NCBI GenBank assembly: GCA_964035545.1
Contig: OZ037765.1
Coordinates: forward strand, 10,674,698-10,738,697
DNA: 64,000 bases
Direction of reading: 5' to 3'
Source of the DNA: Bugula neritina
Lineage: Eukaryota > Animalia > Bryozoa
Under the pieces are notes generated by a model. It searched no databases. It was not told the DNA's origin and saw nothing but the letters and a program-made list of their open reading frames with translations. Position 1 is the first letter of the stretch; every line of letters begins with the position of its first letter. Below, piece by piece: positions 1-64,000 of the stretch. Both the position numbers and the translations under genes were made by a program.

Positions 1-428
1 ACAGCGTCTTCCTTTGTGTTAACAGCCTGATACAGTGGCTTATCATCAGCATAAAGGCTCACACTGCAGTTTAATTTTAGTGGGAGATCATAAATGTATG
101 TTAAAAATAGTGTTGGACCTAGGACTGAACGTTGTGGAACCCCTGAGGTCACTTCTAACTCTGAGGAAAATATTCCTTCAATATCTACTTTTTGTTTTCT
201 ATGTGTCAAAAAATCTTGAATCCAGTTTACCAGTTGTGGATGTATTTCTGGTATTAGTTTCAATTTTTGCATTAGTAAAGCATGAGGCACCTTCTCAAAA
301 GCCTTCTTGAAATCAAGTACCACAGCATGTGTCATTTTATTGTTCCCTTAGTTTTTGCTAGTTCCTGGTATGTGGCGCAGAGCTGCGTTTTACAAGACAT
401 CCCTCTACTAAGTTCTGAATCCATGTTG
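1..428 (-). mobile_element. Degenerate non-LTR retrotransposon (CR1/L2-like) reverse transcriptase fragment, running off the window edge
   Basis: The minus strand translates in pieces as QHGFR..GMSCKTQL, VVLDFKKAFEKVPHALLMQKL and SGVPQRSVLGPTLFLTYIYDLP..SLYADDK. These are LINE RT motifs (GVPQGSVLGP, YADD) broken by frameshifts, stops and substitutions. Confidence 0.9.
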
Positions 429-1072
429 TCTATTAATAATAAAATATTGTTATTATTATTATTGAATTTGAAATTAATAATTTAAATTATAAAATATGTA
501 TAGTAATAATAATAATTTTAGTATAAAACATAATAATACATGTATGTTATACTTATTATTATATTTTGATTTATCATAACAATCATTTGATTTTATTAAT
601 TTTAAATAAAATATTATTTTTACTGTTTAAATTTATAATAAAATTAAATATAATTCGTAATAATTAGTAATTTAATGTTCATAAAGTTATAGTTTTGCTT
701 TGTATTACGTGTAGTTATAATATTAGTTATAACTATTGCTCTATAAGTTTTACTCTTACTAATAGTAATAGAGATAGAGCAATGATTAACTTTAAAGGTT
801 ACTGATTAGTCTAGCTCTTAGTTCAAAATTAGCGTTAACAGTAATTGTAAGTGTAAACTGTAAGTGTAACTTCTTTTGCCTTAGAGTTTATACTTTTAGT
901 TATAGGTGTCATACTAATAATTTTACAGGTTGTAATACTGTTAATTTTTGTTTAGTTCTAAAGGAAGCAAAGATGTTATGATTATCAAGTCAAACTAGTT
1001 AAGCAGTAGCACCGTTATATCCGAATCCAAATATCTAGCCTAATGATTACCAGTATGATTATGTTTGATAGA

Positions 1073-4000
1073 ATGATAGCAATGTCAGGATCTGACGAGC
1101 AAGAGTTTATAGAATGGATAAAAAGTAAAGCTGAGTCTGTTAAAGAAGCGAACATATATGAGTCGAAATCATGGCTTCTGACAGGGACTAGTATTTTTCC
1201 AAATAACATTTCTTTGAAGGTAAGTGCCTTCATAATTTTGTTATTGCATATAACTTATTATGTTATGCAGCATATGTGACAGCTATTACATATAGTCTGA
1301 GAAAAATGCATGCGGAATATTGGTGAAGTTGTTACATAGGCTAGTTCTTTATAGTATTTCTGTTTGACAATTTTTGTGTGTTTTCAATTTGTTTGTAGAT
1401 GGTGTCTTATATGACTTCAAAACAAGACAGGAATGTTGCCTTATCATCAATCACTTTGACATCAATGTGCGTAAAACTTGATTTAGTTGAATTTTGGAAG
1501 GATGTATTCTGGCATATTTGAGCTCTGTTGCTTACTTAATACCACAGGTTTATGCTGCCAGGGCTATACATAGTAAAAGGCTTAAATACTGTCATTGACT
1601 TTTCACTTGTAAATAACTCTAGTGAGACGATTTTACTTTTTTTTTCAAATCGTGAAACTGAAAATTAGCAAAGTTTTTATTTTTCATTTAAAGTAGATTG
1701 AGTATATAGGTGTTTATAGTTTATACACAAAACCTGGCATCTACTAGTATAATTCCTAATCTCTTACCAAGTATCTTGTGTAATAATTCATAGTGTGAAA
1801 ATGAAACTGGTTGATAGACTCATTACTTTACAATCTCAATAGTAAACTTATCAAAGTTTTTATTATGTTTTTTTATCTAATTAGCTCGACTCTCTTCTAA
1901 AAATCTTTTTCTTGAAAAGCTGCTTTTGATTGCAAATTTTATCATAAGTTGGTAGAATTAACACGCTTTTATTTTGTATGCATTCTTGAAGGCTTGATGC
2001 TTTGTTAGTTTCATATGTAAACACTGTGTAAAAGTAAAAGGTTAAAATGGTTTAAAATTCTGTTGGAAAAAAAAATATTACTGAAGCAGGCCTCTCTAAA
2101 TACATTTATGCAGTATAGGAATATCCAGAAGTATATGTGGTTAGCTAAATACAGTTTAAGGGTTGTGTGCCCAAGTAGTCTGGTGTTATAGTAACTTTTT
2201 GCATACATATCGTCTATTAATTTGGGCTCACCTGTTAATAACACTCGAGAAAACTAATATTCTGGTCTAATAACCCATATGGAATGGTCCAACTGTGATA
2301 GTTTATAGTCACATGATTAATTTAAGCAAGCTAGGTAATAGCTCTGTCCGTGTTTATATTATGTACTGAATTGTAATGAGTTAATGGAATACATATATGT
2401 GAAAAAGTGTACTATAGATCAATTCGGTTTCGGGTGTAACTTTGAAACTGTATTCGAGTTGTAGCCAACATGTTTTGGTATATTTTATTATTACATAAAT
2501 GTGACTTGCTTTAAACTATAAGTCACTTTTTACCCTATTTCTTTCAACACTTAATACAACAAAATTAATTGTTTTATTTTTTATGAAAATTTTCAATTGC
2601 AAAAAATATTTTGTTAAGTTTTTAATGTAACTCACTATTAGCACAATTTGTATAGAATGTTGTTGGTTAATTGTTCAGGCTAAACAATCCTGAGAACGAT
2701 TCTAATGTGGAGCTTCAGGAAGAAGTGAATTCCCTGCTGAAAAGTATGCTTTCCGATTGTACCTCACCAGAAGATAAAATTAACTCTGGTAAAACATTTG
2801 TTTCAATTGTGTCGGCATAATGCTTGATTCGATATTAATCTGATGTTTTGGCATGCATGTTAGACTTTACAAAACACTATTGCATATTGTCTCTCGTGTT
2901 GCTGCTTTGAAATTTAATGTTATAACATCATGATCTTGTCAACTAACCGTTTTTACTCGTGATAAAGTTTTGGATTAAATTACAATAGCCAGTTTAACAG
3001 AGCTGAGTTAAAGTCACAGCAAGTAAGTTAATGACCAGCCAAGTCAGGTTATGACCTAGTAAAGATAAATCAACTTCAAGTTAAATCCTGCACTGATTGG
3101 TCTTGACTCACTCAACTTGAATTGACCTGCAAGATTTTGAACAAATTCATTATTGTAAGAATAAATTGGTAGCTGCTATTCTATCTATTTTAAAATTTAT
3201 GTTTTTTAACTAAGAATGATAAATAACTAGGGAATAACTCATAACTTATGTGAAAAGGGCGTTAATGCACTGGCTATGGAATCTCTCAAATGAAACTGAA
3301 ATTATAGTTGATTGTTCCATTTACCTTAAGCCATCTTCATTAAATCACTATTTAACAATTTCATTTGAACTTTTCTGTAATTCCTGAATTTTAATTTCAA
3401 AAATTCGTAGCAAACCCATTACAATTCTCAATTTTAATCAAGCCAATTAGCTGAGTAAGTAAGTTCTCAATATTAACAAGTCAACTTGAGACAATAAAGT
3501 TCAAGATTTTGCAAGTACTCCAATTAAGTTACTTAAACTCAGTTCTGCATATAATCACAACAATAATTCCAAATAGTAAACTCTATCAGTCAGGTATACT
3601 AAGTTTATTATGTTTCAGATATATTTAAATGCATACCAAAAGATATGCAAGCTAACATATTGAAGAAAGCAGCTCTGGAATGTCAAGATGTGATAATGAA
3701 ATGTTCTCTCTTACTGCTTCTCATCAAAACTAACTCCTTCTACGCCAGAGAATACGGGGCAAGTATTTGATGGCTTTGCAGTTGAATCTTGTTGAAGTTT
3801 GTATAAAGTTGAAACAGTGGCTACTTAGTTGAGAATTTTGTAGTCTATATGAAACATTAGCAAAAATTTACTTTTTGCTGATAGTAAAAAGTTGGTATTT
3901 CATATTCCATAATTAGGTATTTCTGTAAATGTTGTAGCTCTTGCTGGTGGAAGCTCTTTTTGAAGCTGAAATAAAAGACAGTCCTAACAATAGAAATAAT

Positions 4001-7000
4001 GTATACAGAAGATATTTTGGTATGTTGGATTGCGTGTGTTTGTACAGTTAAGGTTCTAAATACGATGTATTACTTTTGTCTGGTAATGTCAAAACTCAGT
4101 CTTGAATCCCAATAGGTGTTCTTATGTAAATTTTGAAAGGGATCACAAATTTCCTAGTTGACCCCCTTTATTTAAGGTCATAAAGGTACTTATTGCTCTT
4201 TTATATTATGGATCTGTTTTTATAATGCATTTTACAAAATATCAAATCAACTAATGTTATTGTATCATTAAACAGATAATTTAGTTGAACATATTACTAC
4301 ATTATTTACATGATGCAGATAGTGATTTACTGTCACCTAGTTTCTCTATCTAGCTAATGATGCGCTGCCACTATTGTTGAGTGAAAACTCCGCCGCTACT
4401 GAGAAGAAAATCCTGCTAAGCTGGTTGGACAAGGCATTTCAGTATTACATTGTCATGGCATTCCAGTCTGGCAAGGAAGGTTAAGATACGATTCTTGCAG
4501 TTTGGTTTTGTCCCTAATTCCCTAATTGAAGTTATTTTGTATCTTTGCTAGGCTATGGCTTGTTCATGATTGGTTATGCAAAATTATATTATAAAGTGCG
4601 TTTAAATTAATATCAAATGTTTTGTTTTTGTTATATTTTTGCTACATATAAGGTTGATTTTGTGGATTGTGATAACTGTTTTGTTTCTACCAATAATATC
4701 AACTATCAGTTGATATTATTGGTAGATAACTTTTAGTTATCTTTATTTTAGCCATTTGTAATAAAATATTATATATGCTACTTGACACATGTATATTATT
4801 TTGCTAACAAATGTATAACATTAAATTTTAGCCTTTAATAAATATTGTGCTTGGAATATGCGTGTACTTGGTATTATTTGCTGTTTTGAGACAAGTAATT
4901 ACCTGAAGTTAATGTTTTGCTGTATTTAGGATTTCGCTCCCTTGCAAGCACAGCCTCAGTACCTTCTAGCACATGTAGCAAAGCCACTAGACCATGGGAT
5001 AGCTTAGCTGAGCTACTCACTCTCACCGCTAAACAAGTCAAAGTTTGGAATATCAGTATAGAGCACTTCAAATCTGAGTAAGTATATTATCATTTTGTGT
5101 TTTTTTTAAATTTTTGGGTTTCGGCATCTTTCTATTCGGTGTTGCTACTCATTGGGACAGGCTTGCTGCAAATTGACTGATTATGTTATTTTACACTTTT
5201 TACGTACACTGACTTAAGACTTATGTATCAATTATTTTGGTTTTCGGACAATTTGGGCTCAAGTCTTCATACTTTTGGCACTAGCTTTTAAATTGTGTTT
5301 CATTCATTTCATCACTTTTATCATTTTTTTGTTTGAATAATCTGCAAAAATGCTCAAACTTGATTGATACAGCCGTTTAAAAATTTGAAGCTGCTGTCGT
5401 TATTTGACCTGCAGCCCTCTCCTCTCAATAACAAATATTTGGTGGTCAGATGGATTCATGGTGTAGTAGATAGAAGAGAGGAATATTTTCAGGTCATGTG
5501 CATTAAAACTACGTATTAATATTTCTTTCTTTGCAGAGATGTCCTTGTCCAGTATCTGACATCATTGAAAGAAAGACTGGAGAAAGATTACAGGAAAACT
5601 GTGAAGAGAGAGTTTATTTACATTGGCACTTATGTTCTTCTTAAACTTGTATATAATTATAATGGATTGATTAGAAACCAGGAACCCGTTTGCCTCATAC
5701 AAAGCTCTTTTGCAGGTTGCAATCAAATTTACTACATTTTATTACTATTTTTAAACAAATCTCATCTCTCAAATAGTCATTGATTTTCCCAATAAACTCA
5801 TAAGTTATAATGTGGAAATTTTTATTCTAGAAATAGCATGTGGTACGTAGTAATACTACATTAGTGAACTAGTCAGTATTTGCTTCCGCATGATTAATTA
5901 GAAATCTATAGAAAGTGTGTTTTAGGAGAATGCTATTTAACACTGATAGAATTTGTTGGCCAACATTTGTAAAGTATTTCCCTCAAACCATCTGACCTTT
6001 GGCAATTTTTAATAAATGTCATTTACAAATGCTAATGACATTTGGCTTGTATTTTTAGCAGTTTTTTTATGAAATCAATGTCATTTCTTCTATACTGGTG
6101 GCAGATAAACCTGTGGTACCAAAGAAGCACAGAAAAGTTTCTTCCAACACGAGTTCTACACTCTCTGTTGCCCCCAACATTCAGAATGGTGACAAGTTGA
6201 TGAGTACATTCAAATCAGCCTGTTCAGTTTGGACAATGCTACACAGTGACTCAACTTATGCTAAAGGTAACCTCCTTAATAATTTCTTAAAATACTTTGT
6301 AAACAATCAAATAATGTTCTAGTAGCATATACCTTCCTGATATCACTCAAGAGTCTTTCTATTGACTTACGAAAGTTGACAAATTTTTTCAAGGTGGGTG
6401 GTGTTGGTTAGACTATATGAGATTTAGTAGAAAATAATGCTGTGTAGTGTAACACTCTTTTTTAACTTGTATTTTAATATTTGCAGTGATACAAAAGCTC
6501 TGTTTTACTATTTCTAGGTTTTACTGAGATCTTGGATCGTTTGGATTACCCGATGTGGAAGTCTAGTCTAGCCGGTTTCTCTAGAGATAGAATTGTGTAT
6601 CAGCAGGAATACAAGTCATATCCTGTATCAACCGACGGTGCCACAGAAAGCGGGTGTTACCGCCTGCAGAAAGCTTGTTGTCAATATGCTCTTGCTCTAC
6701 ACAGGGTAAGCACCATAGTCATTACTCTACAAGATCACCATATGTTTCCAGTTAACAACAGTTTACCTTATTCATGCAAATCCTGTTTTCAAATGTTAAA
6801 GTTGGTTGAAAAATAATTACTTATAAATCATTTTGCAGGTGATACTCAAGCGTCAATACAGTTTCACCATTTATGTTTATAAAGCTACTACATTTCATTA
6901 ACCAAAATATTGAATTTGCATCATTTTCTATATGCGGTTGATTTGTAGGAAGCTTGTAAAGAGATATTAGAGATAATTACAGATGAGTCTGTAAACTCAG

Positions 7001-9791
7001 TCAAAACTTGCTCTTGCCAAGACACACCCGGAAGTCAGCAAACCAGCATAGTCTTCACATTCCTATCAAGCCCCCAAGATGTCTTTAACCATGGTGTTGA
7101 CTTATTAATCTTCGCTTTGAAAGTATGCATTTATATTAATAGAATTTAATTGGAGTTATGATCTCTTGCAACAACGAAAACATTTATCATCGAATAGTAA
7201 AACAACTTTAGGTTATCAGCAATATGCAATTCACTTATGATCATTTGCACTATGGCCTAAATATGTTAAACTCATTTTGCCCATAAGCACTTATTAGCAT
7301 TATTAGAAAGCTTAAGACAACTTTACTGATGGGAATAAAAAGTGTTTTGTTCACTGTACAATATATATTCTACAATATATAAAGTGTAAAAAGGCATTTT
7401 GAACCTTACATAATAAGATAATTTTTCTCCCATATCGAGGAAAAAATTTTTCTTTCCGGTTTGTTTTTGGTGGATTCAGCATATCTTAAGCTGTTTAATT
7501 ACGTTTAAAAAGTGACTGGTGGATGAAAACTTTTTAATTTTTTTTGAATGTGGTATCATTTTGCTTCTCCACATAAATTAGCTTTTATTTTTCTCTTAGT
7601 TCATTATGCTTGTCAGAATGTTTGGATAGTTTGTCATGCTTGCATCTCATTTAAGTTTGGATACATATGCTTGAAAGTTCAATTGATTTTTCAAATTAAG
7701 GGAAATGATTTATAATAATTGAACTTGGCTCAATAGGAAAAAACAAGCATATCAAGGAGATTGAAAGTGAATAATGTATACTTCTAGACAGTATGTTGAT
7801 ATTCACTACATCTTTTAATATAGCTTATCTGTATTTGTAGGGATGTTTAACCAGGAACCCTGCAAATATTACTTGTATTGAATATCTCTGTGTGCTAAGT
7901 CAACTTCATTGGCCAAAGCATAAAAGTCAGCTCTTCGACAGCATCAGATCTCTGGTTAAAGCAACTGGAAAATTTACTTTTACTAACTTTTTCAGCTATA
8001 TAATTAGTAAGTGCGTTCTATATATTTCATCAACAAATTTACATTATATTTTATTAGTTTTGCGGTATTTTCTCCATCACATCTATCGTAAAGCGGACTT
8101 GCAAGTTACATTTATCTAGTTTTGAAGTTTGCAAAAATATCTTGGCTACAACTCAAATACAGCTTTAGCGTTGTATACCAATCAAATTTTGTTTATACTC
8201 CATTTTATTAATGTATTTCTTGAAGGAATGCATCAGCTTAGATGTACATTATTAGTACAAATTTTCTTGCTTATGTTACTTATAGACAGCCTTTCTGATG
8301 TTTTTATTTATTATATGTACAATAGCATAATTATTGAAATAGAATAGCTATATGAAATGTATAGAATATAGAATAATTGCATTAATTTTAGTGAGAGTAC
8401 TCATACTTGGCGAATGAACCGTAATTGTTATCATCAGAATACTTCTAGTTATTAATTATTATTGGAGTGGCTAGTAAATTATCAATGAGAGCTATTGTCA
8501 AGCTAAACCAATTTTCAACACTGCAGTTTCAGTCAAGAGTTATTGGGTAATTACTAAATGAAATATTAAAAAGAATCATAATTGTAATTTGAATGCTCCT
8601 ACTGATCAGATTGAGTTTGAACCTGAAGTGAAGCTGGAAGTTCAATGTTACATACTTCATGATCATACGGCCTTAAGGGTTTATAAATGCTATGCTGGGA
8701 AAAATTGCCAGACTTTGCCGTTTTATTAAAATGATGTTATTGCAGTAAATTTTGGCTTTATTTTGTTCACTGGAAATCGGAAATAGGCTAAATCATTTTT
8801 TTTATGTTTACTATTTCATTAGGCAGTAGCTTTGATATTTGATGTCTTTAGCAGGGTAGTTTCATATGCTTTCTCACTTCCAAGTATGTATAGTGATTAA
8901 AACTTTTAAATTATCCTAGTGCTTAATCTGGGTATTGCAGCAACTAAGAATAACATGTAATACAAGTTGGCAATAATCAGTAATAATCATCTAATGCTAT
9001 AATCACTGCGAACCCTGACCTCAGCTACATAAGGTGCCCTAAAATCCCGAATTAATTGAAGAAATGTGTAAGCAAACCAAATTCTAGGGGCACACAACCC
9101 TGAAACTGATAGCTGAGATATTTATGGATATTTTAATACTAAATACGATTCACCCCTACTGATATTTAAGACTATGGACTTAGTTACTGTTGATATATAT
9201 GGAGTACAAATTATTATGTTACCTCTTTGGTGCAGCTACTAATGCAATGCTCTTAAACTCCAGTTACATTTTTCTTATTCGCAGATGTTGAAATTCTAGA
9301 GGAAATAGCTTATTTGAGAACAGAACAAGGTGGAAATGTGGTGCTGGAAATACAACCTACATCTTCGGCAAAGTAATTGCATACTTTAAAAGATGACCCT
9401 TATTCTCATATTTAATCACTGCAGACAAGATACGTAGCTGATTATAGAAATAACATATGATATAATAGCACACCATGTGTAGCTCAGGATGCACCTTACA
9501 ATAGCCTTATAATGCTTCTTATTTTAAAGGAAGTAGCAAGTTATTGATTTAAGAATTCAAGTTAACTGGCTCATCCTATTTCAATTTTGATATTTTATTC
9601 AGACCAATGAACATTGCTGTTTAACTTTGTATTACAGACAAAGAACAGTCACAAGGGGTGTCAGTAGAGATGCACAGGAAGACATAAAGGCAGCATTTGA
9701 AAGACAAGTAGCAAGGTCATCGGAGTGTGTGGATCACTTAGTGATAAATTTCCTAAGAGAAAAGATGAATGACATCGCTGCAGTTTTCTAA
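1073..9791 (+). CDS. INTS10: Integrator complex subunit 10 (multi-exon)
   Basis: Exon 1 (to 1219) reads EFIEWIKSKAESVKEANIYESKSWLLTGTSIFP. Later exons read DIFKCIPKDMQANILKKAALEC..EYG (3619-3758), LLLVEALFEAE..NNVYRRYF, DVEILEEIAYLRTEQGGNVVLEIQP and RTVTRGVSRDAQEDIKAAFERQVARSSECV..F*. All resemble INTS10 N- and C-terminal sequence. Start is ATG 1073 or 1082; stop is TAA 9789-9791. Not every internal exon was mapped. Confidence 0.9.
2998..3547. mobile_element. Possible degenerate MITE (hAT-like CAG ends) in an INTS10 intron
   Basis: Imperfect terminal inverted repeats: CAGAGCTGAGTTAAAGTCAC versus the reverse complement of the right end, CAGAACTGAGTTTAAGTAAC (17/20). Internal repeated TCAACTT motifs. 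No clear target-site duplication. Confidence 0.4.
4686..4726. repeat. Perfect 19-bp inverted repeat with 3-nt loop
   Basis: TCTACCAATAATATCAACT-atc-AGTTGATATTATTGGTAGA. Confidence 0.9.
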
Positions 9792-10372
9792 TCGCATACT
9801 GTGCCTGTAAATAAGGAATTAACCAAAAGGTTACTCATTTTATTTTATACATTAGGCACTAGCCATTTAAGCTAAATTACAGAATCTCCCCAGTTAATTA
9901 AAGCTATGGTTTGTTGCTATGTAAAGCACTTTATTGATTAATGTGTCATGGACATATTGCAAAGTTGTTAGGCAGATTTGTATATTCGTCCAACAGTGTA
10001 AATTATTAATTTCTTTCTGTTGCTTCTAAGAGCCACAATCTGCTTGAAAGCATGCAATGTAAATGTTATGATCTTAATTTGAAGAAATTTTGTCAATATT
10101 TGTAATTAACAATTGACACATAGATGCACACAACTCTGGTTCACATTTGAACATTTAATGTACTTATTGTTATTAGTTATTGAACTGTTAACACTCTCAA
10201 GTCTATTTATGGAATAAATCTATAAATCTAACAGTTGATAAGATGTCATATATTTTACATGTTCATATTACAACATGTCATAAAATAAAATGGTATATAT
10301 AATTTAAAAAATATATATCAAATATATATTCTACCTTAATAAAAGCCTCTGTGTTTTCTTTTGTTTACTGTT

Positions 10373-13300
10373 TTAAAGCTTTGAATCACTTCCAATTGAA
10401 ATACAGTCTGAAACAAAGAAAAAATAGACATGAAAATTTATTACAAAGATACAAGACAAGAATGGGCAGATTTATTTTGAAAATAAAAAGCTCCTCAATA
10501 AAGCAAACATTAAATATGGGGTAGGACTAAAGAAATGATTTTTCAATTTGTCTTGCACCAATATTTTAATTGGATAATTGATAATTTTTGGTGTGCAGGA
10601 GAATAAGATATTGGGGTAGTAAAGTGTATGGCCAGTATCTTTAAGTAATATACCTGTTTTTGCTGCAGTGTGTTGGGTAGGTTCATTATTTGTTGAGTGT
10701 GTGCAATCAGTAGTGGTGGTATTACATTGCTGACTAAAATTTTGCAGAGATAAGTGCTCAACCTGGTTGGATATAGTAGAAGTTGAAGAATCGACAGCGG
10801 CATTACATTTACTTGCCAAACTTTTCATCTCTTGGGTGACCTGCATTAATGATTTATTTATAAGTTATATTAGCTTGCTACACGTGCGAGTGCATTTTTA
10901 GTAACATGTTTGAAATTACATGACTGAGTTACCAGGTTTAGTTTAGCTTGATTGAGCACCAAATCCCGTTCAAGTTGAGAAATCTTATTTTCAGCTGAAG
11001 TGAAAGTATCGGAGGAATTCTGGCCGGCAAGCATGCTTTTCCTAGATGATGATGAGCTCTTCATAGAAAGACGGGGGCGGGGTAGTAGCCCTTTAGGATC
11101 TTGTCTCAAATGCATTATCTTTAATTAAAATTCAGACTGAAATTAGAGTGAGGATTTGTGACTGTTCACTTAAACCTAATACATCACCCTTCCTATGATT
11201 CAAAGAAAGCAAGATAAAAAATATTTTTAAGAATACTATAGGCTACTAGTCTAGGATGTTTATCGACATGAGCTGTGATTCTAGAAATTTATTTACCTTT
11301 GGCACAAATACCAGACATAAAGTAATGGTGGTGCAGAGTATTATGAGAAGACCAATGATGAGATCACTGTGATCCTGTTGACTAGTGATGACATAGGATA
11401 TGGTTACTGCACTCGTACTCATTATAACCACATTGTATACACTCATCCCGATATACTTGGAGTCATTCAAAGCTGGAATATTAACATGACGGGTTTGCCA
11501 GGCAAAGAAGCAACCAATGACCTAAAGAAAACACCAGATTTAATATAAATTTCAACTATGCATGAGGTATGTTTTAAAGGTATGCTTATCTCATTATAAA
11601 TACATCATAAAATTGTTGACTATTATGAAATATTTTCAGGTTATTGTGATAAATATCAACATTATCATTACAGTATTTTTGTTATAGAATAATGTTATTT
11701 CTGAATGATTTGACTTACAAGTAACAATCCTTTATAGGAGTAGGTAATTGCAGCCCAGATATTCATGCGCTCACTTTCACAAGTGTAAAGTATCCTTGAG
11801 ATGATGGTGTTTTTTTCTTCCTAAAAAATATTTGTTTTGTCATGGGATTTTATTCGGCTACTGTCTATGCAATGCATTGTTTGAAATAAAATCGGACACA
11901 TACACATTAATTATTGCTGCAGATTCTACATTAATAATGTATTGCATTATAAGAAAACTTATTGAAGATATTTCCCAAGAGATTATTATACTGATGCCAA
12001 AAAGTCTAAATTCATTGTTAAAATGTATCACATTGGAGTAAAATTAAACTATAAATTCATTGTGCTAATTATATTCCACACAAATGCTGTCTATGCACAA
12101 TTGGCCGTATTTTACAATTGCGTTTTCAATAAACAGATCAACATAGACAAAAGCTGTCTGTTTGAAATGAAGCAACCTATGATTTATTAGAAATTTTGTC
12201 ACAGAATTTCATTTACTCTTTCATACTAATAGTTTTCAAGCATTGGCTTAGAATTCAAGACATAACAGTTATACTTCAGGAACAGACAGACTAGTTCCAA
12301 TGTTACTACTAAATGTTGTATTGCAAGTTGTATTAAAAATAATACTGTTTTGTTATTTATATTTAAGCTATTTTACAAGCTGCACATGTTTATAAACACT
12401 ACACAAACATTCTTGTTATGTTATAAACACTATGAAAACCAAGCGTCAACAAGGTATTGGGGGCGTAACATTAATGTCACATGAATGTATAACTACACAC
12501 ACACATGCACACAGCACACACACGGCACACACACAGCACACATGTACAAACATATATTATAAAATATCCTTACAATCCGGTCCAATTCTGTTTCTTCGAC
12601 TTGGAGAGGATCCACAATAGCCCATGCAATTAATAAGATTAAGTCAAGACAAAGTAGAAGGACTACTACTATGAATAGCATGCCATCTGTTATCATCTGC
12701 AATGAATATCAACATAATTATTCCACATATTCCCTGCTATAATTAAATATAATATGGCATTGTACTCCATTTGTATCAAATATTATATATAAGTTGTAGT
12801 GAACATTAATCAAAGGTTTACTACATAATAGATGTTGCTGTGTTATATGTATAGCTTGCCAGATGTTTTAAATACCTACTCTCTTTTGGCCATGTGGTGA
12901 GTTGAATATCGTGTAGACTCGCCATGTTTTAGCAAATAATGCTCCAAATGACAAACTAAATCCAAAGAATAACGCCCATGTCCTTGCCTAAAATATATAA
13001 TTAGAAAGGTCAGATCTCAAATAATCAGGATATATACATAGTACTGCATAACCACCCATCATCACCTACATCATTGCCCATTTACACTTAATGTATAAAC
13101 TGTGTATTGTCAATATCGGTTTATTTATGCTTGATTCAACGTAATATATTATCTAGACTGGCATAAAACAAGTCCCATTATCACTAAAGCTTTTATAAAA
13201 AGTTTTGAATTAATTATGTGTAGAACACTTACTATGCAGATGACCTGACGAGTCGTGTTAGAAGAATCAACGTGAATTCTCATGACAAATACCGTAGAGT

Positions 13301-16300
13301 ATATGAATATGCAACCAGCTACTATTATATTATTCATCTTGGGGCTAGACATCTTTATGTGTCTAAAAATTTACAAAACTATGAATGAACAGTCATTGCT
13401 TACACAATATAAACGTGAATATACCAACAAATTGCTATATATGAAAAATAGTACCATATGCTTTTTCATTTACACTAAATATAAATTTCTTCATATAAAA
13501 ATAACATCAATTATGCTTCGTATATGCAGGAATTATTGCAGCTGACTATATAAAATCATTCTACAGATTATTACTTGATGAAAGCTGCTCCAAATATCCA
13601 AGGTAGGCATGTATATCATTGATTTTACTGGCTCTTGCTAATACCCAAATGGTAGATAAAATATATTTGCTAACTGCTTCAACATATTCATTACCACAAC
13701 AATCAATCATATTATTTACCCTTATATTATACAAAAGAGGAACTTGCGATATTCTATGAAAATATTGTAACAATACATTTTGAATAAGTTGATAATAGTG
13801 TTGGTATTTAGATACTCAAAGTCAAACTTGCAACATTCGCATGAAGTAAGCTGGGTCAATGACATAATTACCTGTGTGAAGCATACTTGATATTGACACT
13901 TAAGAAAGAAATAGCCAATACCAGGCCAAGTGTAGCTAGAGCCATTAGCACGCCATGTATTATTATGTTAGGCCTAATGTCTCTACGCTGAATAATTGTG
14001 TGATCTAAAGGTGCTTGGTCATAGCCATGCCAGTAAATCTCAGAAGCAAGAGAAAGATTCCCATTTGACATATTCAGCAGTCCAACCTGCCTGTAGTTAG
14101 AGCCTGCAGCAATGAACACAGGATTGGTGACATTTTCAAACCAGCAATAAATAACCAGTAGTCTATCAGTTTCTGTGATATTTGGAAAAATATCTGCAGC
14201 ACAAACATGAATTGTGGGATTAGAATACAGTTTTTAATTAGTACTAATAATCATAAAATGGCATATAATTATCCTATATGCCTGTGGTCAGCGTGCTATG
14301 ACATCACGCAACTATAAGCCTTAATTACATTTTAGAGCACTTCAGAACTTGAATGCAACATACATTATAGTAATTATATAATCTTACTGTATGAAGAAAA
14401 AACAAACCACTGGTGGGATTTGAATCCTAACACTGCTAAGAGAGTTGGCTATGTAAGGGTCAATTAAATCCCTCTGGTGGCATATTATTTATTCATACAA
14501 AGACTATTATTACACTTCATCTTGATCTTTCAACTAAATTAATTCATTTACCTTGTTTTTGTAACAGTTGTAGATAGCCCAGTCTGCTTCTCTGAAGGAA
14601 TTGCACTTCACCCTATAAAGTTTTAACCAATTATGCATTTTTATTTTATATAATATTACATACCCACAATATATGGTAGAAACAAGGCAACAAAATTAAC
14701 TGATAAAATAAAGCAAAGCAATGCAATACCACATAGGCAACAGTTACTTACAAAGTACTATACTAAAAATCTACCTAATTTTAATTTTAATAACCAGTTA
14801 TGACTTACAGTAAGTCCATTGAAACTTCCTTTAGTAATCTCTGAAGCGTTAGTTATATTGTACCATTGTTCCCAGTCTGGGTAACTTGGTTTACTATCCT
14901 CTATGAACCTATGTAAAGCATTCGCCATTAGCCAGACTCCATCATATGCATAACTCGTATATCTACTGTGTGCTGTATCTTCACTCAGTGATACAAACAA
15001 GTCTTGAATATCGTGCCTCCCTGAATCGGGTATTTCCTAAATATACATAGCAATCAGAATGTGTTATGTGTCCTAAAGTAGAATGTTCAAGCTTTCAAAC
15101 CCATATGGGCATGGCTTTCAAATATATATGAATCTTATAAAGCTGTAGTTTCATCTTGCTAGAAGAATCTTGCTAGGAACATTGCAGCATAAAACTATAA
15201 ACATATCACCCATCTAGTATATTTAATTTTGAATTATTTTTATGCTTGCATTTCAGTTGCATAAGACCGCTCTAAACTACCAAATACATTTTTTACTGAG
15301 TGGAGAATATATGGCTTTATTTAGTAATTCTACATTAGTATGCAGTTTTTTTTGTAAATATTGTTTAGTTCTTTTACAAGTGCAAGCAATAGAATCTTGT
15401 ATTGCGATGGAAATGAATTCTTCACATACATAGGAAATATTGCTTACAACATATATAAATACTGCTATAAATTGTGTATATTAATGTAAATTCATGTATA
15501 CTGGCTATGATTCAATAAGTGCAGCTACAGGAGGCTACAGAATTGTATGAATAGGCCCAGGTGGGCATCACCCTATTTAATTTATACTTACACTCTAAGA
15601 AACAACTGAGACAGCTTTCACTAAACATACTGTAGATATACTTGTATAGTGCTCCTACTAAGCTGTATACCGCAACTAGGCAAATTATGAATACAAAATG
15701 CAACTTCCTCTGCTTGAAAGATAAAAAATTTTTGTTTTTCCAATTTGATAATAGCAAACAATAAAATTATATGGCAGGTGAATGGGTCATGTATATTGTA
15801 TGCAATCCACCATTAATTCACCTCTCATTGGGACATTCTAATAGGAATGGTTGCTGGTATATATATTTCTACACTAGTTCTTCATGAACTTACTTGAGGG
15901 CTAAAGTAAGTTGCATACGAGGAATCAGTTTCAGAATAAAAAGATGTCACAATATCAACAGTGAAGTGACCGTTTAAGGTTGTCTCCATCTGTTCCCTAG
16001 TACAATTCTCAGATCCCTCCCACCAATTTGGTGGGTATGCAGTTACTTGTGTCAACAGCCACACATATCTATGGCCGTACATCTCAGAATGGTATGCCTG
16101 AAATAAATCATTGGAAACTGTATTTTCTTTTCACCCTAAAGTGTTGCACTGTAACATATCAGCAGTACTCCATTCACTGTGATCTGGTAATGTGTGCATG
16201 CACTCAGAAGAATTGCTATATGCCGTTACTTGTAATTTCAATAAAGAAATTGCTTATTCAACTATTGTATGTAATAGACTTAAGAATGGAATGAGACAAT

Positions 16301-18480
16301 TTTCCAATTACATAGAGTTGAATAAGCGCCCTAGATATCAGATATTCATATAGTGAATTGCTACAGAATACAATTATATTAATTATTTCTAACATAAAGA
16401 GAGAAACCTCAACAAAAGATATAAAGCAGAGAATTTATATAGGATATGAATAGAGGATGTGTTTGCCTACATTTAGTATACAGTTCACTAGTAAACGGAA
16501 ATTGGCATTGATTTGCTATTTCAAGAACTTGTAAATATAAGATAAAAGCAAAAATCTTCACATTTAAGAAGTAACTTCCAACTGGTAACAATAGCAATTA
16601 ACTGAGCACAAGGTGTAGGCTAACATTAATTAAACTGAAGAGCTTAACATTCAGTCAATCTTATCAGTTCAAACACACAGATCTACATATCAAAAAGTGA
16701 TGTAACTGTAAAAATTATTAAAATTTAATATTTACATATTTTAGTGTATAATTTTGAAATTCCAGTTTAATAACTTCAACTAAACAATATTAATCTTAAC
16801 TATGTTGTAATGCCATAAATGCAATTGTTATACTAGAAAGCAAATAAAATTGAGCACCAACTCTAGGTAGTGGAATTGTCACAAATGGATTATGACAGGT
16901 GACTGAAAAGAAGTATAACTATGTGGGCTGTTTGGGAGGTTTTTACTAACATTTTCATAGCATTCAAACCAAATGAAGTCAGCATAAAAAATCAGCAGTG
17001 CAACACAATCCAATAAATGGTTTCACTCTACTTTTGATAGAAGAAGGCAAACTGAAATAATTCATTGTTTAAATAAATCCTGAAAGGCATATGTGTAGAA
17101 ACACATTTACAAACACAAGTCAAACGACAAAAATTGAAGCTTACCATACATATTATCCTTTGAGCCATATCAGGACCAAAATTGCCAATAATTATTTTAG
17201 CATCCCATGCCTTGATATCAGAAAATGCAACCTCAGGGTTTTCGGTTACACTGAAAGTACTAAGAATCTTTACTCCAGCAGCTTTTAATTGAGAGCTCAA
17301 TGCATTATGTGTCTGTAAGAGAATAAACTCCAATAAATGATAACAACATATTGTTTTGGGTGACAGAAGACAAAATGAAAAAAATTATTGCATGTGTAAC
17401 ATGTTTAAATAGATTATATCAGATCTGTACATTCACAGAACATAAATCAGTTTTAAATTCAAAATTATAATATTTAGAAAAATTATCATTAAACAACTTG
17501 GTTGTTAGCTTGTTAAAAATAAGGCATATTTCAAGCCCATGTAGATTTACCTACATAAGCATATGTAGTGAATCCTGAAGAAGCATCTTGGTAGAGTAAA
17601 ACCACCCGGTTCCAGTTGTTAGACTCCAGAAATTTGACCCAGACTAGATTGTAGTCCAACTCATTTGGAATAACTCTCAAAAAGTTTTTGTAAGTTACAG
17701 AGTCAGACAGAGTTGGGTCAGTGTTGAAAAAAGAGATCTATTAAAATGAAAACAGAGACTGCCTGATTTTCACTGATGAATGAAGAATTAAAGGCTATGG
17801 CATAATTGGTTCAAATTACAAAGCATTTATAAAAAAAGGAAACCCTTAACACCAGTAGCTTAAAAACCCAGCAATTAGAACTTTAAATACGATTCAGCTT
17901 ATGAACTTTTGATATATTCAAAAATTGAAGCACATAAATAATATATAAAGCATATTTCACAAATAAAAGAATTATGGCTGAATAGTTATGAGGCAATATA
18001 TTATTACCTGCCATGTATTAAAATAAGCCATGCTTTCGGCAACTGATTTTGTAACATGGCTACAATATCCACCGTAGATAAACACTATACGCTTTGTAGA
18101 ATGGAGTGCATCAAACATTGCCTTTGTGGCTGACCCTCCATCACACTAAAAATACATCAGCTATAAGTTTATTTTATTATCTTAAAAGATACTAGGAGTT
18201 TCTGAAACATTTATTTTTAAAAAATAAAATAAAGAAATTATGAAATTCATACCTTGCTATCCACCCACTCTACGGCAAGATTGTAACCATTGAGTATGTT
18301 GTCATCTCTGTTAACATGACCTACAGCCCTCTCAATAAAGGGTTTTACACTTAGGCCAATGTGCCCCTCTTCACCAGATAATGGTAAAATACCAATAAAT
18401 GTTAAATTTTGTAAACTTGAATTCGATAATGCTATGAAGACACTAAGCACAGGCAGTGCTGAAAACGTGATCTTAGTCAT
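10373..18480 (-). CDS. GABA-B receptor-like class C GPCR, GABA-B2-like and divergent (multi-exon)
   Basis: Signal peptide, then Venus-flytrap exons ([27 protein letters not shown]; [14 protein letters not shown]; [20 protein letters not shown]; [10 protein letters not shown]; YAYDGVW). 7TM exons include [32 protein letters not shown] and [27 protein letters not shown]-terminal coiled coil follows. A phase-1 splice from 10654 to 10407 gives the final exon [11 protein letters not shown] (stop at 10373). The unspliced alternative stops at 10472. Confidence 0.85.
12494..12543. repeat. Imperfect (CA)n-rich microsatellite
   Basis: tacacacacacatgcacacagcacacacacggcacacacacagcacacat, in an intron next to a splice donor of the GPCR gene. 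Confidence 0.8.
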
Positions 18481-20676
18481 ACCTGAAACTCAAATAACAC
18501 ACTGCATGCTGCGCTGCAATATTTATAGCACTGACAGATTTAGAAGGCAGTGAACCACATGTGAACGAGTGCAACTTAAATAATGCTTCAACACGAAAGA
18601 CTGGCTACGTAACATGAGATGTCTTGCAAATATCAACGGCTTTTGTGCCACAAGAAAAATTCAATATGCGCACAATAATGATAGAAAGCATGTGTGCAAT
18701 CATAAAACCCAGAGGGATAATTTACTCTGCTTAATTAATTTATCAAAATAGAAAGTAAGTAACAGTCCTAAAGACTTAACACCCCCTGGTTATACACTGC
18801 ACATCTATAAAACCACTTAGGATCCACACCTCTATGCAAAGTATCTGAATACATACCCAAGTCAACATTACTATATGACTTATTATCTAGCAACAATGTT
18901 AGGTTAACACGCAATAAATATACAAAATTCAATACTCAACAATAAAATTAACATGAAAAGGATGTTATTTAATATGATAGAAAATATAAAAACAATATAC
19001 TACACTTATATAGAACTATACATCATTCATGTCATAGTAATCAGAAATTTATAGTAAAAAACAAGCCAATTAAGTTGAACTTGATTCAATGAATACAGCC
19101 CATTGTTAGAACCATCGTATTATAATAGATCAGTTTCAGTTAGCAATAGAAAAGCAGCTCCCATTGAATTTCTGACACTGAATTAAGGAAATTGGTTGAT
19201 ATTTGATGTCGAAAAAAGTTTCTACAAATTATCTTTCATAAGAACTTGTTACGTAAAACTTTTTCAAGTTTACTAATTTCTATAGTGGTTTGAGACAATG
19301 TGAAAAATCAAAATAATTATATCAAGTTTTCAATCAAACAGAAAACCTTTATGCAAAGTGAAAATTTATCAAGTGCACCACCAAACAAACCAAGAAAGCT
19401 GAGTGAAAACCTACCAAAAAATGCTCCATGCTCAATGTACAACAGTTAGTTAAAGAAATATAATTTTATAACTTTTTAGTTATACAATACTTAAATGATT
19501 TTTTAAAGTTTGATACTGTCAGCAATAAAACAATTTTTGAAGTTGTTTATATTTAAAATATCCTAATTTAAAATAATTGTTTCAAAAAGTAATATATTAG
19601 CTTGTTCAATAGCTAATAAAACATTTGCAGCCTTAAGCATTAGTAGAAATAAAATAAATAGTTTACCTATTACTATGGCTATTAACAACATGTAGCTTTT
19701 CTTTCTTGCTAACAATTTGTTTCCATTTAAACAAAATAGTTACAGAGTACTAAATATTCATATTAAAATATAGAAACTTCAAATGTAATCATGACATATA
19801 ATTTCATCACTCAATTGCACATAATATTTTCTCTACTGTATTTGTAAATTATATTATAGAAATATAAACTGGAAATATGATTTAAATACATATTTTAGTT
19901 TAATCTGCAGTGATAACCGACATCGTTTGCACCAAACAAATTAATTATATAAGGATACAGAAAAGGTGATTGATGATCTGCAGATACTGTTGCCTCAGCT
20001 TTTACCTAATAAAATATCACAGCAGGATGTAAACCATTGCTTTCCTAGGAAGTAGACAAAGTCTAAATACAACTCATTATTTTAAATGTGGAGTTGTCTT
20101 CTACACACTAGGAAGTAGGAGTGCATAATAACTGAATACATTTGAAACTAAATTGAAAAATCTCAATAAATACATATCAGGGTGCCAATTTTATTACACA
20201 GCTATTATTAGATTTAAAAATCAATGGTCTGAGAGCTTCACCTTGTGTTGGAAAAATGCCAATAATTTGGCAAGTATAGATTTTGGATACCTATTTTACA
20301 GTTCAAGTTATTCAACACATATTAGACATTGTTATAAAAATAGATTTCTAAGTACCAATTGGCTGAATGTCTAGCTAGCTTTGTTATCAATCTGCCTGAC
20401 TGCTTTTCAAAATGAGGCTTTGCTAACTTTAGAAACTCGGGGACTACATTGCAATGAGGAAGACACCATCTGAGTCAGACATGACTCAATTCAACTGAGA
20501 ACTTAACAATAAAGCAGTTTACTCTTTACCTGCATACAATTCTTGTCTTCCCGTAGCATGAACAATAAGAATAAAAATTAGTATTAGGTTATTTGTGTAA
20601 CTTTGCTTGGCAGCAAATTATTTTGAAAGTATGCACAGATTTTCATTAAATATTTTGAATAGTTTTTCCACTTTTA

Positions 20677-23600
20677 TTAGCAGATATTATGCTGTAAATA
20701 AAACACACAATATACCTCTTGGCTTCCACACCAAAGCCATTTTATTGTTGATTCACGCAAAATGCATAATGATTCCTATATGAAAATTTAGCATTACCTG
20801 TGGTTCTTGTTTAACTACACTGTAAAGGGAAACGAAATCCTCCCAAGCGATGTGCAGCAAATGTTCATCTAAATGAAAAAAGTGATGACACTTGAAGGCC
20901 TTGTGTAGTATTATACAAAGCTTGAAATTTCAACCAAAACAATGTTTGGATTTTTGAATGTTTCACAGAATTATAAGAAAGCACATCAAAAAAGCATCAC
21001 TAAGATAATAATTAATGTCAAATGATGCATCCATAAACCATTTTACTATCTATAATACCTGGTAATTAATTTTCTTGATGCAAACATTTTTATGCTACAT
21101 AGATTCAATAAATATCAAATTTTCTAATAATGATTGATGGCAGTAACTTTTCAAATTAACAGAATGAATTTAATTCAGCTCTTTAAAGCATACACCTAAA
21201 AGATTACAGCTCATATTAGTCTATACTAGACTAAAAAATTCATTTTATTTGCAAGTGGCCTATAAATGAGCCTCGACTAAAATACTTTTACTGAACTATT
21301 TAATACTATCCAAATAAAGCCATAGAAATATATAGAATAAAGAATATATGAAAAGACCAGCTTTCATTGCACAAAAATACAACATATGTTCAACATACAC
21401 AACTCAGGCAGTAGCTTAGAGAGATAGAGCAGCAAAGCTTCTATAACTTTAGCAGAGGCAGTTCGGATGACAGGTACATGCTAAAATACAATAACATCCA
21501 AAAACAGCTAAATAAAGCTATTTAATAAAGAGAAATAATAATAAAAAAAATCTTTAGTTTTTCATCAAAAATTCTTTTGCTATAAATTATATAAAATTTC
21601 GTCCCTGAATACCTGCAGAGGCAGGTTTCTATTGATATGCTAATTAAAATTTGGACTAGCTGCTTAATAATTGTGCTGGCCTATTATAAAAAATATGGTT
21701 ACATTTTAAGATCTATTGACTTCATCTGGCCGAGTTTTATTCATGGAAATAATCAGCCATCCTATAATATCAACCCACACATTTATTAAAAATTGGACCA
21801 ACATTACTATTATCACACTAGGAAGCAGAAAGTATCAAAATTTTTCAGTTTACCATTTTCATCATTAAACCAATTGCCCATAATACTTCCAACTGTATGC
21901 TATATATTTATGTAGCCCACTTAATGTCAGCAACCTACGGATAACAAGTCTTGCTGTAAGAAAGAATACAAAGCTTGAAACTCCAGTTCTGTAAACCCTG
22001 TGCAGCCACTTTTGTCAGTCCATAAAAGCATAGGTTTCCTGTCAGGGAGAACAGCCCATTTGAAATATGTGTACCTGTTGGAGACATTAAATACAGATAC
22101 CACAAGCCACAGCACTAGAAGGTCAATATCAGAAGGCTTATAAGTCAACAAAACCAATAAAATGATAATTGCATTTTATCAAGCAAGGCGAGGAGATTAG
22201 CAACAAAAAACATAGTAAGACTGCAATTCCTGCACATGGTCATCATCATGTATATAAAATCTTGCATATAATACAGCAGCCAACTACATAATTACATTAT
22301 AGAACAAATGTTAATTATTAACACAATTAATTGGCACTGACACACTGCTTAAACTTAATAAAAGTGAGATCATTTTCAGTATAAGATAAGAAGATCCATG
22401 GTGCTTAAGGAGCCCAAAATGATGTTATCTTTGGTGTTGTACATTATACGTATATACATTATATGTTTTTCCTAATTATATTTTTAGATTATTAGGTGCA
22501 AGTAAGTTCAGTATTAGCTAAGTAATTAAATTGTGCACTGGTTTCGAAACTTCGTTACCAATACATGCCATAGTATAGTATTTTTTAAAAGATTCCATGA
22601 AGATAGCATGTTTCATTTACAACTAATTATGTCTCTTGACTACTTGTAAACTGAAATGGTGAATGAGGATACAATATGGCAGCCTGAATGAAAAAGACAG
22701 AGTTACAAGAAGTATCTTTGAACACAATTCATTTTAGTGGGCTTTGTATGAAAATACTTGCACTTGATTCTTTCAGTTGATTGAAACATACATATATATA
22801 AAAGTAAGAGCATACAACTCTAAAATTGCTGGTGAGAGCTTAAAATTAAGTTATTTTTATGCTATTTAAATTATATAATGACATTCGTGACCCTGCATTT
22901 ACCATAGTTGTAAATGAATTGCTTTTGTCACCAATTTTTGACCATCGAATACTTGCGCCAATGTCTCCTTTGGTATATCATATGAGTGGGTCATCTAAAT
23001 TAACATCATAATCAAGGCAAGTTATTTTGTAAGTAGAACTGATGCAACATGATTTAATAGTGTAAGTACGGGCTATACTAGTAAAAACTAAAATGTAAAT
23101 AAGACACAAATATTTTTACTATAAGACCAATTATATTTACACTAATTTAAAAAGCATGCAGAACCAATGCAATTTTCATAGAAGCAATTACTTACAGGCA
23201 TCTCAAATTTTGAAGCACAGGCAAATAAACTAGACAATAGGTTGATAGCAGAAAGACACGCATTTTCTTCAGAAGACTTGAGGGTTTTGCAGATGTATGT
23301 ATAAGTATGCTGGCCATTGATGACCATACAGGCAACTACAAAATGTATGTATATTAAATTACATGTTGATGCAAGGGATAGATACCTGGCTAAGCATTCT
23401 ATAAAAAAATTTCCAAGTGATATAATATCAATCATTTGAAAACTAACTGCTTAAATAAAATAAATTGCTATTACAGAAAAAAAAATCTTCAGTAACATGA
23501 TTAAATAAAAATTTCAACCATAGTCCATTATTTACAAAAAATAGAAGATTTTATCAAATAATGGTTATTATATACAATGAAAAGGCATGATGGACTAAAT

Positions 23601-26600
23601 GGAATGCCTTTTTTATAAATTTAACTGCAGCACAAGTGTAGGTTTCTCATGAAACATTAAAAGTATATATTTTGTTTTATGTACCAACACTTTGTTTTCT
23701 ATTTATACTCTTGTAAAATTTAGACGCAAATCTAAAAAAGCAGTCTCATTTCAAAGCAAAAGTCTATATATGCTGGAAACGATAGAGTGAGGTAAAAAAT
23801 ATTATAGTATAGCTTACAAAGGAGAAAACATATTTTAACTAACTTGAAGAATCGTCAGCTGTAATTGAGTGATACAGTATTGTTATAATAAAGTTGGTAA
23901 AGAGTACTCCATTCTGTGAGTTCTGGGTGCAGAGCATCAAATTCTCTAAAACTATAATAATACAACAAGAAACAACTGTACATACATTCATTGTGGATCT
24001 CTTATAAACAAATTCTGCTTTACTTTGATGCCAACAACTTAAAAGAGTTTTTTCAATATTTGTGAAACTTTGCCCAACTTGTTGCTTAAAATTCATAAGA
24101 GCCAAATATTAACACAGCTAATTTTTTTAAATATACATTGGTTTTTGCAACCAAATTACAATATTATGTTGAACAATAAGTTATTATTGAGAAGATTTAC
24201 CTTTTGCAAGGAGTTTAACAGTTTGCTGTTCAATATTCGTCCGATGACCAAACTGCGACACTGTATTTAAGTAGCGCAAAGGCAATATTTTATCCCCTGC
24301 AAGGTCTATAATGAGATTAAAATATAGCCAGAAATATATGCCAAAACTTCAAAAATATACGGTGCTGAGAACTAAATATGTCCTCAACTCAATGCATAAT
24401 ATTTTGATAACATAGAAATGTATTAAATGCATGCTTAGTTATTAATTGAAATCTCAAAATGTTCACCGCCATTTTACCTTCATTACTGTTCAAAGTGTTC
24501 AAGAGATGCTCGGAAAGTCGGATTTTTAAAACTTTACAAACAGCGGAAGCAGTCTTTGATGAAGCCAACAGCTGAATAAAACATATTTAGTACAATTTAT
24601 GTGTATTCAAATATACACATCATGTTTATATTATTGTATGTTAGCAGTTACAAGCCTTATAGACTATAACCTGTTACTGTATGGCTAATCAATGTCTGCA
24701 TGTGCGTTATATTTTATATGTATATAAATTTTACGCATCATGTATATCATAAATTAACTTAGTTATAAAGTAATAATTTAAGAATTTAAATTTTAGAAAA
24801 AAAGTTACACGAAGCACACATGTATATAATGCTACAGGATAAATTTGAAGTGTGTCCTCATTTATTGATAGTATAATTTTGCCACAACATTTGTATGTTA
24901 TAACATTTTTAATGAGAGTGATACCTTATTCTGCTCCAAGACAGCCTCAATAATTTCATACACTTTAACGCTATCTCCTAGCTCACCGTGTACAAACATT
25001 AGCTACCAACAGAAAAATTAATATCATGCAAAATGTATGTTGTGCTACACAATATATAGTATTATGCTCAATACTCAAAGATTAACAATACAGTTTGAAG
25101 TAAAGGTTGCAAAGTAAAAATAGTTCAAAAATAAATTACAAATCTGAGAAAATAGCTGATATGCTCACAGCATTACATTCAATGCTAAACTCAATAATAA
25201 GCAACTACTACATGAGTAGATAACTTTTGACTTCACATCGAGTATAAATATATTATACTATATACAGTTTCTCAAACTTTAGGCAAACAAAGTACCAAGT
25301 TTCATACTCAAATACAATAATATGACAATTTAGATGATTTGAAAACTAAAATGATTTCATAATCATGCTATAATTACCATAATGCTGTCTAGAACTGAAG
25401 GATTATCGATGATATAACCAATTAAAGTTTTCATTCTGCCATCAGTAGAATAATATTCACAACAAGAGCTTAGCTACAACACAAGTGCAGGTTATCAGTA
25501 GTTATATTTCACAAAAGTTGCATTATGACATTGACTTTAACCAGCATATCTTGACCAAATTTGACTCACCACAAGTTTACTAAAATAGGTTGTAATGTCA
25601 CATGTTTGAATCAGCCATTTAAGAAGTTGTAGATCTGCAGGAATCAGATCAGGGTCAAAGTTCAGCCCGTGTAGACACAAGTCAATGTTTTCAATTAGAA
25701 AAGATGGAAGACCTGTCAAAAATTTGTACTTCTGCATTTTTAAAAGTTTAACGAGCTTTAAAGAGGACAAATATATTTAATAACCGAAGCTAAATCAAAA
25801 TTAAAAGATAAATCATCTGATGAAAACTGTTGATTACAATTAATTAGAACATTTGTATACATCAAAGTAAAATTATAATAAATAATAAAAAAAAGTTTAG
25901 AAAGATTAGAGCACCTTGCTTCATCTGTGATGTAAATAATTCTATCTACAAGAAAAAAGACAGTTTCAAATTTTAACAGCAAAGACGTGTCATACAATAT
26001 ATTGCTAATTAAATACCATTTATGATGCTACTAGCTGTATATAAAATATCTATGTGGAACATGTATCAACTATTATGCAAATATTTAAATATGTCTTCTT
26101 TGACTGCTTACATATGAGCTAAACCATACAGCCTAATATAAATATTTTGGCAACAACTTTATGCCATGGAAAGCTAGCTCACCTCTGACTCATTGTCCAT
26201 TTCCATGCAGGAGATTCTCCAGCTGTTCTACTCAAAGATTAAATAATACATGGGTAGAGATACAGATGGCGAGTAAGCAGTTTTTCATACCAATAATTGT
26301 ATAATTTTACACATTTATAACTTTAACTATGCATTCATATGGTCTTTTTGACATAATATTAATTACATGTTGCAAAATTAAGGAATAACTTATCAAGCAG
26401 GCAAGTACTGTAAGAATTCAACCAGTGAAGACATGCAATTTACTTTGAGACACGTTCTGTAGTATATATCATATAATCATGTATGCCATAACTTTTTGAA
26501 CATATACTATAGATAAAAATATTATCAATAAATACATTTAGATGTTTTAATATACTACTAATATAACTAAACATTCAGCAAAAATGCATGAGAGAATGTC

Positions 26601-29600
26601 AATATTTCTATGCAAACTAGAATTGAATAAAACACTGGGTCAAGAGTTATTACAGTACTAGTAAAATGAATTTGGTTCTATAAATGTGTAAAACATAAAA
26701 ATATCTGATTCAAAATAAAAAATTGACAATAAGAACTATAACTAGACTACATATAATGTTATACTAAAATACTCCGAATTAGTACTAACAGCAAGTAGCC
26801 TTGAAAGACGAATCTGATGACATAGAGCAAGCCTCCTTATCAATGCAGGTTCATAGCGTTTACTCGCACTTTCCAGAACTAGGTTAGCCATATCTTTGTC
26901 TCCGCTGTAATAATGTGAACACAAGTAGCATAATTATTGCATTCCCGATATTAAACAATGTCATAGGAGCGTATGGTTAGAAAATAGGCAGTCAAAAAAG
27001 CAAAGTCTAATCCTACTATTTATATAACTAAAAACAGCATATGCCAACCTGCAAGTAACAGAGGAAAATTTGAGCGTGGAAAAATAACACCATAAATAAT
27101 TTGCATCATCTAAATTTGTCAAGTAATCATCTTTAAGAACTTAGCACCTACTGTAATATGATAAATCTAGTTATTTTACAAAAATTAAATGAAGGCATGA
27201 TAATAATTTAGTACACAGAAAACTTTGACGGAAGTGTAAAATGAATTTTTTATACTTCATTATTGCTTATCTTTTTTGTAGGAACTACCTAGCTGCCATT
27301 AGAAAATATATTCAATAGGCTAATATCTTTCATTGGCTGTATAAAGTTTTCTGTTACAAACCTCATAATTTTTTAAAGAACAAAACATCATATTTTGAAA
27401 CTAAATGTTTATTATATGTGTGGCAGCATTAATTAAGGAGTGATTTTGTGAAATTTTGTTGTTACTGATAAATTACTGTTATTAGATATTACTAAAATAA
27501 TTGTGATTATGTAAAAGCAAGTTGAAATTGCAGTTTGAATACCTTTTATCTGAAAGTGAGATGGCACACAGCACATCAATAGATGTAGCAAGAACATGAG
27601 CATCTCCATAAGAAAATAAGTTGGTCAATATTGTACAAAGATCATCTGCAATGCAAAATATGAGTTACAGTAACTTAAGGAACCACAAATGTAAATATAT
27701 AGTAATAAAATAATAAGTATGAAATGATACATTGCAATATATGAGTATATGTAGCTGATTGAAGCCAGAGGTGTGACAAATCTATTTGATTGACTACTTT
27801 ACCTGGAATTTCCAACAAATGCTCAACAGGAACTCTGACATTGCTAGATGATGCATCTTGGTTATAGAAACAAAAGATCAGATGTGATATAAATGTGGAG
27901 ATAGAATGGTCGTCCGAACATTTATCCCTGGAATATAAGCATTTAATGTAAATATAAATTATCAAACCTTATAGAATGTTGCAACAGCAAAATGAGCAAC
28001 TATCCACATAATTTTGTTTAAAGATTTGAAGCAACAATGAATACTCATTATTACTATCATATTTGAACATTTGATATAATGTATTGGCATATATTATCAG
28101 AAATTTTTAGAAAATCAGACATAATTTTAGAGTTGTTTTCTCTATCAAAGTTTATTCTTGTAGACATCTGCGACTTTGAGAATTACCAAATAAATTTTCT
28201 CTGTTATGGTTTGAATGTTGACATACAACTGTAGACTTGCATAAAATTTAAGAATTAGGCAATGAATATTATATGATTTGTTTTAATAATCAAAATAAAA
28301 CGTGCATAATTCCATGATTTATAAAACTTAGATAATTATGTATGTTATGCTGTGATGTAAATTTTATAACAGCTTACCACTGTTTTAATTGCAGACAAAC
28401 CATAAGGCCTCCAGCACTTATAAACTTTTCTATAAACTGAGCTGATTGAACACTTGAGAGTTGGGAAATAGCATTGAGTAGTGAGAAGACAGTGTGGGAG
28501 ATAGAAGGCAGATTTTGCTTATTATCAACAGTCAAAAGGTGCTGCAACAGTTTATAAACACATCATGTATTAGAATATGCAGATGGCAAGTAAGAAACAA
28601 AACTGCTAAATAAAAACATTATCTAATCGCAACACACAAATACTACAGAGCTGGTAAAAGAACCAGGATTACAAAAGTTATGAGCTATGGTGACCATTTG
28701 AGAGCTCAAAAAATAAGCACCAAAACATTAGCAGGAAGTGCAGAAAACAATACTAGTTCAACGTTAGCTTGAAATATTTTGTTAGATTTTACAAAAGCTT
28801 ATGCTTTAATTATGTGGCAATCCACATAAAAATGATTATGATCGCAATTATTATTAAATTTGTTGTTGGAATAAACTAAACAGAATGCAGAAGTATATTA
28901 TATTGGGACATACAAGAAAAATATGACCTTTTATTCTCACCAACACCTTAGGGTGGCCTTCGTACTACATAATATAGCCTAAACAAGCCATAAGAAGTTA
29001 CTTTGCAGTTTTGCAAGCTTGTCTCGCACATAAAAACTTAATTTTCTGCACAAAAAACTCAAGAATTAGTAAAACTGCAAAGTTTCTTTTTTAATAATTC
29101 TTTGTGGGAGGAAGCTAATTTTCCAATTCAAAAACTAAGGCATTTTTATAATTTATTCTAATTGCAACATTAAATACATATAAATGTATCATCTATTTTG
29201 CTATTGTGAAAATAATGAAATCCACTAGTCCACTAGGCTACCAGTTCAATTATTCATCAAAAGCAGAAGCTCTTTACATAACAGTTACAAAAGTTGAGCA
29301 ACAAACCTCATACACTTTTAATACAGAGTTTTCCGCTGCCTCACAGATAAAAGTAGACAGAGAGCTTTTGTCTTCAGGTATACCAGCTGCCTTCCCCTCA
29401 TTGTTACAATTGCCTGCATACCTAAAACAATGAAATAAAACGCTAATGCAAATTTACAGTAGTATCTTACTTTTATCCAACAAATACTTAATATAATAAT
29501 TGCTTGTAGGTATGGAGGTTGTCTACTTAGACTCAAACTAAACATTAAAAACTGAAGTTAAAAATAATGGTTTGCCACTAAAACTAACTTTACACCTGTA

Positions 29601-32600
29601 GAGACATATAATACAAGCAAAATAACACAGCATACCAGTATTTCCGTACTCACAATTTTGGTACAGACTAGAGCTTGAAATAGAAGCACATAGGCAAATC
29701 ATACAAATTATCTTCAATAATTTATAAAACGAAACTTTGTAATCCCGTCATTATATACTATAGTCATATATTTTATGCTATACTGAATCAATTGATGAAT
29801 GACAAAGCGTCCATACTCTAACAACAGTAACTTATCCAGATAACAGTAACATTTGATATTAATTGTTGTGAGTAAAATATCAGTCTCTGTTAAAAGGTCA
29901 TGAAAAGATTACTCCTACTCACAGCAGATCTTTTCAATAACTAATATTAGCAGATGATAGCTTAACATTAGGCATCATAAATTACCTGCAAGAAGATGCA
30001 AGCGAAAATACTGAAAATGCAATGTTATATAAATAATGCGGCTCACCACAATGAGCTTTTCAGCAACTTTACAAACTCTATATATAGATTTTGAGCATTT
30101 TCAGCTTCCACTTGATAAGATGATAGTATCGAGACTCGAAAACTAATTTGAGAAAGAAGTTTGATTAAGGAGGTTACACATCCAGCATCAAATAGCTGCT
30201 CACTACAAATTGAATAAACAAATAACTCAATGCATTATTGAGCATATTTGAGCATGTATCAGTTAGTGCAGAGTTAAACAAGGAAAATGATTATATGATA
30301 TATTTCAATAGAATCAATATTATACGTTAATTGTGTAAAGTTGATTTGATTGCCATTTCTAATTTATAAAGGATGGGCAACAAACTATATATTTTCATTT
30401 TATATAATGATCAAAAGTTATCAGAAATTTGTGTAAACAGCATTAGATAATTGCTAAAAAAATATATATAGCCTTTTAAAAAATGAAAATAAGCCCTGTA
30501 AGTAAATTCATAGTACTAATTTTTACTTGAATGTTTTCCAGCAAAAAAGTATGAGTATCAATCTAGTAAGAGCTTAAATATCCATGTCTTTCGAGCATGT
30601 ATTTTGAAATAAATAATACCTACTCACCTAAGAAATGTGTTTGTAATACTTAAAATGTGCAGCATGATAGGGTCAAGTAGCTTGATATCCTCAGTAAGGA
30701 TCGATTCGAGCAGATTTAAAGTCAAGACTTGCGTGTTTTTGAAAACTGGGCTGGTTTTCTGTGCCACCATTCTACAAACATACATAATATCAATAACAGT
30801 TATTAGAAGCTTAGCACTTGTATCATATTACATGGGTAGCTTATCTGACACCTAAATGACAACCAAAACATAGCAACAGACAAATTTAGTCCGGTACTAG
30901 CACTTGCTTGTAATGAAGGAACAAATTTAAGGTGAAATTTTATTTTTTTCAAAGAACATAATAAAATATTGCATGTTTTGGTAATGATAATTGCACATGT
31001 TTTTAGTTGTAAGCTAACAAATAGTTTCCATGCTTCGCTACACACAGTAAATGTAGCATGAGAAAGCATACTTACTTGGAGAGAAGAATTACAACAGAAT
31101 GCAGTGCTTTAGACAAGGCATTAGTTGCAGAGCACTTGATAAACTGCTGGCTTGTTCTCAGCAACCTTTCTATACCTGCAGCAGCAGCAGGAATAGATGC
31201 ATGTGCTGTATTTACTAATATCAATCATCACCATTCAAGTCTTATTTATTTCAAGTTTCGTTTCAACTGCAAAAAAATTTGCTATTTAAAAATAAAAAAT
31301 ATTCAAATAGTATTCAGCAAGCACTATTTTTTATCACGAAAAAATTAAACCGCAGAGGCCAATAGCTGCTATAGCTTATCTAACAAAATTTCAACAACTT
31401 TGCTTAGCACTAAGATTTCACATGGGCATATATAGCCCAAGTTAGTACGGAATTTCCATAGTCAAAAGGTGATTGTAAAAAGATTGGAGAATTAATTTAA
31501 TTAATTTATGTAAAGCCTAATCATAATAACCAGCAAGTTAATTAAAGATGTATCTGTAATGATCACAATAACTTATCAACTTCTTACTAAATTGCTATTG
31601 TATATACATGGCAATCAATCTAATATTAAAAATGTGTATGTTGAATTTAATATGAAACATAATATCATACAGTATTCAATGGAAGAATCTCCATCACTAG
31701 GAAGCTTCAAGAACGACAAGAGGTATATATTTTGTACAGCAGCTTCAAGAAATGCATGGTCTTGACTTGATAGATTATTGCACAAAACATCTACAAAAAT
31801 AAAGTTAAACTTCCCTTGCTAATAATTAGAGGAACTAAATTTAACAGCATTAGTATGGAGCACAGAGCAGATATGCATCTTTGCTGTATAAATACATCAG
31901 CAACCTATATGCATTATCCTAATTGCAGCGCTAAATAAACTATGGTAGGTATAAAACAGAATATTTTAGCTGACATTAAGCAAGCAACCGGCCGGCACTG
32001 AAAATCATAAAATCATTAGCATTTCCTCTGTAAGAAATAGCACTCGTTAGCATAAATGTTAAATGCCAAAATTCCATTATATCTTGTAATTATGTATCAG
32101 TGTAGTAGTTAGTATTGTTTATAGTGCCTCTCTAGAAACTAAGATGTATGAACATCATTTGCTATAGATAATTAGCTTAGCAAAACTCGAGGAATAAAAG
32201 AAGTACAGATACAATAATAACATGTAGTTATTATAGCAATTTAAACTTTTTTATGTATAAGATATGGAAGAGACATTTACGATGTATTTGATGCAGGAGT
32301 CATCCATCACGTATAAGTAGGCTTATTCAAAATAGTATAAAACAGGCCCACGATAAGCTACAGGCAGAACATAATTTACAATCTTAGCAAAACTGAATTT
32401 GGTTTTGTATTTGCAGTCACTCCTACTCACAACAACACAATTTCAGCTATAATATTGATGCATCGCAACATTATACTGTTTCCATGAGCGTTTAACTAAA
32501 AACATAACAATGTAACAGCACCGACAAATATTGCAATTTACATGTTATCAATGTATACAAGCTGGAGAATAATTATTCTTTTGCTAAATACCACTGAAAC

Positions 32601-34605
32601 TACAACAAAGCATATATTATAAAAAAAAATTGTTGATGTAAACATACCGAACATATCAGATTGAACAAGTAGATTACGAAGAATGGTGGCACTTGAGCAG
32701 TCTAATACACTGGACATAACTTTGCACATAAAGAAGGAAGTGCTGAAATCATTTCTAGCTAAAACTCTTTTCATAATTTGAATAAGATCTTTCTTTTCAG
32801 TGAGCCACTCGATAGAAGTTGGAATAAATTGCTCAGTGATCTCCCAGACTAATTCTACAACATAACTTTAGAGCATGTTTCACACCACTAACACAAACCT
32901 TTCTGAAATTTATATAGGTAAACATTTTCATGGTATAGATATTGAGTGAGTGAAGTCTATATATAAAATGCACAATGTAACATAATTAAGCTTGCAGTAT
33001 ATAATAATGCAAAAATATTATAAAAAAACAAGGGTTTTGTCCAATTTGTGGTACAATGACACAATAGATTTAAAGCACTTTTACCTGCTGCCTTAGACTG
33101 GAGTCTGGATCCAGCATCGACAATGTTTAGCAACTCAGATAATATTTTTGGACTATGTTTATAACTAAATGAGTCGCAATACATCATAGTTGATGAGATA
33201 CAATTGATAGTAAGCTCAATGCTTGCTTCTTGTTGAAAACCCTTCATCATACTTTTGACTAAGAAGTTCTCTGTAATTAAGGAATATTTAATTTAGCAAC
33301 CAAAAAACTCATCAAGCTTGCAATTATGATATGAGGGTACAAAAAAAACCTAAGGATGCACTAAAAATTAGTTGATTGCCAGGCACAAAATAACCTATAC
33401 ATGCAAAATCAAATTACAAGCAACATATAGCAATTTATAACAACTTATTAATATCTATTGATAAAATATATGATAGTGTAGACATAGATTTTCTAATAGG
33501 GGCTTAAGAAGTATTTTAAGCAAGTTTCATACACTAGTTTTATTGTCGTATTCTCACTTTGAACGCACATACTCACCGTGTCCATTGACAAATGATAGCA
33601 CATCCTTTCCTTTTACAAGCAAGTTCAGAAGGGAGAGAACAACTGTGTGATCAACTCTCTTGTCATTACTTGTGATCTAATATATACTTCATAGTTATAC
33701 CAAATGTTTATAGTGTAAACCACAATAAGGCAAATAAAAACTATAGAAAGATGAGCAATTAGAAGTGAAATTATATTAATGACAAAAGATTGCCAAACAA
33801 AAACCAAACTTCATTTGGTTAATCTCAAAAGCTACTAAGCTTAAAAGTGCTAATTTTTTAAAGAAACAGTATGATATATACTACCTAATAGGGCAAATAT
33901 CAGCAAACAATTAACAATAATACAAACCCAATTTGCCAAAGTCTTTTTCAGCCACACAGTTTCTTCACAATTTAGTTGCATCATTGCAGCAATTACTATA
34001 TAAAATAAGAATTTGTGTTTTAAAAATCAACTTTTAGCGACTTTAGAGCAACAATTTGATCTAAAACTTGAAACATTCATAGATTATGCTTACAGCATGC
34101 AAAAAGCAAATAGCTACCTTGCAAAGTTTCTTCTTTAAAATGACTTCTTTTCACTAACCCCACCTCTAAAAATGTTGTAGCTTGTCAAACAATTTGCAAG
34201 TCAGAGGTTAAATAGAAAACATAAGGCAATAGCCACCTGCTGCAAATTATTTATGTAGTAGTAGACATGACAACTGTTAGTATATACACTTACATATACT
34301 GTCACGTATAGCCTATGTACAATTAATATAGAAAAAAGATAAATTAAACTTTTAAGCTTTTTACCCAGTAACTGCTGCAAAAATTGAACAGCCCACGCTT
34401 GTGATTCTTCCATCAACAACTTTTGGAAGTTTTTTGAAGAATGCATAAAAACATCACAAAGTTTCTCCATCAACACTCCTAGTTTCCATTCATGAGCTGG
34501 CAAAACGCTGGTAAAAATCTGTGATGCACAATCAAAGCATACATCCCCAATTGTCTTATAGCTGGGATGCCGAGAATGGGCTCTTATCCTCAAATGTAAT
34601 GACAT
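20677..34605 (-). CDS. MEI1: Meiosis inhibitor protein 1 (MEI1) orthologue, many exons; 3' end uncertain
   Basis: Exons are collinear with vertebrate MEI1 as recalled: RAHSRH..VCFDCA (cf. RAHYRH..LCLACA), MKRVLARND..LVQSDM (cf. LKKLLLSRD..FIHADI), DVLCNNLSS (cf. EFLFEHLSS), GIERLLRTSQ (cf. GIEAVVRSLQ), LQQDLLS|HVPVIRTASAKVIEALLLYL (cf. [27 protein letters not shown]), and HLLHIAWEDFV (cf. HVASQPWNRFL). The last confident exon ends near 20798; the stop at 20677 is tentative. Confidence 0.75.
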
Positions 34606-36618
34606 TGTCTGAGAAGGCGGTCTAGATTTAAAAAATATAATAATTATGAGCTCTCACATCAACATGAATAACTGTCCTAAAAATGGTCAAAAACAATAAA
34701 TTGATTAAGCATGCATTAGTTATTGATTATGCAATGTTATAACTCATAGATTTTGATCACTAATGCCTTACAGCATTCATAGCCTACTTAAACTATATAA
34801 GAAGACTGTAACTATTGTTATAAATGAAAATTATCACTAATTTGTATTAGGATGCCTTAAAATAAATTTATTGTCATAACTTGAGAAAATAAAAAGTTTT
34901 AGATGCAATTACAACAAGCTCACACATACATACATATGCATCTGTTACATATATAGCCTAGCAAAATAAAATGATAAAAGAGCTGTGTTTCAATGATTAA
35001 GACTGGGAAATGTAACTTCTATAAAATTAGCATGTTTAAATTTTAAACAAGATAAATAAATGTTTTGCCAATCTATGACGCAAGTTTATGTATCTGTAGT
35101 CGGAATAAGCATGGCAGGTGATATTTAGCATGCATGCAATTTTATTAAGCAAATACTTTCAAAATCCAACACCAACCATGGGAATTAACAATCAATGTGA
35201 TCACGAATAAATATGAGCTTTAACTAGACATACTAGTAAGCAACAGCAACAATGACAATACTAATATGTGCAATAAAAAGATAATGGTAATAGTAGTAAT
35301 AGTCGACTTAAATGTTAGATATCTACAACAGCCTTCATTGATTGACTATGCATGCTATTACTAAGACTAACAGCAGAATTCAGTTAATAGGCAGCAGCTA
35401 TTTAAATGTCTGCAAACATTAATCATATTTATTTCCTAAAAACATACGTAGCTACATATATGGCGGTGATAGTTGTTACAATGCGCCCTTAAGATATTGA
35501 TATCACCTAATATTAGTATTAGTGACATCACTGTGATAGCTATCACTATAACTACCAAAAGCAAAAGCAAATTTAGTTTAGCCTGTTTGAATTATTATTA
35601 TCATTTCCACTCAGCTGTTTGATAATTTAAATAAATTAATGATTAGCATTGAAGATGGTGACTACTAAACCAAAGCCAACTACTTATATTCATACTGAAA
35701 TAATTATAGCTAAAGAAGTCGTTTTAACAGTGGAAGTTAGACTGTTATCTTATCAAACTTATTTTGTTAAAGGGTCACTATAGTGGTGAGTGCAAATGGG
35801 CATTAGCCTCAAAAATTATGTTACTGTAACTCACACTGTAAATGCAAGACTAATAGTAATTGGCCATGCCAACATAAAAATTAGATGATAGAAACTGTAA
35901 AACTTACACTGAAACAATGGCATGTTGATTCAATCATAAGAACTGTAAATTTCTGTACTTTGTCCTTACTACTAGCGCTTATTGCTACAATATGAGTAAG
36001 TTTAGTCATTTTATAAAACTTACTGACTTTTTAAATTTGAATTTCAAATTTCATATAATATTTGTAGAGTTTTAGTTTTAGTGGAAAGCAAAAAAGCTAC
36101 TTTTCCTTAAGCAATTTTAGCTATAAAATATCAATATTCCCATAAACTTCTATTATCCAAAATTATTATGACAATATAAATTATATCACTAATAATAATT
36201 TCAATATCAATATAGGCAACAAAGCAACAATAACACTATCAGTATCTGCATTAATAATTTATATTCCTTTGCAGTAAATGTCATAGTGATAGTTATATTG
36301 ATATTCAATATCAATATGAATATGAAATGAATGATTCATATTTATATTTTAATTTATATTGATCTATTATTCTTATTCATATATTCATAACACAACATTG
36401 CTGTTGCGATTGTAAATACTAAATTAAAATACTAAGTACTAAAGTAGTAATTTAGTGTAACTTGCATTCAATTATTTTTAATATTTATTAGACATTAGAC
36501 TCACAACTGTTAGACAAAGTGTTGCACTTACAGTTAGTGTTAGTTACTATCACTGTGACATTTACACAAGTTGAACTTGAAGTTCCAAGCAATTTACTTC
36601 TACTTTTAGAATTACTAT

Positions 36619-36677
36619 TAGTAATACTAATAGTAATACTAATAGTATCACTATTAGTATTACTATTAGTATTACTA
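36619..36677. repeat. Perfect 28-bp inverted repeat with 3-nt loop, built from TAGTAA/TACTAA hexamers
   Basis: TAGTAATACTAATAGTAATACTAATAGT-atc-ACTATTAGTATTACTATTAGTATTACTA. Confidence 0.9.
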
Positions 36678-38015
36678 TTACTATTAGTATTAGATTTACT
36701 TTTAGTCACCCGTACAGGACTACGACCGTATAGGTGTGAAAGAATTAGATTTACTTTTAGTGTGGCTGCAAGTGCAAGTGCAACACTAACAGTAACTGTA
36801 AGGTTTAACTCTAAGTTTTTAGGGCTTATAATTTATACTTATATGTAAGACATATAACTCATAGTAATATTCATAAAAAATATGCACGAGTAAATAACTA
36901 CAAAACTGACATGTAACTGAGATTATGCTTATTAAGCTAATTATTATAATTTGACTTATAAAGATTGGCTGAGCTATAAAAAAAAAAGAATTATCAATAG
37001 AATGTTCGGCTGCACTATCACGTGACATGATTTGCTAGCGAATCAGTTATTCATTTTCTTAGTAAATATCCGAAGCGTGGGTCATAATCAATATGATAAT
37101 CCCATTGTCTTGGACCAAAGATCTTCCTTACAAGGTAGATCAAAAATTCAGTTAGTAAAAATAAAAGTATGCGGTGCACAAATGGAAAAGGTATTTACAA
37201 ACTTCTGTGGAAAAATATTGATTGCATGCAACGTGAACATACTCTAATTCTAGAAAGTTATACTTATACTTATAGTTATTGATGAATAAAATTGAAAGTC
37301 AAAATGCCAATACTAATACTAATAGGCAATGGCACTATTCAAAATTCAAGTTCAATAAGTGAATGACAACTTATTATCAACGCGAACATTTATTGATTGG
37401 TAATATAATTATTAAAATTAGTCTTACACAAAATAAAAATGCTATTCATCATTTAAAAAATAGAAATCATAAGGACCATGTTCGTGATTTAAAAAACTAA
37501 GTCTGGTGTTTTCAAAAATGGTCATTTACTTTACAGTATGCTGATTTCTGGTGATTTATTATAAGGTCATAACTATAATTATATTATCAACGATGGATTG
37601 CAAAATATTCGTCGGTTTTTATTTAGCCGCGGTTGAACAACTATTATCTCCACTTTTTTATATTAGTATTATTTTGAGCATGTGAGTTTGTTGATATTCG
37701 TGTGGGTTTGTTACCGTGCATGCGGTTTTGTCGAATACACACGTGTCTATTAACGAATTCATATTTTAGCTCGTGTTCTCAAAATATTGATATTTACCAT
37801 TGTAAATGTAGTTTGCATAATGTTAAATTGAATTTTCACAGGCTTGTAAGTGCAAGTGATTTATGTTCTAGTAGTAGCATTTGTATCGTGGTTGGTCGCA
37901 ATTAGAGCGAGCAATTTATTATTCGTAATGACCAATGAGATATAGGGCCATTAAGATTATACCTAATTGCTACTAGACCCTCTAACGAATGGCTAGTTGT
38001 TCTTGCAATTCTCCG

Positions 38016-38113
38016 CCTATTATGGTTATTTTTAAGCCAACGTTTTCCTAGGCTCACTTATAAGAGTATGGTACCCAGCAATTTTAATTCACTCGGATAT
38101 AGCAGTCACTAAG
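38016..38113 (+). promoter_or_regulatory. Putative muscle promoter and short non-coding exon 1 of the myosin gene
   Basis: CArG box CCTATTATGG (38016-25) abuts a MEF2-consensus TTATTTTTAA (38026-35). TATAAGAG starts at 38059, and an Inr-like TCACT has its A at 38091, 32 nt downstream. Donors AAG|gtaggt (38114) and TAA|gtaagt (38131) follow, and an acceptor at 39401 precedes the ATG exon. Confidence 0.6.
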
Positions 38114-39475
38114 GTAGGTTGAACTAATAAGTAAGTAATTGAGTTTGATAATTATGGATATACTTTTCAGGTTTATGTCATGACAATGCCAATAGGTGTT
38201 GAGTAATCCAAGAAGTTTTTAATTTTATTTGACACCATTTTGTACTGACATCAGAACCAGTGTAACTATAAGTAAAGTACTAATAGCTATCAGTCATCCT
38301 AAGTATAATATGCTCTAATGATACTTTTTTGTAGGGTAGGTAGAGTAAAAGTTTAACTTCATCTGCTTCATTATATTATAATTAATAATATTCTATTTCA
38401 AGATTCCAATGTAAACTAAGACTGAATCTTTCAAATATTGTATTGCTTTTGTTACAAGTAGTAATTACCAATCAAAATAAGTAAACATTCATTGTCCTTA
38501 TTTGATATCATTTTAGCTTAAAGTTGATTTTAGGCCTGTTTTACTTGTTGAAATTTTTATATTGGATTATTGTAAATCAAAATCAAAGCTCCAATAGGCA
38601 ACAACAATAGCAGCTACCAATTGCCATCAGTCCAAAGCCACCAAACTACAAAAAAAGCAATTAATAAATGATGGCTGATGGATACTATTTTGGTGATTTG
38701 TGGCTTGAACTGAACACTTATTATGTTAACCATTTTGTATTCTCTTTAAATCACTAGCTATTCCTTAAGTTTTAGATTGCCTATCCAATCATTTTCAAGT
38801 AGACATTGCAGCAAAACTGATTGCAAAACTGAAGTTGTTGGCTTTAGTTTAACTCTTGTTTATACTTAAATCATTATATTAAGTTGAGTAATAATGATTT
38901 TCAAGTAATAGTGATTTGGTTCACTTAAGTTCTATTTAAAACAGTTGAGATATATCATATATGTGTAATCAGTAATTAGTAATTGTGGATAGATTGGTAT
39001 AAGAAGCCTTTTTTTTCAATTACATTTAAATTAAAATTTTCTCTTTCATTTTACCGCTTTCATTGTTAAAATAGAACTTTGCGTTTAGTATAGGTTTTAT
39101 CTTGTATGATGTTCAATTTTCAAAAAGTTTTTTAGGCAGCACTAAATTTGAACATTTTTAATTATGTGCTTAGAAATTTTCAAGTACCGACATTAGATTA
39201 CTTAAATAAAATTTGATTGCTGTTTTTATTCGTGAGGTATTGCTGTTTAGTTTGCTTTTAACATTTTAGTAATGGTATACTAATCTCCGGTAGAGTCTTT
39301 ACCTTTTGTTTTCAACAACTTTTTTGTCTATGTGCTTTCTTGTGTATACTTTCTGGATTACATTTTCTATTTTGCCTGACTTGTTTCTGGTATATTTTTA
39401 GATCGGGCCTTTTTGACCGCTAGTTTTCGTTTTGCTGTTTTGCTATCAACGTTGAGGTGAGTGTTATTTGAAATT

Positions 39476-42400
39476 ATGGCTCGCCACAATCCTGATGATC
39501 CTGTCTTGGCCTATTTGGCTATAGACAGAAAAATGGCATTGGATGATCAAAAACGTCCATATGACGGGAAGAAGGCTTGCTTTGTGCCAGATAAAAATGA
39601 AGGCTTCGTAACTGCTGATATTGTGAGCTCTAAAGGAGATGAAATCACTGTTCAGACTGCTGCTGGGGAGGTGTGTACTTCTTTTATTGCTTATTTAATT
39701 ATGCTTATTTTTACACTATATTATGAAATATGCTGAAATGAAAATGCTTAGATTATAGCTTAAACTTACTCAAGCTTATAGTCACCATCCCTGCGAGAAA
39801 GCGCTTGATGGAAGGGGTTTTTGTTAAAGCAGTCTAAGGACTTATTCAGATGGGACACAGGGGCAATTATGACTGGATGCTCTTCCTAGCATCACCAATG
39901 GCCTTTGTCAAGGCTCAAACCTATAACTTAGTGCTTACTAGGCAAACACACTAAACCATAGATTATAGCTAAACTATTGGAAATGTATAAATGCATGATT
40001 TGTTGAAGTGGATTCTTACCTGTATATTTGATGTTATTTGTAGCAAAGAGCTGTGAACAAGGAAGATGTCCACCAAAGGAATCCCCCAAAGTTTGAGAAG
40101 ACAGAAGATATGGCCAACTTGACTTATCTCTCTGAAGCCGCTATATTGCACAATCTCAGAGAACGTTATCATTGCTGGAGGATTTATGTAAGTCGTACAG
40201 ACAATTCTGTTTCCATCAGAAAATGAAAATAGAGTAAAGGCTAAAATTTGCATCTGATAAAAGTTTATACCAATGCCGATTGATAATATTTTTAAATATT
40301 CACTATTTAATGTCAGATCAACCAACTTTCTACTTATGAGTTACATATAATTTATTGTTTTGTAAATATAAAAACCATAATTTAATATTCAAAGCAGCTG
40401 TAGAAAGCATGGCATTAGATGCATGGTTTAGTGTATAGAGCAACTGCATGGTAACAAAACACTTCAAACTGCAATTTTATTCTACATCTAGGCAAATAAA
40501 TTCTGCAGTATTTCACTAGATTTGGCTGGTCATCGTCCCCATGTGAGATTTTGTCTAGCCTCAAGTACTTATAAGTGATGATTTGGTGTATTCACCAGTA
40601 GTTGCAGCCATTAGGTTGAGAAATGCATACCTCACCGTATTAATAATCCTATTGATGAATGAAGTAAGAGTATGAGTTGGTAAGAATGGATGGGTTTGCA
40701 GGATTCTTTAGCCAGCTGGTTCTAAACATATGTGCCTGTTGCTATTCTATGTGGAGTAATTAAAGTAGCTCTCTGTCATGAACCTTTGATTAGGTGTATG
40801 TTTAAAGCTAAATGTTGAACATAAACACTGTAGCAGGGCATAATTAGGTAGAAAGTTAATTGTAGCTGGTATAATTACAGTAGACTAGGGGATAGAGGAA
40901 TTGCTGCTCTCATTACTGAATGGTTTTATGTCATAAATCCATATAAGGATGTAAACTGTTCTGTTATGAGAGATATAGTTTTAGCACCCCTTAACAGAGA
41001 TGCAATACCATATGTATACAGTATAGCACATATCTGCTTTAATTCTTTACCAAAGGTCAACTTATATTGCCTGGGCTTCTGCTCTCTTCTTAGATCCTTT
41101 ATCTATAATTCTTTGTAATGCCAGTCATAGTTTGTTCTTTTTATCAGCACTCCAGTCTTATTAATTAGGTAATTAGTTGAGACATGATAACCTGCATTCA
41201 TGTTCTCCAGGTCTTTTGTCATCTTAATAAGGGGAAGCAACTGCTTATCCATTGCCAGATAGCATTGCTTTTGCTGAAGGTGGGGAATTTAGACAGCGAT
41301 ATAATATGTTCAATCTGCTATGTAACACTTCTTTCAATGTCAGATTATAACTATAACTGTTATTGATAAAATTTTTCATTCTCAACTTGAAAAAAATTAC
41401 CAATGTTTTACTAATATAGGTAATTACTACAATCGTGTAAATAAATATCAAGCCAAACTTGTTATGTGTAAACTAAATCTCAAACAAGAGTGTCTTGTGT
41501 CACTGAGTGATCGCACAAATTTGATGAGCAAATGGATATTTGTAGATTTTCACAGCAAGCAATAAATACATTCTTACAATTTGTGTAAAAAGTTGAGTTG
41601 CTTATTACAAAGAGTATACAACATCTACCCAAAGAGCATATATAGGAATGGTGTGGCATTACACCTGCCTGTCTAATAACAATTTTATGATAATTTCAGA
41701 CATACTCTGGTCTGTTCTGTGTGGCGGTGAATCCTTACAAAAGATTGCCCATATACACTCAGGAGGTCATTGACATGTATAAAGGAAAGAGGAGAAACGA
41801 GATGCCACCTCATATCTTCTCTATCGCTGACAATGCGTATCATGACATGTTGCAAGGTACTTGATAGGTCTTTCATAAGTCTACACAAGTGGGCAATATG
41901 TCGCAATGAGACTAAACACTTGAACTTGAAAATTGTAACCTGGTATATATTTTTTATTTAAAAAAAACATATCATTTAAAGCTCAAATTATGTTCTATTA
42001 TTTTGCATGTAGTCAAAAATAATTTTTTTTATGACTTGTAAAAGTTTGCAATCTTTTATTTGAAACTATATTATATTTAGCTCGAGTAACTAAGTAATAT
42101 TAACTTTGTTTCGTGTCGCCCTATCAGTAATCATATGCTTTTTGTTGCAGACCGTGAAAACCAGTCCATTTTGATTACGTGAGTATCTTTAAACTCTACC
42201 TACTAAATAGCTGCACATTATATTCACACTATTGATTTGAATGTAAAACAAAAGAAGTTGTGTTGAATTAAATTATATTGTTAAGTCTCATAGTCATACA
42301 GCCATTGCCTTGTTACTAACTTTGTTTCATTTTGATGACTTTCATGCATGACCCATAACAATGTTCGAATGTTTTTTATTACCCGTCCTTTACTGCACTC

Positions 42401-45400
42401 CTCCAGGTATCGGGTTGAATTGTGACCTCATTTTTGTTCAATTTGAACTAACCTTTCTAATATCATTTGTGATCTTGTTCTAGATGCATTTTGTTTAACA
42501 AATGTTATTGTAACTGAAAATAATCTAAACAGATAATAGAAGTTCGAGAATACCATAAAAATACTAGCCTTTTATATATTTCTTTTGATGGAAAGCAAGC
42601 ACGATAATTAGTATTTGTTAATAATTTAATGATCAAATATTTTTGCACTAAATATTTTATTTTGTTCTTTTATTGTTTTCTTCCTGTTTTCATTGGTATT
42701 TTGTTGGTATTAATATACAGCATGATCACTTCTAACACCCACGTTGTTTGTCACTCACACAGCATGGCTACCCTTGAGTTTGTGTTCTTTCCTTTCCTAT
42801 GTTTAGTGGTGAGTCGGGTGCCGGAAAAACAGAAAACACCAAGAAAGTCATTCAATATTTTGCTCACATTGCTCATGCTGCCGTTAAGTCAACTGACAGT
42901 GCTGGTCCTAAAACAGTAAGTTTTCTGCCACATTGCTTACTAACCCTCCCGGCTGGTATGACAACTCCAATGGTTCACCTTATATAAAGAAGACTATCGC
43001 TTCCGTTTTCTTAAAAAAAACAAATAAATAATGTTATCGGTTAGGTCCAAATTTGTTGGCAGGCTCATATTAGCACGAGTAATGCTTTCGTTCAGATAGT
43101 CTTGACTTATATTTGGTGAACATTGCAGTCCAGTGAAATTTTTTTTGTTCAACAATAAAATAATAAACTTAACGTTCAGTGGTGAGTCTGGTGCCGGTAA
43201 GACTGAAAATACAAAGAAAGTCATCTCATACTTTGCCCACGTCGCTGCGGCGAGTAAGAAGAAAGAAGACGAAGGTCATACAGCAGAGGTACAATCTCGT
43301 CTTTCCGGTTATTTGCAGTTGATAACATTTTTAAGATGATTTTTTTCAAATTGTTCTCGATACTGTTATTGTTGATTCACAAGCTTTTAAAATTTGCATT
43401 TTTCTTAAATGTTTTGCAATTTAATACTGTAATGGTGTTATTGCAGATTAATAATACTTGTAATTGTCATAAAATGTTTAATTTAGAAAGTTTTTTCATA
43501 AAGCAAAACACTATGATGACATTTCAGGGAAGTATTATTTCTTTACTGTAGTTTGCATCTCTCCCTGTGATGTACAGTAAGTAAACATTGTTGACCTCAA
43601 AAATTGTTATCCTGTTGTGTTTGTCACCCCAGCTAGTTCCTTTATTGAATAATTAAAGATAAATTTCCCAGCTTTTCTATCAACTGTTGCTATTTTTACT
43701 TCTATGCCCTTTCATTTTTGCTGGTTAAGCCTGGTAAGCAAATTGGTAGCTTATGTAATGTAGTAACCTGGATTGAAGCACTCAAACCTCTACATACTTT
43801 GTAAAGTTCATATTCTATATTCTCCTTATAAGTTGGTTTGTGTGATTAGGCAATCACTTTTTAAATTGATGGGTTTCTATGAAGCTAGGTAATAATAGCT
43901 TTGTATTTCTCACAAGTAAGTTGATGATATTGCCTGTTTTGCAGGGAAACTTGGAAGATCAGATCATCCAGGCTAACCCAGTCCTTGAAGCCTTTGGAAA
44001 TGCTAAGACTGTTAGGAATAACAACTCCTCTCGATTTGTATGTTATTACTTTACAAGATTTTAACTAAGACATAAGTTGCTTCCTGAATTTTATTTGATG
44101 CAAAATTGTGTACCAAATTTGGATTTAAGAATGTATTTAATATGTTGTAGGGAAAGTTCATTCGTATTCATTTTGGTACAAATGGAAAAATTGCAGGCGC
44201 TGACATAGAATTCTGTAAGTGTATTCTTGCATCTTTATTATTTGGTTTTTGTATGATAGTTTTAATTTGCTGTAAAAATAATAGGTGGAACCTTAGCATT
44301 TATCAACAAATAGCATTGACTTATTATTTATATCTGATACCTGGAGTTGTTTTAAAATATTTATCAGTATTAATAATCATCTTTCATTTTTAATTTAAAT
44401 TTATGATATTACAAATTTTATATTAATCAACTTCAAATTCTGACATTAATTTGATGCAAAGAAATTTACCATTTTATGTTGAAATATGGGATAAATTCTA
44501 GATTTACTGGAGAAATCTCGTGTTACTGCTCAGCATGCTACAGAAAGAAATTTTCACATATTTTATCAGCTACTGAGTAGTAGCCACCCTGGATTAGCTG
44601 GTAAACTTGTAATCGAAACAGACATTCGGCAACATTTCTTAGTCTAGATTCTAAAATGTTCTGCTAATCTCCGTTTAACCTTGACCCAATCTCGTCTACC
44701 CTTGACATGTAAAATCCTATGTGATTCACAATCATTATCTTTCCTTCAAGATCTGTTAGAAAAGTCACGTGTCACGCAACAGATGGCAGCTGAAAGGAAC
44801 TTTCACATTTTCTATCAGTTACTTTCTCCTGCACTCCCCGGTGCTCATGGTAACTTTTGTGTGGCTAGCCATGTGATTTGAGTGAATATTCATTTTCTCT
44901 GCAACTCTCATTGTGTCTCTTAGCATGATGGGTTGTATTGTTAATTTTGTTTACTGTTGGCAAATAACAATATATAGAAAACATTAGCTATGTGCATGAG
45001 TTTGATTGTAGTAAACAGGCTATTTATGGGATAAATTGTCCTCTTATTTATTTCATTTGACTAACTTAAAATTTTGCTTATGAATTACATTAGTTTTGCG
45101 GTGCTTCAAGTAAATATAGGGTACAGAATTACCTCTTGGGTGTAACAAAATGGTGTCACATGGCAGTTTACAGAGGATTTGGTTGCATGTCAGCACAGAA
45201 GTGAAGCATCCTGTTGAACAATTCCCGTTTGAGTTTTTGCTCTTTTATATTATCATTTTGCTATTTGAAAGATGAGAACAAATTCCTACTTCTGATGGTT
45301 CTTATCTATTATTTCAGTAAACTCAGCTTGTTCTTGTTATAGAGAAACTGCTGGTGTCACCTGATCCTGGTCTCTACTCCATGATCAACCAAGGAGTGCT

Positions 45401-48400
45401 CACTGTCGATGGGATAGATGACTCTCTGGAAATGAAACTTACTGATGAAGCTTTTGACGTTTTGGGTTTTACAGCTGAAGAGAAGTTGTCTCTCTACAAA
45501 GGTACATTTTTCTTGTTTAATTGTTTAAAGCTCGATTACAAAGCTGTATGCAAAAAAGATTTCTTCAATTATTTCCAACTGTTTAAAAGACTCGGTTATA
45601 TGTTGCTGCATAATATATTTTGTAAAGTTTAGCATTAAATGATCACAATATTAAAATACTAAGCCACGAGAATAATAATGTGCAACATTTAATTCAATAT
45701 TATTTTGTTGTGATCAATAGCAACATGCTCCATCCTTCACATGGGAGAGATGAAGTTCAAACAGAGACCTAGAGAAGAACAAGCTGAAGCTGATGGAACC
45801 TCAGAAGCTGAAAAGGTTATTTTCTTTCTATTCCGTAATTTGCTGGTTTTTAAAGGGTGACATTTTGTATTTAAATATGGTGGAGCTGTCTCAATCGTGA
45901 TCAGAGATGCATTTTCACTTTCACTTTGAGTTTTCTTCCAGGATCACAGTCATTCATGTAGTTTACTTTTTAGCCAATCTTGATATCTTATGTGTTTTAG
46001 CTCTATTGTTTTTAAGGTTGGTGTAAGTTATAGCCTTGTGAACTATTATCTATTATTCATATCACAAGTTGATACATTTTAGGTGGCTTTCTTACTGGGA
46101 GTGAATGCTAAAGACCTCCTCAGCAATGTTTTGAAGCCTAAGGTCAAAGTTGGTTCAGAGATGGTGACTAAAGGACAGTCTTCACACCAGTGCTACTACT
46201 CTATCAACGCTACGGCTAAATCTCTCTACTACCGCATGTTTGCCTGGCTTGTAGAAAGAGTCAACAAGACTTTAGACACCAAGATTAAAAGGCAGTTCTT
46301 TATTGGTGTTCTTGATATTGCTGGATTTGAAATCTTTGAGGTAGGTCTTTACTTTCAATCATTACAATTTTGTATGGTTAGAAAAATTTTGTATGTGTTT
46401 TTTTCACCATAATTTTTCTTGTTTTCTAGTACAATGGATTTGAGCAAATCTGCATCAACTACACCAATGAGCGACTGCAGCAGTTTTTCAACCACCACAT
46501 GTTTGTGTTGGAGCAAGAGGAATACAAGAAGGAGGGCATTCACTGGGAGTTTATTGACTTTGGTATGGATCTGCAAGCATGCATTGATCTCATTGAAAAG
46601 GTAGGATGTTTTTCTTAATTTAATTTAAATATTATGCATTTTTTTCATTCACGTTGCTCCACTTTAAATGTTGAGAATAAATATTGCTGGCTGGCTAAAT
46701 AAGAATTTACCACAAATACCTTTTTTTTTTTAAAAACTGGATTTGTGAAGGTTATAATTGAATAGATATTTTTTTAGTCATCTGTAATATTAATATTAGT
46801 CAATGTGATCACAAGTAGCTTCATTTTCATACTAAATATATAATGACAAAATTGTGGTTTTTAGCCAATGGGTATTCTCTCCATTCTGGAAGAAGAGTGC
46901 ATTGTTCCTAAAGCTTCTGACGATACTTTCAAAGAGAAGCTTTATTCCAACCATCTTGGAAAGTCTCCTAATTTCAGCAAACCCAAGCCAGTGAAGGGAC
47001 GTCAGGCTCACTTCGAGCTGAAGCACTATGCTGGCACTGTGCACTACTCCATCACTGGATGGCTGGAAAAGAACAAAGATCCTATCCAGCAGTGCATTGT
47101 GACACTCCTCTCTACCTCCAAGGAACCATTAGTGGCTCACCTTTTCAAGGACAACACTGACGGTAGTGAAACTACTTCTAATTTCTTATGAAACTCTCAA
47201 TTTTTAGTGTAACTGTTAGCTAAATTAAATGGGATAAAATTAAATATGTTGTTCATAATTTTCAGCTGATAAAGAGAAGAGTAGTGGTAAGAGGAAGAAA
47301 GGAGGTGGCTTTCAAACTATTTCATCTGCTCACAAGGTTTGTCGCAACAAACATTGATATCTGTGCCAGTTTTTTGAAGCAGAAACACAAATCGTTTTAA
47401 AATCATTCTTATTGAGGTTTCTTGCAAAGGATGTCTATGATTATATTGATTGTGATAAACATTTGAGTCTAACAATAATTATGTATATGATTTGATATTA
47501 TATGGCACTAATTTAGGAATCACTGAATAAGTTGATGATCAACTTAAACAGCACATCCCCTCATTTCATTCGCTGTATTATACCAAACGAAGAGAAGGCC
47601 GCAGGTACAAAGTAATGAGAAATGTTGCTTGATTTCTTATCGGCACTTTGTCTGTGTTCTTAACACCTGCCCGCACTATCTTTGTTTTGTCAGTACACCA
47701 GTCTATTTGTCAGCACTTTGTCAACTTGTCATCAATGTTTCTGGCACCCGTAACCCTGTCCCTACAGTCGTCGAATTTGCACATTGAAAGTTTCGAATAC
47801 TGTCAAGATTATGTCTCTCGTATTGTCGTTTGAACTCCTAAATGCTATTTTTGTCTACTAACTCACAGTGCTCTTTCCTAATCCAAAATCACATATGCAT
47901 GTTTGTTCGTACACCTAGCCATGTGACTGGTCATCTCTGCAGCACTGTGTACCTGTATTAACCCACCATGTGGCTCCTCCACTCTTGCATGTGTGTATTG
48001 TACACGTCTCTCTATGTTATGCATAGGAGTCTCTACACAAACTAATGACTACTTTGAGAAGCACCATGCCTCACTTCATACGTTGTATTATCCCCAATGA
48101 AGACAAGGAAGCAGGTATCACCTAGCATTGCACTCGCTAGTCATAGTAGCTTAAACGTAGAACAGTGCTTGCCCTATTGACTCAAACTTGTATAAACTTA
48201 TCTTTGGTAGCTAAACTGGATACAAGTCCAATATAATAAAAGATTTGAGTATTACTGTTTCTAATTTGATGTGAGACATTTTCTGTCCAGTGTTGGTTGA
48301 GTGTTTGTTACTTTGCATGCTTAATTGAATGAAATATATATTTATATATTAATTTTTCCTGTATGTCATGAGTTGAGTTTATTGCGGAAATATATATTCA

Positions 48401-51400
48401 TATTTTGTATAAGTACTTTTAAAAAGCTGAAGTTCAATGTTGACAATTGACAGTTAAAAACAATTTGTACAGAAATAATATTTTAGTATTATGTGTTAAG
48501 TGGTGTGTTATTAATGACAGTATAATTATAATTTTAAAGTCTATAACATGTTTGACCCATGATTTGTAGGTGTGATTGATGCTGCCCTGGTGCTGAATCA
48601 GCTGCAGTGCAATGGTGTGCTTGAAGGTATCCGTATCTGCAGGAAAGGTTTTCCTAACAGAATTGTCTACTCGGAGTTTAAGCAAAGGTAATATTTCTTG
48701 GACTGCTGCTTAAAGGGAATTCTCAAAAAAAATAAGGATGAGCTATGAAGTGACAAGATCATCTTCTCAGACTTTCTTTTAATTATTCATATTTTTAGCA
48801 TAATGGGTTTATATGTATTTATTTCATAAAATGTTTTAGTATATAAAAAATAATAGAATTATGAGTTTAAAATTAAATTAATATACATATCTCTACTTTT
48901 TTGGTGCCAAGGCAATGTTTTTATAGTATTGTAAATTATTGTTGCTTGCTATAAGTATTCTGCTGATTCTGCTACAGATACACTATTCTGGCCCCTAATG
49001 CTGTTCCACAAGGATTCACTGATGGAAAGGTAGTAGCAGAGAAGGTGTTGTTGGCCTTGGCTCTTGACCCTAATGAGTACCGTCTTGGTACAACCAAGGT
49101 CTTCTTCAAAGCTGGAGTCTTAGGTAGGCCTTTGAATATGAAGCTACGTCACAAATTTTTCATTTGTACTAAAAATAGCTTTAATGGATTATTATTATAC
49201 AATGTATTGTATGAATACACTTTGCCAATATCAACAAAATCTACCATACTGTTTATTTCTACATACGTTTGCATGAATAAAATGTATTTTTTGTGTGGGT
49301 AACATTCTCTGTACTGTACTTTAATATATAATCTACCGTACTCTCTTTTTCTCCAGGTATGTTGGAGGACATGCGAGACGAAGCATTGACAAAGATTGTA
49401 TCTCGTTTCCAAGCCTTCGTCAGAGGCTATTTGATGAGAAAGAATTACAAGAAGTTGCAAGACCAGCGAATCGCTCTTTCTATCATCCAGAGGAACATCA
49501 GGAAATGGTTGTTACTCAGGTAAGTCCATCACTACAACTCTGACGGTTAGTACTAGTTAGTTGGATTGTGTTGAGTCTTGCTGAGCACTGACAATAGAAA
49601 ATAGTGAATTATTCCTTTCCTTTCAATCTGCAATTCTTCATATAACTCTGCCTTCTTGAAATAATGTAGTACCACTAGGTGTTGTGACACAGGGCGCTTT
49701 AACACATTTAAAGGAATGTTCTATTACTATTTGCGGTTAATTTTTGTTTTTTTTTTTCAACTTCATTATACTTTTGAGTCAAGTATATATTACCAAATTA
49801 ATTATATGCGATAATATTCGAGTGTTTGTGTCACCTAATAGAAACTGGCAGTGGTGGAAGCTGTATATCCGTGTGAAGCCACTCTTGAGTATTGCCCGCG
49901 CAGAAGATGAAATGAAGAAGAAGGAAGAGGAGTGGGCTCAGACGAAAGAAGAGCTGGAGAAACTGCAGGCTCGCTATAAAGAGTTGGAGGAGCAGAATGT
50001 GGATCTTCTCAAGTCTAAGAATGACTTGACCTTGGAGGTATAATGTTTATAAATGTCCAGCAGTCTGCTCTTAGGTTAATCTTAATTTTGAACTTTCTAT
50101 TGTAATTGTGTTTAGTACCGATGTAGTTACAGTGCAGAATGCAATATATGATGGATTTATACTTCACTATGTAATATTATTTTGTATTGTGTTTTCCTGG
50201 TGACCGGTTAGTTTTTTTTTCTTTTCAACCTATTTTTGCACAACTAGTTGCAAATAATGTAGTTTGATATTTTCAAACTTTGCAAAAGAAATATTCCGCA
50301 CAACTAAACTATTTTGTCTATTTTAGGTGCAAGCAATGGACGAGCAGGTATCAGAGTCGGAGGAGAAGATGGCCGGCCTCATAACTCAGAAGGCTGACTT
50401 GGAAGGTCAACTGAAGGAAATGGAAGACAGGCTGATGGATGAGGAAGATGCTGTGGCTGACCTGGAGGCAGCAAAGAGAAAGATGGACACCGAGATACAA
50501 GACCTCCGAGCAGATGTTGAGGATTTGGAGCAAAGTCTTTCTAAGGTACAATGAAAATAAGATTCTCACAGTGATGCAACTTCACTAGTTCTAGGATGGC
50601 AAAACACTAAGTGTCTAGATTAATTGTTGAATGCTTCTTCCAATTATCATAATATTATATTCTAGCATCTATGAGGTGCTGCTAAGCATTTTCAGTGGAC
50701 ATAGAGGGGGGTTCATTATACATACCTTATGTCTTCTGTACCTGACCCATGTCTATTCAAAAACTATATCTTTGTTTTGAAAAAAGTAGTCAATATAAAG
50801 TATTTTCAATTAGGTAACACAAGGTTTGGCCCACCACCGCTGGTATCACAGAGTTTATAAACTATTCTTCTGTGTTTAGGCCGAGTCAGAGAAACAGTCT
50901 AAGGATCACCAGATCTCTACTCTACAAGGAGAGATGCAGAACCTCGACACACAAATTGCTAAACTGACCAAAGAGAAGAAGAACGCTGAGGAAAATAACA
51001 GGCAACTCTCTGAGCAGCTCCAAGCTGAGGAGGATAAGGTCAACCATCTGAATAAAGTCAAGCAGAAGCTGGAGGGTAACTTAGATGAGGTATATTACAC
51101 TGTTTCTGTAAACAATTATCTTCAAGTATCATCAAACTCTTCTGTAGAGTTATTCCTAATCTATAAGGTATTAGATTAACAATGAGATTGAGATCTCATT
51201 TAATGGTGATGTTTGAGCACCAAACTGTAAGATTTTGCATTATTACATACACGCACCAGGAGCACTTCCGCCCAGTTGCTTCCCAAAGCTTTTAAATCTG
51301 ATTTCAGAACCTAACAAAACTCTTTATGTTGTTACATCCTCCAGTATTTATGAATTTCTGGGCAACTAATTAGAACCTTGTTGTATTGAATGTAACATTT

Positions 51401-54400
51401 GCGCAATTGTATAGCAGAACGCAAGAAAACTGACCTATTTGAGTAAGCATATACTTGTTTTGATAGGTTTGGAATGTGCTTTTGACATTAATTACTAATA
51501 AATATATGTACTAGTAGCAGTTCGGCATTTACTTTGAGCTATCTCTACCTTATATGGAGAGTAATGTTAGTCTATTAGTGGTATAAGTTTAGGGGTTTGT
51601 CTGCCATACAGTGTCATTTATTGATGAGAAGTCAATCTAGAAACTACATCTTTCGTTTTGCTATACATTCCATATTTTGCTTTAATATTACTTGTAAATT
51701 TCACAAAAATGGAAACGCTTTTACCTCACTTGAGAGGAGAAACAAAACTTGGCGAAACTGATTTTGCAGCTATTATTTTTGAGGTAATTGTACCACAGGT
51801 TATATTTTAATTGAAATGAACTATTTTGTTATCTTAAAAATACATGTTTTATTGTAGTTGGAAGATAATTTGGAGCGCGAACGAAAGCATCGAAATGATG
51901 TTGAGAAAGCCAAGAAGAAGGTTGAGCAAGATTTGAGGATGACTCAGGAGACAGTTGAAGACCTTGAGCGAGTCAAGCGTGACCTTGAAGAAAATTCACG
52001 AAAGAAAGATCAAGAGATCAACAGTCTCAACAACCGACTTGAAGATGATGCAGCACTCATTAATCAGCTTCAGAAGAAAATTAAAGAGCTCCAGGTCAGT
52101 TGCATGGTCTAATCTAAAGAGATTCTGTGGTGATTTTAGCTAATAGTTAGCATGACAATACTGCTCAGCTAATTATTAAAATAATCTTGCACTTACACTT
52201 GCTAAACACCTGATTCATGCCAACATTTTTAATCATACGTGTTGAAAAATAATAAGAAGGTTTAAGTAAACAAAATAAATTTTCTAAGTTTGCTTCAACC
52301 ATGCTATTGTTTGTTCAAGGTTATGTATGTTGATTAGCTGAAATATTTGAAGTTATCTTATAATTAGATGTCTTACATACATTCTTCAAGTGAATAAAAA
52401 GTGTATTTAATGTTAAAAAGTGTTAGTGTTGGTCGCAACGCCATCATGGACACTCAACTCAATGACGTTCTGAGCGAAAGTGAAGTGGATTCAGTAGGGA
52501 GTCATTCAGATTATGGTGGCAGCTTGAACAATGATTATTCCTTTCACCGATCTTCTAATGGCACTACTCTGTCACATATACAAGAGCATAAAACTCTTAA
52601 AAACTTGAGTGAGGATTATCGTGAACCATATTTGGATAATGAACAAGGAAAGAGGAAGCGTACAGACATTTTAGAAGAAAAATCTGCTCCCACGAATCAT
52701 ACGAGTTCTGCAATGAGCTACGAAAAGTATAAACCAAAACTAAATGACCGTCTTCCTTCTCAGTATAAGCATGTGTATATCAGCCCTAGGATATCAGCTC
52801 GTAGCAAACATGTTGTGAGAGATAGCCGGGAAGAAGAAACTATGCCTGTGTCGCAACGCACTAAGCTAGAAGTATGAGTTTCAACATGCCTTCTGCGTTT
52901 ATTATACTTTCACCAGTACCGGATTATATAGATATGTACAGTTCATGCATATTGCATGTGTAGATGTGCATTCCTATGGCGTATATATATACCTATATGT
53001 TACAGGCTCGCATAGAAGAACTTGAAGAGGAGTTGGAAGCAGAGAGAGCTGCCAGAAGCAAAGTAGAAAAACAAAGAAATGAATTACAAATGGAGCTTGA
53101 AGATCTTTCGGACAGATTGGACGAAGCTGGTGGGGCTACAGCAGCTCAGGTGGGTTTAAATTCTTATTTGTTATTCCTTTTTGGATTTTCTAGTAATGAC
53201 TTGTGACTTTTAGTAATTAGTTATTTTCACTTTGTTTGAAACGGCTTTCCTAAGTTGTTTCAAACATAAAAATTGGAGGCAGAAGAGCAATATTAATTGA
53301 ATGTTTGTTAGATTGAATTAAATAAGAGACGTGAGCAAGAACTGTTGAAACTCAAACGCGACCTTGACGATCAAGCCATGCAGAATGAAGCTAACACAGC
53401 TAGTTTACGCAAGAAGCACCAAGATGCCCTGAACGAGTTGTCTGATCAACTTGATCAAGCCAACAAGACTAAGCTAAAGTAAGCTGTCTGTTCATATCAT
53501 GATATATGTATATGTGGTGTTTAATAGCTTGTAAACTTTAGCTAATAAGTAAAAGTATTTGTAAAGTTCTTGAGATGCTTTTAGAGCCGATAAGGATCGA
53601 CAGCAATTGAAGGTGGAAGTTGAAGACTTGACTATACAGATTGAATCTGTCACCAAACATAAGGTAGATTGTAGCTGGACGGTTTTGTTTGTTATTACTA
53701 ACCCCAATACTAACCCATTTGTCATATTCACAGGGTAGATAAAGAGAAAAATGCACTTCATGCTGAACTGGAAGATATTGCTGCAAATGTTGATTTCTTG
53801 GAGCGAGCAAAGGTAGCATTTCCATTGCTATTTTGCTGACGCTATCGCTGCTCTATTTTCTATATAGAAGGTGTATAGTGATGCATGTTAATTCACTCTA
53901 GTAACACCAACTGTGCAATAGAAATTTTCACTTGTTATCTATGAGTGGTAATCGTCAAGGGACAGAGTTGATGAAAACAAGTTGTGTTTCTGTGCACATT
54001 TCACTAGGTGTTTGAAGCAGCAGTATGCTAGATTAGCAGGCTACAAAGACTGAAATGCAAATATAATAAAATCTTAAAGCTGCATGATATTGATGTTATT
54101 TATAATGCAATTGTTGTGTTGATTACTTATTTTAACTTACTTATTTCTTAATAAGGTAATGTTCATAAATGATGCAAACAAATAATCTTGTTTGATATTA
54201 GCACTGGTCAAAGTTGTGCATGTGTGGGCTCTTTTGCTGTTGTATTAGATAGTGTTTGTTAAGGATTATAAATAGAAAGACTGTCATTTTAGTAGAGAGT
54301 ATGTTAATGTATGAAAACCATATAGGCTATACATGTTTTCCTGCTTTAGGTAAATGCTGAGAAGACAGTCAAAAGTCACGAAGCTCATTTGGCTGAACTG

Positions 54401-57400
54401 CAAAGCAAACTTGAAGAGCAACAGAGAACTATCCTCGACCTCAACAGCAGCAAGAGCAAGATGCTGACAGACGCTGACGAGATCACCAGTCAGCTAGAAG
54501 ATGCTGAGTCTCAAGTTGCCCAACTCAGCAAGGTACTTTTAACTGCATGAAATTTGTCAGATTTGTGTTCAGTAGCCAACTTTTCTAGTTATTGCTGTAT
54601 TTTATCTCAATTTAATTTTCTAGCTTAAAGTCAGACTTCAAGGTGAGCTAGACGAAGCAAGGCGTTCTCTGGAGGAAGAGAGCAGAAGCCGTTCAAAACT
54701 TGCCACAGATCTTCGCAATGCTCAAGCTGATGCTGATCAGCTTAGAGATCAAGTAGAAGAAGAAGCAGAAGGAAAAGCAGAGGTGAGAGTGCATCAGCTA
54801 TTTTTCAATTTTGTTTAAAATAATAGTTTGATACTCTAGTTAGCAAGTTATTAATTATACATGTGCACATGTTGAGAACTTATATGATGATGTTACCAGG
54901 CACAGAGAGCTTATGCCAAGATACAAGGAGAACTGCAGACCTTGAAGTCTCGAATCAACAGTGGAGAATTTGGACGCAGTGAAGAAGTGGAGGAGCAGAA
55001 GAGGAAGTTGCATGCTCGTATTATGGAAATGGAAGAGCTCTTGGAATCTGCCAATGCTAAGTGCGGCTCATTAGAAAAAGCCAAATCTCGATTGAGCATG
55101 GAGCTGGAAGATATGATGCTGGAAGTTGAGAGATCACAGGGTGCTGCTGTTGCTGCTGAGAAGAAACAGAAGCAGATTGACAGATTGCTGGCTGAATGGG
55201 AAGCCAAGTACAGAGATGCTCAGATGGAGTTGGAAGCTGCCCAGAGAGAAGCTAGAGCTTATAATACTGACATATTCAGGATTAAAGCACAGCTGGAAGA
55301 AAGCACAGATGTTATTGAAGGAATGAGACGTGAAAACAAGAACTTACAAGATGAGGTTCATGACTTGTCAGAACAACTATCTGAAGGAGGAAGAAGTACT
55401 CATGAGATGGATAAACTCAGACGCAAACTTGAGGCTGAGAAAGAAGAGCTACAAGCTGCTTTAGAGGAAGCTGAATTAGCTTTAGAAACTGAAGAAGCTA
55501 AAGTCATGAGATTCCAAATGGAGATGAGTACGACTAAGCAAGAGATTGAGCGACGACTCCAGGAGAAAGAAGAAGAGTTTGAAAACACCAGACGTAATCA
55601 TGCACGAGCTCTAGAATCAATGCAAGCCACGCTAGAAGCTGAGACTAAAGGAAGATCTGAATCTATGAGGCTGAAGAAGAAACTTGAGCAAGATATCAAT
55701 GAGCTAGAAGTTTCATTAGATGTGGCCAACAGAGGGCGTGCTGATGCTGAGAAAGCAGGAAAGAAGTATCAGCAGGAGCTGAGAGATCTTCAGGCTGCTA
55801 TCGAGGAAGAGAACCGACAGCGTGAGGAATTGAGAGAACAGCATTCGCTGTCTGAGAGGCGCTGCCATATGATGAATGGAGAGCTGGAGGAGATGAGAAC
55901 TCTTCTGGAGCAGGCAGAGCGAGGTCGAAAGAGCGCAGAGTCTGAGTTGATGGAGGCTGCTGACCGAGTTAATGAACTCTCTGCCAACAGCTCTCAGCTT
56001 TCTTCTCAGAAAAGAAAGTTGGAGCAAGATCTGTCTGCAATGAATGCTGACCTGGAAGAAGCAACCAATGAAGTGCGAAGTGCTGAAGAGAGAGCTCGCA
56101 AGGCTGCCTCAGATGCTGCTCAACTTTCCGAGGAACTCCGCAATGAACAAGATAGAGCAATGCACTTGGAGAAACTGCGCAAGACTCTGGAGAACCAGCA
56201 GAAGGATCTGATGATGCGATTAGATGAAGCTGAAGCAAATGCTCTGAAGGGAGGAAAGAGAGCTCTGTCAAAGATGGAGGAGAAGGTAAGATGGCAGCTC
56301 TCACAATTGAGTATGGTAGAGTTTGACTGGGACAAGCTTATTATTTTTGATGCAACATTTATGTAATGGATTCCCATTCTATATTTGAATATTATGCTAA
56401 TTCTTTAAAAAACTTAAACTACACTCGAATATTAAAGTTCTCATAAATCTTTAGTCATTATGTGATTACCCATAGTACAAAATTACGCTCTAATTTTATC
56501 AGATAAGAATGCTGGAGGCTGAGCTGGATGCTGAACATCGTCGTCATAGTGAAGAGGTAAAGAATGCTCGCCGAACTGAAAGAAGACTAAAGGAGTTGCA
56601 ACTCGCTGCTGAAGAGGATAAGAGAGGTCAAGACAGGCTCACTGAACTGATAGAGAAACTTCAACAGAAGATCAAGACATACAAGCATCAAGTAGAGGAA
56701 GCTGTAAGTTATTTAGCACCAAAGTTGTGGATAACTATGTATGATGGTATTCTAAAGTATTTGTCGAGTTTGAATGTCAAGCCAATGACTACATATACTC
56801 TATTATAGGAAGAGATTGCGGCTGTTAATCTTGCTAAGTATAGAAAGGTGCAGCATGAGTTGGAAGATGCTGAATCTCGTGCTGATGAGGCTGAAAGCAG
56901 CATGGCCAAGCTGAGAAGTAAGAGTCGGGCTAGCCTGAGTATTGGTAGAGCTGGAGGTGCTGGAGCTTTATCAGTAAGTACATACCATTTATAAACAATC
57001 GGTAAATCAGTCTTATATCATGTTCCAGTTAGAACCTTATTAACCTAGACACTAATATGTTACTGTAGTTGTTACTGTATCTTTGTCTTCTAGGGGTCTA
57101 TGACTTTTGATTCAAGTAGTAGTAGTATGAGGAAGTCTTTGGGAAGTCCATATCAGGTGTGTGTGCTGCTGTTTTTGTGATGGCTTCTGCGAGTTTGTGT
57201 CAGTTTAAAACATGTTTTCTATTTAATCAATTTTTTATGATTCACTCATTCAGCAGCTGATTCTGCGGAAATCTGTTGATGTTTATTTATAGCCGTAGGT
57301 TTTTCATTTTGAATTGTAATTTCTCTAGAGCGGAGGTTATTCAATGACATCTAAGTATTCTCGCAGAAGTGAATACTCTAGTGAAGATGCATCTACACTT

Positions 57401-57982
57401 TAAATTTAGGTAGTTTATGCTTTGTGGGTTTCACTTCTCTGGTAGCAGTATGTAGATGTAGTAGCTTCCTTTCTTTACTGGCTTACAATGCTATACTTCA
57501 TTGTTTATGTACATAGTTATCTACTTTGTACATACACAGTATGGTATTTATGCTCAAGAAAGTTGTATGTAGATTTTCGCTATGGTTGCTTTTTCACGCT
57601 AAGCTCAATTTCTTACCAAGCTCTATTTGACTTAAGAAAATTATCCAGACTTTGCTTGGAAAGTTTTCACAGCTCTCCAGTGCTAGGCCATGTGTTAGCA
57701 TTTTTTTGCCATATAGTCAGCAATAATGGTTCATATACATCTACAGCATGCACTTTTCCGGAGATGTGGAGAGGAAATCATCATATTTGTGAATCATGAC
57801 ACTACCTAAAGCTTATCATTACCTCTGTTGATTTTTATTATTATATAATAGTTTTGCATGGTGTTATGTATTTCCTATTTTAGCCTGTCTTGGGTTCAAC
57901 TGGTGGAGGCGTTACTAGCTACCGGTTTAGCTCAACTCGAACAACCAACACCTCTCATCATTCAACCGAGGAAGAAGAATAA
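39476..57982 (+). CDS. Mhc: Muscle myosin heavy chain (class II, sarcomeric type) with extensive alternative splicing
   Basis: Start [20 protein letters not shown]; P-loop GESGAGKT; switch I NNNSSRFGK; switch II DIAGFE; [12 protein letters not shown]; IQ/lever region to WQWWKLY..VKPLL; long heptad rod; final exon ending STEEEE* at 57982. Exon phases join with GT-AG boundaries. Confidence 0.97.
39767..39970 (-). mobile_element. Degenerate tRNA-derived SINE in a myosin intron
   Basis: The minus strand shows A-box-like TAATCTATGG and B-box-like GGTTTGAGCC, then GCTAGGAAGAGCATCCAGTC, which resembles the AGGAAGGGCATCC core of V-type SINE central domains. Confidence 0.45.
40939..40948. promoter_or_regulatory. 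CArG box (SRF-type site) in an early myosin intron
   Basis: CCATATAAGG fits CC(A/T)6GG and is the reverse complement of the site at 51548. Confidence 0.35.
42807..43288 (+). other. Mhc: Mutually exclusive exon pair A: P-loop plus loop 1 (42807-42915 and 43180-43288)
   Basis: Both exons are 109 nt with the same phases: [36 protein letters not shown] versus [36 protein letters not shown]. Confidence 0.93.
44502..44849 (+). other. Mhc: Mutually exclusive exon pair B (44502-44600 and 44751-44849)
   Basis: Both exons are 99 nt, phase 1-1: [33 protein letters not shown] versus [33 protein letters not shown]. Confidence 0.92.
47517..48114 (+). other. Mhc: Mutually exclusive exon pair C, helix/strand after loop 2 (47517-47604 and 48027-48114)
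   Basis: Both exons are 88 nt: [29 protein letters not shown] versus [29 protein letters not shown]. Confidence 0.92.
51548..51557. promoter_or_regulatory. CArG box about 0.9 kb upstream of the internal catchin-like exon
   Basis: CCTTATATGG, a canonical CC(A/T)6GG. Confidence 0.35.
52446..52871 (+). CDS. Internal alternative first coding exon giving a headless catchin/myorod-like myosin-rod isoform
   Basis: Stop-free 142-codon, Ser/charged-rich, non-heptad ORF inside a rod intron. It starts in a strong context (ATCATGG) and ends at a phase-0 donor GAA|gtatga that joins in frame to exon 53006 ([14 protein letters not shown]). Nearby upstream AGs are out of phase for cassette inclusion. Confidence 0.8.
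53585..53812 (+). other. Mhc: Mutually exclusive exon pair D, S2/LMM hinge (53585-53663 and 53734-53812)
   Basis: Both exons are 79 nt, phase 2-0: [26 protein letters not shown] versus [26 protein letters not shown]. They are separated by a 70-nt intron. Confidence 0.9.
57094..57982 (+). other. Mhc: Alternative non-helical tailpiece exons of the myosin
   Basis: 57094-57156 encodes [21 protein letters not shown] (63 nt, phase 0-0). 57329-57409 encodes [24 protein letters not shown] and is followed by a donor. 57884-57982 encodes [32 protein letters not shown]. Confidence 0.75.
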
Positions 57983-58220
57983 ATTCAATTCTCTCACCCA
58001 ACAGCTTCACCGACTTCTAAACCCATGAATATGTGACTAATCCACCTCACACTTTCGACTCAAAGAGTGATAGGAACAACAGCAACATGTCTCCTTGATT
58101 TTTCGCTGATGCAAAGAGGCCCGACTTTGTGACTGTGTTTAATCATTGTAGACATGTTTAGCTACTTTAGAGCATTAGGCTCTGTTGATTTATTATCTAA
58201 AGTTTTACCTGCTTATTTAG

Positions 58221-58331
58221 AATAAATTATTTTATATATTATCACTTTGAGAATAGAGAAATACTTAAATGGAAGTAGTACAAGTCATCCTACTATAATG
58301 ATTTATTTATATTATTTTGGTTGCTAATAAA
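58221..58331 (+). terminator. Candidate myosin polyadenylation signals
   Basis: AATAAA at 58221-58226 and 58326-58331, downstream of the last stop codon. Confidence 0.4.
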
Positions 58332-58725
58332 GTTTTAAAACAAATGTTAGTTCTTCGTTCCATATATGACTTGCTAGTAAAGCTAAACTGAAAGCATACA
58401 ATCAAATTTTTTGCCAGTGCTTTATAAATATAGACTTGGTAACAGAGTATGGCAGTGATAGTTGTAGATAGATAAATTATGATTCAAAGTTTGGTTGGCA
58501 TATTAAAGTAAATAAAAAAACACACTATTCCGCACATTTGACAAAATATAGAGTAAAAGAACAGCAAATGACCAGAATCAAATTAGCAGTCTTCCCTGTA
58601 TGAAATAATAAAATTTGAGTCATTTGTCTAATCCAACATATTGCTCCTTTGAAGTGGCACGGACCGATTATCCTTCAAAGAAGATCTCTTTACTTACACA
58701 ATGAAAGTACATGCCAAGGCTGTCG

Positions 58726-61700
58726 CTATTTATGAAGAATAAATTGCTCTATGAACTCATTTTGCTCTGATTCTTCTTTTAGTAAAGACTCGTGCTGCAG
58801 TCGTAATCTAAATAACAAATTGTGTAAAAAACTTATTTGAGCTTTGACAAAATAATTTAACATGCATCGCTGTGGTGCAATAATAGTTTAAAAATAGTCC
58901 ATTTATAAAACAGAATGACTGTAACAACACTCCACAAAATTAAAATTGTAAAACACATTGCAGACTCACCTCTCAATTTGCATTTTCTTTTCAGCTATCA
59001 GTGCTTGTAGCTGTTGCTGTTGGGCCTCTCGCTGTTTAGACATTGATTTCAGTAGATTTCTAGATCCTATTGCCTATACACAGTTTAAACTTGGCATTAT
59101 AGCGAGAAAGTGATAGAAACATATGTACTGAATAATATATTATATGTTAAAAAACATTTTAAATAGTAAAAAGTTGAGTCAAGTAACACTATACACTTGC
59201 CTTTATCTTTTCTTTCTCAACTTCAGCAGCTACACTGTCTACTGTGGTAATAAAGCTGCCAACAATTTTCTGGAATGATGACATTTCTACAAGAAATTGC
59301 AACAGAATTATTGTAGCAAGATGTTGAATCCAATGTATGTAAAAAACGCTTTGCAAACAGAAAATGTGAACTTTAACATCAAGTTTGACCACACACTCTC
59401 CTGTCCTTCACAGTCACAGCAATAAACCAAAATCTGTAATGACTACTTAAGAATAGTTTGAATATTGAGAAACTACATTTCATAAGTGTTTTGGTCTACT
59501 GCTAACTAAAGTTTTTCTACTTCATAAAGCTTGAGATTTATTTACTCCAATCAGCATAGTGGGTTTGCATACTGAAAATCTGTTTCACAATTCTCTAAAA
59601 GGGTATCATTATGGACAGGAGTTAAAGGATTGCTCTATCTTGCCTAATAAATGGCCATTTAGGTCAAACACACATAATATTGTGTTTTTCTAAGCATGCA
59701 TTGACAAAAAGCATTTGACCAAAAGTAGAAAAAGTTAGTTGAAGTTGAGGGTGTAGATTGGTAACAGCCAAAACGCCGATTTTGAAATGAGCTGGGAAAT
59801 GTGACGTAACAGCGCCAGCATTCCTGCTGGTCACGTGACTATACAAATGAATAACTATAGAAATATGACTGTGAGATGTGATCTTTCAGCTCGTAATTTG
59901 TATATTTATAGAAGTGCAAATGTGAATTATCTCAATCTATAGTTTTTTGACATGTTAAATAACATGTATGTGATAACAATAGGCCATATTTTGCTTGTAA
60001 ACATAGAAAAAAGCATTGCAAAAACATGCATTCTTTAGGATGAATGCCTGCGATCGATCTAAACTAGGTCAGATTGTGCAATATTACGGGCGCACCAAAG
60101 CTGACCTATATAGCGCACTGTAACTGCTTGAGCGTTATTGGTTGATGTTGCGCTCAGCAACCTTGAATACTAGCGTTATAGTTAGCACGTGCAGCATAGT
60201 TACTGGCGTTCACACGTCACGTATTAGGCTATTCTTTTACATGGCTGAAAATTTTACCTCCCTCAAAATTGGAATTTTGAAAAGCTGTTTTCTAAGCATA
60301 TATCCCTTTGCAAAGTCACAATTGTTTGCATACACATTAGATTATAGTTCATAATTATAATGTGATTGTAATAAACTAAGATAGAGCAATCCTTTAATTT
60401 TGGATATGCAATCATATTACATTTTTAATCTTCGATATTACAAAAAACCTCTTTCAGATGCATATATTTTCCCTAAATCAATTCAGTCAACCTCAAAATT
60501 TTAATACTATAAATGGTGCTAAGTGGTGGAAGACTGGTAAAACCAAACTACTTAAATATTGGGTTTCGAAAACTAATAAAAACAAATAAAATAAGTCTAA
60601 CCTAAAGATTCTGAACAAGTAATCAGTAAACAAAGCAACACATTTTATGTCAAAATATATCTTCTATGCTGGATTAATAAAAATAATGCCCTAAAATATT
60701 GAAATTAGTGAAATTTTTAAAATATTCTATTAAAGATATTATTAAGCAGTTGTTTCTAAAACAATATTTCAAAAATGACAGATATTCATATTAAAGATAT
60801 CGTAAATATTTGAGAAATTAATGCACACATTTTACAAAACCCAGCTATGGGGTCTTGTTGCTGCAAAGATGTTGATGCAACAAACTATCAAAGAGAAAAT
60901 AGAAAGTCACTCATAAATCCAAGCATTGACATGGCCAAATATGATAAGAGATGGCAGCATCGACGAAGCACAGTATCAGAGAAATTATCCAAGCTTTTAA
61001 TTTTTCAAAAACAAAAGAATTCCATAGGACCAGTGCCTCATCTGCCAGGAAAACTCGATGATGAGGAAAATGAGCCAGTAGAACCTGAAGATTAGACGGT
61101 AACAATAAAACTGCTGGAGATAGGAATTGTGTAAAGTGTGAGATGACGTCACTCCTATAACACTAACACTGGACTTAGATTTTAGATTCGATGTCAAAAC
61201 AAAATCTTATGCCATTACATACGAATTTGATGCTTATAACAGAAGCAAACAGCATTAACAGCATCAACGAAATGAACATGGGTAGAGTAAAGTTCACACA
61301 GGAACAAAAATCTACTATCAGATGATAAAAAAACTTATTGCATTTCAAATGTTTTTTCTATTCTATTTGTTTTTAATTATCAAATTCAAATTAAACTATG
61401 ATTTGACAAAAAGTTGAAAAAATGAAACGCTTCTGTTAGTAGAACACTTAAAAATGAAACACAACATTTATAGTCAAATTATTGCAAACTCCTCAGAAAC
61501 TCAAGAAACTAGAAATGGTATGTAATATTTACTAGTGCCGCCACTACCACTTTATTTAAGAACATAGTAAAATCCACATATATTGATTGAACTACTGATA
61601 TATATTTTTTGGAATCTAACAAAAAAGTAACAATTGCAGTGCTTTGCTTAAAACACGTTGGATATAAGAAAGTCATGTGCCATGGTTTAATTTTTTTAGT

Positions 61701-63866
61701 GGCGAAAACCATGAAGCCACCACTAATATTATGACAACACAGTCATTCAAACTTAAATTAAACTAGCAAAAAATATCAGGCTTCTCAGAGTATGTAGTTT
61801 GGGTAAACTAACTGATTGACCAAAACCCAACAACCCAAAATATCAATAAAAAACAGTCCAAACCATCAGAACAGTAAAGTTTAGAGCAATGATAAATTAA
61901 TTACTAGTTTTATTTTAAAGCGCAAGTTATTTAAAAAAAATTATAACAGTTTATCATTATAATCAGCATAGTTTAATTGTAAATAAATAAATAATTCAAT
62001 ACAAGACATAATGGTGATTTTTTATTGTGATTACATGCTACTTACAAAAGAGATACTGGAATTAATCATGTTCCCATGTCTTTTTTCCGTTAATATTAAT
62101 AATGCATCATTGTGATAACAGTTTTTATTAAGCCATAACAATAAAATAAGTTTATTTTAAGGTTCTCCTACATTTTGCTTTTTGTATTTTATTTTATAAC
62201 CTAGAAAATCTAGTTCAAAGTTTTCTGGTGTTTTTGCCAAAATTGACACAGCTAGAAAAAAAACCCACAATCTTTTGTTAAGAATTACATTCTAAATCAG
62301 CTGTGCCACCCTGAGACTTTAACCGAAAATAAACATACATACTATAATTTGATAAACTATTGTGGTGGTTTGTAGAGTTATCCCCTCATTATATATAATT
62401 TTATCTTTATTCGCACGCCTGTAATTTATGACTGCTCGCCCTTCAGTTTTGTTTTATTCTTGTTTCACTTATGTGAATCGGTCGCGACTGAAGTTCGGAT
62501 TGTCGGTCGCCCGACTGACCGAATGTCAGTCATTCGGAACTCTGACATTCTGAACTTCGGCCGACGATCGGTTGAAAAGCTTCTGGAACAGGCCATGGTA
62601 GTAGTATAAAAGGAGGCGAGTTTTAAACAGTAAGTCAGTTAAAGATTAAAGCTCTTACTGGAAGGTACTAATATATTATAATAAATCTCACTTTATTCAT
62701 ACTACACAAGATTCTCTCATCTTTTACTACTCACAAGGAGTTATGGTCTCTGCCTGATTTCATTCAAAACCCACAAGTTACTACACTACTAGTCATTTAA
62801 GGCCAAAATTAAATGCCTGACCAATCATTTGTTTATATAAATACATAATCATTGGTATGGTCACTATATTTGATTTTTTTTTCCTTTTGGTTTTAGCTCA
62901 TTTGCTAACATTAAAAAAAGACATGGGTTTCCTTGGCATTTATATTTTTGATGACTAAAATAATCCTCAATAATAATTGTGATTAGTTTGTCACAGCAAT
63001 AGCAATGATTAAATGAATGATAATCATTGTTAGTATTAGTGCTATTGACTGTGAAAAAATTGAAATACATCAAAATGTTACTCTAATAGTAATATTTATA
63101 GTATCAACGTAATTCAAACATGAAATTAGTCTGATATTTAATCTTATAGGTACAATAATAATATTAGTTATACTTATAACTTCAACTATAAGTTTTAGTT
63201 ATACTTTAGGTTCAGCTGTAATAATATTATTTTTTAGACAGTAACTGAACGTAATACTAAATCTAAGAGCTATAAGTATAGAACTTATCAGCCATAAGTT
63301 ACGACACTAACAGCAACGCAGTATAGTTATATTTATAACTACTAAACTAGGAGTATAAGTTTCCTATACTGAGTATCAGTATAACTATAAATAGGGGATT
63401 AACTCTAAGGCAAATTTAACTTAAAGCAGTGGTAGTACTGAAGTAAAGTGAGTAATTCCAACATAGTTTTATACTTATACTTATAGGTAATCTTATACTT
63501 ACAGTTATAACATTAATAATAATATTAATAATAGTTATAATAATAATATTAATCATATTTATAATAATTTAATATATAACTATTACTAATAGTAATACTA
63601 ATACAGTGAGTAGTACTAATACTAATACTAATACTATTACTAATAGTAATACTAATAGTATTAGTACTACTCACTGTATTAGTATTACTATTAAGTATTA
63701 GTGTTTGCAGCCGCAATGTTTCCCATCTAAATCACTTACTTTCTACAAAATCTTTACATTCTTCTTTAAGTTCTGTTGTTTGTTGAAACACCTCTGGTTC
63801 AAGAACCTTTATTGTATTCAACTCATCAAAGTGAAGACCAGCTTGAGCCAAAGCTTCGTCAGCCAT
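58726..63866 (-). CDS. IFT20: Intraflagellar transport protein 20, 4 coding exons, 132 aa
   Basis: Exons 63866-63740, 59286-59201, 59073-58970 and 58807-58726 total 399 nt. They encode [121 protein letters not shown]. Confidence 0.96.
59622..60397. mobile_element. Non-autonomous DNA transposon with TTAA target-site duplication (Kolobok-like)
   Basis: TTAA-AGGATTGCTCTATCTT ... AAGATAGAGCAATCCT-TTAA: perfect 16-bp terminal inverted repeats starting AGG. No transposase ORF. Confidence 0.8.
60847..61095 (+). CDS. Putative nested antisense microprotein (82 aa) with an N-terminal myristoylation/palmitoylation motif
   Basis: GCTATGG start context. Sequence is MGSCCCKD.., hydrophilic, with RKS and RRS motifs and an acidic tail [12 protein letters not shown]. 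It lies in IFT20 intron 1 on the opposite strand. Confidence 0.55.
   Translation: MGSCCCKDVDATNYQRENRKSLINPSIDMAKYDKRWQHRRSTVSEKLSKLLIFQKQKNSIGPVPHLPGKLDDEENEPVEPED
62361..62785 (+). mobile_element. Solo LTR (about 425 bp)
   Basis: TGT...ACA termini with weak inverted ends. Flanks are ctat/ctac (4-bp duplication with one mismatch). Internal TATAAAAGG near 62605 and AATAAA near 62680. CpG-rich relative to the flanks. Confidence 0.65.
63587..63693. repeat. Perfect 38-bp inverted repeat with 31-nt spacer near the IFT20 exon 1 donor
   Basis: TAATAGTAATACTAATACAGTGAGTAGTACTAATACTA at 63587-63624 and its exact reverse complement at 63656-63693. Confidence 0.9.
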
Positions 63867-64000
63867 GTTGTTACTAGGAATGCAACAGCTGCAATCTGCA
63901 GTATCCGTTTGAAAATATTTGTAGGCTAGAGTTTTAAATCTGCCAAGTTGTTAGGCTATTTTTCGGGGCGGGGATTTCCTTTTATATAACCAGACTCGGT

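Follow-up and report, generated by a model that had tools for sequence, protein, structure and literature searches.

A probable catchin-type first exon within a muscle myosin heavy chain gene of the bryozoan Bugula neritina

Catchin, or myorod, starts from an alternative first exon inside the myosin heavy chain (Mhc) gene of molluscs. The present locus raises the question of whether a muscle myosin gene outside the molluscs carries the same exon. The catchin exon is known from scallop, mussel, oyster, Aplysia, Biomphalaria and Lottia, and from no animal beyond molluscs (Kollmar and Hatje, PMC3912159). The catchin systems are those of Argopecten irradians, Mytilus and Crenomytilus, and the exon is also found in Crassostrea Mhc2, Aplysia, Biomphalaria and Lottia Mhc6 (PMC3912159, PMC12040844). 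In reviews, myorod/catchin figures as a protein particular to the catch muscle of molluscs (PMC4410989, PMC12040844). Our literature search, which covered few subscription journals, found no catchin outside molluscs. The window analysed here, a stretch of 64,000 nucleotides, comes from Bugula neritina, a cheilostome bryozoan and not a mollusc. Its mitochondrial genes are in the order known for B. neritina, down to the unusual place of trnK between two non-coding regions. An earlier note on this DNA had proposed a catchin-type protein encoded within the myosin gene, and a wider range of the system should the animal not be a mollusc; such an extension, to a bryozoan, is probable.

The gene in the window is a striated-type muscle Mhc with a start codon near 39478; among proteins of solved structure, the muscle myosins of insects and spiders are closest to it. 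An open reading frame at 36519–36848, shortly before the promoter region of Mhc, is of low complexity and rich in Leu and Val; it is probably a simple repeat read in the wrong frame. The features that concern the headless product are as follows.

52446–52871, + strand: catchin-type alternative first coding exon of 142 codons, intact in three B. neritina haplotypes
52770–52871, + strand: conserved last 34 codons of this exon, with pN 0.06–0.19 against saturated pS between species
52824–52826, + strand: Ser127, the 16th residue before the junction, at the position of mussel myorod Thr141, with basic residues at −2, −6 and −8
53006–53149, + strand: first shared rod exon, beginning ARIEE, from the RNA joint 52094/53006 and a Myosin_tail_1 match
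53312–56973, + strand: rest of the rod exons, from RNA-contig joints and translation
57094–57982, + strand: alternative tailpieces, either 57884–57982 (32 residues) or 57094–57156 plus 57329–57403 (45 residues), both in RNA contigs

The host intron of the 142-codon exon is 911 bp long (52095–53005). The exon runs from the ATG at 52446 to a phase 0 donor, GAA/GTATGAGT, at 52872. The acceptor at 53006, TTACAG/GCT, is likewise in phase 0; it is used by full-length Mhc and is predicted to be used by the catchin exon. The eight exons downstream encode exactly 828 rod residues, and the predicted headless products are 1002 or 1015 residues (115–116 kDa), depending on the tailpiece. The proposal of an intronic frame of 142 residues that joins the rod in frame, adding 828 residues and a tailpiece, is exact as far as reading frame and splice geometry go. 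An ATG-to-donor run of 142 codons occurred in none of 5000 Markov-simulated introns and in none of 274 real windows of 911 nt, indicating that the run is not due to chance. A longer product of 154 residues from an upstream in-frame ATG (52410) was considered and rejected, since the N-terminus of the homologue P0124 aligns with the start at 52446.

RNA contigs, placed from position 52000 onward, confirm the joints downstream of 53006, both tails and both members of a mutually exclusive exon pair. The pair consists of two 79-nt rod exons, 53585–53663 and 53734–53812, also present in loci L003, L007 and L012, and is probably the known hinge-region cluster. Both tailpieces (56973–57982) are rich in Ser. 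From a loose RNA end, one more joint may connect about 57409 with 57884, past the stop codon of the longer tail.

The N-terminal part of the 142-residue product contains 22% Ser/Thr and 17% hydrophobic residues. No Pfam family was found for the exon, and the ESM Atlas likewise returned nothing. The AlphaFold model was of low confidence (pLDDT 54), a result that is compatible with disorder and proves little.

The resemblance to molluscs lies at the end of the exon. In molluscs, the catchin exon closes with a conserved segment beginning 28 residues before the junction (PMC3912159, Fig. S3). The last 28 residues of the Bugula exon (52788–52871) are in ungapped register with this segment, 11 of the 28 being identical to scallop and 9 of the 28 to mussel, as counted by eye on the printed alignment of that figure. 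A run of seven residues is identical to scallop and lies equally far from the junction; the final two residues are shared as well. The junction-anchored binomial probability is about 5e-6 for scallop and 2e-4 for mussel at a background of 8%. Profile searches with the exon returned no mollusc sequence, and the similarity to molluscs is confined to these 28 residues. All searches used the exons one by one.

Thr141 is the phosphosite of mussel myorod (PMC4410989). Its alignment with Ser127 was obtained by a hand count along the sequence, in which Thr141 becomes 142 when the initiator Met is included. Ser occupies this position in all eight lineages or genes; one allele, P0127, has Ile there, and Ser is found in L032, which belongs to that cluster too. 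By analogy with myorod, Ser127 may be phosphorylated.

Several further properties agree with catchin/myorod. At the DNA level, the exon is placed as an alternative first exon within the Mhc intron that holds it in molluscs, and would join the ARIEE exon. The rod comprises 828 residues plus a tail here and 830 in catchin, and the unique N-terminus is of low complexity and of similar length, 142 residues here and 156 in the mollusc protein. The terminal signature is in register, Ser stands at the Thr141 position, and the host Mhc has many mutually exclusive exons. Other properties differ. The block that precedes the signature in molluscs is replaced by a bryozoan-specific one, two Mhc paralogues of Bugula bear the exon, and one intron further upstream there is a candidate second start exon. 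The animal belongs to another phylum. Catch muscle contains myorod and myosin in equimolar amounts; the Bugula protein is a prediction.

Homologous exons were found in six other lineages, five through a HMMER search of representatives and the sixth through a profile word search; a word search with the exon itself gave matches from the same species only. At the homologue loci for which DNA was available, the exon lies in the same Mhc intron, has the same two residues before the GT and is followed by the ARIEE exon. For one more homologue, the neighbouring called genes carry Myosin_tail. From 82–86% rod identity and the tree, we infer that the six lineages are bryozoans. The pN and pS values between species indicate strong purifying selection on the last 34 codons.

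The Bugula genome also contains a second full-length muscle Mhc, with fewer introns, on contig C2 at about 9,183,500–9,195,200 (L022, L024, L025). It displays 70% identity to the window gene in the long rod exon, and has its own catchin-type exon of 119 codons in the same intron (L022 1483–1839). The signature is at an equal distance from the donor in 8 of 8 exons, from the window, the six lineages and the C2 paralogue. The exon is absent from L007, where the intron is 335 bp (3107–3441), and from L003/L011, where it is 397 bp (L003 483–879). L007 groups with the window gene in the tree. These bryozoan-like Mhc loci from metagenomes thus appear to represent lineage-specific losses of the exon. 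Conservation in close relatives, on which the earlier note had made its proposal depend, is accordingly seen in the six lineages and the C2 paralogue and not in L007 or L003/L011. Such natural losses permit a comparative test against muscle type.

The same intron in relatives, the selection, the 28-residue match and the position of Ser127 at the Thr141 site together make it most likely that the 142-codon exon is an orthologue of the catchin exon. The catchin-type first exon implied by the earlier proposal is likewise upheld at the DNA level by the shared intron, phase and rod length, by the signature with its Ser and by purifying selection. An orthologous exon under selection in bryozoans would move the origin back to at least the common ancestor of molluscs and bryozoans, separate from the catch of bivalves. 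The exon would then predate both the bryozoan–mollusc split and the duplication of Mhc in Bugula, with some lineages having lost it, and a headless catchin-type protein is probably older than molluscs. What is new is most likely the presence of a catchin-type exon in the phylum Bryozoa, outside molluscs.

We regard it as probable, with good confidence, that the first exon of catchin/myorod has its bryozoan orthologue in this exon, which through an internal promoter and a phase 0 splice would give a motor-less rod of about 1000 residues. The transcript would start from a promoter within the Mhc intron, and its first exon would splice in phase 0 onto the rod. The product would comprise a disordered, Ser/Thr-rich N-terminus, the basic 28-residue segment with Ser127 as phospho-acceptor, and then the distal S2, the LMM and a tailpiece. 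Myorod forms copolymers with myosin, and its binding to actin and to myosin is phosphorylation-dependent (PMC12040844). By this analogy, the headless rod of Bugula would co-assemble in thick filaments and dilute the motors there; phosphorylation would govern its contacts with actin or myosin, and only a few muscles would use it. The comparison reduces the functional core to the 28 residues that surround the phosphosite, a direct target for peptide and mutagenesis work on the debated role of myorod.

The RNA data bear on how much of the isoform is made. Three RNA runs from three studies gave no contig on 52200–52999 and join 52094 directly to 53006. The earlier note had singled out the junction 52871/53006 as the RNA check; it is absent from the contigs of all three runs, and the joints of the downstream chain are present. 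In one run the Mhc depth is about 270, and intronic pieces were kept at a depth of 5–8 beside it. The headless isoform therefore probably amounts to less than a few percent of Mhc in that run. Contigs lose rare forms and the tissues and stages of the runs are unspecified, so the absence limits abundance and does not refute the exon.

The missing RNA contig would also suit a true catchin orthologue that is silent or decaying in B. neritina, with only its relatives still using the exon. Losses in other lineages would agree with such decay, and so would variation within the species, where 12 of the 28 variable sites in the exon are synonymous, a borderline excess (p 0.007–0.08). Against the orthologue reading, the middle third of the exon changes fast within the species, with 15 of the 16 amino acid changes falling there. 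However, the three haplotypes, which include the DNA run X17 (with L009/L010; used as a further B. neritina haplotype and not as RNA), contain no stop or indel in the exon, whereas the flanking intron has many indels. Codons 108–142 show no amino acid change within B. neritina, the 250 bp upstream of the exon are nearly invariant, and the loss of rare forms from contigs weakens the argument from RNA. We consider decay quite unlikely.

A second possibility is that bryozoans acquired a first exon independently, at a phase 0 intron suited to it, so that the likeness to catchin, a basic kinase-site motif, is convergent. Drosophila did recruit a first exon elsewhere in the gene for its myosin rod protein (MRP), and the Bugula gene is evidently able to recruit start exons, as the 25-codon exon described below suggests. 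The profile searches without a mollusc match and the lack of a recognisable mollusc motif block upstream of the signature also fit an independent origin. Against it stand the use of the same intron, the seven consecutive scallop-identical residues at the exact junction distance and the same final two residues, and convergence is thus very improbable. MRP itself resembles the Bugula product as a headless Mhc isoform from an internal promoter, but its start is at another place, some 260 residues upstream, and it has no conserved N-terminus (PMC3912159). The start of MRP is the first exon past the light-chain-binding domain; both Bugula start exons are several exons downstream of that place. Mhc8 of Lottia gigantea also gives a rod-only product beginning at the catchin position, yet this tail-only gene stands by itself and does not have the long unique exon (PMC3912159).

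That the exon is an internal cassette inserting about 140 residues into full-length myosin, as its phase 0 donor in an intron with phase 0 ends and the unmapped transcription start might allow, was rejected as hardly tenable, because 0 of the 3 AG dinucleotides in the open stretch 52398–52445 give a phase 0 acceptor, every homologue begins at Met, an insertion of disordered sequence would interrupt the coiled coil and the mollusc counterpart is a first exon.

Two sequence elements near the exon, and two further features one intron upstream, are relevant to the putative internal promoter.

52362–52385, + strand: AATTAG and an MCAT-like site (CATTC[C/T]), a pair located 54–106 nt upstream of the catchin ATG in 4 of 4 orthologous upstream regions
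52423–52438, + strand: the Inr-like TTAGT (52423–52427) and an 11-mer of the earlier note, the 11-mer polymorphic and unconserved
51548–51671, + strand: CArG box (51548–51557) and MCAT site (CATTCC, at −43 from the ATG), preceding the 25-codon exon
51709–51783, + strand: candidate headless start exon of 25 codons with a phase 0 donor, from its conserved length and selection

AATTAG and the MCAT-like site each have a shuffle probability of 0.03–0.11 per region, values that are optimistic for elements chosen after viewing the alignment. The pair is likely to act as internal promoter elements of the catchin exon. TTAGT does lie upstream of the ATG as had been noticed. The 11-mer occurs at both 37891 and 52428, as claimed, but its reading as a signal shared with the main promoter was rejected: it is altered in another B. 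neritina haplotype (L009/L010) and absent from all other species. Random window pairs have a word of at least 11 bases in common in 6% of cases, or in 0.4% for words equally G+C-rich. Similarly, the CArG box cited in favour of a catchin promoter is present at 51548–51557; it tracks the 25-codon exon one intron upstream, and was rejected as an element of the catchin promoter. CArG matches in the window number six, near the 4.2 expected.

The 25-codon exon would join 51858, giving a predicted rod of 964 or 977 residues. Exactly 25 codons from ATG to GT are also present in L009, L007 and L015. Between the window and L009, of the same species, there are 5 synonymous and 0 other changes; between species, pN is 0.19–0.25 against a pS of about 0.73. 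In three species the CArG box is at −161, −190 and −140 and CATTCC at −43, −67 and −42 before the 25-codon ATG, the CArG box having a shuffle probability of 0.013–0.019 each. The two start exons are distributed separately. The window gene and L015 have both, L007 has the 25-codon exon without the catchin exon, and the 25-codon exon is absent in L003 and the C2 paralogue. Our literature search found no description of this exon. A candidate second start exon suggests that headless rods may be a more general means of tuning thick filaments.

A bolder reading would take the two internal promoters of this one bryozoan Mhc gene as muscle-type, driving an ancient catchin and an undescribed rod capped by 25 residues (CArG/MCAT), both in tonic muscles with catch-like holding; catchin-based filament regulation would then be ancestral to lophotrochozoans and not a bivalve invention. 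This we consider doubtful. The exon had earlier been taken as a hint at catch-like muscle, and that step does not follow, because gastropods also have the catchin exon (PMC3912159), it is contested what catchin does in catch (PMC12040844, PMC7589332), and in our literature search catch turned up in no report on bryozoans. Some bryozoan-like loci are, moreover, without the exon. The catch muscle system is marked by twitchin with PKA-regulated sites, paramyosin-rich filaments and catch physiology, and catchin/myorod is abundant on the thick filaments of such smooth muscle.

Two minor observations concern the assembly. A near-identical copy of cox1 lies on a chromosome (C6, about 11,174,000–11,175,400), likely a nuclear mitochondrial insert. 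The small cox1-bearing contigs C214, C73 and C17 resemble foreign organisms left in the assembly.
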